Below are positions 1 through 64,000 of a stretch of DNA of 64,000 nucleotides, one piece after another. Both the position numbers and the translations under genes were made by a program. The notes under the pieces were generated by a model, which did no database searches, was not told the DNA's origin, and worked only from the letters and a program-made list of their open reading frames with translations. The stretch lies in the NCBI GenBank assembly GCA_050115675.1, contig JASFQB010000004.1, positions 7,601-71,600 of the forward strand. The letters are read 5' to 3'. Numbering within the stretch: the stretch's first letter is position 1; every line of letters begins with the position of its first letter. The stretch is from Candidatus Woesebacteria bacterium (GTDB taxonomy: Bacteria > Patescibacteriota > Saccharimonadia > Saccharimonadales > EFPC-124).

Positions 1-1898
1 AGGTTCTTCCAGAAGAATTGCCATACGTTGAAGACATCATGACTAAGAAAAACCTAAACAAGGTGCTTTCAAAAGTATTTGAACTTTACGGGCAAGAAAA
101 AGCTGCCGAAACCGCAGACGCTATTAAGGACTTGTCTCTAGAATACGCAACAATGGCTGCCGTATCTACCGGTATGACCGATTACTTTGATGTTGACGGA
201 CTTGACGCCATCATCAAAGAAGGAGAAAGCAAGGCAACCAAAATTAGCGAGCAGTACGAAGCGGGTTTAATTACCGACGAAGAACGCTACAGCCTAACTG
301 TCCAAACCTGGCGCAACGTAGACAAGCAAATCAACGACTTGCTACAAAACGCGCTTGCAGACAAAGACACAAGTGTTAGCGTGATGGTCAACTCTGGTGC
401 CCGTGGCGACTTATCTAACGTCAAGCTTGCTACCGCAATGATTGGCGTAATGGTTGATGCAACGGGTAATGAAATTGAGTTGCCAATTAGAAGCAGCTAT
501 AAAAAAGGACTTTCTCCGCTTGAAGCCTTTGTGGCAACACGTGGTGCGCGCAAAGGTTTAATTGACACCGCGCTCAAGACTGCCGACTCTGGATATCTAA
601 CTCGTCGTTTGGTGGATGTGTCGCAAGACATCTTTACTATCGAGGACGACACGGAAGACAGTGGCTTTGCAGTTTACCGCTCAGAGACCGAAGAAACTAT
701 GGTTGATTTTGGCGACCGTCTATATGGACGCTACGCAGCTGAGGACATCAAGGGCCACGTTGCAAAGGGTGAGTTAATCACACGAGAAATCGCCAATGCA
801 ATTGACGCCGACGAAAAAGTAACTGAAGCCAAGATAATGAGCGCGCTGTCTTGCCAAAGCCTACGCGGCATTTCGCAAAAAAGCTACGGCATCGACATGG
901 CAACAGGCAAAATGGTTGCTCCATATCAACCTGTTGGAGTTATTGCGGCTCAGTCAGTTGGCGAACCTGGAACACAGCTAACCCTGCGAACTTTTCATGC
1001 AGGTGGTGTTGCCGGTGGTGACATTACCCAAGGTCTTCCGCGCGTGGACGAGCTATTCGAAGCCCGAGCGCCAAAGGGTCAAGCCTTCATGACTGAAGTT
1101 GGTGGCACTGTCGAGGTTTGGGAGGATGGCGAAAAATACATCATTCAGATCACCCCAGACAAAGGCCGAACCGACAAGCTAATACTTGAAGGTCGAAAAG
1201 CTCGCGTTAAAAGCGGCACCCAGGTACTTGCTGGCGACGTTCTAGCCGCCGACAAAGACGAATCCCGTCCACTTACAGCTGCATTTGACGGCGTTGTAGA
1301 AGTGACCAAAGAGCAAATCTTGCTATCAAGCATTAATCAAACCCCTGTACGATACGAAATCCCTGGATTCAAACAGCTTACTGTTAAATCTGGCGACCAC
1401 CTAGACGCAGGCGATCGATTAACAGCTGGTTCACTAAACCTGCACGATCTAATGAGACTTAAGGGCATTGAAGCAACTCAACGGTACATGATCAACGAAG
1501 TTCTGCGCATTTACACCGCACAGGGCCAGAACATTGCCGACAAGCACCTCGAGATCATTGTTCGCCAAATGTTCAGCCGCGTACAAATTGAAGACCCAGG
1601 TGATAGCCTATTTGTAACCGGCGACATCGTAAGCAAGGCTGCTGTTGTCGAAACCAACAAACAGCTTGTAGACGAAGGCAAAGAGCCTGCTCAGTTTATG
1701 CAGTTGCTCCTTGGTATAACTAAGGTTTCTATTTGGTCTGACTCGTTCTTGTCAGCTGCATCATTCCAAGACACAACTCGCGTCTTAATTAATGCAGCAA
1801 CAAGCGGTCGAGTAGATAGCCTATACGGCCTAAAGGAAAATGTGATCATTGGTCGCAAGATTCCAGTAGGTACTGGTGCAAGACAGCAAAAATCTTAA
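1..1898 (+). CDS. rpoC: DNA-directed RNA polymerase subunit beta' (C-terminal part; 5' end outside window)
   Basis: Frame open to window edge; beta' trigger-loop block GEPGTQLTLRTFHAGG and C-terminal NVIIGRKIPVGTG; precedes rpsL-rpsG-fusA. Confidence 0.95.
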   Translation, partial: VLPEELPYVEDIMTKKNLNKVLSKVFELYGQEKAAETADAIKDLSLEYATMAAVSTGMTDYFDVDGLDAIIKEGESKATKISEQYEAGLITDEERYSLTVQTWRNVDKQINDLLQNALADKDTSVSVMVNSGARGDLSNVKLATAMIGVMVDATGNEIELPIRSSYKKGLSPLEAFVATRGARKGLIDTALKTADSGYLTRRLVDVSQDIFTIEDDTEDSGFAVYRSETEETMVDFGDRLYGRYAAEDIKGHVAKGELITREIANAIDADEKVTEAKIMSALSCQSLRGISQKSYGIDMATGKMVAPYQPVGVIAAQSVGEPGTQLTLRTFHAGGVAGGDITQGLPRVDELFEARAPKGQAFMTEVGGTVEVWEDGEKYIIQITPDKGRTDKLILEGRKARVKSGTQVLAGDVLAADKDESRPLTAAFDGVVEVTKEQILLSSINQTPVRYEIPGFKQLTVKSGDHLDAGDRLTAGSLNLHDLMRLKGIEATQRYMINEVLRIYTAQGQNIADKHLEIIVRQMFSRVQIEDPGDSLFVTGDIVSKAAVVETNKQLVDEGKEPAQFMQLLLGITKVSIWSDSFLSAASFQDTTRVLINAATSGRVDSLYGLKENVIIGRKIPVGTGARQQKS

Positions 1899-1917
1899 AG
1901 ATAATCTATCTTAAGTC

Positions 1918-1950
1918 AAAAATCAGCCCATTATGGGCTGATTTTTGTTT
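1918..1950 (+). terminator. Rho-independent terminator after rpoC
   Basis: Stem aaaaatcagccc/gggctgattttt with 5-nt loop, followed by T-run. Confidence 0.75.
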
Positions 1951-1960
1951 TATAATTTTA

Positions 1961-2007
1961 TAAAAAATAGCCCGCCTAAACATTGCTATTACAAAGTTTA
2001 GGCGGGC
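1961..2007 (-). terminator. Terminator for the minus-strand orphan gene
   Basis: 12-bp stem gcccgcctaaac/gtttaggcgggc; T-rich tail on the minus strand. Confidence 0.6.
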
Positions 2008-2029
2008 AACGTTCAATGGCTAGCCTGGC

Positions 2030-2458
2030 TTAGGCGTTCTTTCTTTTTGGCCTTCTGCTTCTAAGCAGCCCAATAAGCTCATCACAGTTAGATTTCAACG
2101 CCCACCCGTTATTCATACATCGCCTAGCCTCATCAGGGCTAATTAATACGACTTTTCCCCTTGGCCAAAAAAGTTCACCAAAAGTGATTTTTACAATTCG
2201 CGGACGAAGCGTCCTTAAAAGTCCACCTCTGACTTGCTCGTCTTCAACGGCAAAACGCAAAGTAGAGCCTTGACTCATTCCTCTGCCCAAAGCGTTGTCA
2301 AATCCTGTCAGTTTAGCGCTTAAACAAAACACTCGACAAGCATCCGAAACCCTATCCACGATAGACAAAGCCGTGCTACTATCAAAATGCCCTGGCCCTA
2401 TAACAGTAACACTTCTAGACAAATGACTAAACGGATAGGCTCTTCTTTCGCTGCTCAT
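2030..2458 (-). CDS. Hypothetical protein (142 aa), antisense to the flanking rpoC/rpsL genes
   Basis: ORF with strong SD (aagggggctattATG on minus strand) and own terminator; no motif recognised. Confidence 0.6.
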   Translation of the reverse strand: MSSERRAYPFSHLSRSVTVIGPGHFDSSTALSIVDRVSDACRVFCLSAKLTGFDNALGRGMSQGSTLRFAVEDEQVRGGLLRTLRPRIVKITFGELFWPRGKVVLISPDEARRCMNNGWALKSNCDELIGLLRSRRPKRKNA

Positions 2459-2544
2459 AATAGCCCCCTTAATGGACTCGAGGATCTGAAGTATTATATA
2501 ATAACCGATCAGTAGTTACAACCCTCTGCTCGGCTGACCCACTG

Positions 2545-2573
2545 TTGCTCTCGCCACATTTTTAATGTATAAT
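2545..2573 (+). promoter_or_regulatory. Candidate sigma70-type promoter for rpsL-rpsG
   Basis: TTGCTC-17 nt-TATAAT with TG immediately upstream of the -10. Confidence 0.45.
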
Positions 2574-2669
2574 GTATAACGAGTTTCACGGTGATATGAT
2601 TAAGGTGTGGTGCTGACATAAAAACGCCTTTTCATTGAACTAGATTAACTAAAGAGGATTTTTGCTTTA

Positions 2670-3083
2670 ATGCCAACAATCAATCAGCTTATACGCAAGC
2701 CTCGCAAGACGGCTAAAAAACCAAGTAAATCTATTGCACTTGGGCGTATTCATAACACACTAAAAAATAAATACCTACCTATGGGCGCACCTCTAAAAAG
2801 AGGCGTTTGTTTAAAGGTCACTACGCGTACTCCACGTAAGCCAAACTCGGCTATGCGTAAGGTTGCTCGCGTTCGCCTAACAAATGGATATGAAGTTTGG
2901 GCCTACATTGGCGGCGAAGGACACAACCTCCAAGAGCACGCAGTTGTTTTGGTGCGTGGTGGACGCGTGCCCGACTTGCCAGGTGTGCGATATCATATTG
3001 TACGTGGCGCGCTTGACCTTCAGGGCGTTCAAAACCGCAAACAAGGTCGCTCTAAGTACGGCGCTAAAAAGGAGTCTAAGTAA
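2670..3083 (+). CDS. rpsL: 30S ribosomal protein S12
   Basis: [10 protein letters not shown]...[16 protein letters not shown]... classic uS12 sequence. Confidence 0.98.
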
Positions 3084-3559
3084 TGCGTAAAGTTACAAAA
3101 TCTCTACAACGCAAACTCACTCCTGATCGCAAGTATAACAGCATTTTAATTCAGCGCTTGATCAATAAAAGCATGCGTGACGGCAAAAAGCAGATAGCAG
3201 AAAATGCCGTCTACGAAGCTCTAGACATTGCCTGCAAAAAGCTAAAAAGCGATAACGCAGCAGAAGTTTTCGAAAAAGCTATCAAAAATGTTTACCCATC
3301 AGTTGAGGTTAAAAGCCGACGCGTTGGCGGCGCAAACTATCAAATTCCATTCCCAGTGCAGGGCCATAGGCAGCAGCACTTAGCGTTTATGTGGTTTGTA
3401 CAAGCTGCACGCGCACGCAAAGGCATGCCTTATGCTGAGCGTTTGGCAGCAGAAATTGTTGACGCCAACAACCAAGCTGGTGCAGCCTTCAAAAAGAAAG
3501 AAGACACTCACCGAATGGCCGAAGCAAACCGCGCATTTGCGCACTTTGCTCGAGGCTAA
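3083..3559 (+). CDS. rpsG: 30S ribosomal protein S7
   Basis: uS7-like sequence, start overlaps rpsL stop (TAATG), canonical order. Confidence 0.97.
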   Translation: MRKVTKSLQRKLTPDRKYNSILIQRLINKSMRDGKKQIAENAVYEALDIACKKLKSDNAAEVFEKAIKNVYPSVEVKSRRVGGANYQIPFPVQGHRQQHLAFMWFVQAARARKGMPYAERLAAEIVDANNQAGAAFKKKEDTHRMAEANRAFAHFARG

Positions 3560-3579
3560 TCTCAGCAAAAACTGCCACA

Positions 3580-3607
3580 AAAAGCACCCAATACTGGGTG
3601 CTTTTTG
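3580..3607 (+). terminator. Rho-independent terminator after rpsG
   Basis: Stem agcaccca/tgggtgct, loop atac, then TTTT. Confidence 0.7.
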
Positions 3608-3707
3608 TAGTTTCGTGCACATATTTTTACAAATGTATATTTACATATCGTGAAAGTCGGTTTATTGTATATAAGCCAATACGCAAAAACTGATTAGGGA
3701 GAGCAAA

Positions 3708-3833
3708 ATGGCAAACTGCAAAACACCACAGCAGTGCGTATGCAAATGCAAAGAATGCAAACCAACTGACGGCAGCACAATTGCAACACACTGCTGGGAG
3801 CACAGCCGAGGATGTCATAAAGCATGTAAATAA
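3708..3833 (+). CDS. Unannotated 41-aa cysteine/histidine-rich peptide (MANCKTPQQCVCKCKECKPTDGSTIATHCWEHSRGCHKACK)
   Basis: Hand translation; SD agggagag 6-7 nt upstream of ATG; 8 Cys + 3 His; bracketed by two terminators; below the ORF-track length cut-off. Confidence 0.6.
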   Translation: MANCKTPQQCVCKCKECKPTDGSTIATHCWEHSRGCHKACK

Positions 3834-3842
3834 GACCGGCTT

Positions 3843-3880
3843 GCCGCGCGCGTTATATTTTACGCGTGCGGCCTTTTACT
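3843..3880 (+). terminator. Rho-independent terminator after the Cys-rich micro-ORF
   Basis: 11-bp GC-rich stem (gccgcgcgcgt/acgcgtgcggc incl. one G-U) followed by CTTTT. Confidence 0.7.
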
Positions 3881-3979
3881 TAGTCGCCACTGGTAAATTA
3901 TAACTATATCTGCTACAATAAACGACAAACGTCTTTTTGCGTGTCAAAAAGAGAGACAAATAACTATAACGAGGATAAC

Positions 3980-6058
3980 ATGGCAACAATCTCCCTAAAA
4001 CAATTTCGCAACATCGGCATTATTGCCCACATCGACGCAGGTAAAACAACCACAACCGAAGGCATTTTGTACCGCACTGGCCTAAGCCACAAAATTGGCG
4101 CCGTGCACGAAGGCGAAACAACTACCGACTGGATGGAACAAGAGCGTGAACGCGGCATCACCATTACCAGTGCAGCCGTAACTTGCTTTTGGAAAGAGCA
4201 CAAAATCAACATTATCGACACCCCAGGCCACATTGACTTTACAGCCGAGGTAGAGCGTTCTTTGCGCGTTTTAGACGGCGCTGTTGTTGTATTTGACGGC
4301 AAAATGGGAGTAGAGGCCCAAACCGAAACAGTTTGGCGCCAGGCTAACAAGTATAACGTTCCTCGCGTTTGCTTCATCAACAAGATCAACCAAACCGGTG
4401 GTGATTTTTACAAATCACTAGAAAGCATTCACCACCGCCTAAGCAAGCGAGCTTTGCCCATTCACTTGCCAATTGGCTTTGAGCAAGGTGTCTGTGGTGT
4501 CGTAGACCTAGTTAGCATGAAGGCTTACACCTACAAAGAGTTTGCAGATCACGCACTTATCGAAGGCGAAATTCCTGCAGACATGCTAGAAAAAGCTAAA
4601 AACGCACGCACACTGCTTGTCGAAGCTGCTGTAGAGGCAGATGACGCATTATTTGAAAAATATCTAGAAAACGGCGAAGAATCAATTTCTGAAGGCGAAC
4701 TAAAAAGCGCACTACGTAAATCTGTGCTGTCTGGCGAATTTTACATCGTAACTGGCGGTGATGGCCGCGGCGTTATTGTAGAAAAAGTCCTAGACCTTGT
4801 TGTAGACTATCTACCAAGTCCACTTGACGTTGGTTCTGTTTGGGGTACAAATCCAAAAACTGGCGACCAAGTTGAGAGAAAGCCAGAAGATAGCGAAGCT
4901 ATGGCTGCCCTGGCATTTAAAGTTGCAACCGACCCATTTGTTGGTAAGCTTATCTTTGTTCGTGTTTACAGCGGCAAATTAAGCGCAGGTAGCTACATTT
5001 ACAACGCCACAACTGGTAACAAAGAGCGCGTTGGACGCTTGTTGCGTATGCACGCCGACAAACGCGAAGACATTACCGAAATTGGCGCAGGCGACATTGC
5101 TGCAATCGTTGGACTTAAAGACACAACAACCGGCACAACTCTTTGCGACGCAGCCAATCCTATCATACTTGAAAGCATTGACTTCCCTGAGCCACCAGTA
5201 AGCATTGCCATTGAACCAAAAACTAAAGCCGACCAAGAAAAAATGGGTATTGCCCTTCAGAGACTGGCCGAAGAAGACCCAACCTTCCGCGTACGTTCAG
5301 ATGAAGAAACCGGCCAAACAATTATTAGCGGTATGGGCGAACTTCACTTAGAAATCATTGTAGACCGCATGAAGCGAGAATTTAAAGTCGAAGCCAACAT
5401 TGGACAGCCCCAGGTTGCCTATCGAGAAGCAATTAAAAAGCAAGTCGAAATCGAAGGCAAATACATTAAGCAATCTGGTGGTCGCGGTCAATACGGTCAC
5501 GTATGGTTGCGAATTGAGCCAAACGAAACTGGCAAAGGCTTTGAATTCTTTGACGAAATCAAAGGCGGCGTTGTTCCTCAAGAATATCGCAACCCTGTTA
5601 AAAACGGTATCGAAGAGACACTTAAAAACGGTGTCATGGCTGGATACCCAGTAGTTGACGTAAAAGCAACTCTTTACGACGGTAGCTATCACGATGTTGA
5701 CTCAAGCGAAATGGCCTTTAAAATGGCCGGTGCGCTTGCAGCCAAAGAGGGCGTTAAAAAGGCTGCCCCAGTTTTGCTTGAACCAGTAATGAAGGTTGTG
5801 GTTGTGACTCCAGAGGAATTCATGGGTGATGTAATTGGCGGCCTAAATAGCAAACGCGGCCGCATTGAAAGCATGGAGGATTTAGCTGGTGGAACCAAAG
5901 AAATTACTGCGATGGTGCCATTGGCAGAGATGTTTGGCTACACAACAACTCTACGAAGCTCAACTCAAGGCCGAGCAAGCTCAAGTATGGAACTGGCCCA
6001 GTACGAGGAAGTTCCACCAAACGTAGCCGAAGCTGTTATTGCAAAACGCGCTGCCTAA
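3980..6058 (+). CDS. fusA: Elongation factor G
   Basis: [18 protein letters not shown]-domain, full EF-G length (692 aa from ATG 3980, SD gagga upstream; ORF-track start 3941 probably too early). Confidence 0.97.
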
Positions 6059-6159
6059 AGATTGATATTGCAAAGTGTAAAAATGCGACTTTGTTAAACA
6101 AATTAATTAATTACGCTATACTTTTAATGTAAGTCATTAATAAACGAGGGTAATTAATT

Positions 6160-7227
6160 ATGGCAAATAAATCTTTATGTTTAAGTTATCGCAGTTGGTC
6201 TGAATATCAATGGCCAACCACTTTAGATGCAATATACACTGACGGTGGCAGAGTTAATTTACAATACTACAACGTAAGGGACCCGTATTATTGCTACTCG
6301 TACTCATCAACTTGGAGTTCAAAATCTTGGAACGTGGGCGCAACAGGAACACCAGCTACGTCCATTAGAAACAGCGGCAAAGATGTAGGTATATTTTATA
6401 GATCCGGCGTTAAAGGTGAGGCAATATCTTGCATTAGCTGGGATTCTGGATCAACAAAATACGAGGCAGGCTGGTCAGAAAAACCAGAGATAATTGTGTC
6501 ACGCGACGTAGCTTTTGACCCAGGAGCGGTTGGACGCGACTCTACCCACATTGAGCTTGTCTGGACAAGCTCAGCAGGGGCGCTAAAACGTAGAGGCTGG
6601 GATTATGGCGAGGGTGGCTGGATGCCAATTGGCGAAATAATGCACGCCGACATTGTCAGCACCCCAAGCATTGTGTCACGAAACCCTACTTCCATGGACG
6701 GCGTTGCAATAAAAAACAATGGCGACCTTGTTCATTTTTGGTGGGATGTTAAGTATAGCCAGAATAGCGGATGGCAGTGGGAGACGTGGGGAGTAAATGC
6801 AACTGGCAACCCAGCGATTATCAACCCCGACAACGACTCTTACTGCTGCCTTTGCCGCAACGGACAAGGTCAGCTTGTAGTGCATAATTGGTCGAGCATC
6901 TCTGGGCACAGCCAAAAAGTAATCCCGGCAAAAATGAACAGCGACCCTGCGGCACTGTCATTGCGAGGGGCAATATACGTTGTTTATGTAGAAACCAACG
7001 GCGACCTCGTAATTCTACGCACCGACACAGAACAAAAACAAGTACTATTTAAGGGCAATGCACTTGCAAGCACACCACGAATAAGCATTGCTGAACACTC
7101 ACAGTTCCATACATTCACCTACATAATGCCTGAGATAGTTTTCTGGGATAAGAACAGCAAGCTAAGACGAATCAATGTGAATCCACAGATGGCAGTAATT
7201 ACCAGCGAGACCTTACCTTCAGTATAG
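6160..7227 (+). CDS. Hypothetical repeat protein, probable 7-bladed beta-propeller (lectin-like), no signal peptide
   Basis: ~50-aa internal periodicity with recurring [ST]-P...G-L/I-V/I-hydrophobic...W motifs (e.g. NNGDLVHFWWD, GQGQLVVHNW, TNGDLVILRTD). Confidence 0.55.
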   Translation: MANKSLCLSYRSWSEYQWPTTLDAIYTDGGRVNLQYYNVRDPYYCYSYSSTWSSKSWNVGATGTPATSIRNSGKDVGIFYRSGVKGEAISCISWDSGSTKYEAGWSEKPEIIVSRDVAFDPGAVGRDSTHIELVWTSSAGALKRRGWDYGEGGWMPIGEIMHADIVSTPSIVSRNPTSMDGVAIKNNGDLVHFWWDVKYSQNSGWQWETWGVNATGNPAIINPDNDSYCCLCRNGQGQLVVHNWSSISGHSQKVIPAKMNSDPAALSLRGAIYVVYVETNGDLVILRTDTEQKQVLFKGNALASTPRISIAEHSQFHTFTYIMPEIVFWDKNSKLRRINVNPQMAVITSETLPSV

Positions 7228-7247
7228 TTTTACAAAATGTACAACAT

Positions 7248-7279
7248 AAAGAAGCTTCTACTTTGGAGCTTCTTTTGTT
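7248..7279 (+). terminator. Terminator after the propeller gene
   Basis: Stem aaagaagctt/gagcttcttt, T-rich tail. Confidence 0.6.
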
Positions 7280-7317
7280 AGTATATAATTACCACATATT
7301 AAGGACGTATCAGCAAC

Positions 7318-8433
7318 ATGAAAAGCCAACTTCCACAGCCGAATTCCTACATAAAACAGATCGCAACGTACAAGACAGGCCTGTCAACCGGCGAATTGGC
7401 AAGCATGCTCAATAAACCTTTAGATCAAATTGTGCGACTTGCAGCCAACGAAAATCCGCACGGCCCAAGCCCTAAAGTCCAAGAAGTTATTAGAAACTAT
7501 GCAAAAGATATGTCAAGATATCCTGAGGTGCACGTATTACAAAAAGGCATTGCCAATTACCTTAAAGTTGACCCGCGTAGCGTAATCGTTGGCAACGGAT
7601 CTTGCGAAATACTAGAGATAATTGCCCGTGCATTTTTGCAAGTTGGCGATGACTCAATTTTTCCAGAGCAATCTTTTGTTGTATACAAACTGGCTAGCCA
7701 ATACATGGGTGCAAATTGCATATCTATTAAGTCCAAGCCCGGCTATGCAGATGACCTTGACGGCATGCTGGCTGCAATAACACCAAAAACACGCGTGATG
7801 TGGCTTGCTAACATCAACAATCCAACAGGCAATTTTACGTCGTACAAAGAAGTAAAAAAATTCATAAAAAGCATTCCATCAAGAATTGTCATAGTGCTAG
7901 ATGAAGCATATTTTGAGTATCTTGACCCAAAAGAAGTCGAGGACTCACTACAGTGGATTTATGAATTCCCTAATTTAATAGTCACCAGAACATTCTCTAA
8001 AGTTTATGGACTGGCAGGCCTGCGCATTGGCTATGGGGTAGGAGCACCCGTCATAATTGACTCACTACAACAAATGCGTGGCCCATATAACTGCAACAAC
8101 ATGAGCGTTATAGCAGCACTAAAATCACTAGAAGACAAGGACTACGTGAATCTGAGCCGCAAAGCAAATTCTGAAGGCCTAAAGCAGATTACAAAAGGAC
8201 TAGACAGAATTGGTTACAAATATCTGCCCACAAAAGGCAATTTTGTATCCGTAAATGTAGGCAATGCAAGCAAGGTTGCAAAAGCACTAATCAATGAGGG
8301 AATAGTAGTTTTGCCTCTAAACGGCTACAATATGCCAGAATATATAAGAGTAAGCGTTGGACTAAAAAGCGAAAATTCTAAGCTACTTGAGGGATTATTA
8401 AAAATCAAAAGCACTAAAGACTTTACTTTATAA
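7318..8433 (+). CDS. hisC: Histidinol-phosphate/aromatic aminotransferase (class II PLP aminotransferase)
   Basis: [28 protein letters not shown] and [18 protein letters not shown] (PLP-Lys) motifs typical of HisC. Confidence 0.8.
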
Positions 8434-8522
8434 GAGTAAAACATTATAATTTCAGCATACGCCTTGAGGCGGTTTTACTGCCTAATGCGAATAAAAATAA
8501 TATTAAGGAGAACTACATTACA

Positions 8523-9707
8523 ATGGCAGGATCATTTGACCGAAGTAAGCCACACGTAAACGTAGGTACCATGGGTCACGTTGACCACGGTAAGACCACT
8601 TTGACCGCTGCTATCACTGCAGTTTTGGCAAAGCGCCTTCCAAGCGAAGTCAACAAACCTATCGCCTACGACCAAATTGACAACGCACCTGAAGAGCGAC
8701 AGCGTGGTATTACCATCGCTACTTCTCACCAGGAGTACGAGTCAGAAAAGCGCCACTACGCGCACGTTGACATGCCTGGTCACGCCGACTACGTTAAGAA
8801 CATGATTACCGGTGCCGCTCAGGTTGACGGTGCTATTCTTGTTGTTAGCGCAGCTGACGGCCCAATGCCACAAACCCGCGAGCACGTTCTACTTGCTCAC
8901 CAGGTTGGTGTGCCTAAAATCATTGTCTTCCTAAACAAGATGGACATGGCCGACGCAGAACTAGTTGAACTAGTTGAAGAAGACGTTCGTGACCTTCTTG
9001 CTAAGAATGGCTTTGACCGCGACTGCCCAATTATCAAGGGCTCAGCTCTTAAAGCTCTAGAGGGCGACACCGCCAACGAAGACGCAATTATGGAACTTGT
9101 TAAAGCTATGGACGACTACATCGAGGAGCCCGTTCGTGACCTAGACAAGCCATTCCTAATGCCAATCGAAGACGTCTTTTCAATTAAAGGTCGTGGCACA
9201 GTTGCTACCGGCCGTATTGAGCAAGGTATCGTAAAAATCAACGACGAAGTTGAAATCGTTGGTATTCGACCAAACCAAAAGAGTGTTGTAACCGGTGTTG
9301 AGGCCTTCAAGAAGAGTCTTGACCAAGGACAAGCTGGCGACAACGCTGGCCTGTTGCTTCGAGGTGTCGAGCGCGACCAAATTGAGCGTGGTCAGGTTAT
9401 TGCAAAACCAGGCAGCATTACTCCACACACCGAGTTTGACGCCGAAGTTTACGTTTTAACCAAAGAAGAAGGCGGACGTCATACTCCATTCTTCAAGGGC
9501 TACAAGCCTCAGTTCTACTTCCGCACAACGGACGTAACTGGTGAGGTTGAGCTTCCAGCAGACAAAGAAATGGTAATGCCAGGTGACACAGTAACCTTTA
9601 AAGTTAAACTGCTTTCACCGATTGCCATGGACCAAGGTCTAACGTTTGCTATCCGCGAAGGTGGCCGAACTGTTGGTGCTGGCGTTGTAACCAAAATCAA
9701 CAAATAA
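8523..9707 (+). CDS. tuf: Elongation factor Tu
   Basis: [27 protein letters not shown] motifs; 394 aa. Confidence 0.98.
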
Positions 9708-9724
9708 TTTGCTACTAGCAAATC

Positions 9725-9763
9725 AATAACAAAAGAGGCCCGAACAAGGCCTCTTTTGTTATT
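9725..9763 (+). terminator. Terminator after tuf
   Basis: Long perfect stem aataacaaaagaggcc/ggcctcttttgttatt. Confidence 0.8.
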
Positions 9764-9819
9764 GGTCATTTTTTAAAAAACTGCGACATACATAACAAAA
9801 TAGTTATATACTTAAGAAA

Positions 9820-10746
9820 ATGATTAAATACTATAACAAGCCAACACTAGACACAAAGCTAAATAAAATCAAAGGGTATATTACAAACTCTTGGGTTAGC
9901 ATTGACGCTCCCAGCGCAGAGAACATTGCCTTCATAGAAGACAATTTTCAGGTAGACGGACAGTTCATTACGGAAGCACTAGACACTGGCGCCATGCCGC
10001 AACTTACAAAAAATAACGAGTTAGTGTACGCATGCCTAAGATATCCTCACAAGTCCAGCAACGAAACAACCACCAAACCAATAGTTTTTATTATTGGCAA
10101 AAACATACTAATAACCATCACTAAAAATCCAACAGATATATATGATGACTTTGTAAATGAAAAAATCAATTTTACTACAAGCGATCCGTCCGAACTAGGA
10201 CTACTTATATTTGACAAAATCATTCGCGAATACGAAAAAAACGTAAACCAAATTGGACGCACTGTCGAAAAAATACGACAAAAACTACGCGGACAAGTGA
10301 TACTAGACAAAGATTTTGTAGATTTTGTCGTAATAGAGGGTGAGCTCAACGAGTTTGAAACTATTCTTGGGTCAATGGGCGCTACACTGAAAAGCATAAC
10401 CGATGCCAAACGCATAAAGAACAGTGCAGAGTATCAAGACTTGTCCAAAAGCATTGCAACTGCAGCCGAACGCACACTAACAAATTGCAAATTGTACGAA
10501 AAATCAATTAGCAGCATAAGAGATGCTTACTCCACGCTAAGCTCCAACAAGCTAAATCAGACCATGAAGGTTTTAACGATTGCCACGCTATTTGTTGCGC
10601 TTCCAACAAGCGTATACAGCATGTACGGAATGAATGTGGCACTACCATTTGCAGACCAGTCTTGGGCGTTTGCATTTTTGGTATTACTGAGCTTATGCAT
10701 GCCGTTAGCCATAATCATGGTTGCAGTGCGCAAAAAATTACTTTAA
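9820..10746 (+). CDS. corA: CorA-family Mg2+/Co2+ transporter
   Basis: C-terminal two TM helices with signature YGMN (SMYGMNVALPF). Confidence 0.85.
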   Translation: MIKYYNKPTLDTKLNKIKGYITNSWVSIDAPSAENIAFIEDNFQVDGQFITEALDTGAMPQLTKNNELVYACLRYPHKSSNETTTKPIVFIIGKNILITITKNPTDIYDDFVNEKINFTTSDPSELGLLIFDKIIREYEKNVNQIGRTVEKIRQKLRGQVILDKDFVDFVVIEGELNEFETILGSMGATLKSITDAKRIKNSAEYQDLSKSIATAAERTLTNCKLYEKSISSIRDAYSTLSSNKLNQTMKVLTIATLFVALPTSVYSMYGMNVALPFADQSWAFAFLVLLSLCMPLAIIMVAVRKKLL

Positions 10747-10808
10747 AATCGATAACGACAATTAATCGTAGCATCACCCGGACACTATAACAATAACTAC
10801 AGCGCCCT

Positions 10809-10836
10809 TTTACAAATTTCGAAAATGATGTATAAT
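10809..10836 (+). promoter_or_regulatory. Candidate promoter for rpsJ
   Basis: TTTACA-16 nt-TATAAT preceded by TG. Confidence 0.45.
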
Positions 10837-10930
10837 TGTAGCCATACAAAATAATCGTTTTGAGAACTCAGCCGAACCTTAGCTTTTGCAAGGATTTGAG
10901 CAGAGGTTACAGAACAGCACAAGGAGCAAT

Positions 10931-11260
10931 ATGACTCAAGCAGCAGCTAACACTGCGCAGCCACGAATTCGTATTCGCCTAAAGGCATACGACCACAAGG
11001 TTATTGACCAGGCTGCAAAGCAAATTATCGATACCGCACTACGCACTGGCGCAACAGTGGCAGGTCCAGTACCCTTGCCAACGCGCAAAAGTACATACAC
11101 GGTGATTAAAAGCCCCCACAAGTATAAAACTGGTGGTGAGCACTTTGAAATGCGAACCCACAAGCGCTTGATCGACATCATCGATACAACACCAAAAACT
11201 ATTGATTCGCTGCAAAATCTATCATTGCCTGCAGGCTGTGATGCAGAAATTAGAATGTAA
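10931..11260 (+). CDS. rpsJ: 30S ribosomal protein S10
   Basis: [18 protein letters not shown]... uS10; start moved to ATG 10931 (SD aaggag); ORF-track start 10886 likely too early. Confidence 0.96.
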
Positions 11261-11276
11261 TTTATAGTAAAAACAA

Positions 11277-11309
11277 CAAAAAACCGCTATGCTGGCGGTT
11301 TTTTGTTTT
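11277..11309 (+). terminator. Terminator directly after rpsJ
   Basis: aaaaaaccgc/gcggtttttt hairpin plus T-run. Confidence 0.75.
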
Positions 11310-11346
11310 ACATAAGCTAAATCAATCAGTACAATGTAAAGTAGTT

Positions 11347-11610
11347 ATGGTAAAAAAACAACAAAACGAATCAAACAGCACATATTTTTTAAAACTCGTA
11401 CTTTATGTAATTTTGGGGTCATTTTGGCTTAAATTTCAGGAACCCTTGCTAATAGGGGATTTTTTAATCAATGGTTTTCCGCTAGGTTTAATAATTGGTA
11501 TATTTTTTGCCACTCATGATCATTTTGCCATAGATCGCAAAATAGAATATGCGGTTTTAGTCATAGTAACAATACTGACATTTTTTGTTCCTGCAGGAAT
11601 TGTAATTTAA
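11347..11610 (+). CDS. Small membrane protein (87 aa, ~3 TM), hypothetical
   Basis: Hydrophobic segments; no recognised motif. Confidence 0.55.
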   Translation: MVKKQQNESNSTYFLKLVLYVILGSFWLKFQEPLLIGDFLINGFPLGLIIGIFFATHDHFAIDRKIEYAVLVIVTILTFFVPAGIVI

Positions 11611-11634
11611 TAGGCATCAAATTAGCGCATCTTT

Positions 11635-11663
11635 AAAAACGACAAACACAAGCTGTCGTTTTT
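11635..11663. terminator. Bidirectional terminator between convergent genes
   Basis: aaaaacgaca/tgtcgttttt hairpin flanked by A-run and T-run. Confidence 0.7.
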
Positions 11664-11678
11664 ATAATCGTTTCGCAA

Positions 11679-13118
11679 CTATTGATGCACTATAACCTTA
11701 GTCCCAATTGGGGCAAAGTCGTAAAGTATCTTAGCATCCGCCTCGGTCATGTTTATGCAACCGTGACTCATAGGCGTACCAAAATTGTGATGCCAATATG
11801 TACCATGGAACGCCTCTCCACCATAAAAGAAGCTTACCCATTTAATGTTTGGCACATAATAATATTCACCGTTAATTGTTCCTGACATAGTTTTTAAGGG
11901 ATATTTAGCATAAATAGAACCTTCGCCAATGGCAGTTGGAGTAGCCGCTTTGCCGGTTGATACCAAAAACGTCTGAACTGCCGTATCGCCCGCATAAATC
12001 GTAACCGTTTGACTACTTATATCAACTTCTATCCACTTGCCAGTACCAGCCATGGTTACGGTCTTAAACGGAGCCTCTGTAACTTTTATCGTTTGATCAA
12101 GAGACTTGTTTTGATTTAAAGCATCTACAACATTTACAGATATCGCGTCAGCATCCTGTATTGTCCAGCCAGTTCGCCCTGCAGACAAAACCGTCTCAAC
12201 ACCAGTAGCTTTGTCGATTACCACTTTGCGATCTATTGGAGTTACAGTGACCTTAGGACTTAACGTTTTGTCAACAAGCTGCTCAACAGCGCCTTTATCA
12301 AACTCTATGGTCGCCGTACCGTTAACAAAGTCCGGCATAAAGTGCGTCCAGCTTGCTATGTCAGCTTGGTTTAACTGATATATAGTTGAGCCGTCCATTA
12401 TAAACTTAATTGGCAGATTGATTCTGTTGTTTATATCCTGCTGTACAGTCTGCAAGCCAGAGGCCTTAATTATTGGTTCAACAGGTGCAGTTGCTACGGT
12501 CAGCGTTACGTCGTGTGGATCGAGGGCAAGCTCTGGAAGCGCAGCTTCAAAAGCTCTAAGATCAAAGCCAGAGCCATCCGTACCTTCAACAATGTCATAC
12601 TGATGAGTTTCGTCATTAAATACCAGCTGAGCATCAACCGCATCTACAAATATCTCTGGGTAATTCTCTTGAATGTAGATCTTGAGCATGCCAGGGTCAT
12701 TTATAAACACCAACGGAACATCTTTGCTCTGCCACAACTGTAAATTTTGAAGCACATCGCCAGATTTACGAGCCGCCAAAACGTCCTTAACGGTTGCATC
12801 AACATCAACTGTTAAACCGATTTCCTCGTTAGAGACAACAGTCTGCTTTGCCTCAGTTGCAAAAGTTATATTAAATTTTGACTCGGACTCAACAGCTTTT
12901 CTGACTTCGTCTTCAGTTCTATTAGAAACATCAATACGCCCAACAGAAACACTTGGCGCTGTATAATTGCCATAAAACCAAACGAACAGCCCGCCTGTCA
13001 GCAGTATAATTACAGCCAGGATTACTCCAACCCAAATTAATACCTTGCGTCGCACGCCAGAAGCGCCACCCTTTTGTTTTTTATCCTCAGCCTGTATTTT
13101 TTTAGCTTTTGCTGCCAT
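11679..13118 (-). CDS. L,D-transpeptidase (YkuD domain) with N-terminal membrane anchor
   Basis: C-terminal HGTYWHHNFGTPMSHGCINM (YkuD His...SHGC active site); N-terminal TM helix. Confidence 0.85.
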   Translation of the reverse strand: MAAKAKKIQAEDKKQKGGASGVRRKVLIWVGVILAVIILLTGGLFVWFYGNYTAPSVSVGRIDVSNRTEDEVRKAVESESKFNITFATEAKQTVVSNEEIGLTVDVDATVKDVLAARKSGDVLQNLQLWQSKDVPLVFINDPGMLKIYIQENYPEIFVDAVDAQLVFNDETHQYDIVEGTDGSGFDLRAFEAALPELALDPHDVTLTVATAPVEPIIKASGLQTVQQDINNRINLPIKFIMDGSTIYQLNQADIASWTHFMPDFVNGTATIEFDKGAVEQLVDKTLSPKVTVTPIDRKVVIDKATGVETVLSAGRTGWTIQDADAISVNVVDALNQNKSLDQTIKVTEAPFKTVTMAGTGKWIEVDISSQTVTIYAGDTAVQTFLVSTGKAATPTAIGEGSIYAKYPLKTMSGTINGEYYYVPNIKWVSFFYGGEAFHGTYWHHNFGTPMSHGCINMTEADAKILYDFAPIGTKVIVHQ

Positions 13119-13278
13119 TAAATAACCTTAAGCTCTTTAAGTCCACGATACTCGCTTTTGACAAAAAAGGCAACATTTTTTGATTGTAAAATGCTTTGAT
13201 TAACTAATTGACAACAACCCAGCACATGGTACACTTAACCCGTCTAGTTTTTTTGCAAGTACAAAGTTAGGGGCAATA

Positions 13279-14115
13279 ATGCACATTGAGCCGACAGAAG
13301 TAGGAACCAACGTCTACAAATGGTGTGACAGGCTTTATCAGAGCTACCCAGAAGCAATAATCCCACTATTCAAAAGCACTTGCTCTACACACAGTCAGGT
13401 CATCGCGATAATTAGGATACAAGGCCCACTAAAAAGTGAAATTCGAGTAGCAAAACTATTCGTTAATAATGCCGCCAACTGTTATCAAGTCTACTTTGAC
13501 AGCGACACTAACGGCAGATGTATTACGGTTTACTCTGACGGGAGAATCTGGTCTATACTAAATTCAAACAATGAGATAACTACTCCCTCACTAACACTTG
13601 TTCAAATCCTAAACGGACTCACGTGCATTATGCCTATGGGCGTCTATGTATATAGACAGGGCAGTAGAGCAACCGGACTTGTGGGCATGACGCCTAAGGG
13701 TAGTGGGCGATATCTATCCGTGCTAGGACTTGCTGGTAAAGCACTGCCAGTCGCACTACGCAATTTGCAAGCCCCTGACTTTTGGAGGCTGCTTAGAGGT
13801 AACCAATTCGTCAGACTAGAATGCGATGAACTACGCAACGCAAAACTTTGGGCAGTTACATGCCCAGCACGTCTGGTCATAGAATACGACAGTACACCCA
13901 GCAAATATGACGGAAGGATTCCCGCGCTTGTATGGAATGGACCTTCAGGGCTAATACCAAACAATGCAACATTCGTGCAAACAAGCGATGATACGCTGCG
14001 TTGCTCAGATACAAGATGGCCAAATGATACAGATTTTAGCCTTATTGGCCAAGATCGTGCTCCGGCATTGCTGCTAGAACAAGAAAAACTAGTTTTTGTA
14101 CGTGCACTACTGTAA
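13279..14115 (+). CDS. Hypothetical cytoplasmic protein (278 aa)
   Basis: Long ORF, no TM, no recognised motif. Confidence 0.6.
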   Translation: MHIEPTEVGTNVYKWCDRLYQSYPEAIIPLFKSTCSTHSQVIAIIRIQGPLKSEIRVAKLFVNNAANCYQVYFDSDTNGRCITVYSDGRIWSILNSNNEITTPSLTLVQILNGLTCIMPMGVYVYRQGSRATGLVGMTPKGSGRYLSVLGLAGKALPVALRNLQAPDFWRLLRGNQFVRLECDELRNAKLWAVTCPARLVIEYDSTPSKYDGRIPALVWNGPSGLIPNNATFVQTSDDTLRCSDTRWPNDTDFSLIGQDRAPALLLEQEKLVFVRALL

Positions 14116-14218
14116 TAAAGTAAGTACCAAAAGTGACTTGACTGGTGTCACTGACCCCCATATGCGGACGTCGAATAACCAGTCCTTTTTTATTACACTA
14201 CATGCAGCTTAAGCACCC

Positions 14219-14248
14219 TTGACAACAGATAGGCCTATCTGTTAATAT
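14219..14248 (+). promoter_or_regulatory. Candidate strong promoter for the rplC operon with palindromic spacer
   Basis: TTGACA-18 nt-TAATAT; the whole spacer is the perfect 18-nt palindrome acagataggcctatctgt. Confidence 0.5.
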
Positions 14249-14351
14249 GTACCAGTATAGTTCTAATAAAGAAACTTCTTGGTAAGTTTGCAGGTCTGAA
14301 CACTCAGAAACCGCTAAATACCAAGTTTTTTCAATACAAAGGGTTAAAGGG

Positions 14352-14966
14352 ATGAAAGCACTACTCGGTACCAAAATTGGTATGACTCAGATCCTCCAGG
14401 AGGATGGTGTTGCTGTTCCGGTAACACTTATCCAAGCTGGCCCTTGTACAGTGACTCAGGTCAAAACTGTCGAAACTGACGGTTACAACGCTGTGCAAGT
14501 TGGGTACGGAATGGGTAAGAACCTGAGCAATGCCGTAGCAGGCCATATAAAGGCTGCAAACGTGACACCAAAACACATTCGTGAATTTCGCGATATCGAG
14601 CTAACTGAAGGCGAAAAAGTCGGCAGTCAGTTCGATGTAACAGCATTTGAGGTCGGCGAACACGTTGATGTTACCGGCACAAGTAAGGGTAAAGGCTTCG
14701 CGGGCAATGTAAAGCGAAACAACTTTGCCACCAGCAAGCGAACACACGGTGGTAACGGATACGTACGTAAACCTGGTTCAATAGGTTCTATGTATCCTCA
14801 AAAAGTATTTAAGGGCAAAAGAATGGCGGGTCAGATGGGCGCCGAGCGCGTTACTGTCAAAAACCTAGCTATCGCTCTGGTCGACAAAGAAAACAACCTG
14901 ATTGGCGTTAAGGGAGCAATCCCTGGTCCTCGCCGCGGGCTAGTAATCATCGGGGAGGTCAAATAA
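14352..14966 (+). CDS. rplC: 50S ribosomal protein L3
   Basis: uL3 sequence (GTKIGMTQI..., FKGKRMAGQMG). Confidence 0.97.
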   Translation: MKALLGTKIGMTQILQEDGVAVPVTLIQAGPCTVTQVKTVETDGYNAVQVGYGMGKNLSNAVAGHIKAANVTPKHIREFRDIELTEGEKVGSQFDVTAFEVGEHVDVTGTSKGKGFAGNVKRNNFATSKRTHGGNGYVRKPGSIGSMYPQKVFKGKRMAGQMGAERVTVKNLAIALVDKENNLIGVKGAIPGPRRGLVIIGEVK

Positions 14967-15586
14967 TGGCTGAATCTACCAAAAAAACAGAATCTACTCT
15001 TAACAAGAGTGTTTTTGCTGTTGATGTACCAAACCACGAATTGCTAAAGCTTGCCTACGAGGCATATCTAGCCAACGGCCGACCAAACCTTGCTAAAACT
15101 CTTTGCCGCGGTGAAGTTAGTGGTGGTGGTAAAAAGCCATGGAAGCAAAAAGGTACTGGCCGTGCACGTTTTGGATCTAGTCGTAACCCGATTTGGCGTA
15201 AAGGTGGTGTAGTTTTTGGTCCACTAGGCATCGAAAACTACAAAAAGAAGATTTCATCACAAAACAAACGAGTTGCTTTGCGACAAGCCTTAACGCTTGC
15301 GGCACAGGCAAACGAAATTGTGATTGTTGACGATATCAAAACTACCGGTAAAACCAAAGAGATTGCAGCATTTTTAAATAAGCAAGAGGCTAACAATCAT
15401 AAGCACGTAGTAATTGTAGTAGAAAACAAAACTCCTGAGCTAGTTCGCGCAACCAGCAACTTGCAGGGCGTTATTCTTTCTCAGGCTACATACCTAAACG
15501 TCTTTAATATATTGAACGCCGACAAACTAATCGTTACTAAAGCTGCCCTAAAGCAGATTGAAGAATGGTTGGGAGGTGACAAATAA
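14966..15586 (+). CDS. rplD: 50S ribosomal protein L4
   Basis: uL4 motif KPWKQKGTGRAR; operon order. Confidence 0.97.
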   Translation: MAESTKKTESTLNKSVFAVDVPNHELLKLAYEAYLANGRPNLAKTLCRGEVSGGGKKPWKQKGTGRARFGSSRNPIWRKGGVVFGPLGIENYKKKISSQNKRVALRQALTLAAQANEIVIVDDIKTTGKTKEIAAFLNKQEANNHKHVVIVVENKTPELVRATSNLQGVILSQATYLNVFNILNADKLIVTKAALKQIEEWLGGDK

Positions 15587-15885
15587 TGTCAGCTAACGAA
15601 TTAACCCTAATTCCACGCATAAGCGAAAAGACTTATGCTTTGGCGCAGGCAAACACTTATGTGTTTAACGTTCCAAGCAATGTAAACAAACAACAAATTG
15701 CAGATGCAGTCACTAAGCAATACGACGTAACTGTAAAAGATGTAAACATTGTTATTGCTAAGGGCAAAGTAAAGCAAACAATTCGCAAGGGTCGCCCTGT
15801 TCAGGGCAAACGAAACGATGTCAAAAAAGCTTACGTTACTTTGGCCGAAGGCAGCAGCATAAAAATGTTTGAGGAGGAGCAATAA
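15586..15885 (+). CDS. rplW: 50S ribosomal protein L23
   Basis: Size, position, uL23-like sequence. Confidence 0.95.
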   Translation: MSANELTLIPRISEKTYALAQANTYVFNVPSNVNKQQIADAVTKQYDVTVKDVNIVIAKGKVKQTIRKGRPVQGKRNDVKKAYVTLAEGSSIKMFEEEQ

Positions 15886-16721
15886 TGGCTATTAAGGCTT
15901 ATAACCCAACAACAGCTGCCCGCCGTGGCATGACAAGTCAAGATTTTGACAAAATCACCACTAAAAAACCGCTAAAATCGTTGCTCGTGTCTCAAAAGTC
16001 ACGCGCTGGTCGCAACAACAATGGCCGAATCACAACTCGCCACCGAGGTGGTGGTGTTAAGCACCATTATCGACTAGTTAACTTTCAACTTGCCCCTGGT
16101 ACAGTTGCCACAGTTGAACAAATCGAATACGACCCGAACCGATCAGCACGCATTGCGCGCATTAAAGACCAAAACGGTCTTTACCACTACGTAATTGCAG
16201 ATAATAGCATGTCGGTTGGCAAAAAGATTTCTTGCGGCAACGAGATTGCAATCGAATCAAGTAACCGGATGTCACTTGCGAACATTCCAACAGGTACGCT
16301 CATTTACAACATCGAACTACGTGCTGGCCGCGGTGGACAGGCAGTTCGCTCTGCAGGCGCCAAGGCTCAGCTACTTGCCAAAGAGGGTGAATATGCTCAG
16401 GTTAGAATGCCTAGCGGTGAGGTTAGGCGCTTCCGCCTAGAATGCATGGCATCTCTTGGCACTGTTGGTAACGAGCAACACCAAAACGTTAAAATTGGCT
16501 CAGCAGGCCGAAAACGACGTATGGGCATTCGCCCAACTGTTCGTGGTGTAGTAATGAACGCCGCAGATCACCCACACGGTGGTGGTGACGGTGGTCGTCA
16601 CGGTACAGGCAAGGCTCCTCGCACACCTTGGGGTCAGTTAACACTTGGCTACCGAACACGACGTCGCAAATCTACTGACAAGATGATAATAAGAAGCCGC
16701 CACATGGCGAAGAGGAAATAA
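15885..16721 (+). CDS. rplB: 50S ribosomal protein L2
   Basis: uL2 motifs GRNNNGRITTRHRGGG, MNAADHPHGGG. Confidence 0.98.
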   Translation: MAIKAYNPTTAARRGMTSQDFDKITTKKPLKSLLVSQKSRAGRNNNGRITTRHRGGGVKHHYRLVNFQLAPGTVATVEQIEYDPNRSARIARIKDQNGLYHYVIADNSMSVGKKISCGNEIAIESSNRMSLANIPTGTLIYNIELRAGRGGQAVRSAGAKAQLLAKEGEYAQVRMPSGEVRRFRLECMASLGTVGNEQHQNVKIGSAGRKRRMGIRPTVRGVVMNAADHPHGGGDGGRHGTGKAPRTPWGQLTLGYRTRRRKSTDKMIIRSRHMAKRK

Positions 16722-16724
16722 GGT

Positions 16725-16982
16725 ATGGGTAGATCACTCAAAAAAGGTCCATTCATTGACTTCAAGCTCGCTAAAAAGGTGGCAGCTTTAGAAGCCAATG
16801 ACCGAACCGTTATCAAAACCTGGGCCCGCGCATGCACAATAACACCAGAAATGGTGGGTCGAACAATTGCCGTTCACAACGGACGCATGCACGTACCTGT
16901 ATTTGTAACCGAAAACATGGTAGGTCACAAACTTGGCGAGTTTTCACCAACACGTAAGTTCCGCGGCCACAAGAAGAAATAA
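16725..16982 (+). CDS. rpsS: 30S ribosomal protein S19
   Basis: [12 protein letters not shown]..., VHNGR uS19. Confidence 0.97.
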
Positions 16983-16992
16983 GGTATAGCGT

Positions 16993-17400
16993 ATGAATAT
17001 TCAAGCAACAATCAAAGGCGTTAAAATGAGCCCACGCAAGGTTAGCCTTGTAGCTGGCCTTGTTCGTGGCCAAAACGTTGCAGACGCACTGGTTATCTTG
17101 CAGCACACCCCAAAGCGCGCCGCAAAACCAGTTGCAAAAGCAATTGCCAGCGCTAAAGCAAACGCCGTAAATAACCATCGCGTAGACGAAAAAACTTTGG
17201 TAATCGACCAATTGCAAGTTACTGCAGGTCCACGACTAAAGCGCTATCGTCCAGCAGCCATGGGTCGAGCTTTGCCATACCAAAAGCGAACCAGCCACAT
17301 CAGCGTGACCGTTAGCGGTACAGAAAAGCCTAAAAAAGTAGCCGCCAAAAGCGAAACTAAAAAAACGGCTCCAAAAGCCGCTGAAAAGAAGGAGCGATAA
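16993..17400 (+). CDS. rplV: 50S ribosomal protein L22
   Basis: uL22 sequence with Lys/Ala-rich C-terminal tail; order. Confidence 0.95.
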   Translation: MNIQATIKGVKMSPRKVSLVAGLVRGQNVADALVILQHTPKRAAKPVAKAIASAKANAVNNHRVDEKTLVIDQLQVTAGPRLKRYRPAAMGRALPYQKRTSHISVTVSGTEKPKKVAAKSETKKTAPKAAEKKER

Positions 17401-17402
17401 CG

Positions 17403-18035
17403 ATGGGTCAAAAAGTTAATCCTATCAGCATGCGCCTTCAGGTCAACAAAAACTGGCGATCAAAGTGGTTTGCTGACAAGCGTGACTACGCCACTAATCT
17501 TCATAAAGACCTGCAAGTACGCAAGCTGATCGAAAAAAAGTTTGTAAACCGCGCAATCGTTGATCGAATTGAGATTGAACGCTCACCAAGCCTAGTAACT
17601 GTAACCGTCTACACCGCAAAAGCAGGTGTGCTAATCGGTCGCGGTGGCGCTGGCGCTCAAGAGCTAAAAGCTCAAATCGAGAAGATCATGGGCATGCAAG
17701 CTCGTCTAAACATTGAGGAAGTACGCCGTCCAGAGCTAGCAGCTAAACTAGTTGCAGAAAACATTGCTCGTCAAATGGAACGACGCATCAACTTTAGACG
17801 CGCAGTTAAAATGGCCGCGCAAAACACCATGAATGCAGGCGCCAAAGGTGTTCGTATTGAGGTTGCTGGTCGACTAAACGGCGCAGAAATGTCGCGCCGC
17901 GAAAAAGAAATTCAGGGCTCTGTACCTTTGCATACATTGCGTGCAGATGTTGATTATCACCTAGCAACTGCCCAGATTCCTGGCGCAGGCATTGTGGGAA
18001 TTAAAGTTTGGATATATAAGGGCGAGGTAGCGTAG
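17403..18035 (+). CDS. rpsC: 30S ribosomal protein S3
   Basis: [12 protein letters not shown]..., KH domain GRGGAG. Confidence 0.97.
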
Positions 18036-18036
18036 T

Positions 18037-18450
18037 ATGTTATTACCTAAAAAAACCGCCCACAGAAAAGTCCGCAAAGGCAAAAACAATGGCGTAGCTA
18101 CGCGCTGCAACTACATTGCATTTGGCGACTTTGCACTACAAAGCATTGGCAACGAACGAATTACTTCACGCCAAATTGAGTCAGCCCGTCAGGCTATGAC
18201 CCGATACATCAAGCGTGGTGGCAAAATTTGGATTCGCATTTTTCCTCACACTCCAGTTACCCGCAAGCCCCAGGATGTTAAAATGGGTAGCGGCAAAGGG
18301 AACCCAGAGTTTTTCGTAGCAAAAGTAAAAACTGGCACCGTCATGTTTGAGATGAAGGGCGTTAACGAAGAAGTTGCCCGAGAAGCCATGAGACTTGCTA
18401 GCCATAAATTACCTGTTAAGACTAAGTTTATTAAGAGAGAGGAGGTCTAG
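18037..18450 (+). CDS. rplP: 50S ribosomal protein L16
   Basis: [11 protein letters not shown]... uL16. Confidence 0.97.
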
Positions 18451-18453
18451 GTC

Positions 18454-18666
18454 ATGTCTAAGACAACAAAAGAACTCCAATCGCTTTCTAAAGTTGAATT
18501 GCAACAGAGAATTGATGAGTTAAAGAATGAACTTGTTCAACAAAAGCGCGCTCGCGCAGCAGGCGAACTGATGAATTCGCAAGCAATTAAGAAAACTCGT
18601 CGCACAATTGCAGTAGCCTTAACGCTAATAAGCAATGCCAGCGACGCAAAGAAAGAGGAGGCCTAA
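18454..18666 (+). CDS. rpmC: 50S ribosomal protein L29
   Basis: Size, position, uL29-like helical sequence. Confidence 0.93.
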   Translation: MSKTTKELQSLSKVELQQRIDELKNELVQQKRARAAGELMNSQAIKKTRRTIAVALTLISNASDAKKEEA

Positions 18667-18669
18667 ACT

Positions 18670-18939
18670 ATGGCACGAAAGCTAGTAGGCACCGTTACCT
18701 CTGATGTTCAAGCCAAGACCATCACGGTGGCGGTTGCTCGCCGCGTCACTCACCCAGTGTACGGTAAGCAATACACCGTCACTAAGAAGTTTGCGGCACA
18801 CGACGACAAAAACGAAGCTCACGTTGGCGACAAAGTAGAGATCGTTGAAACACGACCAATAAGTAAGAATAAAACTTGGCAGCTTAGCCGCATTATCGAA
18901 ACCGGCCACAAAGCTATCGAGCTAAAAGAGGAGGCGTAA
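18670..18939 (+). CDS. rpsQ: 30S ribosomal protein S17
   Basis: uS17-like ([16 protein letters not shown]..., [13 protein letters not shown]). Confidence 0.95.
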
Positions 18940-18940
18940 C

Positions 18941-19309
18941 ATGATTCAGCAAGAATCGCGCCTTAAAGTAGCCGATAACAGTGGCGCAAAAGAGATCTTG
19001 TGTATCCGAGTTTTGGGTGGAACCAAGCGTCGCTACGCTGGAGTAGGCGATATTATCGTCGCTACAGTAAAAGACGCCAACCCAGCAGGAAACGTCAAGA
19101 AAAAAAGCGTAGTTAAGGCAGTAGTTGTGCGAACAGCCAACGCAATCAAGCGCAAGGATGGCTCAACCATTCGTTTTAACGAAAATGCAGCGGTCATCAT
19201 CGGTGATGATAAAATGCCAAAGGCAACTCGCGTATTTGGACCAGTTCCACGAGAATTGCGCGATGCCGGATACATGAAAATCGTTTCACTTGCTCCGGAG
19301 GTACTATAA
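18941..19309 (+). CDS. rplN: 50S ribosomal protein L14
   Basis: [18 protein letters not shown]... uL14. Confidence 0.98.
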
Positions 19310-19645
19310 ATGTCAACAAACCAGCCAAGAACAATGAAGATAAAAAAGAATGACCTAGTTAAAGTAATGTCAGGTGCTCATAAGGGTAAAACGGGCAAGG
19401 TGTTGGCAGTTCATCCAGCTAAGCATGCTGTAACAATTGAAGGCATTGGTAAAATAAAACGAAGCATCAAGCCAAACCAGCTCAACCCAAAGGGCGGCAC
19501 CAAAGAGCTGCACAAACCAGTTAGCGCAAGTAAAGTCGCCGTCGTAACAGACAAAGACAAAGCTGTCAGAATTGGTTACTTAGTCAAAAATGACGGAACA
19601 AAAGTGCGAGTTGCCCGCAATAACGGCAACAAGGAGATTAAATAA
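19310..19645 (+). CDS. rplX: 50S ribosomal protein L24
   Basis: KOW motif (VMSGAHKGKTGKV); order. Confidence 0.95.
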   Translation: MSTNQPRTMKIKKNDLVKVMSGAHKGKTGKVLAVHPAKHAVTIEGIGKIKRSIKPNQLNPKGGTKELHKPVSASKVAVVTDKDKAVRIGYLVKNDGTKVRVARNNGNKEIK

Positions 19646-20226
19646 TGACTAACAAGACTATCACACCTACAGTCCCACGTCTGAAACAGCTCTACAACGA
19701 GCAGCTGATTAAAGATCTCCAAAAAAACCTAAAGCTAGAAAACGTAAACCAGGTTCCAAAGCTAGAAAAAATTACCATCAACATTGGCATAGGCAAGCAC
19801 AAGGACGACAAACATTACCACGAAGTAGTAGTAAGTAACTTGCGCAAAATTACCGGCCAACAGCCTGTTGATCGTATGGCCAACAAATCTATTGCTACAT
19901 TTAAAATTCGCCGTGGCATGAACCGCGTTGGCGTTAGTGTAACATTGCGCGGATCGCGAATGTACGAATTTTTAGACCGCTTGGTGAATATTGCATTACC
20001 TCGCGTGCGTGACTTTCATGGCGTTTCAGAAAAAGCTTTTGACAAAGCCGGAAACTACTCTTTGGGTATAACCGAGCAATCAATTTTTCCAGAGCTAGGC
20101 TTTGAAGACACTCAGATTCTGCATGGTCTACAAGTGAATTTTGTAATTAAGTCACAAGATACCGAGCATAGCAAGGCTCTACTTACAGCCTTTGGTATGC
20201 CATTTGAGAAGAAGGAGAAGCGTTAA
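19645..20226 (+). CDS. rplE: 50S ribosomal protein L5
   Basis: uL5 sequence; order. Confidence 0.97.
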
Positions 20227-20495
20227 TGGCTAAGAAATCTATGATTGCACGCGATAAAAAGCGCCGAAATTTAATCACAAAATTTGCCGCAAAGCGAGCT
20301 GAGCTTAAAGCAGCTGGCGACTACGAAGGCCTACAGAACCTTCCGCGCAACGCTAGCCCAACTCGCTGGAAAAACCGATGTGTAGAAACTGGTCGACCAC
20401 ACGCCTATATGCGCAAATTCGGACTAAGTCGAATTGAGTTCCGAAACAGAGCAAGCAAAGGCGAAATCCCTGGCGTAACAAAGGCCAGCTGGTAA
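20226..20495 (+). CDS. rpsN: 30S ribosomal protein S14 (long, non-zinc form)
   Basis: 89 aa, ends ...[11 protein letters not shown]; lacks CxxC pairs. Confidence 0.95.
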
Positions 20496-20507
20496 GGAGA
20501 ATATGCA

Positions 20508-20909
20508 ATGAGTATGCTTTCTACAGATCCAATTGCTGATATGTTAAGCCGTATCCGAAACGCTGCCGCCGTTGGTAAGCAGCAGATCGTACTGCCACAC
20601 AGCAAAATCAAACAAACAGTTGCAGAGCAACTTGTAAAAACCGGCTACCTAACCGATATTAAGGTTATCGAGAAAAAACCACAGTCTGAAATTCAAATTA
20701 CTATCAACGACGAAGGTCAAAGCTCAAACATAACCGAAATCGTACGATTAAGTAAGCCCGGCCGCAGAGTTTACGTCAAAGCTGACGAAATCCCACGAGT
20801 CAAAAACGGTCGCGGCGTTGTATTAGTATCGACAAGCCAAGGCGTTATGTCGGGCGACAACGCACGCAAACAACGACTTGGCGGCGAGTTAATTTGTAAG
20901 GTTTACTAA
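20508..20909 (+). CDS. rpsH: 30S ribosomal protein S8
   Basis: DPIADMLSRIRNA uS8 N-terminus. Confidence 0.97.
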   Translation: MSMLSTDPIADMLSRIRNAAAVGKQQIVLPHSKIKQTVAEQLVKTGYLTDIKVIEKKPQSEIQITINDEGQSSNITEIVRLSKPGRRVYVKADEIPRVKNGRGVVLVSTSQGVMSGDNARKQRLGGELICKVY

Positions 20910-20926
20910 TATTTAAGGAGATATCG

Positions 20927-21463
20927 ATGAGTCGAATCGGAAAACTACCTATTCAGATCCCTTCGGGTGTGACAATCACGGTTGATAAAGACGCCATCGT
21001 TGTAACAGGGCCAAAAGGCAACTTGTCGCAACCAACGCTTTCTCACGTGGACGTCACGATTGACAACAATATAGCGTCTGTTACACGCAAGTCAGACGAA
21101 AAAATTGCACGTGCACAGCACGGGTTAATGCGAGCATTGGTCAACAACATGGTTGTTGGTGTAAGCAAAGGCTTCGAAAAGAAACTTGAGCTTAACGGCG
21201 TTGGCTATCGCGTAAGCGGCGGCGGACAGGCACTAAATATGACTTTGGGTTTTTCACATCCCGTTGACTACAAAGCTCCTGAAGGAGTTCAGTTTACAGT
21301 AGAGAAAAACCTAATAACCGTAAGTGGTATTGACAAGCAAAAAGTTGGTCAGATAGCTGCTGAAATACGAGCACTTAAAAAACCAGAACCTTATAAGGGT
21401 AAGGGCATTAAGTATATCGACGAAGTAATTGTCCGAAAAGCTGGCAAGAAGGGAGGTAAGTAG
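20927..21463 (+). CDS. rplF: 50S ribosomal protein L6
   Basis: MSRIGKLPIQIPSGV uL6. Confidence 0.97.
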   Translation: MSRIGKLPIQIPSGVTITVDKDAIVVTGPKGNLSQPTLSHVDVTIDNNIASVTRKSDEKIARAQHGLMRALVNNMVVGVSKGFEKKLELNGVGYRVSGGGQALNMTLGFSHPVDYKAPEGVQFTVEKNLITVSGIDKQKVGQIAAEIRALKKPEPYKGKGIKYIDEVIVRKAGKKGGK

Positions 21464-21465
21464 AC

Positions 21466-21822
21466 ATGAGTAAAGCTACACAAAAAATTGTTAATCGTCT
21501 CTTGCGCAAAAATCGAGTACGAGCTATTGTAAGCGGCACAACAGAGAGGCCACGCTTAAGCGTTCGTATTAGCAACCGGCACATCAATGCGCAAATCATT
21601 GACGACACCAAACAAAAAACTCTTGCTGGAACCACTACGGCTACCACAAAAGCAGCCACAGGCAACCTGACAGAAAAAGCCGCTTGGGTCGGTGCGGATA
21701 TTGCTAAAAAGGCTAAAAAAGCAGGTGTAACCAAAGTTGTGTTTGATCGTGGCGGACGCCAATACAAAGCAAGGCTACAAGCACTTGCTGAAGCAGCACG
21801 TAAAGAAGGATTGGAGTTCTAA
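21466..21822 (+). CDS. rplR: 50S ribosomal protein L18
   Basis: uL18 (RPRLSVRISNRHINAQIIDD, VFDRGG..Y.GR). Confidence 0.96.
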   Translation: MSKATQKIVNRLLRKNRVRAIVSGTTERPRLSVRISNRHINAQIIDDTKQKTLAGTTTATTKAATGNLTEKAAWVGADIAKKAKKAGVTKVVFDRGGRQYKARLQALAEAARKEGLEF

Positions 21823-21823
21823 T

Positions 21824-22390
21824 ATGGCAGCTACTACAGAAAAGCCGCAAGAACAACGCTCTGCGCGTCCGCGCCGTCAAGAGCGCGCACAAGCTCCGCG
21901 TGAAGAAAAGATTTTTGAAGAGTTTGTTATCAACATTGACCGCGTTGCCCGTGTTGTACGCGGTGGACGACGCTTTCGTTTTAAAGCACTAGTTGCCGTA
22001 GGCGATCGCAAAAACCGTGTAGGCATTGGCGTATCAAAAGGCGCTGACGTTCAGGCTGCGGTCTCAAAAGCAACCGAGATTGCGAAAAAGAACCTAGTAA
22101 CTATTCCGATCAAGAATGCTACCATTCCACACGACGCAGAAGTTAAGGTTGGTGGTGCACGCGTGCTGTTAAAACCAGCTGCGCCTGGTACAGGTGTTAT
22201 TGCTGGTGGTGTTGTTCGCTCAATCATTGGCCTTACAGGCATTCACAACCTATTAAGTAAGTCCTTGGACTCAACAAACAAAGTAAACAACGCATACGCA
22301 ACCATTGAGGCTTTACGCTCATTAGTTCCAAGTGAAGAATGGATCAATACTAACAAAAAAACATCCGCTAAAAAAGCAGGAGATAAGTAA
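21824..22390 (+). CDS. rpsE: 30S ribosomal protein S5
   Basis: uS5 (VINIDRVARVVRGGRRFRF); start moved to ATG 21824 just after the rplR stop; ORF-track start 21737 overlaps rplR. Confidence 0.96.
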   Translation: MAATTEKPQEQRSARPRRQERAQAPREEKIFEEFVINIDRVARVVRGGRRFRFKALVAVGDRKNRVGIGVSKGADVQAAVSKATEIAKKNLVTIPIKNATIPHDAEVKVGGARVLLKPAAPGTGVIAGGVVRSIIGLTGIHNLLSKSLDSTNKVNNAYATIEALRSLVPSEEWINTNKKTSAKKAGDK

Positions 22391-22860
22391 TGAAGATTCA
22401 TGAACTTAACGCAACTCCAAACAAAGACCGCAAGCGCGTTGGTCGCGGCATTTCTGCTGGACAAGGTAAAACTGCGGGTCGCGGAACAAAAGGCCAGCTT
22501 TCTAGAACTGGAAAGAAAATTAGCCCAGCGTTTATGGGTGGACAAGGTCCTCTTTCTCAGCGCGTTCCAAAGCTACGCGGTTTCAAGAGTCTACGTGCTC
22601 CTGCTCAAGTAGTCTACACAGATCAACTTGAAGCATTAGCGAACAAGACCGCTGATAACTTTACGCTAGCAGAAACCGACCTAGTGGCAACCCCTTACCA
22701 CACAGTTAAAATAATTGTGAGAGGTGAACTAAAAGCAGAAGTTGCTGTAAAAGTACAAGGCGCTTCTGAAAACGCTAAAGCCATAATCACAAAAGCTGGT
22801 GGTAGCTTCGAAAAAATTGCAGTACCCCTGCAAAAAAGCAACAAAAAAGTTGAAGAGTAA
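22390..22860 (+). CDS. rplO: 50S ribosomal protein L15
   Basis: uL15 (KRVGRGISAGQGKTAGRGTKGQ); follows rpsE directly, with no rpmD. Confidence 0.96.
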   Translation: MKIHELNATPNKDRKRVGRGISAGQGKTAGRGTKGQLSRTGKKISPAFMGGQGPLSQRVPKLRGFKSLRAPAQVVYTDQLEALANKTADNFTLAETDLVATPYHTVKIIVRGELKAEVAVKVQGASENAKAIITKAGGSFEKIAVPLQKSNKKVEE

Positions 22861-22873
22861 AGACTGACCGCTC

Positions 22874-22923
22874 TCTAACATAGCAAAAAAGATCCAGCAA
22901 AGGGTCTTTTTCGCTATGTTAGA
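22874..22923 (+). terminator. Long hairpin/terminator between rplO and secY
   Basis: ~25-bp imperfect stem tctaacatagcaaaaaagatcc / gggtctttttcgctatgttaga. Confidence 0.6.
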
Positions 22924-23029
22924 AAACTTGGTATTGCCATTTTGGCAACATTAATTCGTAAACCTAACTACAATATTGGCCAAAGATGTGTTATCTTTGA
23001 ATAAGTAAACATTGCAGCATAGGATATAC

Positions 23030-24451
23030 ATGAACTGGAAAACGATTCTAAAGTCACTAAAAAGCCGAGATATGCAAAAGCGCATTTTTATTGTGCTAGG
23101 ACTGTTTGTTGTATACCGTTTTTTGTCGCACATTCCAGTACCCCTAGCTGATCCAACACAATTACGTGTCGTGCTAGAAAACATGATAAGCAGCACAGAT
23201 CTTGGTGGTTTCATGAATCTACTTTCTGGAGGGGCGCTGTCTACAATGTCTATTGTGCTTGTTGGGCTTTCTCCATACATTACAGCCTCTGTAGTAACAC
23301 AACTGCTAACCAAGGCTATTCCAAAGCTAGAAGAGCTACACAAAGACGGAGAAACTGGCAGGCGAAAGATTCAACAATGGACAAGAATCATTACATTACC
23401 ATTGGCGCTTTTGCAATCTGTTGCCTTTATCTTTATACTTCGCCAAACTGTACTTGCAGGCAACACAGGGTTAGATATAACCGCAAACACCTCAATTGAG
23501 CAATGGATACTCATGATAACCTGCATGACCGCAGGGTCCATGCTGCTAATGTGGCTTGGCGAGCTTATGACAGAGCAAGGGATAGGCAACGGCATGTCGC
23601 TTATAATTTTTGTAGGCATAATTGCAGGCCTGCCTCAAATGCTTGGCACTTTAGTAACCTCAATTGGCAGCGTAACAACCGAATCAGACAAGTTACACGT
23701 ATTTAACTGGGTCACACTACCAATAAACTGGATTGCACTTGCAGTGGCGCTGTCGCTTGCGATTACAGGTTTGATTGCACTTTACCTCATTGTTAAATTA
23801 AACGAAGCACAGCGTATTATAACAATAAATTACGCAAAAAGAGTACAGGGCAACCGAAGCTACGGCGGAGTTACAAGTATTTTACCAATTAAAATGATTA
23901 CCGCAGGTGTAATACCCGTAATTTTTGCGGTAGCGTTTTTGGCACTGCCAGCATTTATTGGACAGGTGTTTTTGTCTACAGACAATTTGCAACTTCAGTC
24001 TATTGGAACAAATCTTACAACGTGGTTCCAAACTCCAACCGCCACTACATTTGCCACGGGTGAACTTACCAGCCTAATTTATCCGGCAGTTTACTTTTTG
24101 CTTGTAGTTGGATTTACATACTTTTACACAAGCGTAGTATTTAACGCCAACGACATTGCAGACGGACTACAAAAACAAGGTGGTTTTATAGCAAACGTGC
24201 GCCCAGGACTGCAAACCGAAAAGTTTTTATCTAGGACTGTAAATAGATTAACACTATTTGGATCGTTGTCACTTGGCTTAATAGCCGTACTGCCGTTTTT
24301 GTGCGAATTTATATTTTCAAAATTTGGCATACAGGCGCAAAATCTTGCAATTGGTGGCACAGGGCTATTGATTGTAGTGTCAGTGTCCCTAGAAACACTA
24401 CGTCACATCAATTCTAGAGCGTTGATGGTAACGTACGACCGAGACTACTAA
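23030..24451 (+). CDS. secY: Preprotein translocase subunit SecY
   Basis: 10-TM protein with SecY N-terminus (...RIFIVLGLFVVYRFLSHIPVP...); start placed at ATG 23030. Confidence 0.95.
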   Translation: MNWKTILKSLKSRDMQKRIFIVLGLFVVYRFLSHIPVPLADPTQLRVVLENMISSTDLGGFMNLLSGGALSTMSIVLVGLSPYITASVVTQLLTKAIPKLEELHKDGETGRRKIQQWTRIITLPLALLQSVAFIFILRQTVLAGNTGLDITANTSIEQWILMITCMTAGSMLLMWLGELMTEQGIGNGMSLIIFVGIIAGLPQMLGTLVTSIGSVTTESDKLHVFNWVTLPINWIALAVALSLAITGLIALYLIVKLNEAQRIITINYAKRVQGNRSYGGVTSILPIKMITAGVIPVIFAVAFLALPAFIGQVFLSTDNLQLQSIGTNLTTWFQTPTATTFATGELTSLIYPAVYFLLVVGFTYFYTSVVFNANDIADGLQKQGGFIANVRPGLQTEKFLSRTVNRLTLFGSLSLGLIAVLPFLCEFIFSKFGIQAQNLAIGGTGLLIVVSVSLETLRHINSRALMVTYDRDY

Positions 24452-24461
24452 ACGCACACTA

Positions 24462-24490
24462 TTGACATACAGATAATTGACTATTACAAT
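24462..24490 (+). promoter_or_regulatory. Candidate promoter for the first gene of the secY-infA insert
   Basis: TTGACA-17 nt-TACAAT. Confidence 0.5.
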
Positions 24491-24519
24491 ACACTTGTTA
24501 TGTTTGCCCCTGTTGAGAG

Positions 24520-25263
24520 GTGATCGAGGTGAAGTTTGGCAGAAGACGCCACGATGAATCTCCAAATGTAGAAACAGTGGTCGAGGAAACCACTACTGAA
24601 CCGGAAGCCCCAACTGACCCCCCTCCTGGTATTGTGCCAGGTCTTGGTAAAAAGATTGTTCAGCCCCATGACGGAGACTTTTCAGACAAGGATGTAGATG
24701 ACGACTACGGATATAAAGGCCCGTTATCGTTTGCGAGGGCAGACGAGAAAACCACCACATTTGCAAGGCTAGTTGTTACCCTTAAGTGGAATGCCTTTCC
24801 ACTTGGGCTTTTGATGATCGACATCTTACTCAGTGTTGGTGGCTTTGCGGCCATCTTTAAGCCCGCGATAGACAGTAGTGATGGATGGACTAAAACCGGA
24901 ATCATGGTAAGCATTCCGATCAGCTCGTTCGTGCTAAGTGGCGCTCAGATGTACGCAATCAGCATGATCAAGACAGCTTTTGTGCGAATCAAGAAGAAGC
25001 GCTCAGGACAGAAGATTAATGTGTCGTACTTCGGTCTTGCTGCTCCGCCAATCTTCCTATTGTCATTCTGGTTGATGGACCAGCTCGTTGACTGGATCGG
25101 TTACACATACATGACTACCGGAAATCAAGAATGGGCGATGAACGTTCTTCCGCCAGGCAACGTCCAAACGACCGGTTGGCTAATTGGTGGATGGTTCGTC
25201 TGGGCATGTGCATTTGTCTCAGAGTTTGTCTTTGAGCACAAGGCACGCATTGGAAGTCGATAG
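24520..25263 (+). CDS. Membrane protein (247 aa): acidic/Pro-rich N-terminal region plus ~4 TM helices, hypothetical
   Basis: GTG start (24520, or 24529 with SD gagagg); hydrophobic segments; no motif recognised. Confidence 0.65.
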   Translation: MIEVKFGRRRHDESPNVETVVEETTTEPEAPTDPPPGIVPGLGKKIVQPHDGDFSDKDVDDDYGYKGPLSFARADEKTTTFARLVVTLKWNAFPLGLLMIDILLSVGGFAAIFKPAIDSSDGWTKTGIMVSIPISSFVLSGAQMYAISMIKTAFVRIKKKRSGQKINVSYFGLAAPPIFLLSFWLMDQLVDWIGYTYMTTGNQEWAMNVLPPGNVQTTGWLIGGWFVWACAFVSEFVFEHKARIGSR

Positions 25264-25269
25264 AAAATC

Positions 25270-25303
25270 GCATGGCCGAGAGGAGTACTTTTCTCGGCCA
25301 TGC
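25270..25303 (+). terminator. Hairpin after the 247-aa membrane protein gene
   Basis: Perfect 12-bp stem gcatggccgaga/tctcggccatgc; weak T-tail. Confidence 0.5.
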
Positions 25304-25339
25304 AACAATTCAATATAATCATTTTCACGCTTGAATTGA

Positions 25340-25368
25340 TTGACATTTTTACTGTGATCTTATATAGT
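25340..25368 (+). promoter_or_regulatory. Candidate promoter for the three-gene sub-operon
   Basis: TTGACA-17 nt-TATAGT. Confidence 0.5.
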
Positions 25369-25438
25369 TTAAACGTTCAAAACTAAAAAAGTTTGCACGT
25401 TAACAACGCGCCATATTCCAAAGGAAGGGAGATGGACT

Positions 25439-26620
25439 GTGTCCGCTAAGATTAAAAAGACTATCATTCTTTCTGCTACCAGTCGAAGACGCCGAGCCAT
25501 TGCATTAGCTGGAGTTATTTTTGCGCTGGTTGCCGTAATTGGACACCTACCGCAAAATTGGACAAACCCAATTCCAGAAAGTGCTCAAAAGGCAGCTGCG
25601 GCAGCGATCCAAAAGGGCGAACGTGCCCAAACTGGAGTCTCTGACTCGCTATCAGCCGACAACCTAGCAAAGCAGCAGCAAGCTGCTCGCCACAGCGTCG
25701 AGCTAACAAAATTAGCAACGTCTGAGGATACATACAGCTCAACAAAAGCTACAAACGTAGCCAGAAAGGGTTTTAAGTACGCTTTTTTGTTCATTCCACT
25801 AATTGCGCTTCTTTGGTTTTTTATGCGTAAAAAGAACAAAGTAAGTCTAGGCGAGACGCTGATTTTTAGCACTCTACTAATACTTGCTGCGGCCTTTCCT
25901 GCAGAAATCGCTAAGTACTCTCAGTACCCAGTAAGATACATTGCATATGGTACAACCTGCGGATGGTCTGACGTCTGCTCTAAAGACAAGCTCGTAGAGC
26001 AAACTAACGATCAAACCGTAACGCGCGCCTATATTGACACAATGTATTCAAAGGAACAGCTACAAGGCGAAACCTCGCCTTGGGATGTCAATAGCGCCGA
26101 AGAACACACGCAAAAAGTTCTGAGCGGTCAACCGTTTAGCGCTACTGAGCACGAGTACTACTTGAAGCATTCCACCGAGATGCCCGAAGGCAAACGAACA
26201 CTGACAGCAAGAACTGCGCGGTACTTTACTGCAATTAGAAATAGTGTGATTAATCTTTTTGGCTACACTTCAATCGCAACCGGCCTAACAAGCAGCCTTG
26301 CGGGTTTGCTCTTGATACCGCTTTTTGCCATGACATGGGTCATGCCCAAGCGCGAAAAGCGGAGGAAGACCCTTAACTTAATAGCTAAATCAGCAGTGTT
26401 GCTCCATGTGGCATTTTTTGTCTCGCTGGCAGTTTTCTTTTGCTTCAGCTGGGTAAGTGTCTTGATTCTGAAGAGTGTAGAAATTCTTGGAATTGCCGGC
26501 TGGCCTATTAGCTTAATGCTGATTGTGCCGCTTTGCTGGGCTACATATTACCAAGTTGTAAAGTTTGCAAAGTGGTCTAATAAAAAAATTAGGCCACCAA
26601 AAACAATGAGAGTCAGGTGA
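25439..26620 (+). CDS. Polytopic membrane protein (393 aa, ~6 TM, two large soluble loops), hypothetical
   Basis: GTG start with SD gggaga; TM pattern; no motif recognised. Confidence 0.7.
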   Translation: MSAKIKKTIILSATSRRRRAIALAGVIFALVAVIGHLPQNWTNPIPESAQKAAAAAIQKGERAQTGVSDSLSADNLAKQQQAARHSVELTKLATSEDTYSSTKATNVARKGFKYAFLFIPLIALLWFFMRKKNKVSLGETLIFSTLLILAAAFPAEIAKYSQYPVRYIAYGTTCGWSDVCSKDKLVEQTNDQTVTRAYIDTMYSKEQLQGETSPWDVNSAEEHTQKVLSGQPFSATEHEYYLKHSTEMPEGKRTLTARTARYFTAIRNSVINLFGYTSIATGLTSSLAGLLLIPLFAMTWVMPKREKRRKTLNLIAKSAVLLHVAFFVSLAVFFCFSWVSVLILKSVEILGIAGWPISLMLIVPLCWATYYQVVKFAKWSNKKIRPPKTMRVR

Positions 26621-26625
26621 TTTCA

Positions 26626-27336
26626 ATGGCCAAGGTCATAAAGCAGAAAAAGAAGTCAAACACGACCATGGGAATACTTCTTCTAATATCCCTTGCTCTA
26701 ATTGGAACATTGCTAAATAGATTAAATAGCGGCCCGGAATCTATCGCCACATACACTGGCACTGGACCGGACTCCGCCCCTACAGAAGTATTGCCTGCGC
26801 CCACAGCAACAATAAAACCCGGCGAAACGCTTAAAGCACCGCCAGGCGCAAAAGTAGGCGAGTGGGTGGGTGATAACAAAAATAGGTTCAACAACGCCGC
26901 CATCATCATTACCGAAGGCATGAACTATAAAGCAAACTTTGGGAAAGACGTACCCTGCCGCGGCTGGATCGTGGCCATCGGAACATCACTCCAAGAGAGC
27001 GGACTAGTTAACCTAGGCGACCTCGGAAAGAAGAATGATCATGACTCACTTGGGCTTTTTCAGCAAAGGCCTAGCCAAGGCTGGGGAACCCCAGAGCAAG
27101 TCAAGGATCCCGTGTATGCATCGCGCAAGTTCTATCAAAAGCTCACAAGTTCAAGGGTTGCGGGCTGGGAAAGCATGCGGCTTGCTGATGCCGCACAAGC
27201 GGTACAGAATTCAGCCTACCCTGATTACTATCAAAAACGTCGTAATGATGCGATTGATATTGTACACTTGATACTGAACTACAATGGAGTATCTACCGCC
27301 ACATGCCCCAGTAAGAGTAATCTACAGGGGCTATAA
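26626..27336 (+). CDS. N-terminally anchored secreted protein, probable lytic-transglycosylase/lysozyme-like peptidoglycan hydrolase
   Basis: TM anchor then SLQESGL...DHDSLGLFQQRPSQGWG (catalytic-Glu-Ser plus GLxQ pattern of the SLT-like fold); SD aggtga before ATG 26626 (alternative GTG 26617 overlaps the upstream stop). Confidence 0.5.
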   Translation: MAKVIKQKKKSNTTMGILLLISLALIGTLLNRLNSGPESIATYTGTGPDSAPTEVLPAPTATIKPGETLKAPPGAKVGEWVGDNKNRFNNAAIIITEGMNYKANFGKDVPCRGWIVAIGTSLQESGLVNLGDLGKKNDHDSLGLFQQRPSQGWGTPEQVKDPVYASRKFYQKLTSSRVAGWESMRLADAAQAVQNSAYPDYYQKRRNDAIDIVHLILNYNGVSTATCPSKSNLQGL

Positions 27337-27348
27337 GGAGGTTTACCT

Positions 27349-28215
27349 GTGGTAAGGAAGCAGCGGGAGGTGGCTAGGCGAATACCAGCTACTCCCCAGC
27401 AAAGGGCACTACCCCCTGGCAAGACTACAACTCGAGTGGTTCGCGTTGTAAAAAGACAGCGAAAAGTTGGTATTTTTGAACGCCTTTGGCGTCGAATACA
27501 ATGGAAGTACAAGTTACCAATTATTGCATTGGCAAGTATTTCCTTTTTTACCTACCTCGCAACACCCGAGGGTGCGACCAACGAGACATTTGTTCTAGGT
27601 CCAGGAGAGGCGGCTCCCGCTCAAACAAACCAAGATGAAACTGCTGAAGGGTCAAACCCAACAGCAGGAGAAGCTAAGATCTATACCGGCGTGACCACTG
27701 GGATCTCATGGACTTTAGCATATCCGGCGAGTGACAATAAGCAAGCCTTCAGATACTATTTTGCCAATGGAAAATACTGTGGCGACATTGGAGATGCGAG
27801 CCATCAAAACGCAAGCTTCCCGCAAGACCACACTCCCCGCAGCGCGGAAGTGTACAATGGCAAGGCGATGAAGCGTGGATGGATTTACGCTCAAGACTTT
27901 TGTGCAGGAGGGAGTTTTGACCTTCCCCTGTTTGTCCGCTGGATTCTTGACGAGAAGCGCAAAGATCCTGGTAAATATCCAGAGATCAAATACATAATCT
28001 CTCGAAACGCAGCCAATCAGGCATGCGGCAAGAAGTATTTTGGATTCTTCGGGTTTAATCCTGATGGATCAATACGCTGGCAAGCAAACAGTGGACACAC
28101 TGGCCACGTGCATATTAGCTACAAACCAGATTATGAAAAAGCCAGATCTACAGTTATGTTTGATTTTGCCAAATGGCAATCTGGACACAGCATTAGCGAT
28201 TGTGGTATTTCGTAG
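27349..28215 (+). CDS. N-terminally anchored secreted protein, possible zinc peptidoglycan peptidase (HxH signature)
   Basis: GTG start with SD aaggagg; TM anchor; C-terminal NSGHTGHVHISY resembles the HxH metal motif of LAS/M23-type peptidases; the rest is unrecognised. Confidence 0.35.
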   Translation: MVRKQREVARRIPATPQQRALPPGKTTTRVVRVVKRQRKVGIFERLWRRIQWKYKLPIIALASISFFTYLATPEGATNETFVLGPGEAAPAQTNQDETAEGSNPTAGEAKIYTGVTTGISWTLAYPASDNKQAFRYYFANGKYCGDIGDASHQNASFPQDHTPRSAEVYNGKAMKRGWIYAQDFCAGGSFDLPLFVRWILDEKRKDPGKYPEIKYIISRNAANQACGKKYFGFFGFNPDGSIRWQANSGHTGHVHISYKPDYEKARSTVMFDFAKWQSGHSISDCGIS

Positions 28216-28218
28216 TAA

Positions 28219-28252
28219 AGCTGCCCGCCCCGCAAAACGGGCGCGGGCAGCT
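28219..28252 (+). terminator. GC-rich terminator closing the insert
   Basis: 10-bp stem agctgcccgc/gcgggcagct. Confidence 0.6.
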
Positions 28253-28277
28253 CTAAATAAAATTATTAATCGTCAAC

Positions 28278-28382
28278 TTGACACTTAGCATGTGTGCGCT
28301 ACAATAACTATTAGTTATTGCTGCGTTTTGTGCAGTTTATCTTAGAAACAGGCTTTACAACTGCAGTTTTTACCTGTATAAT
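28278..28382 (+). promoter_or_regulatory. Two tandem candidate promoters upstream of infA
   Basis: TTGACA-16-TACAAT (28278-28305) and TTTACA-16-TATAAT with upstream TG (28355-28382); the proximal one leaves only a ~10-nt leader without SD. Confidence 0.4.
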
Positions 28383-28397
28383 CTATGATTGTAATTC

Positions 28398-28685
28398 ATG
28401 GCTAATAATAAAGAAGTTATCAAGATAGTTGGACGCGTGGTGGAGGCTTTGCCTGGCGCCCAGTTTAATGTTGAGCTTCAAAATAGCCATATTGTCCGTG
28501 GACTAGTTTCGGGTAAGATGCGAAAGCACTATATTCGGCTTGTTCCGGGCGACTGGGTCGAAGTTGAGTTAACCCCTTACGATCTCACAAAGGGCAGAAT
28601 CACCTTCCGATTCAATGAACAACCTAAAGACAATAAAGGGAGAGGCACGCGTGAAGGTCAGACCAAGCGTAAAGAAAATCTGTAG
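28398..28685 (+). CDS. infA: Translation initiation factor IF-1 with ~22-aa basic C-terminal extension
   Basis: S1-like IF-1 core ([20 protein letters not shown]...KGRITFRF) followed by [23 protein letters not shown]. Confidence 0.93.
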
Positions 28686-28767
28686 CAAATGCCGTTTTCG
28701 CCGCGACAAGGGGCGACTTCGTGTTATTTGCAGCAACCCCAAGCATAAACAAAGGCAGGGTAATTAA
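28651..28767 (+). CDS. rpmJ: 50S ribosomal protein L36 (zinc form), not in ORF track
   Basis: Hand translation from GTG: [38 protein letters not shown]; SD aagggagagg; overlaps the infA 3' end by 35 nt in another frame. Confidence 0.93.
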
Positions 28768-28769
28768 AT

Positions 28770-29156
28770 ATGGCACGAATTGCAGGGGTGACAGTCCCAA
28801 CAGAAAAACAAGTGCAGATTGCGCTAACTTATATTTATGGCATTGGCAACCACCAAGCTTTACAAATCCTTGATGCGTGCAAGGTTGACCCAACCACACG
28901 AGTTAAGGATCTTACTGAAGACGAGTTAACAAAGATTCGAAACGAAATTACAGAGAATCACATTGTTGAAGGTGAATTGCAACGAATAGTTGTTGCCAAC
29001 ATCAAACGCCTAAAAGACATTAACGCGTACCGTGGCTTGCGCCACAAGGCCAACCTGCCAAGCCGTGGTCAGAGAACTCGAACCAATGCTCGAACTCGCC
29101 GCGGGAAGAAACTTACAGTTGGTGGCACAAAAAAGAAAGCCCCATCAAAGACTTAA
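28770..29156 (+). CDS. rpsM: 30S ribosomal protein S13
   Basis: MARIAGV...ALTYIYGIG uS13. Confidence 0.97.
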   Translation: MARIAGVTVPTEKQVQIALTYIYGIGNHQALQILDACKVDPTTRVKDLTEDELTKIRNEITENHIVEGELQRIVVANIKRLKDINAYRGLRHKANLPSRGQRTRTNARTRRGKKLTVGGTKKKAPSKT

Positions 29157-29165
29157 GGATAACAT

Positions 29166-29558
29166 ATGGCAGACAATAAGACAGTTTCAAAGAAAAAGTC
29201 AAAGCGAACAGTGGCCAACGGTCAAATGCATGTTCAAGCGACTTTTAACAATACTATCGTAACCTTTAGCGACAAAAAAGGTGCCGTTTTAACAGCAAGC
29301 AGTGCAGGCGCTTGTGGTTTTCGTGGCTCCAAAAAAGGAACAGCCTATGCTGCTCAGGTGGCAAGCGAAAAAGCGGGTACTGCAGCAAAGCAAACTTATG
29401 GCCTATCAAGCGTTGACGTAATGGTCAAAGGCGTTGGTCTAGGTCGCGATGCAGCAGTGCGTGCACTTCAAAACTTAGACATTACAGTCGATACAATAAA
29501 AGATGTAACCGCAGCACCACATGGTGGTGTTCGCCCACGCAAGGCAAGGAGAGCTTAA
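29166..29558 (+). CDS. rpsK: 30S ribosomal protein S11
   Basis: uS11 (HVQATFNNTIVTFSD..., PHGGVRPRKARR). Confidence 0.97.
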   Translation: MADNKTVSKKKSKRTVANGQMHVQATFNNTIVTFSDKKGAVLTASSAGACGFRGSKKGTAYAAQVASEKAGTAAKQTYGLSSVDVMVKGVGLGRDAAVRALQNLDITVDTIKDVTAAPHGGVRPRKARRA

Positions 29559-29560
29559 GC

Positions 29561-30178
29561 ATGGCAAGAGACCGAAGTCCGATCGTCAAGCAGAGCCGCC
29601 GTGAAAGCTACGCTTTGCATCCAAAAGCACACAAGATCATGGTTAAAAAGAGCGGCATCCCAGGCCAGCACGGCCGTTCGCGCCAAGCCAAGCCTAGTCT
29701 GTATGCCGTACAGCTACGAGAGAAGCAAAAAGTTCGTCGCCTATACGGCTTGCTTGAAAAGCAATTCTCTAACTTAATGAAAGAAGCCAGCAGAAGCAAA
29801 GGCCAATCTGGTCAAGTTTTACTGCAGCTACTTGAGCAACGCCTAGATAACGTTGTTTACAGAGCCGGTCTTGCAACTAGCCGTCGTGCCGCACGACAAT
29901 TAGTTACACATGGACATTTTATGTTAAATGGCCGCCGCGTAGACATTCCATCAATCCGCGTGAGCGCTGGTGACGAAATTGTTGTTCGTCCAAGAAGCGC
30001 AAAAACAGTTTACTTCACCAAAATTGACGACGTAGTTAAAGAGACCAATCAGCCCACTCTTAGCTGGATGAAAGCTGATGTCAAAAAGTTAACAATCAAG
30101 ATAACTGGCGAGCCTACTCGTGCAGAAGCAGAGCCAGAAATAACAGAACAATTAATCGTTGAGTACTACTCACGCTAG
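29561..30178 (+). CDS. rpsD: 30S ribosomal protein S4
   Basis: uS4 with S4 RNA-binding domain (RLDNVVYRAGLATSRRAARQLV). Confidence 0.97.
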   Translation: MARDRSPIVKQSRRESYALHPKAHKIMVKKSGIPGQHGRSRQAKPSLYAVQLREKQKVRRLYGLLEKQFSNLMKEASRSKGQSGQVLLQLLEQRLDNVVYRAGLATSRRAARQLVTHGHFMLNGRRVDIPSIRVSAGDEIVVRPRSAKTVYFTKIDDVVKETNQPTLSWMKADVKKLTIKITGEPTRAEAEPEITEQLIVEYYSR

Positions 30179-30192
30179 AAGGAGAAAGTTAC

Positions 30193-31113
30193 GTGTCAAA
30201 AGTAATTCACAATCCAACACTTGCAAGTATAGAGGAGCACTCAGCCACTAGCGCAACGTTTGTTATAGAACCACTGCACACCGGCTACGGTATGACTTTG
30301 GGTAATAGCTTACGCAGAGTTTTACTTTCATCAATCGCAGGTGCAGCTGTTGTAGCCTTTAAGATCGAGGGTGCTACCCACGAATTTACAACTGTAAAGG
30401 ACATCAAAGAAGATGTCGTTGATATCATGCTAAACCTAAAGCAAGTTAGATTCAAGAACCACTCAGATGAACCAATTATGGTTCGCCTAGAGAAAAAAGG
30501 CACTGGTATCGTTACTGCAGCTGACATCAAAGCACCTGCTGACATCGAGATCGTAACACCTGACACGATTATTGCCACAATTGATGACCCTAAGGGTTCA
30601 TTGATTATAGATATCGTTATCGAGACAGGTCGCGGATACCGCACAGTAGAAGAATCGACCGAAAAGCGCACCCACAGTGACATGATTGCTGTAGATGCCG
30701 TATTTAGTCCTGTTTTACGTGTACGATACAAAGTAGAAAATACTCGTGTTGGGCAAACAACAGACTTAGACAAGCTTGTTTTGACAGTAGACACAGATGG
30801 CTCGCTTTCACCTCGCGAGGCGTTTGAAGAAGCAGCAGCTATTTTAATCAACCAATATACAGCGTTAGCGGGTTCTACTCGTGTAGAATCAGCACCTAGT
30901 GCGCCAAAGGGCAATGATGACATGTCAGAATTAATGACACCAATCGAAAACCTAAACCTTTCTGCACGCACAACAAACGCGTTAATCAACAATGAAATCC
31001 GCACCATCAAAGACCTAGTTACACTTAGCGACTCTGAACTACGCGAGCTTAAAGGCTTTGGCAGCAAAGCGCTAGACGAGGTTAAAGACAAATTGGCGGA
31101 GATGGAGCTTTAA
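30193..31113 (+). CDS. rpoA: DNA-directed RNA polymerase subunit alpha
   Basis: GTG start with SD aaggag; alpha NTD motifs (GYGMTLGNSLRRVLLSSI) and CTD (LNLSARTTNALINNEIRTIKDL). Confidence 0.96.
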   Translation: MSKVIHNPTLASIEEHSATSATFVIEPLHTGYGMTLGNSLRRVLLSSIAGAAVVAFKIEGATHEFTTVKDIKEDVVDIMLNLKQVRFKNHSDEPIMVRLEKKGTGIVTAADIKAPADIEIVTPDTIIATIDDPKGSLIIDIVIETGRGYRTVEESTEKRTHSDMIAVDAVFSPVLRVRYKVENTRVGQTTDLDKLVLTVDTDGSLSPREAFEEAAAILINQYTALAGSTRVESAPSAPKGNDDMSELMTPIENLNLSARTTNALINNEIRTIKDLVTLSDSELRELKGFGSKALDEVKDKLAEMEL

Positions 31114-31114
31114 G

Positions 31115-31531
31115 ATGCATCGTCACGGATATAAAGGAAGAAAGTTTGGTCGTGAGCGCGATCAACGACGTGCCTTGCTTAAAGGCTTGTTAACTTCTCT
31201 TTTCGAGAATGGCATGATTGAGACAACTTTAACAAAAGCTAAAGATCTTGTACCTGAAGCAGAAGTACTAATTACAAAAGCAAAATCAGGCAGCCTTCAT
31301 GACCGCCGTCAGATAATTAGCAATGTTTCTACTGTTGCGATTGCACACAAGCTTGTTGACGAGATTGCACCAAAGCTTACAGGTCGCACAAGTGGACATT
31401 TGCGCATTACCCGTACTCGTGTGCGCGTTGGTGACAATACTCAAATGGCAGAAGTAAGCTTTGTTGATGACATTACAGCTAAGGCTGAGCCCGCCAAGGC
31501 TAAAGATGAAGCCACAAAGGTGGAGAAGTAG
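31115..31531 (+). CDS. rplQ: 50S ribosomal protein L17
   Basis: MHRHGYKGRKFGRERDQRRALL bL17. Confidence 0.96.
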   Translation: MHRHGYKGRKFGRERDQRRALLKGLLTSLFENGMIETTLTKAKDLVPEAEVLITKAKSGSLHDRRQIISNVSTVAIAHKLVDEIAPKLTGRTSGHLRITRTRVRVGDNTQMAEVSFVDDITAKAEPAKAKDEATKVEK

Positions 31532-31535
31532 AGAC

Positions 31536-31967
31536 ATGAAGACATATAACCAAAAACCCGCCGAAGTTACTCGCACATGGGTAATTTTGGACGCAGCTGA
31601 AGCACCGCTAGGTCGCATTGCAACAACAGCGGCCAAGTACCTAATCGGCAAACATAAACCCACATACACGGCACACGTTGACGGTGGCGACAGTGTTATT
31701 GTAATAAACGCTGCCAAAAGCGTAGTAACTGGCGCAAAAGAGTCCAGCAAAGAATACCATAACTACAGCGGTTTCCCTGGCGGATTAAAGACTAAAAAGC
31801 TTAAAGACGTTCGCGAAAGCAATCCAAACAGAATCATTACTGACGCTGTGCAGGGCATGCTTCCTAAAAACAAGCTTCTTGACGGTCGCATGAAACGTCT
31901 TAAGGTTTACGCAGACGAGCAACATGGCCACGAGGCCCAAAAGCCAGTCAAGATCGGAGTTAAATAA
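31536..31967 (+). CDS. rplM: 50S ribosomal protein L13
   Basis: uL13 (RTWVILDAAEAPLGRIA...); start at ATG 31536 after the rplQ stop. Confidence 0.96.
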   Translation: MKTYNQKPAEVTRTWVILDAAEAPLGRIATTAAKYLIGKHKPTYTAHVDGGDSVIVINAAKSVVTGAKESSKEYHNYSGFPGGLKTKKLKDVRESNPNRIITDAVQGMLPKNKLLDGRMKRLKVYADEQHGHEAQKPVKIGVK

Positions 31968-31969
31968 CA

Positions 31970-32371
31970 ATGACAGCAAAAAATGAATATTTTTACGGGC
32001 TAGGTCGCCGCAAGGCATCTACTGCACGAGCTCGAATTTACAAGGGCAAGGGCGTAATTACCATCAATGACAAAGAGGCTATTGAGTATCTAAGCAAAAA
32101 CCAAGCTATGTGTGATGAGCTAAAGCAGCCACTTGCACTTATTGGTAAAGAAAAAGATTACGACATTACCATTCTTGTTGAAGGCGGTGGACACTCAGGC
32201 CAAGTAGACGCTATCAAGTTAGCGATTAGCAAAGCTTTAAGTGCTATGAACGATGATCTTCGTTCAACCCTTAAGAAAGCTGGGCTTCTAAAGCGCGACC
32301 CACGTGAGGTAGAGCCAAAGAAATACGGTTTACGAAAAGCTCGCAAGCGCGAACAATTTTCGAAACGTTAA
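31970..32371 (+). CDS. rpsI: 30S ribosomal protein S9
   Basis: uS9 (GLGRRKASTARARI..., ...KARKREQFSKR). Confidence 0.97.
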   Translation: MTAKNEYFYGLGRRKASTARARIYKGKGVITINDKEAIEYLSKNQAMCDELKQPLALIGKEKDYDITILVEGGGHSGQVDAIKLAISKALSAMNDDLRSTLKKAGLLKRDPREVEPKKYGLRKARKREQFSKR

Positions 32372-32382
32372 TCTCAAAATTC

Positions 32383-32432
32383 TATACAAACGCAAAAGAC
32401 TTCTGTTGCAAGGAGTTTTTTGCGTTTGTATA
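32383..32432 (+). terminator. Terminator after rpsI
   Basis: 15-bp stem tatacaaacgcaaaa/ttttgcgtttgtata. Confidence 0.7.
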
Positions 32433-32451
32433 AAAAATTACCTAAATTGAA

Positions 32452-32486
32452 AAGGCGCCCCAGCTCTATATGAGCTGGGGTGCCTT
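32452..32486 (-). terminator. Terminator for the minus-strand membrane protein gene
   Basis: 15-bp stem aaggcgccccagctc/gagctggggtgcctt (one G-U). Confidence 0.65.
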
Positions 32487-32513
32487 CTTTAACAATTACA
32501 TTGGTTCTTGATG

Positions 32514-33236
32514 TCATTTAACTTCCGCCTTGTCCGCCTGAAGCGTTAGGGCGGTACCACTGCTTGATTTATCGCCAGGCTTTGACTCAGGCGGCGAACT
32601 ACCTGCTGACGCTTTATCTAAAAGTTGCCGCCCGACTACCGCAGCAGGCAAAAAGCCACCTTGCACCAAGAAGCTAGCTGCAATTTTTTCGTTAAAAGAC
32701 AGGGCAAGCATAATTACAAGATCAGCAATCCACCACCCAAAAGGAACATTAGAGGGAAAAACATTTTGAGCCGCTACATCACCAAGTGATGCGCGCGTAA
32801 AACCACCACAATCTGCAAGAGTATCGAGCAACATAACACCAATTACAGCAACGGCTGGCAAGAGCTTAAGAGCATAGTCTACAAAAGAAACGCAATCCGA
32901 CCGTTTGATATAGAATATACCATCTTTTCCTTTGTAAATGTTTGCCCAAAACGAAATTTGTACACCAGATGTAATAACTGACATCGAGATGCTTGCAATC
33001 ACATTAACGCTTAGCACAAACAAACCAAGATCGTATGCTGGCAGAAACTTGAACCACAACGAGTAGAATGTCGCACCAAAAGAAATATCAATTAGAGCAA
33101 GAGATAAAATGGCCACAATGTAAATTGAACTGTTAAAGATTCTCCAAACTAGAGTCACCAGTCTCACTTCCCATCCGTCAGTATCAGTTTGGCTGTGATC
33201 TTTTGACACAACGCCTCCCGACATAGCATTACGCAA
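32514..33236 (-). CDS. Membrane protein (240 aa, ~5-6 TM, Ser/Pro-rich C-terminus), hypothetical
   Basis: Hydrophobic segments; no motif recognised. Confidence 0.65.
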   Translation of the reverse strand: MRNAMSGGVVSKDHSQTDTDGWEVRLVTLVWRIFNSSIYIVAILSLALIDISFGATFYSLWFKFLPAYDLGLFVLSVNVIASISMSVITSGVQISFWANIYKGKDGIFYIKRSDCVSFVDYALKLLPAVAVIGVMLLDTLADCGGFTRASLGDVAAQNVFPSNVPFGWWIADLVIMLALSFNEKIAASFLVQGGFLPAAVVGRQLLDKASAGSSPPESKPGDKSSSGTALTLQADKAEVK

Positions 33237-33306
33237 GAAACAAGACCCATACAGGCCCTAATGGATAGGCAAACAATAACACACAATAACAAGCCAAACA
33301 ACATAT

Positions 33307-33335
33307 TTGACTTTAGATTATGCACGATCTAAACT
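33307..33335 (+). promoter_or_regulatory. Candidate promoter for the leader transcript
   Basis: TTGACT-17 nt-TAAACT; predicted start ~33342, i.e. at the leader ATG (leaderless). Confidence 0.35.
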
Positions 33336-33342
33336 AACAGGT

Positions 33343-33460
33343 ATGCGAACATTTAGACAGGCTTTTTATTTTTGGTTTACCGCGCACCATTAGGGCGGTT
33401 TGTTTGCGTATAAAAAATAATTATTTAAAAAGATCGCCCAAAAAGGCGATCTTTTTAAAT
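33343..33460 (+). promoter_or_regulatory. Candidate transcription attenuator: 16-aa aromatic leader peptide (MRTFRQAFYFWFTAHH) plus alternative hairpins and a 16-bp terminator
   Basis: Leader ORF 33343-33393. Segments: 1 accgc (33379-83), 2 gggcggttt (33393-401), 3 aagatcgccc (33430-39), 4 ggcgatcttttt (33445-56). 1:2, 2:3 and 3:4 pairings are mutually exclusive. Confidence 0.4.
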
Positions 33461-33483
33461 TAAGTGTACAAAAGGAGAAACTT

Positions 33484-34734
33484 ATGACACAATTACTTGA
33501 AACGGTAGGAGAGAGACAAGTGGACAGAGTTGACGCTATTTTTGAAAGCGCAAGACGTCGCGAAAAGGAGATGCTTGAAAACGCGCAAAAATCAGAATTA
33601 ACTGCGGCCGAAATGCGCCTAATGCTACACGAATGCCTTCAGCAAAATCCAGAAGCCCTTAATGCAATCCATAAGTCCAGGCGCGAGATAGCCGCTGTGC
33701 AGCTTGGGTTAAGCAATAAGGGCGTTTTTATTTCTGGACAGTGCTCTCCTGACATGCGCCCGCTAGAAGATGGACGTTACCCTGCATACGAGGTTCCCCA
33801 CGCGTTACACGAAAACGCACAAAGACACGTTGACTCTTTAGTACATATACCTCGCGTATGCTGGAAGAAGCCACGAAGCAGTGCGGGACCAGCAGGACTA
33901 TATCACGAGCAGGGCGGAGCAACCTTTGCATTGCGCGAGGTTTATCTACCACTGGTACAAGCTGGGGTGCCATTTGCCTACGAATTTTTAGACCCAAATG
34001 ACCCTCTTCAAGATTGCGCAAGCTACGCATGGTTGGGTGCACGTAGCGTAGGTCACAATGCGCTTTGGTATCCGCTTTCTGCAAATGCAACATGCCCGGC
34101 TGGATTAAAAAATGGTGAGGCTGGCAGATTTCATAAAGTTGACGATGCAGCAAATGCTATTCGTAGCCGAACAACTGTCCAGGCTGCACTACCGGGATAC
34201 GAAGCCACCATCATAACAAGTGGCAACAGCTTCGTAAACTCCATATATCGCGGAGGAGAACTAGTAAAGCTCGGGCTGGAGGATCCAGGCGAAATTCGCG
34301 AAGCCTTTCAGCAGGGATACAAGGATTTCTGCCGAACATCTTATAAACATCATATGCGCGTAATGTTAGACATATCCCACGGAAATGCTAAGTTATTTAC
34401 GCGAGGCGCACGAGACGAACGTGGGCAGTTAGATTGCTTCGACGCTTTTGAAGACCTCTTGCAGCAAAATCCTACAATAGTTAGATACGGCGAAATGAAT
34501 GCGCCACGCGATATTACGGTAAAAGACGTGACTATGGGAGCCATGGCTGAGGTAAGCTGGCTGCCTGGAAGAAACAACGCAGAAGAAGGCGTCATTGCAG
34601 GACGCAGCGATGTTGACGCCTGCCTGGGATTAGGCCAGGGGATTGACTTACAAAAGCGCATGGCCGAGCTGTTTGATGACGGCAAAAATGACATACCACT
34701 ATGGATAGATCACCCAGCCTTCCAGGAGGTGTAA
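33484..34734 (+). CDS. 3-deoxy-7-phosphoheptulonate (DAHP) synthase homolog, type I-alpha-like, divergent
   Basis: Aligned by eye to my recollection of E. coli AroG: GQCS (GPCS, Cys61), PRV...KKPRS (R92/K97/R99), EFLDP...WLGARS, GLKNGEAG, RGG, LDISHGN (His268), GAMAEVSWLPG (Glu302), SDVDACLG (Asp326). Confidence 0.7.
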   Translation: MTQLLETVGERQVDRVDAIFESARRREKEMLENAQKSELTAAEMRLMLHECLQQNPEALNAIHKSRREIAAVQLGLSNKGVFISGQCSPDMRPLEDGRYPAYEVPHALHENAQRHVDSLVHIPRVCWKKPRSSAGPAGLYHEQGGATFALREVYLPLVQAGVPFAYEFLDPNDPLQDCASYAWLGARSVGHNALWYPLSANATCPAGLKNGEAGRFHKVDDAANAIRSRTTVQAALPGYEATIITSGNSFVNSIYRGGELVKLGLEDPGEIREAFQQGYKDFCRTSYKHHMRVMLDISHGNAKLFTRGARDERGQLDCFDAFEDLLQQNPTIVRYGEMNAPRDITVKDVTMGAMAEVSWLPGRNNAEEGVIAGRSDVDACLGLGQGIDLQKRMAELFDDGKNDIPLWIDHPAFQEV

Positions 34735-34785
34735 TATCGCCAATGACTCGTCATATAATCACAAAAATTGTATACTAGGAATAAC

Positions 34786-35835
34786 ATGCAACAAGAGAGA
34801 GTATTAACAGGCATTCGCTCTAACGGCGAGCCTCACATAGGAAATTATCTGGGCGCTATGCTGCCTATGATAGAAATTCAAAAACGACATGAGCAAAGCA
34901 AAGAGATGTTCTTTTTTGTACCCGATTTGCACTCGTTTACAACGCCAGTAGACCACACCACACTTTATCAACATACTGTACGCAATCTTAAATATTACGT
35001 AGCCGCGGGCATGGATTTTTGGGCTGAGGGCACATTTTTGTATCGACAAAGCTATATATCTGCACACAGCGAATTAACCTGGATTTTAAACTGTTTTGCC
35101 TATTTTGGCGAGTTAGGACGAATGACCCAGTTTAAAGACAAATCCGCTAACGAGGAGCGCAACGTGTCTGTTGGGCTGTTCGACTACCCAGTCTTAATGG
35201 CCGCAGACATTTTGCTTTATAACGCCAGATACATACCTGTTGGCGAAGACCAGCGTCAGCATCTAGAGATTACTCGAGATCTTGGTATTAGGATTAACAA
35301 CAAATTTGAAGACGTCTTTTCTGACGGAGTTTTTAAAGTTATACCAGAAAACTGGGACAAGCAGCTTGAGTTTTCTCAGCGCGACAGGGGAGTGCGAATT
35401 AGAAGTCTGCGAAATCCAGAAAAAAAGATGAGCAAATCTGTCAGTGACCCTGCTGGCACAATTGGATTGCTTGACGATCCAAAAGATGCAGCTAAAAAAA
35501 TTATGTCTGCAACAACCGACAGTGTAGGCTCAATAAATTACGACTGGCAAGCTCAACCTGGTATTTCTAATTTGATTCAAATTTTAGCACTTTTAACAGG
35601 CAAACCTGTACACGAAATTGCAGCCAAGTGGCAAGGAAATCAGCGCTATGGAGACCTAAAACAAGCTACTGCGCAAGAGGTAGAAAGGCTTTTGACTGAT
35701 TTTCAATCTAAAACCAACAGCATCAACGAAACTAAATTAATTGCAAAACTCGAAGAAGACGAAGCCAAAGTTAACCAAATAGCAAAAGCAACATTACTGC
35801 GCGTACAGCAAGCAGTAGGATTAAGACCTCGTTAA
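34786..35835 (+). CDS. trpS: Tryptophan--tRNA ligase
   Basis: GEPHIGNYLGA (HIGH-type), VGEDQRQHLEITRD, KMSKS; ~349 aa from ATG 34786. Confidence 0.9.
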   Translation: MQQERVLTGIRSNGEPHIGNYLGAMLPMIEIQKRHEQSKEMFFFVPDLHSFTTPVDHTTLYQHTVRNLKYYVAAGMDFWAEGTFLYRQSYISAHSELTWILNCFAYFGELGRMTQFKDKSANEERNVSVGLFDYPVLMAADILLYNARYIPVGEDQRQHLEITRDLGIRINNKFEDVFSDGVFKVIPENWDKQLEFSQRDRGVRIRSLRNPEKKMSKSVSDPAGTIGLLDDPKDAAKKIMSATTDSVGSINYDWQAQPGISNLIQILALLTGKPVHEIAAKWQGNQRYGDLKQATAQEVERLLTDFQSKTNSINETKLIAKLEEDEAKVNQIAKATLLRVQQAVGLRPR

Positions 35836-35843
35836 AAAGCAAA

Positions 35844-36719
35844 ATGAGCGAAACACTACACATTACAGCAGTAACAACTGGAGAGAGATTGGATGTCTTG
35901 CTTGCAAAATCGTGGCCAAATTTTAGCCGCAGTTTTTGGCAAGCAAGATGCTCAGCTGGCTTTGTTATTAGTGACGGCACGCCACGAAAATCAAGCTATT
36001 TAACTACAGAGGGTGAAGAATTTAGTATAATAATGCCCGAAAAACCAGACTTTAGTGAGCAAAACATTCCCGTACTCTACCAAGACGACGACGTGATTGT
36101 GCTAAACAAACCAACAGGCATACTTACTCATGCAAAAGGCGCAATTTGTGACGAATTTAGTGTAGCTGAATTTGTGCGCCCACTTACAACAGACAACCCA
36201 AACAGCAATCGACCAGGAATCGTTCACAGACTAGACAGAGGTACATCAGGAGTAATCATTGCAGCACGCAACCCCGAAGCTAAGTCTTGGCTGCAAAAAC
36301 AATTCTCTAACCGAAAAGCCAAAAAAAGCTATATCGCATTATTACATGGTCACCTAAAAGAGCCCTCTGCAAAAATAGATCTACCGATAGAGCGCAACCC
36401 ACGCAAACCGCAAACTTTTAGAGTAGGGAGTAATGGAAAATCGGCAATAACAGACTACGAAACCATCCAGGTTTTGCCAAATTACACCTTAGTTAGGTTT
36501 TTTCCGCTAACTGGACGCACACACCAAATAAGAGTACACGCTGCATATTTAGGACATCCAATTGTTGGCGATCCATTTTATGGGAAACCCAGCAAAGATA
36601 TCGGTAGGTTATTTTTACACGCCTCCACACTAGAGATTACACTGCCATCCAAAGAGCGAAAGGTTTTTGAAGCACCTTTACCCAACAAGTTAAAGCAGTA
36701 CATAGATGATATCAGCTAA
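35844..36719 (+). CDS. rluD: RluA-family 23S rRNA pseudouridine synthase (RluD-like, with S4 domain)
   Basis: HRLDRGTSGVII catalytic-Asp motif; TGRTHQIRVH. Confidence 0.85.
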   Translation: MSETLHITAVTTGERLDVLLAKSWPNFSRSFWQARCSAGFVISDGTPRKSSYLTTEGEEFSIIMPEKPDFSEQNIPVLYQDDDVIVLNKPTGILTHAKGAICDEFSVAEFVRPLTTDNPNSNRPGIVHRLDRGTSGVIIAARNPEAKSWLQKQFSNRKAKKSYIALLHGHLKEPSAKIDLPIERNPRKPQTFRVGSNGKSAITDYETIQVLPNYTLVRFFPLTGRTHQIRVHAAYLGHPIVGDPFYGKPSKDIGRLFLHASTLEITLPSKERKVFEAPLPNKLKQYIDDIS

Positions 36720-37542
36720 GACGCATATCCATCCGGGATCGTTTAAAATTTTTAACGCCTATGCAAAAAATCCGCCACACGCGCTGCTTATTACAGGACC
36801 TTCTGGCATTGGTAAGTTTGCAGTGGCAAAATTTTGGGCAGAACAAACTAGCGTGCATAGTAATTTTGAAGTAATTGAGCCCGAAGGTAGCACGATAAGC
36901 ATTGAGGCAATCAGAGGTTTATACCGCAGTTCACGCAGCAAACAAGTTGGACAACAGATGATTATTATTAAAAATGCCCAAGCAATGAGCGATGCGGCCG
37001 AGAATGCCCTACTAAAGCTACTCGAAGAGCCAAGGGCTGGTATTACTTTCATATTGACTGCCACACACAAGCACGCGTTGCTACCGACAATTCTGTCACG
37101 AGTGCAGCATATTGAACTTCGTAGGCTTGATCAAAAAACAATGCAGAATTTAGTCATCACAGCCAACCCAAACCTAACGCCAACAGATATGGCGCAATTG
37201 CTTTTTATTGCTGCGGGCCGTCCAGAAGTAGCAATAAAACTAGCAACCAGCAGCGACCAGCTTCAAAAAAAACGTCTACTAATGCAGCAAGCAAAAGAGC
37301 TAATATCCGCTAAACCATATCAGCGCATTTGCGATATAAATAAACTCGCTAGCAACAGATTAGACTGCATCGAGATATTAGATGCCATGCTTCTAATGAC
37401 CCAAGTTCAAATAAAAAGCGCCAGTCCAAGCTTAGTAGATCATCTTTTAGGGCGTGCGAACATAATAGAAAACACATTGGCAAAAATCTCGTGCAACGGC
37501 AACATTAAAGCGCAATTGCTAGCGTTGTTCAGTCTGCTATAA
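36706..37542 (+). CDS. holB: DNA polymerase III subunit delta'
   Basis: HALLITGPSGIGK P-loop-like, AENALLKLLEEP, SRVQ motifs. Confidence 0.75.
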   Translation: MISAKTHIHPGSFKIFNAYAKNPPHALLITGPSGIGKFAVAKFWAEQTSVHSNFEVIEPEGSTISIEAIRGLYRSSRSKQVGQQMIIIKNAQAMSDAAENALLKLLEEPRAGITFILTATHKHALLPTILSRVQHIELRRLDQKTMQNLVITANPNLTPTDMAQLLFIAAGRPEVAIKLATSSDQLQKKRLLMQQAKELISAKPYQRICDINKLASNRLDCIEILDAMLLMTQVQIKSASPSLVDHLLGRANIIENTLAKISCNGNIKAQLLALFSLL

Positions 37543-37553
37543 TATAAGCAAGT

Positions 37554-38210
37554 ATGTTTTCACTGCTACTAATAGTCGCCATGGGCGCACTAACAATTTA
37601 CAGTTTTATAAAACCAGCCGAACCTGTTGATTTGGTGGTTTCTACTCGTTTGGGCGAAAAGCTTGAACGTTTGTGGGATATTGCGCATGAGGGAATCCGC
37701 GAGCAAAAATACCTACGAGCAGAAAAAGCCTTGCTTACAATTTTGCGCGTTGATGAGCGAAACGCTACTGCCTATAACCGTTTAGGCATTCTTTACGCAA
37801 AGCAAAGGGCATACAAAAACGCCATAGAATGTTTTGAAATTGCACAAAGTCTAGAGCCAAGCGCGTCAAGCTTGCACAACGTTGGGCTAATTTATTACGA
37901 AACAGGCCAATACGACAAAGCTGCCCTGGCGTTTGAGCAAGCAATAGAAATTGAAAGTTCGCTTGCAGCTCGCCACATTGCGTACGCTAAAGTTCAAGAA
38001 AAACTCGGTCACGCCAAAAAGATGATTGGCGCACTAGAAAAAGCCGTAGAAATTGAGCCAAATCCGCAATCGCTTACGATTTTAGCAGACGCCTACGAGC
38101 GCAGCGGAGAGGATATTTTGGCTGCTTCAATACGAGAAAAAGTCAAGGAAATAGTAACCGCCCCTCAGTCTGCCAAAAAAATCCATCAGCCGCGCCGTGT
38201 TGTGATGTAG
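37554..38210 (+). CDS. TPR-repeat protein with N-terminal TM helix
   Basis: Repeated A..YN.LG..Y...Y..A...FE.A 34-aa units. Confidence 0.75.
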   Translation: MFSLLLIVAMGALTIYSFIKPAEPVDLVVSTRLGEKLERLWDIAHEGIREQKYLRAEKALLTILRVDERNATAYNRLGILYAKQRAYKNAIECFEIAQSLEPSASSLHNVGLIYYETGQYDKAALAFEQAIEIESSLAARHIAYAKVQEKLGHAKKMIGALEKAVEIEPNPQSLTILADAYERSGEDILAASIREKVKEIVTAPQSAKKIHQPRRVVM

Positions 38211-38276
38211 ATGTAGTTATATCATTAAAACCGCTCGCTTTTTAGGCGACTATGCCTATACTTGCGAGCGGATTTT

Positions 38277-38708
38277 TTAGCCCAACAATCGACTTACTAA
38301 CCAGTCTTCAGTTTCTGCCAACCCTTCGAAGATTGGAGCGTAGGGGAAGCGACCAGACAGATCAGTATAAGCTTTTTTGCTTGCAGTAACAGCGTGTTTT
38401 GCGCTTAGACTTGTGTGGTCGAAAACTGCAACTACTCGCGCTGTATCGTATTGAGCCATTGTAGCTTCGACCATAGAGTATGCACTTTGTGAATTGCCCA
38501 GCTCCATTGGATCACCAAGGTAGAAAAATAGATAGTCTGCGCTTTTTTTGACCTGATCCTCGCGCCTACGCGCCTCGTCATTCCAATCTGCGACAACTGG
38601 ATCGTAAAACCAACCACGCCGACAGCCGCGCGCAACCATACGGTCGACAAAGCCATTACGCCAATTATTATTGCCGCAAGTCCCGCCCAGAAACACCAGC
38701 TTGCCCAT
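38277..38708 (-). CDS. Nucleoside 2-deoxyribosyltransferase-like (Rossmann/SLOG-like) protein
   Basis: N-terminal KLVFLGGTCGNNNWR pattern and size recall the Nuc_deoxyri_tr2-type family; weak call. Confidence 0.4.
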   Translation of the reverse strand: MGKLVFLGGTCGNNNWRNGFVDRMVARGCRRGWFYDPVVADWNDEARRREDQVKKSADYLFFYLGDPMELGNSQSAYSMVEATMAQYDTARVVAVFDHTSLSAKHAVTASKKAYTDLSGRFPYAPIFEGLAETEDWLVSRLLG

Positions 38709-38789
38709 GATTTATCTCCAATGGTAGATAGGCGTCTGCATCGTATAATACAACATTTCGCAATAAAACTCACTATCAACCAGCCAGGC

Positions 38790-38818
38790 TTGGCAACAAG
38801 CTAAAAAACTGCTACAAT
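38790..38818 (+). promoter_or_regulatory. Candidate promoter for the tRNA-Thr/tRNA-Tyr pair
   Basis: TTGGCA-17 nt-TACAAT, 13 nt before the tRNA 5' end. Confidence 0.5.
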
Positions 38819-38831
38819 TTCTCTGTTATAT

Positions 38832-38907
38832 GCCGACATAGCTCAGTGGCCAGAGCGGCTGTTTTGTAAACAGCGGGTCGTGGGTTCAAATCCCTCTGTC
38901 GGCTCCA
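38832..38907 (+). tRNA. tRNA-Thr (anticodon TGT), CCA encoded
   Basis: Manual cloverleaf: acceptor gccgaca/tgtcggc, anticodon loop ttTGTaa, T-loop ttcaaat (one U-U in the T-stem). Confidence 0.9.
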
Positions 38908-38911
38908 GTTT

Positions 38912-38997
38912 GCTGGGATAGCGAAGTGGTCAAACGCATCTGACTGTAAATCAGACGACATTAGTCTTCGGGGGTTCGACTCCCTCTCCCAGCACCA
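38912..38997 (+). tRNA. tRNA-Tyr (anticodon GTA), long variable arm, CCA encoded
   Basis: Acceptor gctggga/tcccagc, anticodon loop ctGTAaa, 15-nt variable arm, T-loop ttcgact. Confidence 0.9.
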
Positions 38998-39005
38998 GTA
39001 CAAAC

Positions 39006-39035
39006 ACCAGCATTAAGCTGGTTTTTGTATTTTTT
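39006..39035 (+). terminator. Terminator after the tRNA pair
   Basis: accagc/gctggt hairpin followed by TTTTTGTATTTTTT. Confidence 0.7.
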
Positions 39036-39084
39036 AGACATTTTACATAAAAAATAAGGCTCAAAGGCCATATTTACATAATTT

Positions 39085-39159
39085 TGGAGCCTCGACCGAG
39101 ACTTGAACTCGGGACCCCTTCCTTACCATGAAAGTGCTCTACCGCTGAGCTATCGAGGC
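39085..39159 (-). tRNA. tRNA-Thr (anticodon GGT), CCA encoded
   Basis: Reverse complement folds: acceptor gcctcga/tcgaggc, anticodon loop atGGTaa, T-loop ttcaagt. Confidence 0.9.
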
Positions 39160-39170
39160 ATAACAGAGCG

Positions 39171-39199
39171 ATTATACCAATAATTATCCCTTTTGCCAA
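39171..39199 (-). promoter_or_regulatory. Candidate promoter for tRNA-Thr(GGT)
   Basis: On the minus strand TTGGCA-17 nt-TATAAT, 11 nt before the tRNA 5' end. Confidence 0.5.
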
Positions 39200-39212
39200 G
39201 ACAAGACGCTTA

Positions 39213-39241
39213 TTGCAAACGTCGTTCATACGTGCTATAAT
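39213..39241 (+). promoter_or_regulatory. Candidate promoter for rpmG
   Basis: TTGCAA-17 nt-TATAAT. Confidence 0.45.
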
Positions 39242-39281
39242 TCTATTCAATTGACAGCATATAAGTAATAAGGTTTTATTG

Positions 39282-39449
39282 ATGGCTAAGAAAAAAGGAA
39301 CTGTTAAAGTTGTTACGCTAAAGTGCGTTGAAGATGGTCGCAGTGTTTACCAAACTCGTCGCAACACAAAGAACGGTGAACGTCTTGAGCTTAAAAAGTT
39401 CAACAAGTTTTTGCGTCGCGTAACTTTGCACCGCGAACTTAAAAAGTAA
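39282..39449 (+). CDS. rpmG: 50S ribosomal protein L33 (non-zinc form), not in ORF track
   Basis: Hand translation MAKKKGTVKVVTLKCVEDGRSVYQTRRNTKNGERLELKKFNKFLRRVTLHRELKK; bL33 pattern with a single Cys. Confidence 0.9.
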   Translation: MAKKKGTVKVVTLKCVEDGRSVYQTRRNTKNGERLELKKFNKFLRRVTLHRELKK

Positions 39450-39531
39450 TCTTTTGAGATGGATATCATAAAAATAGCAGCTATTTTAGTTGCTATTTTT
39501 GTTCGCGTCAAGATATGAGATAATATCGTCC

Positions 39532-40005
39532 ATGACCAACATATTGGCAGTTGCAGAAACTATTGCCCGTAATGCTCACAGTGGACAGCTGTATGGCGGC
39601 AAAGATTATGTAGCGGCTCATGTCATCCCAATTGTTTCAACAATTAATCGACTAGGCTATAATGACTTGCATCAAGCAGCAGGCTGGTTGCACAACACTA
39701 TAGAAGATACAAAAGTCACCGCCGATCTCCTTAAAAGATACGGAATACCCACTCAGGTAATTTGCGCAGTACAGACCATGACTAAACATGCCAGCGAGAG
39801 CCACAATGCCTATCTACAACGAGTACTTTCTAACCCTATGTCAATTGTGGTTAAATTTGTGGATTCATCAATTAACCTGGCGAATACGCTGCTAAATTCG
39901 TCCGACATGAATGTTGCCGACTTTAGACAACTAACTGACGAATACACAAGAAACATTGCTGTACTGCGACCACGACTACCCTCACCATACACGGTCATTG
40001 GCTAA
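39532..40005 (+). CDS. HD-superfamily protein related to the RelA/SpoT (p)ppGpp-hydrolase domain, with HD changed to HN
   Basis: ARNAHSGQLYGGKDYVAAHVIPIV...AAGWLHNTIEDT...VKFVDSSINL parallels the SpoT blocks AH.GQ..G.PY..H, LLHD.IEDT, VKLADRLHN. Confidence 0.55.
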   Translation: MTNILAVAETIARNAHSGQLYGGKDYVAAHVIPIVSTINRLGYNDLHQAAGWLHNTIEDTKVTADLLKRYGIPTQVICAVQTMTKHASESHNAYLQRVLSNPMSIVVKFVDSSINLANTLLNSSDMNVADFRQLTDEYTRNIAVLRPRLPSPYTVIG

Positions 40006-40012
40006 GCAAATA

Positions 40013-40045
40013 TACCCGCCTATCAATTTACGTATGATAGGCGGG
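40013..40045. terminator. Bidirectional terminator between convergent genes
   Basis: Perfect 12-bp stem acccgcctatca/tgataggcgggt. Confidence 0.7.
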
Positions 40046-40076
40046 TGTTTAAAATAACAGACTCATGCTCCAAAAA

Positions 40077-40742
40077 TCATTTCTGATATGAACGTTTTTT
40101 ATCAAGTTCGTCAGCAAGCCATACACCGACTCTTAGCATCTCCTGCAAATTCTTTACAGTTATGGACATGTTTGTGGCATATATAATTAAGGTGTCATCA
40201 TCGATTTCGTAATCAAATTGCTTAAAATGATGCGCCAGCATTGCGGTTATTTCAGGACTAATCATTGAACGCACCTTGTTTATGTCACTTTGATTTGCCA
40301 AGATCTTAAAATATTTTAAAAATTGCGGATCATCCTGCAAAAAACTACCATATAAATTTTCGTGCTTACTATATTTGGCAAAAAAATCATAATAAAACGA
40401 TTTTTCATGGTGATTTGCGTCTAAAAATACATGTGGCAGCCCCTTGCTTTTAAGATCAATCTGCATAATTTGCCATTTGTAGTTTTTTGATTGCCCAGGC
40501 AAAAAGTTTAGCGTATTTTGACGCTCGACCACAACAACATCGCGCCCCCTAAAGCTACCCATGGCACAATAGTCGTCTTTATGACTTACACTAAGCGTGA
40601 CGCCACGAACAACCCATTGGTCGCTTTCATGTTGATTTATTTTGCCAAAATACACAAATTTAAATTTTGAGGCAAATTGTTTTATCGCCCTTTTTGCAGC
40701 AACATCTTGTACTGTCGAAATTTTACTTTTTAGTATGTTCAT
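40077..40742 (-). CDS. Hypothetical protein (221 aa), last gene of the glycogen operon
   Basis: ORF overlapping the GH15 3' end by 20 nt (start ATG 40742); no motif recognised. Confidence 0.6.
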   Translation of the reverse strand: MNILKSKISTVQDVAAKRAIKQFASKFKFVYFGKINQHESDQWVVRGVTLSVSHKDDYCAMGSFRGRDVVVVERQNTLNFLPGQSKNYKWQIMQIDLKSKGLPHVFLDANHHEKSFYYDFFAKYSKHENLYGSFLQDDPQFLKYFKILANQSDINKVRSMISPEITAMLAHHFKQFDYEIDDDTLIIYATNMSITVKNLQEMLRVGVWLADELDKKRSYQK

Positions 40743-42723
40743 GTGGCTCCGCTTGTTCAATTGACTCAAATGGATCTGAAGCCAAATCTATTACCGAGTT
40801 TACAAACTCGGCCTGACTCCACGCCAGTGGAGCAACCGACGAAAATGCTTGAGTTTGAGAATTTATTTGTTCAGACAAGACTCCGCTCTCCAACATATTA
40901 TCCTTTACCCAGTTTATTATACGCCTAGCTTGCGGCGCTCGACCAGTCTCTATGTAGTATTGCGCCATCCAAAGAGTGGTTACAAACCAAGGGTTGCCCA
41001 GGCTGCTAGGGTCGGTACGGTTATAGCTATCATATTCGTAACGGGGAATAGAAAAGGCGGTCTTATCGTTAAAACCAAAAGTTCGTTCTAAGGTTAGATA
41101 AGACTGTTCAACTTCGTCTGACCCTACATCGAACAGACCAAACATAAACGCTCCATAAAAGCTTGATACGTCAACGGTTTCATCATATTTTATATTTGCG
41201 TGGCCCTCTTTGTCTTTTGTCCGCAAAAAACCTTTATAAAAGAACTGCTTATCTCTATTAAATAGCATATTGCGTGCGGAGTGCTGGATATCGTCCGCTA
41301 CAACTTGCCAGCGCAAAAACTCTTGCTGGCGCCCCATAACCTCGGCCAAACGTGCACTAGCCAACAGAGCTGCATGGACTACGGCAGTCGTATATGTTGT
41401 AGTTAATAGCTTTTCTTCCCACAAATCGTAAGAGGCGCGCGGTAACTTGGTTATGTCATCAATATAACTAGCCAAAAAGTTTGCAGCTGGCCTAACTAGC
41501 GAGTCATAAAACTCTTGTAGCATTTGATCATCTTTTGTCGCCTCGTAGTACTGGCCAAGCAAAAATAGTACAATGGCTGTTTCGTCCTCTTGTATTGGAG
41601 GAATAACGCGCCCTGCCGCACAATAGGGATGCCAACTGCTTCCAAGCGTGCCATCTGACATGTATTTATGCATCAAATAGCCCTCTGGCTGCAAAGCGTG
41701 TCTACAAAAGTATAAAAAGTTTTTTACTTCTTCGTAGTAGCCCATGCGCAATAACGGCCACAAAACAAACGCTGCATCGCGCGGCCAACAATAGGCATAG
41801 GCATCGCGCGAGTAGTTTAACATTGTAGTATCTACAGCAGCTATAACAGCGCCACGCTTATCTATATGAGCTTTAATAATAAGCAAACTATCAATCAGCG
41901 GGTTTGCAAACTCTTTGTCTACATGATACAAATAGTTTTTTGCAGGCTTTAGCCAATCATGCCAGTAAGTGGCAGTTTTTAACATTCGTTTATGTATGCC
42001 TTCTATGCGAATTCTTCTAAAAATATGCAGGGCCTCGCGATGCTCTAAACCCGCGGACACCCAATAGGTTAACCGTTTTGATTCGTGAGCTTCTATAAAC
42101 AAGTTAAAACCCATCACCGAATCAACGCTGCCGTGCTCTACAGGATTGCCGCTCAAAACACCATCCTCAGCATCTTTATACGTACCTTCTTTGCCCTCAA
42201 TAGCGTAAACTCCAACAGAGTACTGATCAAAAGGCTCACCCTCAGATGTTTGCGCCCCAAAAACAAATGCGCGACTACCTTTATAGTGCAAAATTGCGTT
42301 GTCTAGCGGTAAATATTGCGCAGTGTCACCATTAAGACTGTTGCTAATGCGCATAACTTGATGCAAAAATATACGAATTTCGCGTGGGGTATCCCATTCG
42401 TTTACTACGTGAATGTTTTGAATAAAGGCGTTAAAATCCGCATCCACACAATTTTGCAGCTGCACCAAAACTCCAAGACGATCGTTGCGCGCAGTAACTT
42501 CGCCAATTAAAGCGTCGCGTTCGTATTTTATTTTAAATGACCAATTACCGTCATCTAGCCAGCTAAATCCATTTGCTGTCCAAACGCCAATTTTCCACCT
42601 CATATGACCTGCTGCTGCATGGTTTTCTAGACCAACATAAGGATAGTAAAAGTCATGAATTTCGCCATAAAGATTAATACCCACATTTAACGAACCATTG
42701 CTTAAAATTAGTGGACGAGTCAT
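40723..42723 (-). CDS. Glycoside hydrolase family 15 (glucoamylase/glucodextranase-like)
   Basis: AYAYCWPRDAAFVLWPL and (alpha/alpha)6-type C-terminal region typical of GH15. Confidence 0.8.
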   Translation of the reverse strand: MTRPLILSNGSLNVGINLYGEIHDFYYPYVGLENHAAAGHMRWKIGVWTANGFSWLDDGNWSFKIKYERDALIGEVTARNDRLGVLVQLQNCVDADFNAFIQNIHVVNEWDTPREIRIFLHQVMRISNSLNGDTAQYLPLDNAILHYKGSRAFVFGAQTSEGEPFDQYSVGVYAIEGKEGTYKDAEDGVLSGNPVEHGSVDSVMGFNLFIEAHESKRLTYWVSAGLEHREALHIFRRIRIEGIHKRMLKTATYWHDWLKPAKNYLYHVDKEFANPLIDSLLIIKAHIDKRGAVIAAVDTTMLNYSRDAYAYCWPRDAAFVLWPLLRMGYYEEVKNFLYFCRHALQPEGYLMHKYMSDGTLGSSWHPYCAAGRVIPPIQEDETAIVLFLLGQYYEATKDDQMLQEFYDSLVRPAANFLASYIDDITKLPRASYDLWEEKLLTTTYTTAVVHAALLASARLAEVMGRQQEFLRWQVVADDIQHSARNMLFNRDKQFFYKGFLRTKDKEGHANIKYDETVDVSSFYGAFMFGLFDVGSDEVEQSYLTLERTFGFNDKTAFSIPRYEYDSYNRTDPSSLGNPWFVTTLWMAQYYIETGRAPQARRIINWVKDNMLESGVLSEQINSQTQAFSSVAPLAWSQAEFVNSVIDLASDPFESIEQAEPHEHTKK

Positions 42724-43937
42724 TTACTGCGCTCCTTGTGCGCGTCTAAAATCCGCAGTTTTAAATCTCTAAGCACATTCATATAATTTACAAAACCATC
42801 ATAAGGCGAGTCGTACGGGCTAAAATAGGCATGTACATCACCATCCGTAAACCACTTAGTGCACATATAGTAAAAATGATCAGAGGTTTGCAACTTGCGC
42901 CAGTCATTAATTATCGTATTGTCGCCACTGGTAAGTACAATTTCTTCTAAATTATACAAGCTATTTATAGCTTGCTGTTGCATTGTGTTGCCCAACCAGG
43001 CCGTTAAATCACGCTCAGCGTCTGCCCAGGTAATTGTTTGAGGCGCGTCTATTTGCCCCTTTGGCTCAAATTTATCTATTGCCTCACTTGGAGTTACAAA
43101 CATATTGCCGTTAAATTTACCAAATTCTGCTGGCAGAGCAGTTAAAAAGTCAAATATTCCATGCTCTTTCCACTGATGCTCGCCAAACGTTTCGTAGTCC
43201 ATAAACAAATTTACCAATTGTTGGTCAGAAGGAAGGGCATTTAGCCAATGTGTAAATTTTTTGACTGTTAGTGGCCACTCAGCCCAGCTGCGGTCAGAGA
43301 ACCTAAACGCAATATCATCCGAAAGTTTATAATTTTTGAGTAACAATCTGATATTTTTAGTATTAATAGGACGATATACATGGTTTGGGCTTTGCTGATT
43401 TAGAATCCTATCCCAACCTTCAGCTACAATCCCCTTATACCCAGCTTGATCAGCCCAGGCGGCAACATCGTTGTTATACGCAAGCTCGGTATTTCTAAAC
43501 ACAACAGGTACAATTCCAAAAATGTCTTGAATTTTTTGGTGATGCATGTGCACTTGCTTTTCAAACTCAAACATAGAGTAAAAAAACGCCAAGCTGTGAT
43601 AGTAAGTCTCGGCCAAAATCTCTACTCGCCCTGTGGCCACTAAACGCTTAAAACTATCTAGTGTTTGAGGTGACCAAGCTTCAAGTTGGTCCAATAAAGT
43701 GCCCGTAATAGATAGTGCTAACTTAAATTCTGGATGATCTTTAAGAAGTTTTAGCAAACATTCATTGGTCTTAAGGTAAGATTTGTGCGCAACCTTTTGC
43801 AGAACATCATAGTTTATATCGTGCCCGTCTTTAACCATGGCAAAGTAATTGCTGTTTTTTCCTGCATCAAAAACACTATAGCCTGCCACTCTGTAGGGCT
43901 GATGCGCGTGCAAGTAAAGGCAAATGGAGCGACTCAT
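42720..43937 (-). CDS. Glycoside hydrolase family 57 (alpha-amylase/branching-enzyme-like)
   Basis: N-terminal LYLHAHQPYR and MDYETFGEHQW (nucleophile Glu region) GH57 signatures. Confidence 0.8.
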   Translation of the reverse strand: MSRSICLYLHAHQPYRVAGYSVFDAGKNSNYFAMVKDGHDINYDVLQKVAHKSYLKTNECLLKLLKDHPEFKLALSITGTLLDQLEAWSPQTLDSFKRLVATGRVEILAETYYHSLAFFYSMFEFEKQVHMHHQKIQDIFGIVPVVFRNTELAYNNDVAAWADQAGYKGIVAEGWDRILNQQSPNHVYRPINTKNIRLLLKNYKLSDDIAFRFSDRSWAEWPLTVKKFTHWLNALPSDQQLVNLFMDYETFGEHQWKEHGIFDFLTALPAEFGKFNGNMFVTPSEAIDKFEPKGQIDAPQTITWADAERDLTAWLGNTMQQQAINSLYNLEEIVLTSGDNTIINDWRKLQTSDHFYYMCTKWFTDGDVHAYFSPYDSPYDGFVNYMNVLRDLKLRILDAHKERSK

Positions 43938-45160
43938 ACGCGAACCTCTTTTGCAGTAGTTTTTGAATATAAACCACCAATTTTTTGCGCAACATCACGC
44001 CATGACATGTTCTTAAATTCGGCATGCGATTTAGTGAGCAGTTCGTGATGTAGACTAGGGTAATAGGTTGCCGCAAGTATATAATCGGCCATTTTTTGCG
44101 TATCCCAGTAGTCAAACTTTAAAACATTTTTTAGCACCTCACCAACACCCGATTGCTTAGAAATTAAAGCTGGAGTGCCACAACCAATTGCCTCTAGTGC
44201 TGCAATGCCAAAAGGCTCCGAAACAGACGGCATTACAAACACGTCACCAATAGCAAAAGCATCTCGCCACTTTTTCCCGCGCACAAATTGCCCTGTAAAA
44301 ATAACATTTTGACTAATGCCCAAATCTGCGCTAAGCTGCAACAGCTCGTGATATTGTTCGCCACTGCCAGCAATTAAAAACAGTATTTTAGAATTTTTTT
44401 GTATAACCAATTTTGCAGCCATTAGTAATTGAGTCAGACCTTTTTGCACAGCAAGCCTGCCAACATTTACCACGACTTTGTAGCCATACTGCTTCATTTT
44501 GCTTAAATACACATAAACATTATCACCGTCAATTGGGTTAAAACTTTCAGCATCTATGCTATTATGGACAACCTCAACTTTATTTGACGGAATTTGATAA
44601 TTACTTGCAATAATATCTTTTGTAGATTGACTTACCGCAATAACGCGATCTGCCATCATTAAAGTATTGTATTCAATATCATGAATTAACGGATTGCCCG
44701 AATGTCCGCCAGCACGATCAAACTCGGTAGCATGAACATGTGCAATTAGTGGCTTTTGACTAAGTTTTTTAGCACATGCAGCCGCCTCGAATGTTAGCCA
44801 ATCATGCGCATGAATAGCGTCGTAATTACTTTTTTTAACAATTTTGCTTACAGCTTTAGTATATCCAGACTGTAAATTGCGAAGCTCAGACATATGCGCA
44901 GATATATTGCCGATTTTAGGTGGCTCAAGTTTAGTATTATATACATTTTCGAGGCCACTTCTGCAAAGCTGCCCATGCGCGCAGGACAATGCAGGGACGA
45001 CATTCATAAAATCTATTTGATTGTGATCATCTTGATATGGAACTACAAAATCAATTTCGACACCACGCGTCGACAAGGCCTTGCAAAGTTCAAAGCAGGC
45101 AACGCCCAAACCTCCGGTATTATAAGGTGGCAGTTCCCACCCAAGCATTAAAATCTTCAT
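43934..45160 (-). CDS. Glycogen-synthase-like glycosyltransferase (GT-B, GT4/GT5)
   Basis: MKILMLGWELPPYNTGGLGVA N-terminus; C-terminal E..G....EA motif (PSVSEPFGIAALEA). Confidence 0.8.
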   Translation of the reverse strand: MKILMLGWELPPYNTGGLGVACFELCKALSTRGVEIDFVVPYQDDHNQIDFMNVVPALSCAHGQLCRSGLENVYNTKLEPPKIGNISAHMSELRNLQSGYTKAVSKIVKKSNYDAIHAHDWLTFEAAACAKKLSQKPLIAHVHATEFDRAGGHSGNPLIHDIEYNTLMMADRVIAVSQSTKDIIASNYQIPSNKVEVVHNSIDAESFNPIDGDNVYVYLSKMKQYGYKVVVNVGRLAVQKGLTQLLMAAKLVIQKNSKILFLIAGSGEQYHELLQLSADLGISQNVIFTGQFVRGKKWRDAFAIGDVFVMPSVSEPFGIAALEAIGCGTPALISKQSGVGEVLKNVLKFDYWDTQKMADYILAATYYPSLHHELLTKSHAEFKNMSWRDVAQKIGGLYSKTTAKEVRV

Positions 45161-45283
45161 TATTGCGCGATGATTATAGTAACTCTTATTATAGTATAAG
45201 CGTTATGAATACCATATTCAATCCTACGCAAAATATGTGATACCATTCTTGGTAGCATACACATCGACGGATAGGAGCATGCC

Positions 45284-45754
45284 GTGATTCGGCACGAGGG
45301 AGAGCAGGATCATCTTGTGGAAACATACGAGGCGCAAGACTGGAGCTACTTGGCATCCACAACCGACCTTCACGAAAGAACAAGAATCACGTGGAACAAT
45401 AAATGTCTTAGCATGATCTTTAAAGGCCTTGTGGGTAAACATTGTGGCAGCGGAGTTGCCCATAAGCACAGAAGAGCTGTGACACATCTTGCATTTCTGT
45501 ACGTTAGCGTACCCGCAAGCGAGATGCCAAGAAGATGCAAAGAAAGCGCACGAGAATTCGGGGCACGCAAAACAATGCATGCAGCAATGACCTGCCTGCA
45601 CATTCACGAACTAGAGCACACGATACCGCGCAGTCCCTTTGACGAATTACAGTTTGTTAGAAGAGTTGTTATCACAACTTCAACAGAGCTAAGCGAAATT
45701 CCACCATTTTACGCGCAGAACACCGAATGGTGGAGGGCGTATAGAATAGACTAG
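45284..45754 (+). CDS. Hypothetical protein (156 aa) containing an HExxH motif
   Basis: GTG start 6 nt after AGGAG; purine-rich first codon positions. Overlapping minus-strand ORFs look like shadows. HIHELEH motif; stop abuts hairpin ggggctagaa/ttctagcccc. Confidence 0.4.
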   Translation: MIRHEGEQDHLVETYEAQDWSYLASTTDLHERTRITWNNKCLSMIFKGLVGKHCGSGVAHKHRRAVTHLAFLYVSVPASEMPRRCKESAREFGARKTMHAAMTCLHIHELEHTIPRSPFDELQFVRRVVITTSTELSEIPPFYAQNTEWWRAYRID

Positions 45755-45879
45755 GTAAGCGGGGCTAGAATTTCTAGCCCCAACAAACTATCTCGGGCTA
45801 TGGTAAAATATGGCAATTCGTGTTATAATTAACCCAAGTTATTAATTAGCCACTTATGGGCTAGATTACCAATGTATTT

Positions 45880-47697
45880 ATGATAGATCCAAAGAATATT
45901 CGAAACATTGCCATTATTGCGCACGTTGACCACGGCAAAACCACCCTGGTAGACGGGCTTTTAAAGCAATCTCACACTTTTAGAGACAACCAGGCAGAAA
46001 TGAGCCAGGACTTAATAATGGATAGTGGCGATCAAGAGCGCGAGCGCGGCATCACTATTACCGCCAAGCAAACAACTATTGAATATCAAGGATGCAAAAT
46101 CAATATTGTAGATACACCTGGACACGCCGACTTCTCCGGTGAAGTTGAACGGACTCTTAACATGGCAGATGGGGTACTACTTATTGTAGATGCCCAAGAA
46201 GGCCCAATGCCACAAACAAAATTTGTTTTAGGCAAGGCTTTGGGATTGGGGCTAAAACCAATTGTAATTATCAACAAAATTGACAAGCCCAGCCGCAGAG
46301 TCGCAGAAGTAGAGGATGAAATTGCTGATCTATTCTTAGAACTTGCCATCAGCGATGATCAATTACATTACCCAATTTATTACGCAATTGGCCGCGAAGG
46401 CAAAGCATGGGCCAGCTGCCCAGCAGATCCATCTAAAGATGCAGACTTGGCGCCAATTTTCGATGCCATTATAAACGAAATTCCTGCGCCTAGCATACAG
46501 GTAGACGCACCTTTGCAGCTGCTTGTTACAGCCTTAAACTACGATAGTTTTTTGGGCAAATACTCTATTGGACGTATCCAACGTGGCATTGTCAGCCAAG
46601 GCCAAGCCATTACCCTAGTCAAGACCGATGGCACCATCGTAAAGGGCAAAATCGACAAAATTTTTGTAAACAAAGGCCTGGGCAAAGTTGACGTACAGCA
46701 AGCCTCTGCTGGCGACATTGTATCTGTCACTGGCATTGGCGAAGCGCACATTGGCGAAACAATTACCGATGTTGAGCATCCAGAGGCACTGCCCGTTATC
46801 GACATTGAAGCCCCAACGCTTAAAATTTACCTTGGCCCAAACACCTCGCCCCTAAAGGGTAGGGAAGGACAGTTTACAACAAGCCGCCAAATTGGAGACC
46901 GACTTCAAAAAGAACTAGAAACCAACGTCGCTCTTAAAGTAGAAGATCAAGGAATTGGCTTTTTGATAAGTGGCCGAGGCGAACTACACCTTAGTGTGCT
47001 TATCGAGACTTTACGCCGCGAAGGCTACGAATTTGAGGTAGGCCGACCTCAAGTTGTTACTCAGATTATTGATGGCAAAGAGCAAGAACCCCTTGAAGAG
47101 TTAATCATCGAAGTGCCAGACGAATTTGTTGGCGCAGTGAACCAAGAGCTTGGTCTGAGACGCGGAGAACTTAAAGAGCATTCCCAAACTGCAAAAGGCG
47201 GCACAAGGCTAACGTACATTATTTCTACACGAGGCATGCTTGGGTTACGCAACCTGATGCTTACCGCCACAAAAGGCACGATTATCATGAACAGCTTACC
47301 ACACGGCCACCAGCCAGTTGGTACGCCATTGCAGAAAACCCGAAATGGCGCCCTTATCGCTACCGAAGCTGGTGTTGCTACGCCATATGCGCTAGAAGCC
47401 TGCGAAGCACGCGGCGAACTATTTATTGGCCCAGCAACCCAAGTTTACCAAGGTATGATTGTTGGCCAGTACAATCGAAGTGACGATCTTGAAGTTAACG
47501 TATGTCGAGCAAAACAGCTCACCAACATGCGCAGCAAATCATCTGACGGCGCCGTGCAACTTACCCCATTTACACAGCTAAGCCTAGAGCAATGTCTAGA
47601 CTTTATTGAGGACGACGAGCTACTAGAGGTGACTCCGGAAAGCCTACGTCTGCGAAAGCGCTTTTTAAGCCCCGTTGACCGCAAGCGCAATAAATAA
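45880..47697 (+). CDS. typA: Translational GTPase TypA/BipA
   Basis: [23 protein letters not shown]-terminus, 605 aa, EF-G-like domains. Confidence 0.92.
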
Positions 47698-47804
47698 TCT
47701 GATTATTTTACATGCTGCACTCTGATAGACTTAAACTTAACTTGGTTAGGCCACTACAACAAAAGGCAAACCCGAAAAACCAAACGATACAACGGTAAAG
47801 GTTT

Positions 47805-48407
47805 TTATGATTCGTTAAATACTTTTTTGTATACTTTGTCAGAAACTTGAAAAATCTGAGCATCAGATTTGCCATCGCCGTAAGAATGAAGTTCGTAGCT
47901 CTCGCGCTTTGGATTTTCTGCCAAAAAACGCTTCACTTTTTCTGGCCCAAAGCAGTTTGCTCCATCCAGCCTGCCCGTTAGGTAGCCATTCTTTTTTTGA
48001 AGTTTTGTTGCCAACACATCGTTTACTCCATACTTTTTTGCCCATGGCTCAATCCAATCTTCGATTGATGCACTGCAAATTACCACCCTAGAACCATTTT
48101 TTTGATATCTTTTTATGCATTTTAGACCTTCGGGATTAGATATTTCGTCTAGTCGTGTTGCATATTTTTTGCAAATTGACTGAAAATTTTCGTCGCGCAC
48201 ACCTTTAAAAAAACGCGTTAAAACATTTTGCTTCGCCTGATGTCTTGGAATAACCTTAAGTATATATAAGATCAGCGTAGGTAAAGATAGTGCCATTAAA
48301 TAATTAAACCTTGCAGCAGAAGTCGAAAATCGCAAAAAGTCTATAAAAGTATCTCTGGTTATGAGAGTCTCGTCAAAATCAAATACTGCGATAATTGGTT
48401 TTTTCAT
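47805..48407 (-). CDS. HAD-superfamily (IB-like) hydrolase
   Basis: IAVFDFDETLI (DxDxT) motif I; C-terminal GDGKSD motif; start placed at ATG 48407. Confidence 0.8.
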   Translation of the reverse strand: MKKPIIAVFDFDETLITRDTFIDFLRFSTSAARFNYLMALSLPTLILYILKVIPRHQAKQNVLTRFFKGVRDENFQSICKKYATRLDEISNPEGLKCIKRYQKNGSRVVICSASIEDWIEPWAKKYGVNDVLATKLQKKNGYLTGRLDGANCFGPEKVKRFLAENPKRESYELHSYGDGKSDAQIFQVSDKVYKKVFNES

Positions 48408-48411
48408 TCTC

Positions 48412-48558
48412 TTACCCAACCAAATATTTGATCGCCACAATAAAATAGACACCCCACCACTCATGGGCATAAAATTTTAAGCTGCCGATCACCATAGCCA
48501 AATTACGATACCAACGTTTTGACCTAAAAACATCTAAGAGTAGCTTTAAAAAGCTCAT
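48412..48558 (-). CDS. 48-aa ORF (MSFLKLLLDVFRSKRWYRNLAMVIGSLKFYAHEWWGVYFIVAIKYLVG): small membrane protein or N-terminal relic of a UbiA-type prenyltransferase
   Basis: Fits between the two neighbouring genes, leaving gaps of 3-4 nt; R.K.W..NL pattern resembles UbiA/DPPR-synthase N-termini. Confidence 0.35.
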   Translation of the reverse strand: MSFLKLLLDVFRSKRWYRNLAMVIGSLKFYAHEWWGVYFIVAIKYLVG

Positions 48559-48562
48559 ATTT

Positions 48563-48919
48563 TTAGCCCTGTGCTTTTTTTGAGCGCTTCCAAGGCCAGC
48601 GCCCCTCAATTTCCATGTCAAATTCTATGCTTAAGAAGGTTCTAATAGCAACAATTACGGCTAGCGTTAATAAACTTGCAGGATTAAAGTCGCCAGCAAC
48701 AGATCTAATAATGTCACCCGCAACTAAGAATTCTAAACCAATCAAAATGCTTCTTGCCATGTTTTGGCGATAAAACAAATAAAGATTATGTATGCTTCTT
48801 TGTTCAAAAGCTTTAACAAGCACAGCCAAGCTAGCAATAATAACCCCGCCCAAAATAATGCACACGCCTGCGGCATCTAAAAATTTGCTTGCATACTGAG
48901 CAAACGTCGAAAAATCCAT
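48563..48919 (-). CDS. DUF1622-like membrane protein
   Basis: SD ggagg; LEFLVAGDIIRSV...IVAIRTFLS pattern recalled from DUF1622. Confidence 0.6.
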   Translation of the reverse strand: MDFSTFAQYASKFLDAAGVCIILGGVIIASLAVLVKAFEQRSIHNLYLFYRQNMARSILIGLEFLVAGDIIRSVAGDFNPASLLTLAVIVAIRTFLSIEFDMEIEGRWPWKRSKKAQG

Positions 48920-48938
48920 TCTACATCCTCCAAGTTGG

Positions 48939-49160
48939 TTATTTCAGTATTTTAGGCAGTTTATTCCATGCTGATTTTATTTTTATAGCCAAGATTATTG
49001 ATGATATACCAATAAACAAAAACGCTACTGACGCCAAAGCTATAAGCAATGCCGGATAAATAACCACTAGAATCGCTAAAATGATAAAAGCAATCCCTTC
49101 AAGCAAAAATGACCAATAGACGTTTGAGATTGTCTCTTTTATAACTGCCAAATGTTGCAT
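48939..49160 (-). CDS. Small membrane protein (73 aa, 2 TM; HdeD/DUF308-like)
   Basis: Start at ATG 49160 behind SD aaggagg; two long hydrophobic helices. Confidence 0.6.
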   Translation of the reverse strand: MQHLAVIKETISNVYWSFLLEGIAFIILAILVVIYPALLIALASVAFLFIGISSIILAIKIKSAWNKLPKILK

Positions 49161-49367
49161 ATCTCCTCCTTTGTTGTTAACAAAATTATAACATCCACCA
49201 GTCAAAGCAAGAAGAAGAACATAGTTAAAACTTTATTTTGTAAATAATTTATGCGCAATGTTGTCTATTTTGAATATTTTTAAACAAAGGCTATTATTAA
49301 ACTATAGTGCTATGCAAAAAGCTAAATTAGAGCTATCTAAAAATTAACTAGCACTAGGGGGGCAAAA

Positions 49368-50000
49368 GTGTTAAAAAAATATATATTAAGTTTGGTAATT
49401 GCTGCCATACTTGCTTTTTCGAATGCGATACCTGTCTTGGCCGTTCAAAATCAGGGCTCAACCAGCGGAAATTCTAGTTCGGGCAATGACAATGCCGGAA
49501 CCGGAACAGGCAATATTGACTCACTTCACGACGGAACAGGCACAGGCGACAGCACGCAGACACAAGCTGGGCAAGACGACTCGACCACGGCTGGACAGGG
49601 CCAAGGCCTAAGTTCAGAGCGAAAGCAAACATGCGAGAATAGGCAAAACTCGATAAACACAACGATGTCGCAATACTCTGCCACCGTGCAAAATCGCTTG
49701 TTACTTTTTAATAAAATTGTCGAGCGAATACAGACTTACTACATTGAGAACAATTTAAATGTTCCAGAATATGAACAGCTCATGGCAATCGTTGCAAGCC
49801 AGCAACAGATCACCACAGAGGCAATGACCCAAGTAAGGCAAGGCAATACTATCGACTGCGGTTCTGGCGATCCCATTGGCACAGCACAACAGTTTAGAAC
49901 ACACGTTCAAACCGCTCAGGGCGACCTTGATCAGTATCGAACAGCAATTCATAACCTACTAACAGCTGTAATTAGCGCAGCAGAATCAAGCGAGCAATAA
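49368..50000 (+). CDS. Secreted protein with signal peptide, G/T/S/D/Q low-complexity region and helical C-terminal domain, hypothetical
   Basis: GTG start behind SD agggggg; N-terminal hydrophobic leader ...IPVLAVQ. Confidence 0.65.
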   Translation: MLKKYILSLVIAAILAFSNAIPVLAVQNQGSTSGNSSSGNDNAGTGTGNIDSLHDGTGTGDSTQTQAGQDDSTTAGQGQGLSSERKQTCENRQNSINTTMSQYSATVQNRLLLFNKIVERIQTYYIENNLNVPEYEQLMAIVASQQQITTEAMTQVRQGNTIDCGSGDPIGTAQQFRTHVQTAQGDLDQYRTAIHNLLTAVISAAESSEQ

Positions 50001-50001
50001 T

Positions 50002-50289
50002 ATGAGCATTCAAAATAAGCAAAAGGGCTTTACGATAATCGAAATATTAATTGTAATTGCCGTAATTGCCCTGATAGTATTTGGCGGATGGTGGGTTTAC
50101 ACCCAAAACAACAAAAGCGACACAGCCACTTCTACTACAACAACTGAGGTAGTGTCTGAAGAGGATATTAACAACGAAGTCATTGTGCCACAAAATGCAG
50201 ACGATCTAAAAAAACTTGATACGCAGCTTAACGACGCGAGTCTTGGCGACACAGAAGTTTCAGATCTAAGTAGCCAACTAGACTTTTGA
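50002..50289 (+). CDS. Minimal type IV pilin-like protein (95 aa)
   Basis: Class III signal/prepilin motif KG|FTIIEILIVIAVIALIV; short acidic C-terminal part without Cys. Confidence 0.75.
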   Translation: MSIQNKQKGFTIIEILIVIAVIALIVFGGWWVYTQNNKSDTATSTTTTEVVSEEDINNEVIVPQNADDLKKLDTQLNDASLGDTEVSDLSSQLDF

Positions 50290-50299
50290 AATAGTCATT

Positions 50300-51601
50300 A
50301 TGTCAGAAATTACAAAGCAACGCTTGCTCATCCTGGCGATATGTCTAACGACTATACCCTTTTTTGCAACAGTCAATCTACCCAGCAATTGGGGGCTAGG
50401 CACCCAGGATATACAGTCTGTTGCTTTGTATTTTTCTGCCGTTTCTGGCTATATTGGCGTAGCATTACTGATTTGGCAATTGCTACTTGGGACTCGCAGT
50501 GTGTCGGGGCTATTTTTTGACGACCTGCCAGATAAGTTAAAGCTTCATCACAAGCTTGGAATGTACGGCTCAATTGCTGTGCTATTGCACCCTGTATTAT
50601 TATTGGTGGTCTATTCAGAATCGCTAGTATACGTACTCTGGCCAACAGACGACAGCTCGTTTGAATTAGCAGTTACATATGGACGAATAGCTTTTTGGGG
50701 CATGGTTCTATTATGGCTATCTGCTGTAATATTTAGAAAATACATATCTTACAGGCTTTGGCGCTATGGTCATATCTTAGCCTCATACTCCGCGTTGGCA
50801 TTTGTAATTTTACACACCCCAGAGATAGGTAGCTCTTTTAAAAACGATTGGATTCAATTTTATTGGTATTCTTTTATGGCAATTGCTGCAATTTGCCTTA
50901 TTTTAAGATTGAGATTCTTGACTGGCCTAGGTAAAGTGAAGTACACAGTCGTAAACAAAAGCGACTTAAACGACAAAGTATACACAATAACACTTAAACC
51001 CGTCAAAAAGCAGCTTGTTATCGCAGCAGGCCAACACGTTTTTATACAGGCAGCACTACTGAGAGAGAGTCATCCGTTTTCTGTACTAGATTACGACCCA
51101 AAAACCGGACAGCTACAAATCACTATCAAAGTTTTTGGACGTTTTACTAGCAAGCTTCGCAATATTAAGGTCGGACAGAAACTGCTACTAGATGGCCCTT
51201 ATGGTAACTTTTTAAGTACACAGAATAACGACAAGCTAACGGTTTACGTTGCGGGAGGAATAGGAATAACGCCATTTTATCAAAATGCCATAAGTAGTAA
51301 TAATAAAAATACCTACCTGTTTTTTGTAAACCAAGACAAACAAACTGTGGTGTTTGGTGATGAATTTAGATCAAAACTAGCAGATAATTACATTGAGCTT
51401 TTTACACAAGAAAATATCAAAGGCAAGAATATCGAACACGGACGCTTTAGTTCGGACATCCTTTTAAGATACATAAATAATCCAAGCAACGCTCAGTTTT
51501 ACATATGTGGACCAAAGGGAATGATGGATTCTGCAACGCAACAAATTAAAAACTGCGGAGTGTCAGAAAAAAACATTCACACAGAAGATTTTAGCTTTTA
51601 A
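50300..51601 (+). CDS. NOX/ferric-reductase-like flavocytochrome (6-TM ferric reductase domain fused to an FAD/NAD(P)H FNR-like domain)
   Basis: Two intramembrane His pairs (HHKLGMYGSIAVLLH, HILASYSALAFVILH); HPFSV FAD motif; GGIGITPF and CGPKGMM NAD(P)H motifs. Confidence 0.8.
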   Translation: MSEITKQRLLILAICLTTIPFFATVNLPSNWGLGTQDIQSVALYFSAVSGYIGVALLIWQLLLGTRSVSGLFFDDLPDKLKLHHKLGMYGSIAVLLHPVLLLVVYSESLVYVLWPTDDSSFELAVTYGRIAFWGMVLLWLSAVIFRKYISYRLWRYGHILASYSALAFVILHTPEIGSSFKNDWIQFYWYSFMAIAAICLILRLRFLTGLGKVKYTVVNKSDLNDKVYTITLKPVKKQLVIAAGQHVFIQAALLRESHPFSVLDYDPKTGQLQITIKVFGRFTSKLRNIKVGQKLLLDGPYGNFLSTQNNDKLTVYVAGGIGITPFYQNAISSNNKNTYLFFVNQDKQTVVFGDEFRSKLADNYIELFTQENIKGKNIEHGRFSSDILLRYINNPSNAQFYICGPKGMMDSATQQIKNCGVSEKNIHTEDFSF

Positions 51602-52464
51602 TTATAGGGGATAAAACCAAAATTTGCAGTTTGCCAGAACGTTAAGTTTTGCCGTACTTCCATAAAATCGACATTAAACTCATTTGCTAATTGCACACGC
51701 TTTTTACGATCTACAAGCAAAAAGGTAGTAGCCAAAGCGTCAGCTATTTTAATGCTATTCGATCTAACATGCACACTTAGCAAATCGGGCTGAACTTGCG
51801 TATGCCTGCGTCCAGGGACTATATGACTGTACGCCTGTCCGTCTGACCCCGCCCAAACACGTTTCGAGTTTGACGATGAAGCTATAGCCTCAAGCGCAAT
51901 TGCCACCTTGCCAATAGCCAGGGTAGCATCATTTGGATGCTCAATTAACACTTCCTGCAAGCTGGCGCCAACCAAAATATCACCGCCACCGTTAATAACA
52001 TAATTATAAAGGCCGTTAACCTTAAAGATTTCTGAAATTTTATGGATTAGCCACCCCTTACCAATGCCGCCAAGGTCAATCTTTACAAAATCGGCCATGA
52101 CAATTTGGCGATCAAGCAGCAAAACATCAGTCGATAAATTATTAGAGATTTTATCTTTAAAATCATGCTCTTTGCCATAACCTAGCCTTTCCAACTCTGA
52201 ACATACCGATATATTAAACGCACCATCAGTCTGACAATACATATCTAAACAATACTGAAAAATCTCTAAAAATTCTTTAGGCGCACCATAAAGCTTCTTG
52301 TTACGGTTAAGCCTACATACCAAAGAGCTATCAATAAATCGCGAGTAGTTCTGCTCAAAACGACTAACCTCAGACAATATCTCTTGTTGAATAGCTAGAT
52401 TCTTTTGATCTGTTTCGATTTGCCAATGAGTACCCAAAGCATCAAAGATAAATACGTTGGCCAT
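51598..52464 (-). CDS. apbE: FAD:protein FMN transferase (ApbE family)
   Basis: DLGGIGKGW, AIASSS...YSHIV blocks typical of ApbE. Confidence 0.8.
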   Translation of the reverse strand: MANVFIFDALGTHWQIETDQKNLAIQQEILSEVSRFEQNYSRFIDSSLVCRLNRNKKLYGAPKEFLEIFQYCLDMYCQTDGAFNISVCSELERLGYGKEHDFKDKISNNLSTDVLLLDRQIVMADFVKIDLGGIGKGWLIHKISEIFKVNGLYNYVINGGGDILVGASLQEVLIEHPNDATLAIGKVAIALEAIASSSNSKRVWAGSDGQAYSHIVPGRRHTQVQPDLLSVHVRSNSIKIADALATTFLLVDRKKRVQLANEFNVDFMEVRQNLTFWQTANFGFIPYN

Positions 52465-52471
52465 TTCTCAT

Positions 52472-52990
52472 CTATAACTTAGCCTGTTGCATTACATCTG
52501 ATAGAGCAGCGTTAAAGGCGTCTGTAGTTAATGACGCTCCACCCACACGACTAAGGTTTATGTCTTCAATTTTACGACCAACAACTTGCCCAGACAAAGC
52601 AGCATCAAAGTTATTAAGATATACAGTAGATTTACTATCGCCAGAATCAAGCTTGTGAGTTGCGCTGACCGAAGTTAGGACATCGCCACTTAATATAACT
52701 TCTACTTCAAGTCCATTAGAACTTTTTGGAACATCATATGCAACATTAGCTATGTATGTGCCGTCTTTGCAAATATTCATACTCATCGGCATCTCAATGA
52801 CGTCTTGCACAGAGGCATCAGCGCCACCGCTAGACAGCTCACCATCGTCCATAACTTGCTCGGCTGGAGCCTTAGACTGACTGCCGGGCTTAAGCAAAAA
52901 AGCATACACGCCAGATGCAACAATCGCCAGCGTGATCAACATTCCAACAATTTTAGGGGTTGCCTTGTTGCAAGATTTAACTTTACCCAT
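52472..52990 (-). CDS. Membrane-anchored FMN-binding-domain protein (probable ApbE substrate)
   Basis: N-terminal TM anchor; C-terminal VGGASLTT resembles the [ST]GA[ST] flavinylation motif. Confidence 0.6.
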   Translation of the reverse strand: MGKVKSCNKATPKIVGMLITLAIVASGVYAFLLKPGSQSKAPAEQVMDDGELSSGGADASVQDVIEMPMSMNICKDGTYIANVAYDVPKSSNGLEVEVILSGDVLTSVSATHKLDSGDSKSTVYLNNFDAALSGQVVGRKIEDINLSRVGGASLTTDAFNAALSDVMQQAKL

Positions 52991-53010
52991 ATCTACATAT
53001 TAGCAGAAAG

Positions 53011-53658
53011 CTACCTACACCTTTGGAATGCAGGCAAATGCTTGTCTTGCGATGCATTCATAAGATTAGTAAAAACAGCCGTTATGTCAGGGTAATCTGC
53101 AACTTTTGAAAGCAGGTCGTCTCTGTACAAAGCAACATTAGCAATTTCGGCATCAACGCCAATTTGACAGTTTTCACTTAAAGTGTCTTTGGCAGCTACG
53201 TTTCCTTCATAAGGATTGGTCGGAATTTGCTCGCCGTATTTATCCAAGATTGCTTTTAGTGATGCAATATGACTTTCTTCGGCACGAATAATCATAGCGA
53301 ATGGTCGCACCTGACCCAATTTCGAGATTACTGCGTCATAAGTGCTGTACGCCTTGTACTCGTCATCTATAGCAGATCTAACTGCCGCAGAAACATCAAC
53401 TGGCAATTGACCAACAGGATATTCCAGACCACTTACAGCTAGGCAATCGTCACCCACGCAGTTTTTATTAGTAGTTTCGGTTTGCGTAGACTCTTCAGAT
53501 ACAACCTCCGTCTCTAAATCGCTGTTATTACTGTTGTCTATGCCAATTTTACTCGCCACCAATACAATAACTATTGCCACAACAACCATCACAGTTACTG
53601 CAACTGCAACGATAATCAGCCACGTATTCAAATGTCTTTTATCTGCCTCCATGCGCAC
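53011..53658 (-). CDS. Membrane-anchored ferritin-like (DUF2202-type) protein
   Basis: TM anchor; DDEYKAYSTYDAV...IIRAEESHIASLKAILDKYG pairs of E/H-containing helices. Confidence 0.6.
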   Translation of the reverse strand: MRMEADKRHLNTWLIIVAVAVTVMVVVAIVIVLVASKIGIDNSNNSDLETEVVSEESTQTETTNKNCVGDDCLAVSGLEYPVGQLPVDVSAAVRSAIDDEYKAYSTYDAVISKLGQVRPFAMIIRAEESHIASLKAILDKYGEQIPTNPYEGNVAAKDTLSENCQIGVDAEIANVALYRDDLLSKVADYPDITAVFTNLMNASQDKHLPAFQRCR

Positions 53659-53688
53659 CCCCTAACTTTTATAATGTTGATATTAACA

Positions 53689-53940
53689 TTATAAAACTTT
53701 TTGCAAAGTATGAACATCAAAACCAAGAACCTTAATTATCTCAGCCTTGTCATTTTTGCTATCCTCAATAGTAGTGAATGGAACTCCCATCTGACCGCTA
53801 ATTTGCACCATTTTTTGTGCCGCTATTGGATTTACATCAACGCGATACTCGGTAAACTCAATGTTTTTATCTTTCAGCCAACGAGTTAGCATATGGCAAT
53901 ACGGGCACATTTCTGTTGTGTAAACAGTTATTTTTTTCAT
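53689..53940 (-). CDS. Glutaredoxin/NrdH-like redoxin
   Basis: KITVYTTEMCPYCHML (CPYC) ; SD aaggag; start ATG 53940 overlaps the fur stop (ATGA). Confidence 0.88.
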   Translation of the reverse strand: MKKITVYTTEMCPYCHMLTRWLKDKNIEFTEYRVDVNPIAAQKMVQISGQMGVPFTTIEDSKNDKAEIIKVLGFDVHTLQKVL

Positions 53941-54329
53941 AGATTCTTCTCCTTTTGCAAGCAATTACCACATATACCCTGAATATTTAAATGTCCACTA
54001 AACTTGCAATCACCCAAAACGGCTCTAAGATTATCAAGAAGATCATTAGGCAAATTTATATCACGCAAGCAACCACATTTTTTACATTCAAAATGGTCGT
54101 GCTCAAGTAAATTAGCGTCAAATCTCGCCGCATTATCCAACGACGGGGGAGCCGATGCTAGCTCGCCGTTAGCAAGCAGTCCAGAGGTTACCCTATGGAC
54201 AGTTGTTGCGCTTAATACTGGCACATCATTTCTTAAATGAGCTAATATGTCAGCATTTGTTGCGTGACCTACGGACCCAACATACTCAAGCGTGGCAATT
54301 TTATATCTAGTTTGTCTTGTGCTTGTCAT
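53937..54329 (-). CDS. Fur-family transcriptional regulator (Fur/PerR/Zur-like)
   Basis: Winged-helix N-terminus; HDHFECKKCG and CGNC CxxC pairs. Confidence 0.85.
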   Translation of the reverse strand: MTSTRQTRYKIATLEYVGSVGHATNADILAHLRNDVPVLSATTVHRVTSGLLANGELASAPPSLDNAARFDANLLEHDHFECKKCGCLRDINLPNDLLDNLRAVLGDCKFSGHLNIQGICGNCLQKEKNL

Positions 54330-54368
54330 GACAGCCTTATTGTAAACAATTTACAATAAGGCTGTCAA
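54330..54368 (-). promoter_or_regulatory. Promoter embedded in a perfect 17-3-17 palindrome (probable Fur-family operator)
   Basis: gacagccttattgtaaa-caa-tttacaataaggctgtc abuts the ATG. On the minus strand this reads TTGACA-18 nt-TACAAT, with the SD taagg inside the repeat. Confidence 0.6.
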
Positions 54369-54376
54369 TAGCCATA

Positions 54377-54407
54377 TTTAAAATGCCCCACATATACTGC
54401 GGGGCAC
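54377..54407 (-). terminator. Terminator after the 114-aa gene
   Basis: tgcccc/ggggca hairpin followed by TTTTAAA on the minus strand. Confidence 0.6.
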
Positions 54408-54419
54408 ATTTAGAGCAGA

Positions 54420-54764
54420 CTAACAACAAGTAAGACTAAATGAAGTGTGAGCAGCTGGCGTAGAGTTGCCAAGCAAAATCTGCACACGCCTAACCATGTC
54501 TACATCACTACCACTAACTACATAATAGTCGCCAGCAGAGCTATCCATGCGTTCAAGTGTCCACCCACCCACTTTAACAACATCGCCATGATCGCTATAT
54601 AGCACATAACAAAGCGCAGACAAAAACCGTTGCACTTGGCCGCCCTGCCTTAGCTCTCTTGGCGTATCATTAGGATAGGCGTGCTGAACGCGCATAAGCA
54701 TGGCAAGTGTTTCGCGAGCTACTTTAAGCGGACAGTTTGCCCTATGCTGCTTAATCATAACCAC
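54420..54764 (-). CDS. Hypothetical protein (114 aa)
   Basis: ORF only; ends in ...LTCC; no motif recognised. Confidence 0.5.
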   Translation of the reverse strand: MVMIKQHRANCPLKVARETLAMLMRVQHAYPNDTPRELRQGGQVQRFLSALCYVLYSDHGDVVKVGGWTLERMDSSAGDYYVVSGSDVDMVRRVQILLGNSTPAAHTSFSLTCC

Positions 54765-54806
54765 TCCTAAAAGATAGAGACAGCTTGAAACTACTAATTA
54801 ATAATA

Positions 54807-55814
54807 CTACAAATTGACTAGAAGTTGCGAAGCAATGTCGTCTACGGCCTGAATTTTTAAAGCATCAACTGGTCCATCAGTACTTCCACAACTACGATTA
54901 GCAACAACTCTCGAGTCATCGCTTAGGATAACTGCACTATAATGAACCGTTGCATAGTTGCTGCCCTTCGAAAACTCGTAATTAATTGTTGGCATACTAT
55001 ACTTCTGGTCACTGCTGGTTGCACTACTCAAAATAAGAGCATCGCCAGCATCGGGACCATTAACCGTAACACCATTTGTTGTTTTTAACTCGTCGATTTG
55101 CGGCGCTACGATTTCGTCTAAATTGGCACCTGGCAAATCTTCTGATGTAGCAGTGCCATAAACTATCGAACACATTCCATCATCTGACATATAATACTTA
55201 AAGTCATCTGAGCCAGAAGCTTCCTCTGTGTAGCCTGCAGGGGCAGTAGGTAATGTTAGAGTAACAGCATTTAAGGTGTCCAGATTAGCCGCCTGAGCTG
55301 ACGAAGATGACTCGCTTGCCGATTGCGATGCAGACTTATTGCCCGTGCCAAAAAGCCACAAATACGTCAAAGTCGCTGCGCCCGCAAACAATGCAAGCAA
55401 AATAACTACTACAATTATCCTCTTAACCCTACTTTTAGCCTTGGGCGCCTCAAGCATGTCCGACTCAGGCATTGACTGCTGCGTCTGCCCAGAAGACTGT
55501 ACAGACTGCTGCTGGTCAGACATATTATAATTTTGTGGCTGGTCAGAGGTAACGGGAGGCTGGTCGGGCGTTATTGCTTCTGGCATCTGCTCGGAGATCT
55601 GAGGAGTAGGGGATGGTTGAGCTTGCTGTGTAAAGTTGTCTGTAGCAGCATCCTGTTGTGGCTGCGTAGGATTTGTATAATCTTCTGTGTTTGGCTGTGG
55701 TGAGGTAGAGGGGTACAAATCTTGATGACCCTGACCAGCAGTTTCGCCGCCTTGTGGTGTTTCTGGTTCAGCCCCCACAGGTGCAACAGGCGTTTTGTTG
55801 TTTTCTGGATTCAT
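54807..55814 (-). CDS. Single-pass membrane protein: Pro/Gln-rich cytoplasmic N-terminus, TM helix, extracytoplasmic domain; hypothetical
   Basis: Start at ATG 55814 behind SD agggggg; TM IIVVVILLALFAGAATLTYLWLF. Confidence 0.6.
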   Translation of the reverse strand: MNPENNKTPVAPVGAEPETPQGGETAGQGHQDLYPSTSPQPNTEDYTNPTQPQQDAATDNFTQQAQPSPTPQISEQMPEAITPDQPPVTSDQPQNYNMSDQQQSVQSSGQTQQSMPESDMLEAPKAKSRVKRIIVVVILLALFAGAATLTYLWLFGTGNKSASQSASESSSSAQAANLDTLNAVTLTLPTAPAGYTEEASGSDDFKYYMSDDGMCSIVYGTATSEDLPGANLDEIVAPQIDELKTTNGVTVNGPDAGDALILSSATSSDQKYSMPTINYEFSKGSNYATVHYSAVILSDDSRVVANRSCGSTDGPVDALKIQAVDDIASQLLVNL

Positions 55815-55883
55815 AACCCCCCTAGCTAATTCATATTGCTCTTTGCTTTCTATTATACACAAGCGCAATAAGACAAGAAGGGC

Positions 55884-56375
55884 TTATTTGATTTTTATCC
55901 TACGATACGAATAACCCATTGCTTTTTGCCAACGTTGCAGTGCGGCTAGATATTCGCGAATTTCACCATTAATTTTTGAAATCCTTACAAGCGCAGGGCT
56001 ATACGGCGCCATAGTTTTATAGTAAGCCAATTCTTTTTCGCTGCCAATTTTTCGCGCGGGATATGCCATTGCAAAAGCCCTACGACCATAATCCTCAAAG
56101 TAATTTCTGCTACCCATCGGAGGAAGATAAGCATCTGCCTCCATTCCCATTCCGTGTATTATTTTTCGCACATCAGCTAAAGTTAAATTCTCGTTAGAAG
56201 TACACAAGGCGTAGATTGTATGATCACTAGCTTCAAAGACGGAAGTAAACGAACTTTTACCAGTAGAAACATCAGCAATTACCATGTGCTTAATATCAAC
56301 ATTTACACCAAAATATTGGCTACATACACGCGCCACCTCGCGAGACTCAAGTGACGTATCTTTTAGATTAATCAT
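55884..56375 (-). CDS. Hypothetical protein (163 aa)
   Basis: ORF only; no motif recognised. Confidence 0.55.
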   Translation of the reverse strand: MINLKDTSLESREVARVCSQYFGVNVDIKHMVIADVSTGKSSFTSVFEASDHTIYALCTSNENLTLADVRKIIHGMGMEADAYLPPMGSRNYFEDYGRRAFAMAYPARKIGSEKELAYYKTMAPYSPALVRISKINGEIREYLAALQRWQKAMGYSYRRIKIK

Positions 56376-56421
56376 GTTGCTATAACTGTATCAGATAAGT
56401 TGTCAATTGTCAACACTGCGT

Positions 56422-57357
56422 TTAGCCTAGGCCTTTTTGCACTTTATAAATGGTAGCTTTTTTACCAGACACAAGAACATCCCATCTGCCTAAGACCTTG
56501 AGGTTCGGCTGAGCAGCCAAGCATTCATCAAATCCAGAAAAAGCGCTTAAAACAACCATGACCCCAGCACACTTTAAGATACGGGAAGCCTCTAATAAAA
56601 ACCCTTTATATAAAGCTTCCAGATCGACAACTGAATCATATTTGCCCCAAGGAGGGTCAGTCACAACACGATCAACGCTACCTGATTTTATAAAGTCAAG
56701 CCCACCAATTAAGTTTGTTTTATGCCACACAATTTGAGGCATTTCATGCCTATCTGGCAACACGTTTAAGTCAACCGCAACAGCCTTTTTAACGCCAAAT
56801 CCGCGCACTGCTTCATACAGAATAGCACCAGTGCCAGCAAACATGTCAACAATAGTATCTTTTGCTCTTACGCCTGCAGCCAGACAAAGAACGTTCGCAA
56901 GCTCTGGCCTAAGCTCTCCAGGTGCAAGATTATCTCGTTTAAATTTTGCTCGTGGCAATCGCAACGAAAAAAGGCTAGTGCCATCATTTCTTTTTATTAC
57001 GTAAAAGTCATTTCGCGACAACCGAGAATTTGGTGTTAACTTAAAGTCATGTTCAATTTGTCGCTCAAACTTGGACTTGTTATCTAAAGCCATAGAGACG
57101 GGCTTGCCGCCGCTGATACAAATCAACCTAAAATGTTCACCCTTTATTAGTTTTTTAATTCTTGATACATTTTCAATAACAACAAAGACATTTGTAAAGA
57201 ACCTAATTTCTATAAGACGCTCTATATTTAACGCTGAATCAAAGGTTACAGAGCTCTCATCGTGCTCTAAAATCTTAAAATCAACTACACTAAAACCTTT
57301 TAAATACTTCACAATTAATGGAAACGTACCTGCCGGAAATGTAGCTATATATTTCAT
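56422..57357 (-). CDS. SAM-dependent RNA methyltransferase (UPF0020/THUMP-associated type, DPPW motif)
   Basis: Motif I VDMFAGTGAILYEA, motif IV VVTDPPWG. Confidence 0.75.
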   Translation of the reverse strand: MKYIATFPAGTFPLIVKYLKGFSVVDFKILEHDESSVTFDSALNIERLIEIRFFTNVFVVIENVSRIKKLIKGEHFRLICISGGKPVSMALDNKSKFERQIEHDFKLTPNSRLSRNDFYVIKRNDGTSLFSLRLPRAKFKRDNLAPGELRPELANVLCLAAGVRAKDTIVDMFAGTGAILYEAVRGFGVKKAVAVDLNVLPDRHEMPQIVWHKTNLIGGLDFIKSGSVDRVVTDPPWGKYDSVVDLEALYKGFLLEASRILKCAGVMVVLSAFSGFDECLAAQPNLKVLGRWDVLVSGKKATIYKVQKGLG

Positions 57358-57504
57358 AATAATGGCCAAATAATAGCACAAATTACTGCCCAGCTAAAGA
57401 TCAGGTTCATTGCGCATCAAGCCGCTATGCTACTACAATAAAGTAAAACTGAATTTTAACTGTACGCTTTTAGGTTATTGTATGCTAACATTGACGACAG
57501 TACC

Positions 57505-58941
57505 ATGAAAAATAAAGTATTAGCCTTTTTAACCAAGCCCTCTGTAGTACTATTTTTTGGGTTCTTTATTTTTTTTGCATCACTAAGCACACTTTTATAT
57601 GCTAGCAATACTTCTGATACTGTTATTCGCTCGGACGGAAAGGGCTATTACTTATATTTGCCAGCTACATTTATCCATCACGATATAAGCATGCAATGGA
57701 CAGAATATCTTCAAAAAAGTGATCCATTTTATTCGGGGAGCGGGGAATGGTATGGGTTAACTGAATCTCAAAACGGCAACTATTTAAATAAGTACACAAT
57801 AGGCTTAGCTATTTTGTGGGCACCTTTTTTTGTGAGTGCACACATTGCCGCCAACATGCTAGGATTAACCCCTGACGGCTTTTCTGCAATATACAACGGC
57901 GCCATTGCAATTGCAGCGGCTTTTTACACAAGCCTTGCTTGCATTATGCTGTATAAACTTTTTGCAAGACATTTTTCTGCGAAGGCATCGCTACTTACTA
58001 CGATTGCAATAGCACTGGGAACAAACCTGCTTAACTATGCCACGTCCGATGGGTGTTTTACGCATGTATACTCGCTATTTTTAATTAGCAGCGTACTCTA
58101 TCTAACTTCAATATGGTACAAAAAACCAAGCTATAAACTCTCTGTTGGCATTGCGGCAATATTTGCGCTAGCAGTTCTTGTTCGTCAGACCACTATAATT
58201 TTTGCAATTATCCCCATCTTGTGGAACGTCTGCAACATTAAGCAACTCAAAGAAAGATTGGCTTTATTTTGGCAAAGACGAAAATACTTATTTGCCATGG
58301 CAGCAAGCTCATTCGCAGTAATACTCCCTCAGTTGATATACTGGAAAATTGTTTCGGGAAATTGGCTAGTATTTTCTTATCAGGGAGAATCTTTTAATTT
58401 TGCAAATCCACAAATTATAAATATACTGTTCTCGACAGATCGAGGGGTGTTCTTTTGGGCTCCAATTCTTACAATATCCCTAATTGGGTTAGTGCTTGCA
58501 AAAAAATATCTAAAAGAATGGGCGATAGGCATATATGTTTTCTTGCCGATATGGCTATGGGTAGTGTCGTCATGGCATAGTTGGCAATTTGGCATGAGTT
58601 ATGGACACAGAGCATTCATAGATGTTTTTCCGATATTTGGACTGCTGATTGCACTTACATATTCAAAATTAAACTCAAAAATATTAAAAAATTGTTTTAT
58701 AATTTTTTGTACTTTGTGTATTTTAGCAAGCCTGTTTTTAACGCATTTATATTGGATATCCGCAGTGCCAGCCGCAGGGACGACCTGGGATCAGTACGTC
58801 AAAATCTGGCAGCACGAGACGGGGCTAATACCACTTCGCGGATTAACATCTGGCTTCTTAGGGCTAATTGGATTGATCGCACTAACACTTGCCCCAGCGC
58901 TGCTGTATTTTTTGCACAAAACGAATAACAACCGCGGATAG
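57505..58941 (+). CDS. Polytopic membrane protein, possibly GT-C-type glycosyltransferase
   Basis: >=10 TM helices, first extracytoplasmic loop with DGKGYY; function uncertain. Confidence 0.35.
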   Translation: MKNKVLAFLTKPSVVLFFGFFIFFASLSTLLYASNTSDTVIRSDGKGYYLYLPATFIHHDISMQWTEYLQKSDPFYSGSGEWYGLTESQNGNYLNKYTIGLAILWAPFFVSAHIAANMLGLTPDGFSAIYNGAIAIAAAFYTSLACIMLYKLFARHFSAKASLLTTIAIALGTNLLNYATSDGCFTHVYSLFLISSVLYLTSIWYKKPSYKLSVGIAAIFALAVLVRQTTIIFAIIPILWNVCNIKQLKERLALFWQRRKYLFAMAASSFAVILPQLIYWKIVSGNWLVFSYQGESFNFANPQIINILFSTDRGVFFWAPILTISLIGLVLAKKYLKEWAIGIYVFLPIWLWVVSSWHSWQFGMSYGHRAFIDVFPIFGLLIALTYSKLNSKILKNCFIIFCTLCILASLFLTHLYWISAVPAAGTTWDQYVKIWQHETGLIPLRGLTSGFLGLIGLIALTLAPALLYFLHKTNNNRG

Positions 58942-59008
58942 CACGCGGCTACCAAAAGCAGTATAATAGGCAGTTGAAGACGAGCGACACAAGCGCTAAG
59001 GAAGAACA

Positions 59009-60580
59009 ATGACAAAGAACACTAAGCATGACAATCCGGAAGACATACCCGCAAGCATCTACAAAAAAAGATGGAGCATATTAGCAGTATTGTGCGCCAG
59101 TTTACTGGTAGTAATGCTTGCAAACAGCAGCCTAAACCTAGCGCTTCCATCACTGGCATCAGAGTTAAAGCTCGACTCCCTTCAATTAACTTGGATTGTT
59201 GACATATACTCATTAATCTTCGCCAGTCTACTTTTCACAGCAGGAACGCTAGGTGACCGCTTTGGGCGTAAATTAATAATGCAAACTGGATTATTAATAT
59301 TTTTGACCGGCACTGCATATGCAGGTTTTTTTGCAACAGATGGCATATCGCTAATAATTGCACGAGCAATCATGGGCATAGGTGGAGCAATGGTAATGCC
59401 AACTACACTTTCTATTGTAGATAACATCTTTCCTCGCAGCGAGCGACCCAAAGCAATTGCAGTCTGGAGTGGTATAGCCGGAGGTGGCGTGGCGCTTGGG
59501 TCAATTTTAAGCGGATTTTTAATGGAGCACTACAGCTGGCAAGCTACCTTTGTGTTTAGCGCTGCCGTTGGCACAATTGGTTTTTTGCTAAGTCGATTTG
59601 TGACCCCAGAGTCTAAAGACGAAAAACAGTCACCAGTAGATTGGCTTGGAGCGGTTCTTTCAACAATAGGCTTGCTTGGAATTGTTTATGCAATAATTGA
59701 AGCACCCTCGGCTGGGCTGCTAGAGGCTAAAGTATTGTCAGCTCTAATCTGCGGCTTAATTAGCATGACTGCTTTTATAATATGGCAAACAAGAACAAAG
59801 TCACCAATGCTAGATATAAAATTATTTAAAATTCCTGCATTTGGCGTTTCTTCACTAGTAGTTACGTTAGTATTCTTTTCGCTGATGGGGATATTTTTCT
59901 CAATAAGCCAGCTATTTCAACTAATCATGGGCTATGGAGCATTAGAATCTTCCGTAAGGATGCTGCCAATATTTGCACTTATGGTGCTAGCTTCGCCATT
60001 TGTGCCAAGTATTGTTAAAAAAATTGGCTCACGCTGGACGGTAACCAGCGGGCTTGTCTTGATTTGTGTTGCATTTGTACTGATGTCGCAATGGCCAGCA
60101 AACCCAACACACTGGAACGTTATAGGCGCAATGCTAGTCATGATGACGGGCATGGCGCTAGCAATGACACCAGCAACAAACATGCTAATGTCCGCTGTGC
60201 CCAAAAACCGGGCAGGCATGGGTTCTGCCATGAACGACACCACACGAGAGCTTGGTGGGGCGCTAGGTGTAGCCATGCTTGGATCAGTACTAAGCTCAAC
60301 CTACGCAGACAAAATACTATCAGCAACAACCAATTTGCCAGACCAACTTAAAACTACAGCCAGCGATTCACTAACCGCTGCGCTTCAAATAGCGAGCAAT
60401 ATGGGCAGCGTAGCAGATGAGCTTGCAATGGCTGCAAAAACAGCCTGGATGCAAGGTCTATCTTCGGCCACAATCGTAGCAGCCATAATAATTGCCTGTG
60501 CAGCCATAATTACAGCGTTCTTTTTGCCGCACTCTCACAAAAAGGGCGACGAAGACGACATGCTTGGATCCGAAAAATAG
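59009..60580 (+). CDS. MFS transporter, 14-TMS DHA2 (EmrB/QacA-like) drug:H+ antiporter
   Basis: GTLGDRFGRK (MFS motif A), ~14 hydrophobic segments, 523 aa. Confidence 0.85.
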   Translation: MTKNTKHDNPEDIPASIYKKRWSILAVLCASLLVVMLANSSLNLALPSLASELKLDSLQLTWIVDIYSLIFASLLFTAGTLGDRFGRKLIMQTGLLIFLTGTAYAGFFATDGISLIIARAIMGIGGAMVMPTTLSIVDNIFPRSERPKAIAVWSGIAGGGVALGSILSGFLMEHYSWQATFVFSAAVGTIGFLLSRFVTPESKDEKQSPVDWLGAVLSTIGLLGIVYAIIEAPSAGLLEAKVLSALICGLISMTAFIIWQTRTKSPMLDIKLFKIPAFGVSSLVVTLVFFSLMGIFFSISQLFQLIMGYGALESSVRMLPIFALMVLASPFVPSIVKKIGSRWTVTSGLVLICVAFVLMSQWPANPTHWNVIGAMLVMMTGMALAMTPATNMLMSAVPKNRAGMGSAMNDTTRELGGALGVAMLGSVLSSTYADKILSATTNLPDQLKTTASDSLTAALQIASNMGSVADELAMAAKTAWMQGLSSATIVAAIIIACAAIITAFFLPHSHKKGDEDDMLGSEK

Positions 60581-60585
60581 TAAAA

Positions 60586-60607
60586 GGCCCCGGATTTCTC
60601 CGGGGCC
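60586..60607. terminator. Bidirectional terminator between the MFS gene and cca
   Basis: Perfect 9-bp GC stem ggccccgga/tccggggcc, loop tttc. Confidence 0.7.
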
Positions 60608-60611
60608 AGTC

Positions 60612-62072
60612 CTAGCTTGAGATGCGTTGGTAGTACGCCAGCCCGCTAGCCACATCGGCAAATTCGCCTCGCAGCTGAGCGTCGTAAAGTCGCCCAAGCA
60701 CCTCGCCAAGTTGACGACCAGGAACAAGTCCAAGGTCAATCAGGTGTTTGCCCGTAACCAAACGGGCTGGTGGCGACTGAACAACAGCTAGCTGTTGAGC
60801 CAGCCTAAAGTAAGCGCCAGACGGGGTGTCAGAGCAAAACTCCAGGCCCCTGCCATTTGAGTCGCTTCTAGAAACCAAGTCCCACTGCCGAATATTGGCA
60901 GGAGCCAACTTTCTAGAAAGCCTTCTTACCTGAGTAGCAGTCGGAGCGCCATTACTAAGCGCATACATGTGTCTTTCGACAATTTTTGCAACTACTGCAA
61001 TGACATCCTTGGGCATCTTCAGATCATTCAAAAACCTCCTAGCTGGCTCAATGCCAGCAGTCTCGTGTCCGTGCGAAATCCAACCACGAGCATCATCGTA
61101 AACCGTGGTAGCCGCCTTGCCCATATCGTGGCAAAGCGCACCTAGCATAACGACAGTCGCATCTGCCTTGTTAAGGCCTTCGTCTTGGACAATACGTGCT
61201 GCTGCATCAACAGAGGATACTGTATGCTGCCACACATCACCCTCTGGATGATACTTCGAGTTTTGCTGCACACCAACCAAATCGTTGAGCTGTGGGTGCA
61301 GCTTGCGCAGAACCTCAAGGTCTCTCGCAACTTCAAGCCCAACGCTTGGTCGAGTAGAGCGCAAAAGCAGCTTAAGCCACTCTTCGCCAACTCGCTCGCG
61401 CGAAAGACTAGACAAATCGATGCCACGACACAGATCAGCAGTTGCAAGGTCGACAGAAAAGCCAAATCTCCCCGCAAACTGCATCACACGCAAGACTCGC
61501 AGCGGATCATCTGCAAACAGCTCAAAATCTGTTGCTCGCAAAATTCCCGCCTCAATGTCATCAGCTCCGCCAAATGGATCGTGCAAACGACCACTCAACG
61601 GGTTAACAGCCATTGAGTTTATGGTAAGATCACGACGACGCGCCGCGTCCTCAACGCTCATAAATGGGTCGCCAACAACATCAAAGTCCTTGTGACCAAC
61701 ACCAGTTTTTGAGTCGCGACGGGGGGTAGAGAAGTCAATTAAGCTTCCCGTATAGGGGCTAACTAGCTTTGCCACCTTAAAGCTTTGGCCTACGATCTGA
61801 ACATTGCCAAAAATTGCAAGAATCTTGACCATCTTTTCGAACGAAATGCCATAAACCTCTACATCAAGGTCCTTAGAATCAAGCTGCACTCCACGACAAA
61901 TGCCAATCAAGGTATCACGGACAAAGCCACCCACAACAAGCGCGCGGCCACCTTCGCGAAGAACATGCCTGGAGACTGCAGAAACTAGCAACAGGTCCCT
62001 AGCAAAATTCACATCGCGCTGAGCAACAGCAAATTCGTTGAATGTCCTAATGCTATTTATCGACATAATCAT
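60612..62072 (-). CDS. cca: tRNA nucleotidyltransferase (CCA-adding enzyme) with C-terminal HD domain
   Basis: GGFVRDTLIG...SKDLDVEV, RRRDLTINSMA, HD-domain CHDMGK. Confidence 0.88.
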   Translation of the reverse strand: MIMSINSIRTFNEFAVAQRDVNFARDLLLVSAVSRHVLREGGRALVVGGFVRDTLIGICRGVQLDSKDLDVEVYGISFEKMVKILAIFGNVQIVGQSFKVAKLVSPYTGSLIDFSTPRRDSKTGVGHKDFDVVGDPFMSVEDAARRRDLTINSMAVNPLSGRLHDPFGGADDIEAGILRATDFELFADDPLRVLRVMQFAGRFGFSVDLATADLCRGIDLSSLSRERVGEEWLKLLLRSTRPSVGLEVARDLEVLRKLHPQLNDLVGVQQNSKYHPEGDVWQHTVSSVDAAARIVQDEGLNKADATVVMLGALCHDMGKAATTVYDDARGWISHGHETAGIEPARRFLNDLKMPKDVIAVVAKIVERHMYALSNGAPTATQVRRLSRKLAPANIRQWDLVSRSDSNGRGLEFCSDTPSGAYFRLAQQLAVVQSPPARLVTGKHLIDLGLVPGRQLGEVLGRLYDAQLRGEFADVASGLAYYQRISS

Positions 62073-62145
62073 TCCTTAGGTTAGCACCTCTGGGCCTAAG
62101 TATTATTATATCATAAAAAGCAAATTTATTCTAGTAAGCGTCGGT

Positions 62146-62174
62146 TTGACACTACCCCTGGTGAGTGTTATATT
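62146..62174 (+). promoter_or_regulatory. Candidate promoter for the kinase gene
   Basis: TTGACA-17 nt-TATATT. Confidence 0.5.
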
Positions 62175-62253
62175 TTACTGGACTGCTGATATAGCAAATC
62201 AGCTGTTTGTTCGTTACATCATAATGACCTTCAAGATGTGAGGGGAGCTGATT

Positions 62254-63447
62254 ATGGAGCCTTTGCGGCCTGACGACCCTAAGCAAATTGGACACTTCGC
62301 GACTGTTCGCGTGCTTGGCCAAGGCGGAATGGGTCGTGTGTATCTTGGTATATACAGCGAGGGTAATGGTCAGCATTATGCAGCCGTCAAGGTTATGTCA
62401 AGCAAGTACACATCAGATCTAAGTTTTGTTAAACGGTTTCAGCGCGAAATTCGTGCAGCGCAAAAGGTTCAAGGCTATTTTACTGCTAATGTTCTCTGTA
62501 GCGGAGTAGACGGCAAAACCATGTGGTTTGCCAGCGAGTATATTCCCGGAAAGACTCTTGCCGAAGCAATCTGTCAGTCAAATTTTGACAATGATTCGCT
62601 GATTAAACTGGCGTGGAGTCTGTACTATGCAATAGTTGCAATTCACAACCAGGGCATTGTACATCGCGATCTTAAGCCTCAAAATATCATTTTAAGCAAG
62701 CATGGCCTTCGAGTAATTGACTTTGGCGTAGCTTACATTTCAGACGAGTCAACGATTACCGCAACAGGGTTGCTACTAGGAACGCCGCACTACATGGCGC
62801 CAGAACAAATTGCCGGAGAAAAGCCAGCAGCACCATGGGATATTTTTGCCTTTGGATGTATCTTGACTTACGCAGCCACTGGACACCATGCCTTTGGAGA
62901 TAATGTAAGCTCGGCTTTTACCGTTTGCAATGCTGTCACAAACTTAGAGCCAAATCTTGACAATGTGCCTGATTCGGTTCGCACGCTAGTCGAAAAATGC
63001 CTCAACAAAGACCCAAGCAAGCGCGCAACACTAGAAGACATCAGAAGAATGCTGCCAGATGTACCACATTCGGCGATTACTGGATCAGACTGGCTTCCAC
63101 AAACCATTGGCGAAGGGGTAGCCGAGGTCACTCGCGTGATGCCTGCAGCAAGAGACATTAAGCGTGTCATTCTTGCTCAGCCCAAAAGTCAGCCGCAGCC
63201 AGAACAGCCCAAGGTAGATAGGGCCAGTCAGCCTAGCCAAAAAAGATCGAGATCATTTTCTGACGTATTGCAAATTATTCTAATTATCACCGTAATTGTT
63301 CTTGTCCTTATGCTGGCTAATCAGTATGGATTGCTTGACCGCAAAGCCAACAACGACCCACAACCTAGCCCAAGCACAACGAGTCAATCGTTTGCACCTC
63401 ACACAAAAGGCGACGAACATCACGCCACTGTCCATACTGTTGTTTGA
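62254..63447 (+). CDS. Hanks-type Ser/Thr protein kinase with C-terminal TM helix
   Basis: GQGGMGRVY, AVKV, VHRDLKPQNIIL, DFG, HYMAPE; TM IILIITVIVLVLML. Confidence 0.92.
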   Translation: MEPLRPDDPKQIGHFATVRVLGQGGMGRVYLGIYSEGNGQHYAAVKVMSSKYTSDLSFVKRFQREIRAAQKVQGYFTANVLCSGVDGKTMWFASEYIPGKTLAEAICQSNFDNDSLIKLAWSLYYAIVAIHNQGIVHRDLKPQNIILSKHGLRVIDFGVAYISDESTITATGLLLGTPHYMAPEQIAGEKPAAPWDIFAFGCILTYAATGHHAFGDNVSSAFTVCNAVTNLEPNLDNVPDSVRTLVEKCLNKDPSKRATLEDIRRMLPDVPHSAITGSDWLPQTIGEGVAEVTRVMPAARDIKRVILAQPKSQPQPEQPKVDRASQPSQKRSRSFSDVLQIILIITVIVLVLMLANQYGLLDRKANNDPQPSPSTTSQSFAPHTKGDEHHATVHTVV

Positions 63448-63473
63448 TATAGACAAAAAGCACATGCTCAAAT

Positions 63474-63504
63474 CCCGCTCTGCTAGCAAAATCAGCAGGG
63501 CGGG
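63474..63504. terminator. Bidirectional terminator between convergent genes
   Basis: 11-bp stem cccgctctgct/agcagggcggg (one G-U). Confidence 0.6.
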
Positions 63505-63523
63505 GCCTACAAAAATACAATTA

Positions 63524-64000
63524 TCAAACAGCGGTCACGCTCTTTAGCGAAAATTCTTCGCCACCCACATTGTTGGCAAAGTAGCTATCGTGACTAACAT
63601 AAATTAGTGCGCCATGATATTTAACTAAGCTATTTTCAAGCTCCTCAATTGACGGCAGGTCTAAATGATTTGTTGGCTCATCTAAAATCAACAGGTTAGG
63701 ATCATTTGCCAGCATCTTAATAATTTGCAAACGAGCTTTTTGGCCACCGCTAAGCTGCTCTACACGCAAATTGCCATCATGGACAGGGTCGAACAAATAA
63801 TCACCCATCAAGCGCATTATGCCTTCTGTATTTATTGGAATTTTAAGATCGTAATAAATTTTTTCTATAGCTTCAAGCAGTGTTGAAGAAGTAGTGCCAG
63901 GATCAATTTCTTGGTCGTAAACACTTATCTTTAGCTTTGAGCTGCAATTTATGTCGCCTTTTACACGAGTTTGGACTTTTTGACCACCAGAAGCCGCAAC
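63524..64000 (-). CDS. ABC-F family ATPase (C-terminal part; 5' end outside window)
   Basis: [10 protein letters not shown] signature, [12 protein letters not shown] Walker B, VSHDSYF. I translated the frame by hand up to position 64000 and found no stop. Confidence 0.85.

Follow-up and report, generated by a model that had tools for sequence, protein, structure and literature searches.

The rpsG-fusA interval and its small open reading frame

The stretch of DNA analyzed here, referred to as the window, covers 64,000 nucleotides and is a chromosome segment of a soil-type Saccharibacterium (TM7, Saccharimonadales) that carries rpoC, rpsL, rpsG, fusA, tuf, and the S10/spc ribosomal operons. Between rpsG and fusA, an ATG-initiated open reading frame (ORF) on the plus strand, at 3708-3833 with the stop codon included, encodes a mini-protein of 41 amino acids (MANCKTPQQCVCKCKECKPTDGSTIATHCWEHSRGCHKACK). 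The ORF is unannotated, and no gene is called between rpsG and fusA in the JGI calls for a contig with identical S7 and EF-G proteins. The product contains eight cysteines (residues 4, 10, 12, 14, 17, 29, 36, and 40) and three histidines (residues 28, 32, and 37), which together make up 27% of its residues, and it is basic, with seven Lys/Arg against three Asp/Glu. The translation given in the initial annotation, its counts of Cys and His, and its Cys spacing of C-x5-C-x-C-x-C-x2-C-x11-C-x6-C-x3-C proved exact.

The ORF is accompanied by signals of its own. The Shine-Dalgarno sequence AGGGAGAG, which the initial annotation had described as good, is located at 3696-3703 (+), 4-6 nt before the ATG (6 nt when measured from the end of GGGAG). 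Some 40 nt ahead of the ATG, positions 3640-3668 (+) read TTTACA-17-TATTGT, a promoter-like site that is a consensus match only. The terminators predicted on either side were also found, each with T-runs. The hairpin terminator of rpsL-rpsG at 3575-3610 (+) is a bidirectional stem-loop of 16 pairs with a T-run on each side, while the putative intrinsic terminator of the mini-protein gene at 3843-3882 (+) consists of a hairpin at 3843-3872 with 11 pairs, nine of them G-C, and a T-run (CTTTTACTT / CTTTTACTTA). These elements fall within a hypervariable islet at 3562-3904, since nucleotide similarity to the closest relative ends at 3561 and restarts at 3905.

Several antisense ORFs cover the mini-protein gene, rather than the single one of 63 aa given in the initial annotation: the ORF list contains one of 63 aa at 3627-3818 (-), one of 43 aa at 3694-3825 (-) that also has eight Cys, and one of 38 aa. 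The stretch is rich in TGCA, which keeps several frames open on both strands, so that composition alone cannot settle whether it is a gene. With a codon-usage model trained on the window's genes, the mini-protein frame scores -2.8 bits (log-odds), compared with +3.4 for frame +1. This unfavorable score is probably due to the rarity of Cys codons, which represent 0.6% of codons in the window's genome, and the same rarity would account for the failure of gene callers to pick up the ORF. The GC3 of the mini-protein gene is 0.44, and its synonymous codon choices resemble those of the window's genes, which argues that the window copy is not a very recent import.

Within the ORF, an inverted repeat formed by 3729-3745 and 3780-3796 (CAGCAGTGCGTATGCAA and TTGCAACACACTGCTG) contributes to an RNA fold with z = -3.0. 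Its 5' arm is altered in the closest relative, where the codons for QQC are replaced by those for DTC, and the repeat is therefore probably incidental. No match at the gathering threshold was obtained over the mini-protein region in Rfam 15; the sub-threshold matches were at chance level and confined to the rpsG terminator hairpin. Elsewhere in the window, Rfam family RF00005 identifies a cluster of three tRNA genes at 38832-39159, two on the plus strand and one on the minus strand.

A homologue in the closest relative

The closest relative found, L081, is a contig of Logan run SRR28814854 that was retrieved through relatives of EF-G. Its EF-G is 98% identical to that of the window at the amino acid level, and the flanking DNA is 88-90% identical at the nucleotide level. 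In a blastn comparison with L081, window positions 2608-3561 and 3905-6287 align, with nothing between them. The rpsG-fusA gap of L081 measures 1.45 kb, and the search for homologues at this junction, proposed in the initial annotation, recovered within it a 42-aa homologue (MASCEKFDTCNCRCDECKPVDGIKNKATHCWDHNKGCHKGCQ; L081:2308-2436; tblastn E = 7e-17) that retains M1, 8/8 Cys, 3/3 His, and W30. The accompanying signals recur as well: the Shine-Dalgarno sequence AGGAGAG lies at the same distance from the ATG as in the window, a promoter-like site, TTTACA-16-TATCAT, occupies the equivalent place, and the position of the window terminator is matched by a hairpin of 13 bp that follows the stop codon. 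With all Cys/His kept and signals of its own, the proposal of an independent translatable unit gained support.

The pattern of substitutions between the two copies points to a protein. The sense frames share 24/42 identical positions (56% identity), and the differences at codon positions 1/2/3 number 9/13/26. At the 11 Cys/His codons, six changes are synonymous and none is non-synonymous in this single pair, in agreement with the expectation of a conserved Cys pattern, and the chance of all 11 Cys/His falling among the identical positions is 4e-4. Because the Nei-Gojobori dS of the peptide pair is saturated (pS > 0.75), ligand and non-ligand counts were used in place of omega. The 29 non-ligand codons give a dN of 0.56, compared with a dS of 0.52-0.64 in rpsL, rpsG, and fusA, whose own omega values between the window and L081 are 0.006-0.04; these dN/dS figures rest on a single pair, as two Saccharibacterial copies were found. 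The comparison shows that selection acts on the protein, almost only at its Cys/His positions. In the frame of the 63-aa antisense ORF, 13/42 positions are identical to L081, and stop codons interrupt another antisense frame, so the sense frame, as initially proposed, is the one preserved. Judged from these comparisons, 3708-3833 (+) is a real protein-coding gene.

Between the mini-protein ORF and fusA, L081 carries a minus-strand gene that has a consensus promoter of its own, and the ORF therefore cannot be a cis-acting leader of fusA there. Both minus-strand orphan genes of the L081 islet have perfect sigma-70 consensus promoters, TTGACA-17-TATAAT (12/12), at 2853-2881 (-) and 2055-2083 (-) of L081.

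An undescribed family of Cys/His mini-proteins

Searches of protein collections with the peptide returned nothing that could place it. The peptide alone had no match among 5.8 billion proteins in a word-indexed search, and an exhaustive phmmer search of 1.84 billion representatives yielded two long repeat proteins, which were rejected as spurious. Such a failure is expected where ORFs of this kind are rarely called as genes. Patterns derived from the two-sequence alignment were too specific and found no match in metagenome or viral collections.

JGI metagenome contigs were then scanned for the C-terminal motif H-C-W-x-H-x3-C-H-x2-C written as degenerate DNA, which matched at least 120 loci. 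Invariance of this motif among the pattern-selected members is imposed by the search, which also required Trp30. Among the matches listed, about 40 ORFs of 36-60 aa also carry the N-terminal motif C-x5-C-x-C-x-C-x2-C, which had not been searched for, separated from the C-terminal motif by a variable 7-20 residues. A profile built from 35 members matches 39/120 among the matches listed; in the 64-kb window it has exactly one match (E = 4e-12), and it has one in L081. An independent view of conservation is offered by 25 by-catch paralogues that were not pattern-selected, in which each of the 11 Cys/His positions is kept in 72-100% of the sequences and W30 in 4/25 only. The family signature derived from these sequences is C-x5-C-x-C-x-C-x2-C-x(7-20)-H-C-x2-H-x3-C-H-x2-C, with the part from H-C onward near the C-terminus of proteins about 36-60 aa in length, and all 11 positions are present in the window ORF. 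More than 60 distinct homologues retain the signature in the sense frame. The family is larger than the sample, given that the scan required Trp30 and at least 120 loci matched. Among the matches listed, most come from soil, rhizosphere, or peat samples.

The family has no counterpart in the collections consulted. The window peptide and nine other members lack a match in Pfam-A (hmmscan, E <= 10), the window peptide has none in NCBIfam, and the family profile has none among PDB sequences at E <= 10. PHROGs v4 gave no match for 8/10 members and weak ones for the other two (E 0.03-0.5), and PADLOC gave no match for the family. A profile search of the 5.8 billion proteins identified just one member that had been called as a gene, P0123 (68 aa). 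A viral scan with a fixed 10-residue linker found 3 loci only, and tblastn with three members against 50,697 deposited phage genomes produced no real match, a result that may owe something to the low-complexity filter. Literature searches yielded no account of such a family, and the sequence family of the mini-protein is undescribed so far. AlphaFold2, run on the two-sequence alignment, gave a pLDDT of 54 and thus no structural support.

Phage neighborhoods and tandem arrays

The metagenomic members do not reside in ribosomal operons. Genes neighboring them match PHROGs for RusA resolvase, primase/helicase, HNH endonuclease, major tail protein, and endolysin. Overlap with the 3' end of RusA is seen for some of the ORFs, which lie upstream of primase within replication modules, and suggests translation as part of the RusA operon. 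On IMG/VR viral contigs, at least seven members are found with a strict motif test and about 11 with the family profile. Taken with the neighboring genes, this membership indicates that the family is probably carried mainly by uncultivated phages, in their replication or accessory modules. The G+C content of member contigs ranges from 45% to 70%, a spread which argues against confinement of the family to a single phage lineage. Comparison of the phage contigs with the other window genes and with the ORFs of the L081 islet found no links.

In several loci the gene is multiplied. Contig L092 (IMGVR_UViG_3300005436_000039, the same contig as L214 and L237) contains ten back-to-back copies on one strand at 3048-4380, which average 34% identity overall and 12% outside the Cys/His columns. 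Further arrays comprise seven copies in L138/L222, at least five in L243, a 166-kb viral contig with 70% G+C, and three in L167. Mean identity between copies of one array is 34-37%, falling to 12-14% once the Cys/His columns are left out.

The rpsG-fusA junction in Saccharibacteria

Among Saccharibacteria, the length of the rpsG-fusA gap varies between 4 nt and about 3.9 kb. The initial annotation considered the mini-protein gene to interrupt the normally co-transcribed rpsL-rpsG-fusA unit, and this holds: some relatives have as little as 4 nt between rpsG and fusA. The gaps of the loci examined (L001-L084 and L240-L242) contain 0-5 unrelated orphan ORFs, which differ by genome, are often on the opposite strand, and have no Pfam, PHROG, or PADLOC match. 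At this junction the mini-protein is present in the window genome and L081 only: the family profile has no match in the other 83 S7/EF-G loci, about 60 of which are Saccharibacterial, and none in three further relatives. Relatives without it at the junction include some whose EF-G is 90% identical. The window copy shares 56% identity with the L081 copy and up to 54% with some phage copies, as would be expected either if drift is very fast or if copies have been exchanged repeatedly with the phage pool.

Other features of the surrounding operon are recorded here in their own right. A 142-aa orphan ORF at 2030-2458 (-), between rpoC and rpsL, is called by JGI. Pfam, PHROGs, and PADLOC offer no match for it, and comparison with the orphan that L084 has between rpsG and fusA revealed no relationship. 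Inserted between fusA and tuf are a 355-aa Trp-rich protein without a Pfam or PHROG match at 6160-7227 (+) and a class I/II aminotransferase at 7318-8433 (+). The 355-aa gene has 79% amino acid identity in L081 and evolves faster by far than its neighbors (dN 0.12), and in L084 its place is taken by a gene of 357 aa, close to it in size. The EF-G encoded at 3980-6058 (P0003) is identical to a protein labelled 'Candidatus Woesebacteria bacterium' at NCBI; since close relatives of S7 and EF-G are all Saccharimonadales, the NCBI label of that metagenome-assembled genome is probably wrong.

Comparison with known Cys/His proteins

The strong purifying selection on Cys and His is what metal ligands would show, and the mini-protein probably binds metal through them. 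With 11 invariant Cys/His in about 40 residues and no room for a signal peptide, metal ligation is favored over disulfides, and 11 ligands, too many for two isolated tetrahedral sites, are consistent with a bridged cluster of 3-4 metals. The initial annotation had compared the peptide with SmtA/BmtA metallothioneins and small zinc-ribbon proteins. As a claim of membership, neither comparison stands: ten members lack a Pfam match at E <= 10 and the motif order and phyletic pattern differ from those of SmtA/BmtA, while zinc-ribbon families gave no Pfam, NCBIfam, or PDB match. Both hold as analogies, in that the mini-protein is small and probably uses Cys and His to bind metal.

The SmtA cluster is Zn4Cys9His2, and the order of its motif is C-x-C-x2-C-x-C. 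The mini-protein resembles SmtA/BmtA (PF02069) in being a small, cytoplasmic protein with conserved Cys and His, CxC motifs, an aromatic residue, 11 potential ligands, and quick drift outside the ligands. It differs in having no profile match (E <= 10), in its composition of eight Cys and three His, in the order C-x-C-x-C-x2-C, and in belonging to a phage-carried family whose arrays consist of diversified copies and not of dosage duplicates. Similarly, dense Cys-X-Cys motifs recall the vertebrate metallothionein beta-domain (Zn3Cys9 in human MT-2A), and window positions 3741-3761 encode CKCKECK, a 7-mer that also occurs in the human MT-2A beta-domain. However, the mini-protein family has three invariant His, a two-part architecture with a variable linker, and no Pfam match, and the shared 7-mer most likely reflects convergence on a motif of low complexity.

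Small zinc-finger and zinc-ribbon proteins such as Mu Com, P2 Ogr, bL36, and ZAS are likewise 40-70 aa in length with a fold dependent on Cys/His-Zn, and some are phage regulators in early or replication modules; H32-x3-C36-x3-C40 of the mini-protein is loosely like the ZAS motif H-x3-C-x2-C. These proteins use four ligands per Zn and paired CxxC knuckles, in contrast to the 11 ligands and one CxxC of the mini-protein, and sequence or profile similarity to small zinc-finger and zinc-ribbon proteins was not detected. The Cys4 ribosomal proteins bL36, bL31, bL32, bL33, and bS14 were rejected as candidates in view of the absence of a Pfam or NCBIfam match, the single CxxC, and the patchy presence of the gene. 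An analogy for the proposed kind of site, which would be one of mechanism, comes from multi-zinc domains, such as the Zn3Cys9 pre-SET and CXC/tesmin domains and Zn2Cys6 Gal4, in which dense C-x-C/C-x2-C motifs with bridging thiolates allow about 9-11 ligands to hold 2-4 metals. Unlike the mini-protein, these domains are eukaryotic, lie within large proteins, and have no His ligands, and there is no detectable homology. Peptide arrays of the RiPP and SCIFF type are also short, Cys-rich ORFs that are often uncalled, sometimes tandem, and hypervariable outside their scaffold, but the mini-protein has no leader, maturase, or exporter, and its His are invariant.

Alternative explanations

Among the functions that a metal-binding peptide could serve, that of a true metallothionein for Zn/Cu/Cd storage or detoxification, analogous to SmtA/BmtA or MymT and acting as a phage auxiliary gene or in host metal homeostasis, deserves consideration but appears unlikely. 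A Cys and His content of 27% with conservation at ligand positions alone, a ligand count of 11 that equals that of SmtA, the CKCKECK shared with MT-2A, and the predominance of soil, rhizosphere, or peat among the matches listed would all suit such a role, and tandem arrays are known for metallothionein genes too. Against this, the ten members searched at E <= 10 match neither prokaryotic nor eukaryotic metallothioneins of Pfam, no member was seen to have a gene for a metal transporter or a metal-sensing regulator beside it, and members occupy phage replication modules, overlapping the RusA end and upstream of primase. The arrays themselves speak in the same direction, as amplification for dosage gives near-identical copies, whereas these copies are 12-14% identical outside the ligands. 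A precursor of a modified or secreted peptide, whether a SCIFF/ranthipeptide-like RiPP, a disulfide-rich toxin, or a bacteriocin, is improbable: the gene is short, Cys-rich, fast-evolving outside the Cys scaffold, and multi-copy in some loci, but no radical-SAM enzyme, cyclodehydratase, protease, or exporter adjoins it in the window, L081, or the phage loci, NCBIfam has no match, and the three invariant His beside Cys (HC, CH) indicate metal ligation rather than disulfides or thioethers. The secreted disulfide-rich peptide suggested by the initial annotation also conflicts with the first Cys at residue 4, as members start 2-15 residues before it and have their first conserved Cys at residue 3-15, so near the N-terminus that neither a leader nor a signal peptide would fit.

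Association with the ribosome, another role proposed at the outset, would make the product a lineage-specific, translation-associated zinc micro-protein of the str operon. Its small size, basic charge, and place between rpsG and fusA would agree with this, and Cys4 zinc binding is found in several small ribosomal proteins. Yet the gene has a promoter-like site of its own and terminators on both sides, is absent at the junction in about 60 other Saccharibacteria, where unrelated orphans occupy the gap, is cut off from fusA by an opposite-strand gene in L081, and matches no ribosomal family of Pfam or NCBIfam; with the other members on phage contigs, this role is very improbable. Slightly less credible still is the reading that the coding frame is incidental, the element being either a small RNA or a Cys-rich leader peptide through which transcription into fusA is attenuated. 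The layout of a promoter-like site, about 200 nt, and a strong terminator invites this reading, as do the fold z of -3.0, the internal inverted repeat, and eight Cys codons directly upstream of the terminator; it is opposed by the absence of an Rfam match at the gathering threshold, the dominance of third-position substitutions against L081 with synonymous changes at Cys/His codons, the loss of the 5' stem arm, and the minus-strand gene before fusA in that contig. What would be expected of an attenuator was not seen, and the leader was rejected, because the Cys codons are dispersed and not consecutive, the downstream gene is fusA, which is unconnected to cysteine supply, and the substitutions are of the protein type. 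Finally, a chance ORF, or an antisense ORF of 63 or 43 aa as the real gene, might be entertained given the TGCA-rich sequence, the several open frames, the eight Cys of the 43-aa antisense ORF, and a codon-usage score that is not positive. The probability of this is close to nil, as it is refuted in practice by the L081 homologue, the family profile, and the frame comparison, in which the sense frame is stop-free and highest in identity (24/42, against 13/42 for the 63-aa frame), and more than 60 distinct homologues retain the sense-frame signature.

Proposed mechanism and significance

The explanation that we favor, and hold with reasonable confidence as a whole, is that 3708-3833 (+) is a real gene with its own signals, that it belongs to a Cys/His family of the phage gene pool, and that its product is likelier to be a zinc-stabilized binder or inhibitor than a metal buffer. 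The eight Cys and three His would hold a small multi-metal cluster, most likely of 2-4 Zn(II), in the reducing cytoplasm, and the two half-motifs, joined by a variable linker, would close around this cluster into a compact knot. The other residues, near-neutral in evolution, would form a variable surface. Such a protein could bind or inhibit a cellular or phage target, as in phage-host conflict. The array paralogues share their ligands only, which makes a binder or inhibitor more likely and bulk metal buffering less so; it is this diversification pattern that the proposed role is drawn from. For the Saccharibacterial copy, this would mean an accessory gene that was acquired from the phage gene pool or is common to both.

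A bolder version can be offered only tentatively and is itself doubtful: the family might constitute a new class of phage zinc-cluster mini-proteins with a hypervariable surface, an array-diversified conflict module serving anti-defense or host takeover, of which one copy was captured by Saccharibacteria. If true, the capture took place in a recombination hot spot of the str operon, which would point to gene flow between soil phages and ultra-small epibionts.

The rpsG-fusA junction of Saccharibacteria emerges as a hypervariable islet that collects orphan genes within an operon that ranks among the most conserved of bacteria. The family found there illustrates that a conserved and widespread small-protein family can be near-absent from databases, with one of more than 60 members represented among 5.8 billion clustered proteins, which is attributable to genes that are short and Cys-rich and hence score poorly with gene finders. 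With its clear-cut signature, its distribution centered on phages, and its recurring arrays of divergent copies, the family is a tangible candidate both for a new metal-cluster fold and for a phage accessory protein of a new type.

Follow-up and report, generated by a model that had tools for sequence, protein, structure and literature searches.

Gene layout of the module between secY and infA

Four consecutive forward-strand genes, g1 to g4, lie between secY and infA in the 64,000-nucleotide stretch of DNA analysed here (the window), and compared with other Saccharimonadales, this block has been inserted. The organism was placed in Saccharimonadales by its SecY (73–75% identity). An ORF reading of the window finds both g3 and g4 on the plus strand, and the genes and their candidate expression signals are as follows.

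24462..24490, + strand: promoter-like site TTGACA-17-TACAAT in the secY–g1 gap (11/12 matches; a consensus match only)
24520..25263, + strand: g1, 247-aa membrane protein, first gene of the inserted module (from the ORF)
25340..25368, + strand: promoter-like site TTGACA-17-TATAGT in the g1–g2 gap (11/12 matches; a consensus match only)
25439..26620, + strand: g2, 393-aa polytopic membrane protein with about six TM-like segments
26626..27336, + strand: g3, putative membrane-anchored GH184-family muramidase, 236 aa from ATG (sequence, profile and fold matches)
27337..27351, + strand: g4 Shine-Dalgarno GGAGG, 7-nt spacer and GTG start, immediately 3' of the g3 stop (direct reading)
27349..28215, + strand: g4, 288 aa, predicted to be a membrane-anchored zinc peptidase of the LAS type (clan MD), MT3-like but divergent (profile matches)

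The public record of g3 (P0001) starts at the ATG at 26626; an alternative GTG at 26617 gives a protein of 239 instead of 236 aa, and g3 residues are numbered here on this 239-aa version. Only 5 nt separate the g2 stop (26618–26620) from the g3 ATG, and the g3 stop (TAA, 27334–27336) is followed by a 12-nt gap that holds the GGAGG of g4, in line with the translational packing proposed in a sequence-only reading of this DNA. The strings quoted in that reading (SLQES, DHDSLGLFQQRPSQGWG, SHQNASFPQD and GHVHIS) were all found in the translations. As the g3 and g4 motifs form invariant columns of protein families, large for g3 and small for g4, they are not chance occurrences.

The two upstream genes have no family model in Pfam, NCBIfam or PHROG, g2 giving sub-threshold matches only. 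The g1 product has one strong TM-like segment and is 40% identical to the gene at the same position in a related locus, L001. Homologues of g2 were found in L001 (8256–9272; 28% identity, E 7e-29) and in L013 (2443–3627; E 4e-10). Wherever the module occurs, g2 lies directly 5' of g3, and the order g2-g3-g4 is kept in L001, L002 and L013. Between genomes with SecY proteins of only 80% identity, the site of the module is unchanged, the catalytic residues are invariant and g4 is only 50% identical overall. The module also occurs at other sites in other genomes and is rare: a GTDB scan with 12 g4-family sequences returned one locus only, a figure that is a lower bound because the pattern search was strict. 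A further gene of the relatives, g5, is absent from the window; it was considered as another LAS enzyme and set aside on a weak hhalign match (12%). We propose that g3 and g4 would be co-transcribed and translationally coupled with g2 upstream, and with g1, forming a conserved envelope module in which the two enzymes may cooperate with the g1 and g2 proteins.

Each of the two downstream proteins has a predicted N-terminal membrane anchor, as the earlier description of two anchored exoproteins had it.

26668..26724, + strand: g3 N-terminal hydrophobic anchor MGILLLISLALIGTLLNRL (Kyte-Doolittle mean 1.96; AF2 helix 16–36)
27514..27564, + strand: g4 hydrophobic anchor LPIIALASISFFTYLAT (AF2 helix 52–71), after a 55-residue basic tail predicted to be cytoplasmic

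The g3 N-terminus is basic (5 K/R within 14 residues) and MGILLLISLALIGTLLNRL is its single hydrophobic segment. Residues 1–55 of g4 contain 18 K/R vs 2 D/E; LPIIALASISFFTYLAT is only moderately hydrophobic and falls under the 19-residue Kyte-Doolittle cut-off. Neither a lipobox nor an A-x-A cleavage site was seen in g3 or g4, and we therefore infer that both segments act as signal anchors. Each protein would be tethered to the cytoplasmic membrane, with its catalytic domain probably outside the cell on a Pro/Thr/Gly/Ala-rich linker of 40–50 residues.

The muramidase candidate g3

Sequence, profile and structural comparisons all connect g3 with the GH184 muramidases KsGH184 (PDB 8b2e) and TtGH184 (PDB 8b2h), both of fungal origin (Moroz et al. 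2023, PMC10394673).

26872..27282, + strand: g3 GH184 catalytic domain (pLDDT above 90; aligned with 8b2e residues 7–137)
26995..26997, + strand: E127, predicted catalytic glutamate, the Glu of LQES (invariant in 47 homologues; aligns with Glu41 of KsGH184 in LTES)
27037..27087, + strand: g3 DHDSLGLFQQRPSQGWG block (D141 and S144 align with Asp66 and Ser69 of KsGH184)

The single g3 sequence already retrieved both structures from the PDB (phmmer; 8b2h at E 4e-10, 8b2e at E 1e-7), and a profile search matched the GH184 structures at E 1.6e-25 and 2.3e-25, covering residues 7–137 of the 143 of 8b2e. Structure prediction, one of the checks suggested earlier, gave a muramidase fold: the AF2 model of g3 matches the lysozyme-like, mostly alpha-helical two-lobe fold of both enzymes (Foldseek probability 1.0, TM 0.74–0.75, rmsd ~3 Å). 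As in KsGH184 and TtGH184, the predicted catalytic Glu of g3 sits where the second long helix ends (helix 114–128 in the AF2 model), and g3 also has their DHDS-G-(I/L)-FQQR block; along with the shared fold (TM 0.75) there is 30–32% identity across the whole catalytic domain. Residues D143, S144, G146, Q149, Q150 and R151 are invariant in the homologue alignment, and Glu41 of KsGH184 is essential by mutagenesis (PMC10394673). Unlike the two fungal enzymes, g3 is bacterial, membrane-anchored and without an SH3-like wall-binding domain, and its loop between the Glu and DHDS is 10–11 residues shorter, a short-loop type that g3 shares with Actinobacteria.

The g3 product had previously been likened to goose-type/SLT lytic transglycosylases. 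A glycan cutter of the lysozyme superfamily is what we find, but its family is GH184 and not GH23/SLT: Pfam SLT gave no match at E <= 1, and GH23 and g-type structures aligned with the g3 model only at E 0.3–2 with TM at most 0.3, a resemblance at the superfamily level. In the curated libraries (Pfam, NCBIfam and PHROG), g3 matches only PHROG tape-measure and endolysin families. Taken together, g3 is most likely a GH184-family muramidase by sequence and modelled fold, with activity predicted; E127 would serve as catalytic acid when it cleaves the MurNAc-GlcNAc glycan strand.

A resemblance of g3 to secreted actinobacterial proteins, suggested in the sequence-only reading, was recovered by BLAST. 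The best non-self matches are from Micromonosporaceae (54–61% identity; 59–69% over the catalytic domain), and the nearest relatives of the domain are secreted actinobacterial GH184-M23 and GH184-NlpC/P60 proteins, for example of Asanoa, Micromonospora and Actinoplanes. The homologues number 7713, and in the highest-ranking of them the domain is joined to an M23 or NlpC/P60 peptidase domain. These actinobacterial fusions are annotated only as 'M23 family metallopeptidase', and bacterial GH184 domains are hidden in this way in thousands of proteins. In a neighbour-joining tree, the GH184 domains of the window's clade group with Actinobacteria (bootstrap 98.5%), apart from other Saccharimonadales GH184 domains, a result that speaks to grouping only and not to the direction of transfer. 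The domain is also found in 548 phage records, almost all of them actinophage tape-measure, minor-tail or lysin A genes, and nearly all from phages of Mycobacterium, Gordonia or Streptomyces.

The peptidase candidate g4

No family model in Pfam, NCBIfam or PHROG covers g4. An exhaustive HMMER search yielded a family of 55 representatives, mostly metagenome proteins, with one from Micromonospora and one from Saccharimonadales. Some members carry wall-binding domains (PG_binding_1 in 7, LysM in 3, PG_binding_3 in 3); PHROG endolysin matches of family members fall on these C-terminal domains, off the catalytic domain, and were discounted. One member (n=1) is encoded on a phage contig, 3' of tail genes and 5' of small ORFs. 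A tblastn search of 50,697 phage genomes with the g4 domain as query gave no match, and a single-sequence search of the PDB returned nothing usable.

27682..28194, + strand: g4 catalytic domain (pLDDT 92–98; family profile positions 41–207)
27802..27831, + strand: g4 H152 ... D160-H161 (DHTP), candidate first zinc-ligand His, H161 preferred (from conservation)
27886..27897, + strand: g4 YAQD183, predicted zinc-ligand Asp (aligns with VldE AID308; AF2 strand 181–185)
28096..28119, + strand: g4 H250-T-G-H253-V-H255-I-S257, predicted HxH zinc/catalytic motif with an upstream general-base His (aligns with VldE H370-Y-D-H373-V-H375)

When the g4-family profile was run against the PDB (hmmsearch), it matched 9flh, the MT3 domain of VldE, at E 4e-4. 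We recognised the 9flh chain as VldE because its residues coincide exactly with those numbered in PMC11667670; a literature search for 9FLH–9FLM found no paper naming these PDB codes. VldE is a LAS L,D-endopeptidase characterised by crystallography and enzymology, and the roles of its residues D308, H370, H373 and H375 are taken from the same source (PMC11667670). [quoted passage not shown] The profile-profile alignment that had been suggested for g4 matched the whole MT3 domain over 100 columns (hhalign probability 94.8%, E 5e-8), while unrelated, reversed and shuffled controls reached at most 2.8%. These matches support the earlier likening of GHVHIS to the HxH of a LAS-type (clan MD) peptidase. 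The alternative likeness to M23 did not hold up: PF01551 gave no match at E <= 1, an HxxxD motif is missing, and lysostaphin-type M23 domains belong instead to the actinobacterial relatives of g3.

Within the alignment, D183, H250, H253 and H255 of g4 correspond to D308, H370, H373 and H375 of VldE. H255 is invariant among the 55 g4-family sequences, and H152, H161, D183, H253 and S257 are conserved in at least 90% of them. The g4 model follows MT3 in the order of its secondary-structure elements, and VldE/MT3 and g4 share the series helix, G-x-(I/G)-G, (D/E)-H, A-x-D strand, helix, KY-I-I strand, W and H-x2-H-x-H strand; H253-V-H255 lies on a predicted beta-strand (253–258, AF2). VldE/MT3 and the g4 family also have the same associations, with wall-binding and lysozyme-like domains and with phage tails. 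The differences are substantial: identity to VldE/MT3 is only about 16–17%, and unlike MT3, g4 has a predicted insertion of 12–21 residues between the His and Asp ligands, a second insertion (helix 221–229) ahead of the last strands, and an extra His, H152, that is near-invariant in the family.

The canonical LAS spacing H-x(3-6)-D is absent from g4, where H161-x21-D183 and H152-x30 are found; the shortest His-Asp spacing in the family is H-x11-D. The residue seven positions before D183 is R176. A DH motif stands in g4 at the place of the MT3 EH, and an insertion separates it from the Asp strand; we interpret the non-canonical spacing as a probable loop insertion. A doubt had been raised over SHQNASFPQD, with its seven intervening residues, and it was well placed: H152-x7-D160 is not the H-x-D pair of a LAS enzyme and was rejected for that role, since it is D183 that lines up with the zinc-ligand Asp.

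Structure comparison did not connect g4 with solved LAS enzymes. Against the PDB, LAS structures included, the AF2 model had no significant Foldseek match (best E 0.17), and we regard the top matches, ATPase domains of MutL/PMS2 (E 0.17–1), as noise. In BFVD, uncharacterised proteins of phages matched the model at probability 1.0, followed by tape-measure proteins at E ~0.02. With no significant PDB match from Foldseek, the LAS assignment rests on sequence profiles. On these grounds, the g4 family and MT3, a LAS zinc endopeptidase domain, are most likely distantly related. A bound zinc would be held by D183, H255 and H161 (or H152), while H253 and H250 would assist catalysis. The enzyme would cleave the stem peptide, most likely at the L-Ala-D-iGlu/iGln bond by analogy with VldE and M15-type phage lysins.

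A probable two-gene peptidoglycan hydrolase and its possible targets

We consider it probable (roughly 0.75) that g3 and g4 represent two halves of a bifunctional peptidoglycan hydrolase encoded as two tightly coupled genes, and most likely they cut the bacterial cell wall at two different bonds. The pairing of a glycan cutter with a stem cutter, already suspected in the sequence-only reading, is found in single polypeptides elsewhere: P0125 and P0128 are TM-GH184-g4-domain proteins in which g3 and g4 are fused, P0135 is a fragment of the same fusion, and the actinobacterial GH184-M23 and GH184-NlpC/P60 fusions likewise place a glycan cutter before a peptide cutter. In the window the two are not one polypeptide, being separated by a stop codon and a 12-nt gap and having separate anchors; unlike the actinobacterial proteins, which use M23 or NlpC/P60, a separate gene supplies an MT3-like peptidase.

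Two activities are likewise combined in phi29 gp13 (lysozyme-like and M23), CwlT of ICEBs1 (muramidase and NlpC/P60), TraG of pIP501 and PrgK of pCF10. The pair would resemble these enzymes in directing a predicted glycosidase and a predicted peptidase at one substrate, but the activities are split over two anchored proteins of different domain families, and unlike the phage and conjugative hydrolases, g3 and g4 have no phage or T4SS context in the 64-kb window. The N-terminal domain of phi29 gp13, which is structurally closest to GH184 outside that family (PMC10394673), also appears in the Foldseek search with g3. The combination of enzymes is a known one; its form is partly new, the peptidase variant being the new part. 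Two hypothetical genes, and a family of 55 representatives that Pfam, NCBIfam and PHROG do not model, become testable enzymes with named, predicted catalytic residues.

As to the substrate, remodelling of the cell's own wall and attack on the wall of an actinobacterial host appear about equally likely. If only the former applies, g3 and g4 would be a commonplace pair of autolysins, unusual in its location between secY and infA. A dedicated weapon or feeding device, with which an epibiotic Saccharibacterium would use actinobacterial or actinophage-type lysin domains to thin or open the host peptidoglycan at the contact site, is a tentative proposal that we regard as possible but would not favour. 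SecY places the organism in Saccharimonadales, whose cultivated members grow on Actinobacteria (PMC10633639), and both domains occur overwhelmingly in Actinobacteria or their phages, the phage records with GH184 and MT3 domains (548 and 717) being mostly tape-measure and tail proteins, which breach the wall from outside. The 98.5% grouping of the GH184 domain with Actinobacteria, and not with other Saccharimonadales, points the same way, and its rarity and varying position from genome to genome make the module look accessory. In S. epibionticum, peptidase and lysozyme homologues beside virB4 were reported to be essential for epibiotic growth (PMC12102498). An actinobacterial-type muramidase domain, paired with a peptidase related to actinophage tail lysins and encoded by an organism whose relatives in culture live on Actinobacteria, is therefore a concrete candidate for how epibionts penetrate or remodel the host wall. 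Against this, both enzymes are anchored to the producer by short linkers (~45 residues) and so have limited reach, and no secretion-system, pilus or adhesin gene lies within the 64-kb window. The genome also encodes peptidoglycan enzymes of its own, among them a YkuD L,D-transpeptidase, so an autolytic role is equally available. More speculative, and in our view unlikely, is a host-wall-breaching organelle built by the whole g1–g4 block: laterally captured actinobacterial or actinophage tail-lysin domains (GH184 'motif-2-like' and MT3 'motif 3') would be wired into the ribosomal-protein superoperon and made in proportion to growth, g1 and g2 would form a membrane platform or conduit at the epibiont–host junction, and the g4 family would stand as a new LAS subfamily, without a family model, whose metal site has been remodelled.

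A 'space-making' role of the VirB1, CwlT, TraG or PrgK kind, in which the pair would open the cell's own wall locally for a T4SS, a type IV pilus or a competence apparatus with g2 as a VirB6/ConG-like partner, seems distinctly improbable. In ICEBs1, conG, encoding a polytopic membrane protein, precedes cwlT, encoding a two-activity hydrolase, and the order of g2 and g3-g4 recalls this arrangement by analogy. Hydrolases of monoderm T4SSs are bifunctional, and a recognisable VirB1 is often missing from patescibacterial T4SS clusters (PMC12102498). However, no VirB4, VirB6, VirD4 or pilin gene was found in the window or in the neighbourhood of the module in L001, L002, L012 and L013, and g2 had no TrbL/VirB6 match even at E <= 1; we accordingly rejected an association with a T4SS.

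Degenerate LytM factors have lost catalytic or zinc residues, and it is conceivable, at long odds, that g4 is no peptidase and serves g3 as a non-catalytic wall-binding or regulatory partner in the manner of EnvC and NlpD, or has another chemistry. Its non-canonical His-Asp spacing, the lack of a significant PDB match to LAS enzymes and the lack of a curated family model would fit such a role, but all residues aligned with the zinc and catalytic residues of VldE are conserved across 55 divergent sequences, and in phage and actinobacterial relatives the g4 domain is the only candidate catalytic domain before the wall-binding domains. That the block is the decaying cargo of a prophage or integrative element in the secY–infA gap, functionless for the cell, is scarcely credible: it is an insertion relative to other Saccharimonadales and both domains are typical of phage tail lysins, but it lies without an integrase, repeat or phage gene, its ORFs are intact, a strong Shine-Dalgarno sequence and promoter-like sites are present, and the module has been retained at one site across genomes with 80% SecY identity, its catalytic residues invariant where g4 as a whole is 50% identical.

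Gene order between secY and infA

The secY–infA interval contains four ORFs, all on one strand:

23012-24451, +, secY, upstream neighbour of the g1–g4 block
24520-25263, +, g1, ORF for a membrane protein
25439-26620, +, g2, ORF for a polytopic membrane protein
26617/26626-27336, +, g3, ORF with alternative starts
27349-28215, +, g4, ORF with a GTG start
28398-28685, +, infA, downstream neighbour, followed by rpmJ-rpsM-rpsK-rpsD-rpoA

The g3 ATG starts 5 nt past the g2 stop codon, and directly 3' of the g3 stop GGAGG is followed, after 7 bases, by the GTG of g4. Because of this spacing, an earlier sequence-only reading was correct in describing g3 and g4 as translationally packed; all the motifs it quoted (LQES, GLxQQ, SHQNASFPQD and GHVHIS) were also found in the two genes. 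Four sigma-70-like sites with 11/12 matches (24462-24490, 25340-25368, 28278-28305 and 28354-28382), which are consensus matches only, all lie within the gaps preceding g1, g2 and infA, and the total number of such sites in the region was not above that in shuffled sequences.

In three other Saccharimonadales (loci L014, L015 and L016; SecY 73–77% identical), infA directly follows secY. We therefore conclude that the g1–g4 block (24452-28397, ~3.9 kb) is a lineage-specific insertion into the ribosomal-protein superoperon. Neither adk nor map was present at this position in any genome examined. The same g1-g2-g3-g4 order between secY and infA was found at loci L001 and L002, the former with a 167-aa gene upstream and a gene, g5, downstream, and the block is kept among genomes diverged to 80% (SecY) and 50% (g4) identity. 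The window SecY (23030-24448) shows 73–75% identity to proteins assigned by name to Candidatus Saccharimonadales or Saccharimonas; at NCBI the source MAG is labelled 'Candidatus Woesebacteria', which is probably an error at class level.

Predicted membrane anchoring and the GH184 domain of g3

The N-termini of g3 and g4 are alike, with a basic stretch (55 residues including 18 K/R in g4) preceding a single hydrophobic helix, whose hydrophobicity in g4 is only moderate. A low-complexity linker of 40–50 residues with low pLDDT follows, and then a confidently predicted globular domain. From this arrangement we infer an N-in/C-out signal-anchor topology. Just outside the anchor, a short and strongly conserved motif is found in each protein, Y-(T/E)-GTGP-x-SAPTE in g3 (~26752-26790) and ETFVLGPGEAAPA in g4 (~27583-27621), invariant even among homologues with overall identity of only 50–80%; these could be processing or docking sites.

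Although g3 matched no Pfam or NCBIfam model, its single sequence matched the fungal muramidases 8b2h (E 4e-10) and 8b2e (E 1e-7) in the PDB, and a profile of 47 homologues matched both at E ~2e-25 over nearly the full chain. These two structures define CAZy family GH184 (PMC10394673). They were also the sole significant matches when the AF2 model of g3 (domain pLDDT >90) was used in a PDB fold search (probability 1.0, TM 0.74–0.75, 30–32% identity). The next matches, all at E >0.1, were a GH19 chitinase, the phi29 gp13 lysozyme-like domain, SLT-type transglycosylases and goose-type lysozymes. Mutagenesis showed that Glu41, located where helix 2 ends, is essential to KsGH184, whose active site is lined by Asp66 and Ser69 (PMC10394673). 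Glu41 aligns in the profile alignment (LTES/LQES) to g3 E127 (239-aa form), which is invariant in the 47 homologues, while Asp66 and Ser69 align to D141 and S144 of the g3 DHDS motif. The 'Glu-Ser ... GLxQQ' arrangement is therefore a predicted lysozyme-superfamily active site, as the sequence-only reading had proposed, but its placement among goose-type/SLT enzymes did not hold: GH23 membership is ruled out, since only the GH184 matches were significant. Activity of the fungal enzymes was measured by a reducing-sugar assay, which indicates hydrolysis rather than lytic transglycosylation (PMC10394673). On profile and fold evidence, we assign g3 as a new bacterial member of GH184.

The similarity of g3 to actinobacterial proteins suggested by the sequence-only reading was recovered: among 7713 homologues, the best non-self matches were Micromonosporaceae and other actinobacterial proteins, in which the GH184 domain precedes an M23 (PF01551) or NlpC/P60 (PF00877) peptidase domain. 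The g3 catalytic domain is 59–69% identical to these GH184-peptidase proteins, compared with only 45–47% to the GH184 domains accompanying g4-like proteins in other Saccharimonadales. In a neighbour-joining tree sampled from top matches only, window-clade GH184 grouped with actinobacterial sequences in 98.5% of 200 bootstraps and with other patescibacterial GH184 domains in none; the grouping gives no direction of transfer because monophyly of Actinobacteria alone had just 17% support. GH184 also occurs in 548 phage genomes, nearly all actinophages, mostly within tape-measure or minor-tail proteins and sometimes in lysin A. No Pfam model exists for the domain, and thousands of actinobacterial proteins (P0006–P0120 among them) that are annotated just 'M23 family metallopeptidase' or 'NlpC/P60 family protein' hide an N-terminal GH184.

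Relationship of g4 to MT3/LAS peptidases

A word-indexed search with g4 returned only four close relatives, whereas exhaustive scanning by HMMER, using a profile of its extracellular part, gave 55 representatives, none with a Pfam model over the catalytic domain. Conserved in at least 90% of them are H152, H161 ('DHTP'), D183 ('YAxD'), H253, H255 (55/55) and S257. Thirteen members carry C-terminal PG_binding_1, LysM or PG_binding_3 domains, one is from Micromonospora, and one lies on a 36-kb phage contig between tail genes (SPP1_Dit) and small ORFs. The contig encoding another member (P0130), 47 kb long, also encodes ParA, HTH regulators and a YoeB/Phd toxin-antitoxin pair, and resembles a plasmid or integrative element rather than a phage.

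Against solved proteins, the family profile had one match, 9flh, a 'LysM domain-containing protein' (E 4e-4), whose sequence (...TENHYDHVHVS) corresponds residue for residue to the E368/H370/D372/H373/H375 numbering of S. pneumoniae VldE (Spr1875). The MT3 domain of VldE has a LAS fold (clan MD), with the catalytic zinc held by H301, D308 and H375 and H370 proposed as general base, and VldE cuts the L-Ala-D-iGln bond (PMC11667670). MT3 corresponds to 'motif 3' in the tape-measure protein of mycobacteriophage TM4, for which peptidoglycan hydrolysis was demonstrated (PMC1796659). A VldE fragment search returned 717 phage records, nearly all actinophage tape-measure proteins and some endolysins. 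When an MT3 alignment (nine phage genes plus VldE) was compared by hhalign with the g4-family alignment, the two matched at 94.8% probability (E 5e-8) over 100 columns spanning the entire MT3 domain; controls with an unrelated alignment, a reversed MT3 alignment and 10 column-shuffled MT3 alignments gave at most 2.8%. In this match, g4 D183 falls on the MT3 zinc-ligand Asp and H250-x2-H253-x-H255 on VldE H370-x2-H373-x-H375, and the predicted order of secondary-structure elements agrees.

In LAS enzymes the first zinc ligand is a His 3–6 residues ahead of the Asp (6 in M15 and MT3). This canonical His is absent ahead of g4 D183, where R176 occupies the equivalent position. The conserved DH161 precedes D183 by 21 residues (by 11 or more in the shortest members of the family) and would take the place of the MT3 'EH' were the loop to carry an insertion; H152 is a second candidate. 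The earlier doubt over SHQNASFPQD as an H-x-D pair was justified, and we rejected it, the aligned zinc-ligand Asp being D183. A Foldseek search of solved structures with the g4 AF2 model (domain pLDDT 92–98) gave no connection (best E 0.17); among predicted viral structures, two uncharacterised Caudovirales proteins came first (probability 1.0), followed by tape-measure proteins (E ~0.02). Thus g4 is likely a divergent MT3-type LAS peptidase that works like a LAS zinc endopeptidase, but, because of the altered His-Asp spacing and the lack of a solved-structure match, it is only partly a canonical member.

A probable split enzyme pair and its possible target

Two relatives, P0125 (491 aa) and P0128 (471 aa, encoded on a 1.1-Mb contig), carry an anchor, a GH184 domain and a g4-type domain, in that order, in one chain, and P0135 is a fragment of this kind. 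In a Saccharimonadales MAG (L013), g2-like, GH184 and g4-like genes and one for an additional 250-aa protein lie, in this order, downstream of nusA. We conclude that g3 and g4 are probably the two halves of a bifunctional enzyme and belong to a conserved module. Sequence and model data support two extracytoplasmic domains from peptidoglycan-hydrolase families of different chemistry, with catalytic residues predicted to be intact, and support their coupling, both genetically and through fusion in relatives.

Pairing of a glycan cutter with a peptide cutter is well known from phi29 gp13 and CwlT, and the actinobacterial GH184-M23 proteins are likewise of this type. New here are the g4 family, as a putative MT3/LAS offshoot without a model and with remodelled His-Asp spacing, the split of domains that are fused in relatives, the insertion at the secY–infA gap, and a GH184 copy of actinobacterial affinity inside a Saccharibacteria-like genome. 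We propose that g3 would hydrolyse the glycan strand and g4 would cleave the stem peptide, for which the analogy to VldE and the M15 phage lysins makes L-Ala-D-iGlu/iGln the most likely bond; membrane tethering beside g2 and g1 would confine cutting to a defined patch.

The target may be the cell's own wall, consistent with the predicted anchors, a position in a growth-linked operon and wall-building genes that the cell has of its own (a YkuD L,D-transpeptidase). It may instead be a host wall, to which point the actinobacterial/actinophage affinity of both domains, the lateral-exchange signal, the patchy, accessory distribution of the module and the report that S. epibionticum needs peptidase and lysozyme homologues for epibiotic growth (PMC12102498). 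The 64-kb window contains no T4SS, pilus or phage genes.

The YkuD gene, which also encodes PG_binding_4, lies upstream of the ribosomal-protein genes on the opposite strand (11679-13118, −); a similar gene at L012 (7211-8641, −) is two genes from a fused GH184-g4 gene, which may be coincidence. The g5 gene (L001 10894-11667, L013 4986-5738; 250–257 aa, 44% mutual identity), not present in the window, has H-x6-D and H-Q-D-H-F-H motifs that suggest a second, more canonical LAS peptidase; its hhalign probability was 12%. A 487-aa ORF (57478-58941, +) matched no Pfam family at E <= 1e-5. An alpha-glucan metabolism block at 40723-45160 (−) comprises GH15, GH57 (with a polysaccharide-deacetylase-like match) and GT4/starch-synthase-like genes.

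Follow-up and report, generated by a model that had tools for sequence, protein, structure and literature searches.

The DNA analysed here, a stretch of 64,000 nt referred to below as the window, belongs to a Candidatus Woesebacteria (Patescibacteria/CPR) MAG. It carries a gene for a divergent DAHP-synthase-like (DAHPS-like) protein followed by trpS and, directly 5' of the pair, a leader with a promoter, a short open reading frame and a terminator-like hairpin (Table 1). The original prediction, which proposed an aromatic-amino-acid attenuator at this place, had positioned the promoter, the ORF, the F-Y-F-W-F run, the segments and the hairpin correctly throughout, as direct reading of the sequence confirms. 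The DAHPS-like gene starts with ATG at 33484. The true start of trpS is likely the ATG at 34787, behind AGGA, and the two genes are presumably co-transcribed. Their adjacency is kept wherever a related locus reaches the downstream gene, with a gap of 5-8 nt in L018 and L019; the exception is L021, with three other genes in between. No other shikimate or aromatic-pathway gene was seen downstream in the window among 20 ORFs scanned at 37.5-64 kb. In general, CPR genomes encode little amino-acid biosynthesis.

Table 1. Positions of the leader elements and of the genes that they precede.
Feature	Position in window	Strand	Basis or remark
Sigma-70-like promoter, TTGACT-17-TAAACT	33307..33335	+	sequence reading and consensus scan
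Leader ORF, 16 codons plus TAG, MRTFRQAFYFWFTAHH	33343..33393	+	sequence reading; homologous ORF in 12 other lineages
Segment 1, 5' arm of long-range helix P1, start codon included	33343..33351	+	MFE structures
Regulatory run TTT TAT TTT TGG TTT (Phe-Tyr-Phe-Trp-Phe), proposed ribosome stall site	33364..33378	+	comparison of 13 leaders
accgc, inner-hairpin 5' arm, directly 3' of the aromatic codons	33379..33383	+	pairs with gcggt 33395-99
Segment 2, GGCGGTTTGTT, switch strand	33394..33404	+	nearly invariant in 13 leaders
Complete terminator/attenuator hairpin, 16 bp, loop CAAAAA	33423..33460	+	-19.5 kcal/mol
Segment 3, terminator 5' arm	33426..33439	+	pairs with segment 2 or segment 4
Segment 4 and T-run (GGCGATCTTTTTA), terminator 3' arm	33445..33457	+	consensus scan, folding
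Shine-Dalgarno AAGGAG of the DAHPS-like gene	33472..33477	+	sequence reading
Regulated gene 1, divergent DAHP-synthase-like protein, 416 aa	33484..34734	+	Pfam DAHP_synth_1
Regulated gene 2, tryptophan--tRNA ligase (trpS)	34768..35835	+	TIGR00233 trpS, 281 bits

The product of the first gene scores 38.4 bits against Pfam DAHP_synth_1, above the cut-off of 25.5, and 74.9 bits against the NCBIfam equivalog aroFGH, below the cut-off of 173.2. Alignment to solved type I-alpha DAHPS gives about 30% identity and reveals that catalytic motifs are retained, namely the C of GPCS, KPR(T/S), GAR, KNG, RGG and xSH(A/G)N, together with an acidic residue in MVE/MAE and DAC(I/L)G. What had simply been called a DAHPS gene does encode a member of DAHP_synth_1, but a very divergent one, a putative DAHP synthase and not a canonical DAHPS. 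The family is tiny, forming 2 clusters at E<1e-30 among 1.84e9 representative proteins.

The upstream neighbour varies across the related loci (a divergent membrane gene, PsiE, an RsmB-type methyltransferase, or rpsI with its own terminator), and the leader always lies directly upstream of the DAHPS-like gene, whatever that neighbour is (13 leaders). The distance from the T-run to the Shine-Dalgarno (SD) sequence of the DAHPS-like gene is about 15 nt in the window and about 15-30 nt across 13/13 loci, too little for a further promoter, and we therefore rejected one between the terminator and the SD.

We find 13 distinct leaders, namely that of the window and those of 12 further lineages, upstream of the syntenic DAHPS-like/trpS operon, and the DAHPS-like proteins of these lineages are 23-90% identical. 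In one lineage (L003/L004) the operon is present and the leader is missing. A protein-based scan of metagenome contigs returned no relative, and a scan of genome contigs returned one true relative, L012; L013, an unrelated Bacillota DAHPS with 26% identity, was left out. Scanning with a degenerate DNA pattern added one true leader, L015, and L014, L016 and L017 were set aside as chance matches inside coding sequence.

The leader ORF of the window reads ATG CGA ACA TTT AGA CAG GCT TTT TAT TTT TGG TTT ACC GCG CAC CAT TAG, and the source annotations list no gene for it or for its counterparts in the relatives. Comparison of the 13 leaders reveals an invariant ATG and a frame that stays open from this ATG through the aromatic run in every one. 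Each has 4-6 contiguous aromatic codons with at least one each for Phe, Tyr and Trp; the order of Phe and Tyr permutes (FYF, FNY, FYT, FYY, FFY, NFY), TTT/TTC and TAT/TAC are exchanged synonymously, and Trp-Phe is invariant. We note that conservation of the Trp-Phe codons may be partly structural, because TGGTT can also pair with an upstream AACC (RNAalifold on the MAFFT alignment). Outside the aromatic run, clades differ in their peptide sequence. Inside one clade, a C-terminal AVCSVRLH stretch is conserved.

The six frames of the window contain 547 ORFs of 8-40 aa that start with ATG; in 3 of them at least 4 aromatic residues follow one another, and the leader ORF alone has 5 in a row. The original prediction had cautioned that Phe codons might arise by chance from a T-rich run. 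This concern loses its force, since the arrangement is conserved in 12 other lineages, in all of which the aromatic codons, the terminator and the pairing between segment 2 and the terminator's 5' arm are kept; at the level of sequence, this conservation is the decisive evidence beyond chance. A further suggestion, that the leader's stop codon lies between segments 1 and 2 as in E. coli trpL, describes the window (TAG at 33391-93) and its closest relative L001 but no other leader: a stop codon between aromatic codons and segment 2 is found in these two only, and in L002 and ten distant lineages the ORF extends through segment 2.

In the window, TTGACT (33307-12) is followed by a 17-nt spacer, TAAACT (33330-35), 7 nt and then the ATG at 33343. 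A -35/-10 pair recurs in 12/12 lineages having upstream sequence, its -10 box ending 6-10 nt 5' of the leader ATG, and none of these 12 has an SD before that ATG. The promoter call, initially regarded as weak, is thus not so on comparison. The closeness of the -10 box and the missing SD together support a leaderless leader mRNA, with transcription expected to start from or beside A33343.

The terminator-like hairpin is perfect in the window, with arms at 33423-38 and 33445-60 and a TTTTT run, exactly as proposed; the U-run has only 5 U, and these are base-paired to the A-run within the hairpin. Its stem (3:4) covaries across the 13 leaders, with 8 double-change cells and a score of 0.207 versus 0.147 that is reached by 0/500 shuffles. 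Consensus scans recover both promoter and hairpin; being a palindrome with both an A-run and a T-run, the hairpin is reported there for the minus strand. We rejected the idea that it terminates an upstream gene, that gene being divergent in the window, so that, as originally argued, no upstream same-strand gene needs a terminator here, and rpsI elsewhere having its own. Raw MAFFT alignments (A2, A4) misalign the terminator 3' arm in some rows, and pair counts were therefore taken from a self-defined fixed-register concatenation (A3), which leans towards the proposed structure.

Segment 2 (GGCGGUUUGUU in the window, 33394-404) can pair with segment 1 and the inner-hairpin arm in the off state, or with segment 3 as antiterminator. 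It starts 19-21 nt 3' of the Trp codon in 13/13 leaders; in two of them it is non-coding, and among the others all three reading frames occur. A motif search finds it as the sole relevant copy in the window; the other exact match sits inside the BipA gene, and a second copy of the element was rejected. The 2:3 helix in the window joins gggcggttt (33393-401) to aagatcgccc (33430-39) by 9 bp including 2 G-U, with 3-4 further A-U pairs beyond these stretches. The proposed potential of segment 2 to pair with the terminator 5' arm is confirmed in the window, and it is conserved in the 12 other lineages.

Segment 2 hardly varies, and two-sided covariation in 2:3 is absent among the 13 leaders. Because a column shuffle is uninformative for a strand that is nearly invariant, we tested 2:3 by slid registers and by RNAduplex against dinucleotide shuffles. 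In its own register 83% is paired, compared with 32-56% when slid, and all tolerated changes preserve pairing by wobble (13 leaders). RNAduplex identifies segment 2 as the best upstream partner of the terminator 5' arm in 13/13 leaders; the window's duplex has -14.2 kcal/mol (z = -2.7, 5/300 dinucleotide shuffles), and in 10/13 leaders the pairing strength is equalled by at most 2/300 shuffles. The consensus helix returned by RNAalifold on the raw MAFFT alignment is also 2:3.

The competing pairing, the putative anti-antiterminator, is best conserved as the long-range helix P1, in which a stretch with AAC(A) towards the 5' end of the ORF pairs with TTTGTT of segment 2 (in the window, 33343-51 with 33401-09). 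The G of TTTGTT is paired with the C of the AAC(A) motif in 13/13 leaders, and when the leaders are folded with the terminator region removed, every MFE structure (13/13) contains P1, in a single register. P1 cells are 74% paired, compared with 30-53% when slid (13 leaders); its covariation is weak, with 4 pairs showing double changes and a score reached by 35/500 shuffles. The short helix originally proposed for this role, the 5-bp accgc:gcggt, is real in the window, L001 and L002 but, on inspection, weak or absent in the other lineages, where the longer P1 is conserved instead. The geometry of P1 relative to the ribosome footprint fits in most clades. In the window, the accgc arm falls within the footprint of a ribosome stalled on the aromatic codons, and this footprint covers the 5-bp inner hairpin only; the P1 5' arm lies outside the footprint modelled for a stall at the Trp codon, and the window's switch would therefore rely on the inner hairpin plus steric exclusion.

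Folding of the window's leader gives -41.2 kcal/mol (z = -5.5, 0/200 shuffles), an energy that derives mostly from the terminator. The full-length MFE combines P1 and the terminator in 11/13 leaders and takes the antiterminator form in the remaining two (L018, L020). When transcripts are cut before segment 4 and a ribosome is masked on the aromatic codons, 2:3 forms in 13/13, so that the alternative structures arise as predicted. A ribosome placed at the stop codon abolishes 2:3 in 5/13 (window, L001, L002, L005, L011) and leaves the segment 2 core unmasked in 8/13, all of them long-ORF leaders. These eight leaders, together with the two antiterminator MFEs, suggest that the off state depends on kinetics.

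A covariance model (R1) built from 10 distant leaders, with the window subclade left out, matches the window at 33343-33457 over model positions 1-130/130 with 60 bits (E ~3e-14, on rough calibration), the next-best match in the window reaching 20 bits. The same model scores 57.6 bits on L001 and 49.3 bits on L002, and has no match on the leader-less locus L003. At gathering score, Rfam returns no leader match in the window or in 13 related loci, T-box and riboswitches included; the window's matches at this threshold are three tRNAs only. Below threshold (33100-33600, E<=10), the best matches are leader-peptide attenuators, namely Phe_leader (RF01859; 28.7 bits, with 55 as the gathering score), Thr_leader (RF00506; 24.5 versus 55) and Trp_leader (RF00513; 20.8 versus 41). 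T-box (RF00230) is absent both at gathering score and among these E<=10 matches. This outcome favours the original prediction.

In sum, conservation, the promoter and leaderless geometry, the sub-threshold Rfam matches, folding and the nature of the two downstream genes, which encode a DAHPS-like protein with catalytic motifs and TrpRS, support the attenuator reading in silico. Points against it are the absent two-sided covariation in 2:3, the weak covariation of P1, the position of the window's P1 5' arm outside the footprint, the off state in the eight long-ORF leaders and the two antiterminator MFEs, the short and base-paired U-run of the window, the possible structural role of TGGTT, the leader-less lineage, and the negative scan for further aromatic-pathway genes downstream. 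Since the same leader recurs in 13 lineages, we consider it very probably a classic ribosome-sensing element, that is, a ribosome-mediated (leader-peptide) transcription attenuator, with its function predicted from sequence.

A T-rich spacer might instead have given aromatic codons by chance beside an ordinary bidirectional terminator. Phe codons do arise easily in such sequence, runs of at least 4 aromatic codons occur in 3/547 small window ORFs, and the hairpin scans as a minus-strand terminator too; yet chance would have to account for the same arrangement in 13 lineages at 23-90% protein identity and for the 60-bit match of an independent covariance model, and for a hairpin at a place where the divergent upstream gene needs no terminator and where, elsewhere, the same-strand rpsI has a separate one of its own. 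The codon comparison and the covariance model effectively refute this reading, to which we assign a vanishingly small probability. A switch that works independently of translation (a riboswitch, a protein- or tRNA-binding element, or a T-box-like or TRAP-like leader) deserves more weight, with TGGTT and GGCGGTTTGTT binding a ligand or factor or being purely structural, and the ORF incidental. Both TGGTTYACC and GGCGGTTTGTT show conservation as RNA, AACC is a possible pairing partner of TGGTT, and trpS is T-box-regulated in Firmicutes. No Rfam family, however, matches the window or 13 related loci at gathering score, and the leader is only about 115 nt long. An incidental ORF would also leave unexplained the invariant ATG, the frame open in 13/13, the permuted Phe and Tyr codons with synonymous changes, and the arrangement known from leaderless mRNAs, a -10 box 6-10 nt from the ATG and no SD; unlike in a binding site, codon order is permuted with the amino-acid content kept. 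We regard such a switch as improbable.

Attenuation must also be weighed against an independent small gene for a hydrophobic micro-protein, or a trans-acting sRNA of about 115 nt, whose transcript the hairpin would end, with the DAHPS-like gene expressed from elsewhere. The ORF is conserved and a strong terminator always lies 3' of it, the AVCSVRLH stretch is kept within one clade, and trans functions are known for attenuator RNAs and peptides, for example S. meliloti rnTrpL/peTrpL. Expression from elsewhere is nevertheless hard to reconcile with the about 15-30 nt from T-run to SD in 13/13 loci, which offer no room for another promoter, and with an element that accompanies the DAHPS-like gene whatever lies 5'. 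Moreover, conservation of the peptide across clades is limited to its aromatic codons, all three frames are used across segment 2, and a plain terminator would not explain why segment 2 is conserved and complementary to the terminator 5' arm. An independent gene or sRNA consequently appears quite improbable to us. A trans role on top of cis attenuation would be compatible with these observations.

In the attenuation mechanism that we infer, comprising the leader's start site, stalling, termination and response to amino acids, transcription would start from or beside A33343, so that, as the promoter geometry suggests, the RNA begins with the AUG of the 16-codon ORF. A ribosome would load on this 5'-terminal AUG and trail the polymerase. 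With plentiful aromatic aminoacyl-tRNAs, it would reach the UAG (33391-93) and cover segment 2 or, in relatives with a longer ORF, translate through segment 2. Segment 3 (33426-38) would then pair with segment 4 (33445-57), and the 16-bp hairpin with its U-run would terminate transcription at about 33457-60, releasing an RNA of about 115 nt. A ribosome stalled on F-Y-F-W-F (33364-78) would instead cover with its footprint the strands that otherwise hold segment 2, which would be accgc (33379-83) and the alternative AGACAGGCU (33355-63) in the window, and the AACAAACCG stretch just 5' of the aromatic codons in other clades. Segment 2, starting just beyond the footprint (19-21 nt after the Trp codon), would be free to pair with nascent segment 3; once 2:3 has formed (-14 kcal/mol in the window), no terminator would arise and polymerase would enter the operon. 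Without translation, P1 (33343-51:33401-09) and the inner hairpin would sequester segment 2 and the terminator would form. The presumed purpose is more expression of the DAHPS-like protein, and probably also of trpS, when charged Phe-, Tyr- or Trp-tRNA is short.

This mechanism is a textbook one. As in E. coli trpL (Trp_leader, RF00513), four segments would form 1:2 (anti-antiterminator), 2:3 (antiterminator) and 3:4 (terminator) with a U-run and a Trp codon would act as sensor, and the window's stop codon just 5' of segment 2 is placed much as in trpL. Unlike trpL, the CPR leader has one Trp codon and not two, adds Phe and Tyr codons, lies on a leaderless and not an SD-led mRNA, and precedes a DAHPS-like gene and trpS instead of trpEDCBA; in most CPR relatives, moreover, the regulatory codons follow segment 1, and segment 2 falls within the ORF. 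In Firmicutes, T-box leaders upstream of trpS respond to uncharged tRNA(Trp) through alternative terminator and antiterminator structures. Those of trpS and aromatic genes are functional analogues, but the CPR leader is much too short for a T-box, contains neither a specifier loop nor a T-box motif, and depends on an ORF.

The closest precedent is aroR-aroF of C. glutamicum, where stalling on the aroR leader peptide (Phe-Tyr-Phe) upstream of aroF is reported to raise operon transcription (Neshat et al. 2014 via PMC11802643; first noted in PMC4046766). Both leaders place a mixed aromatic run in a short ORF directly 5' of a gene for DAHP synthase or a DAHPS-like protein, one logic for the enzyme at the same pathway entry. 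By description, aroR is actinobacterial, without a Trp codon and with no trpS reported in the operon; in the CPR run, Trp and then Phe are always present. In E. coli, pheST is an aminoacyl-tRNA synthetase operon under leader-peptide attenuation (PMC11802643). The pheM leader of pheST and the pheL leader of pheA (Phe_leader, RF01859) share with the CPR leader their runs of Phe codons; they differ in being gamma-proteobacterial and sensing Phe only, and the synthetase in the CPR operon is TrpRS, encoded by the second gene. For a sensory ORF on a leaderless mRNA, Cys-responsive short ORFs in mycobacteria offer a parallel: the mRNA starts with AUG, and ribosomes stalled at the cognate codons remodel the RNA structure further 3' (10.1101/834739). 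These short ORFs, however, sense Cys and act on translation by unmasking an RBS (10.1101/834739). Control by the CPR leader would be transcriptional, because an intrinsic terminator lies about 15 nt before an exposed SD.

Since the mechanism is textbook, its value lies in where the attenuator occurs and in what it controls. CPR bacteria are uncultivated and have tiny genomes, and to our knowledge almost no gene regulation has been described for them. Our literature search for links between CPR/Patescibacteria and leader peptides or attenuators, or between Woesebacteria and shikimate, found nothing relevant. The leader could be, in what we judge an evenly balanced call, the first cis-regulatory leader-peptide family described for CPR (Patescibacteria), one in which a single leaderless mini-ORF reads the charging of three aromatic tRNAs and gates a rapidly evolving, lineage-restricted DAHPS-like enzyme and TrpRS.

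If the attenuator is functional, transcription-translation coupling would operate in ultra-small CPR cells, its conservation being an indication from sequence that the ribosome stays close enough behind RNA polymerase to control termination. CPR cells would also monitor aromatic amino-acid supply, and the shikimate entry step would be retained or repurposed, although the group is regarded as largely auxotrophic. The attenuator would further provide a handle on nutrients sensed by CPR cells (Phe, Tyr, Trp), and a functional clue to an orphan, fast-evolving DAHPS-like family that is almost always found beside trpS. A new covariance model with 13 seed sequences, not present in Rfam, could be used for annotating CPR genomes.

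The leader upstream of the gene for a 416-aa, divergent DAHP-synthase-like (DAHPS-like) protein (33484-34734, + strand) is very likely a ribosome-dependent attenuator that senses aromatic aminoacyl-tRNAs. The original prediction of such an attenuator is upheld here by comparative and folding evidence, with its segment 1 and its promoter call refined. The promoter, ORF, codons, pairings, hairpin and Shine-Dalgarno sequence (SD) all lie in the sequence where they had been placed, and consensus scans returned both the promoter and the hairpin. The leader has a folding energy of -41.2 kcal/mol (z = -5.5 vs shuffles), and its ORF is the only one of 547 small ATG ORFs in the six frames of the window to contain five aromatic residues in a row.

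Features of the leader element and its divergent neighbor (window positions)
Feature	Position	Strand	Basis or remark
Divergent ORF, 240 aa	32514-33236	-	upstream of leader; without Pfam or NCBIfam match
Promoter	TTGACT 33307-12, 17 nt, TAAACT 33330-35, then 7 nt to ATG	+	sequence and consensus scan
Leader ORF	ATG 33343 to TAG 33391-93	+	16 codons, MRTFRQAFYFWFTAHH
Five aromatic codons, TTT TAT TTT TGG TTT	33364-78	+	sequence
accgc	33379-83	+	complementary to gcggt 33395-99
gggcggttt	33393-401	+	complementary to aagatcgccc 33430-39
Hairpin with T-run, perfect 16 bp	33423-60	+	sequence and consensus scan
SD AAGGAG	33472-77	+	then ATG of next gene at 33484

A protein identical to that of the window is on record from a Candidatus Woesebacteria MAG, which assigns the window to the Patescibacteria/Microgenomates group (Candidate Phyla Radiation, CPR). 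For comparison we used the contigs encoding every reachable relative: (I) loci whose proteins share 58-90% identity with the window protein (L001, L002, L005-L012), (II) a second clade at 23% identity (L015, L018, L019, L020, L022), reached via a degenerate DNA pattern of the leader and afterwards via protein search, and (III) a third clade at 37% identity (L021). The conservation check that had been proposed gave 13 distinct leaders in total, each kept upstream of the orthologous gene. Contigs long enough to include the neighbors share the gene order (rpsI)...DAHPS-like-trpS-rluA-holB. The leader accompanies the DAHPS-like gene regardless of the upstream neighbor: a divergent membrane gene, PsiE or an RsmB-type methyltransferase at some loci, and at others rpsI, which ends in a separate terminator of its own. 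It is absent from one lineage, L003/L004 (68% identical protein), where the operon lies directly 3' of the rpsI terminator. At these two loci without the leader (L003 1423-1567; L004 1424-1568), the protein as called lacks 26 aa relative to the others. Homology continues 5' of its ATG into an N-terminal region where no canonical start codon is in frame, and the rpsI terminator has a 3' arm (GGGGCTATTTGTTCGC) that bears a faint likeness to segment 2.

In all 12 leaders with upstream sequence, a -35/-10 pair precedes the ATG of the leader, leaving 6-10 nt between the end of the -10 box and that codon. None of them has an SD there, whereas the DAHPS-like genes carry strong SDs. This spacing is what a leaderless mRNA would show, and its recurrence revises the earlier grading of the promoter as weak, while its site stands. 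Phe, Tyr and Trp occur in every one of the 13 leaders, in runs reading FYFWF, FNYWF, FYTWF, FYYWF, FFYWF, NFYWF or YFFYWF, with Trp-Phe invariant. Since F and Y positions swap, TTT/TTC and TAT/TAC interchange, and the remainder of the peptide varies from clade to clade, it is the amino-acid content that is kept, rather than the peptide or the exact RNA, a signature of putative sensor codons. Segment 2 (GGCGGTTTGTT) is nearly invariant and begins 19-21 nt past the Trp codon throughout. Two leaders have it outside the ORF, as non-coding sequence, and the others read it as RFV, AVC or GGLF, so that the constraint acts on the RNA. A GC hairpin with a T-run is placed 15-30 nt 5' of the SD across the leaders.

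The four segments would form an anti-antiterminator (1:2, P1; 33343-51 with 33401-09 in the window), an antiterminator (2:3) and a terminator (3:4). They were concatenated in fixed registers that we chose, with GGCGG, CGCC and the G of TTTGTT as anchors. Pairing in the terminator reaches 86%, double changes occur in 8 cells, and its covariation score (0.207 vs 0.147) was reached by none of 500 shuffles. The antiterminator is 83% paired vs 32-56% in slid registers. Its tolerated substitutions all preserve pairing through wobble (C to U opposite G, A to G opposite U) and are properly compensated in segment 4, as should be expected of a strand bound by two partners; two-sided covariation is absent from 2:3 because segment 2 is invariant. 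In four leaders a segment 3 C pairs with segment 2, yet is mismatched in the terminator. P1 is 74% paired vs 30-53% slid, and its covariation is weak (35 of 500 shuffles reach the score), with a single clear series, A-U to G-U to G-C, in L008, L012 and L011.

Three further, independent approaches concur. RNAalifold on a plain MAFFT alignment gives 2:3 as the consensus helix, and RNAduplex, given the terminator 5' arm, pairs it best with segment 2 among the sequence upstream in all 13 leaders (window: -14.2 kcal/mol, z = -2.7), with at most 2 of 300 shuffles equaling the real score in 10 of them. A covariance model built only from the 10 distant leaders (all except the window, L001 and L002) matches 33343-33457 full length at 60 bits, the next-best match in the window scoring 20 bits. 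In L012 (2857-2867 and 2908-2918), segment 3 includes 11 nt exactly complementary in reverse to segment 2, AACAAACCGCC; this is longer than the 8-bp terminator stem, and the antiterminator pairing therefore exceeds what the terminator needs. In L021 (~1540-1563), a C interrupts the terminator U-run (GGCGGTTTCTT) and lies opposite a G of the A-rich 5' flank, so that a G-C pair is restored, which points to selection on the pairing between A-run and U-run in these hairpins.

The alternative structures first proposed for the window also emerge from folding the 13 leaders with a 28-nt ribosome mask. Complete leaders adopt P1 plus terminator in 11 of 13, and 2:3 forms in all 13 when the transcript ends before segment 4 and the ribosome occupies the aromatic codons. 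Moving the ribosome to the stop codon removes 2:3 in the window, L001, L002, L005 and L011. On these results, the window fits the classic attenuation model. With sufficient charged tRNA, a ribosome at UAG would cover segment 2, the terminator would form and a ~115-nt transcript would result. Stalling at F/Y/W codons would leave segment 2 free 19-21 nt ahead, allowing 2:3 to form and polymerase to read through, while without translation P1 and the inner hairpin would sequester segment 2 and the terminator would again form. Some points sit less easily with this model. The P1 5' arm of the window lies outside the stalled footprint; the 5-bp accgc:gcggt helix, originally taken as 1:2, holds as the only pairing there with a covered strand, and segment 1 is redefined as that of P1. 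In eight relatives with a long ORF, the core of segment 2 stays uncovered when the ribosome is at the stop, and in two leaders the global MFE is the antiterminator, so the off state would have to be set kinetically.

Apart from three tRNA genes of the window (below), no Rfam family scored at gathering level, either in the window or in any of the 13 related loci that were searched. The suggested Rfam comparison gave Phe_leader, Thr_leader and Trp_leader as best sub-threshold matches, consistent with shared architecture rather than membership. Functionally, the nearest known case is the aroR leader peptide of C. glutamicum (Phe-Tyr-Phe), which precedes the DAHP synthase gene aroF (PMC11802643; PMC4046766). 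Similarly, the E. coli pheST synthetase operon is under attenuation (PMC11802643), and mycobacteria have sensory short ORFs on leaderless mRNAs (10.1101/834739). Our literature search gave no paper linking CPR/Patescibacteria with leader-peptide attenuation. We regard the element as a new family within an established class of regulators, and as the first of that class to be described in these bacteria.

The orphan DAHP-synthase-like gene, and probably also trpS, would be under the control of the element. The DAHPS-like protein matches DAHP_synth_1 above the Pfam cut-off and falls well under the NCBIfam aroFGH cut-off. It aligns at ~30% identity with solved type I-alpha DAHP synthases and retains the catalytic motifs (C of GPCS, KPR, GAR, KNG, RGG, SHxN, DAC(I/L)G). 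Only 2 clusters appear at E<1e-30 among 1.84 billion representative proteins, and the gene thus belongs to a very small group whose few clades diverge fast, with 23-37% identity between them although they occupy the same syntenic slot beside trpS. In L015, an in-frame TAG (~370-372 of the locus + strand) breaks the conserved xLDxxHG motif of the DAHPS-like ORF (codon 268, - strand), likely a sequencing error because the contig name gives coverage 2. No further shikimate genes were found in the scanned downstream part of the window (37.5-64 kb).

We infer that trpS is transcribed together with the DAHPS-like gene. The gap between them is 5-8 nt in L018 and L019 and ~52 nt in the window (34735-34786), where a perfect TATAAT (34754-59) preceded by a poor -35 may provide a weak internal trpS promoter in this lineage. 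The trpS start is probably ATG 34787, behind AGGA, rather than the mechanically listed TTG 34768. In L021 (2952-5934), three additional genes separate the DAHPS-like gene from trpS, encoding a 47-aa product, a 237-aa product without Pfam match and an Asp/Glu-racemase-family protein; its TrpRS has 476 aa and a C-terminal tRNA_bind domain.

Elsewhere in the window, rpsI, ribosomal-protein genes and rpoA lie beyond the divergent 240-aa ORF, and trpS, an RluA-type pseudouridine synthase, holB and a TPR protein follow the DAHPS-like gene. Just upstream of the 240-aa gene start, there is a terminator-like hairpin (33241-33260, - strand; 8 pairs, then TTTCTTGCGT), possibly as part of a structured 5' leader. 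Three tRNA genes at 38832-39159 (two +, one -) are the sole Rfam gathering-level matches in the 64 kb. Further downstream are a glycogen/starch-type cluster (40723-45160, - strand) with GH15, GH57 and GT4/GT5 starch-synthase-like genes, and a Ser/Thr protein kinase gene (62254-63447).
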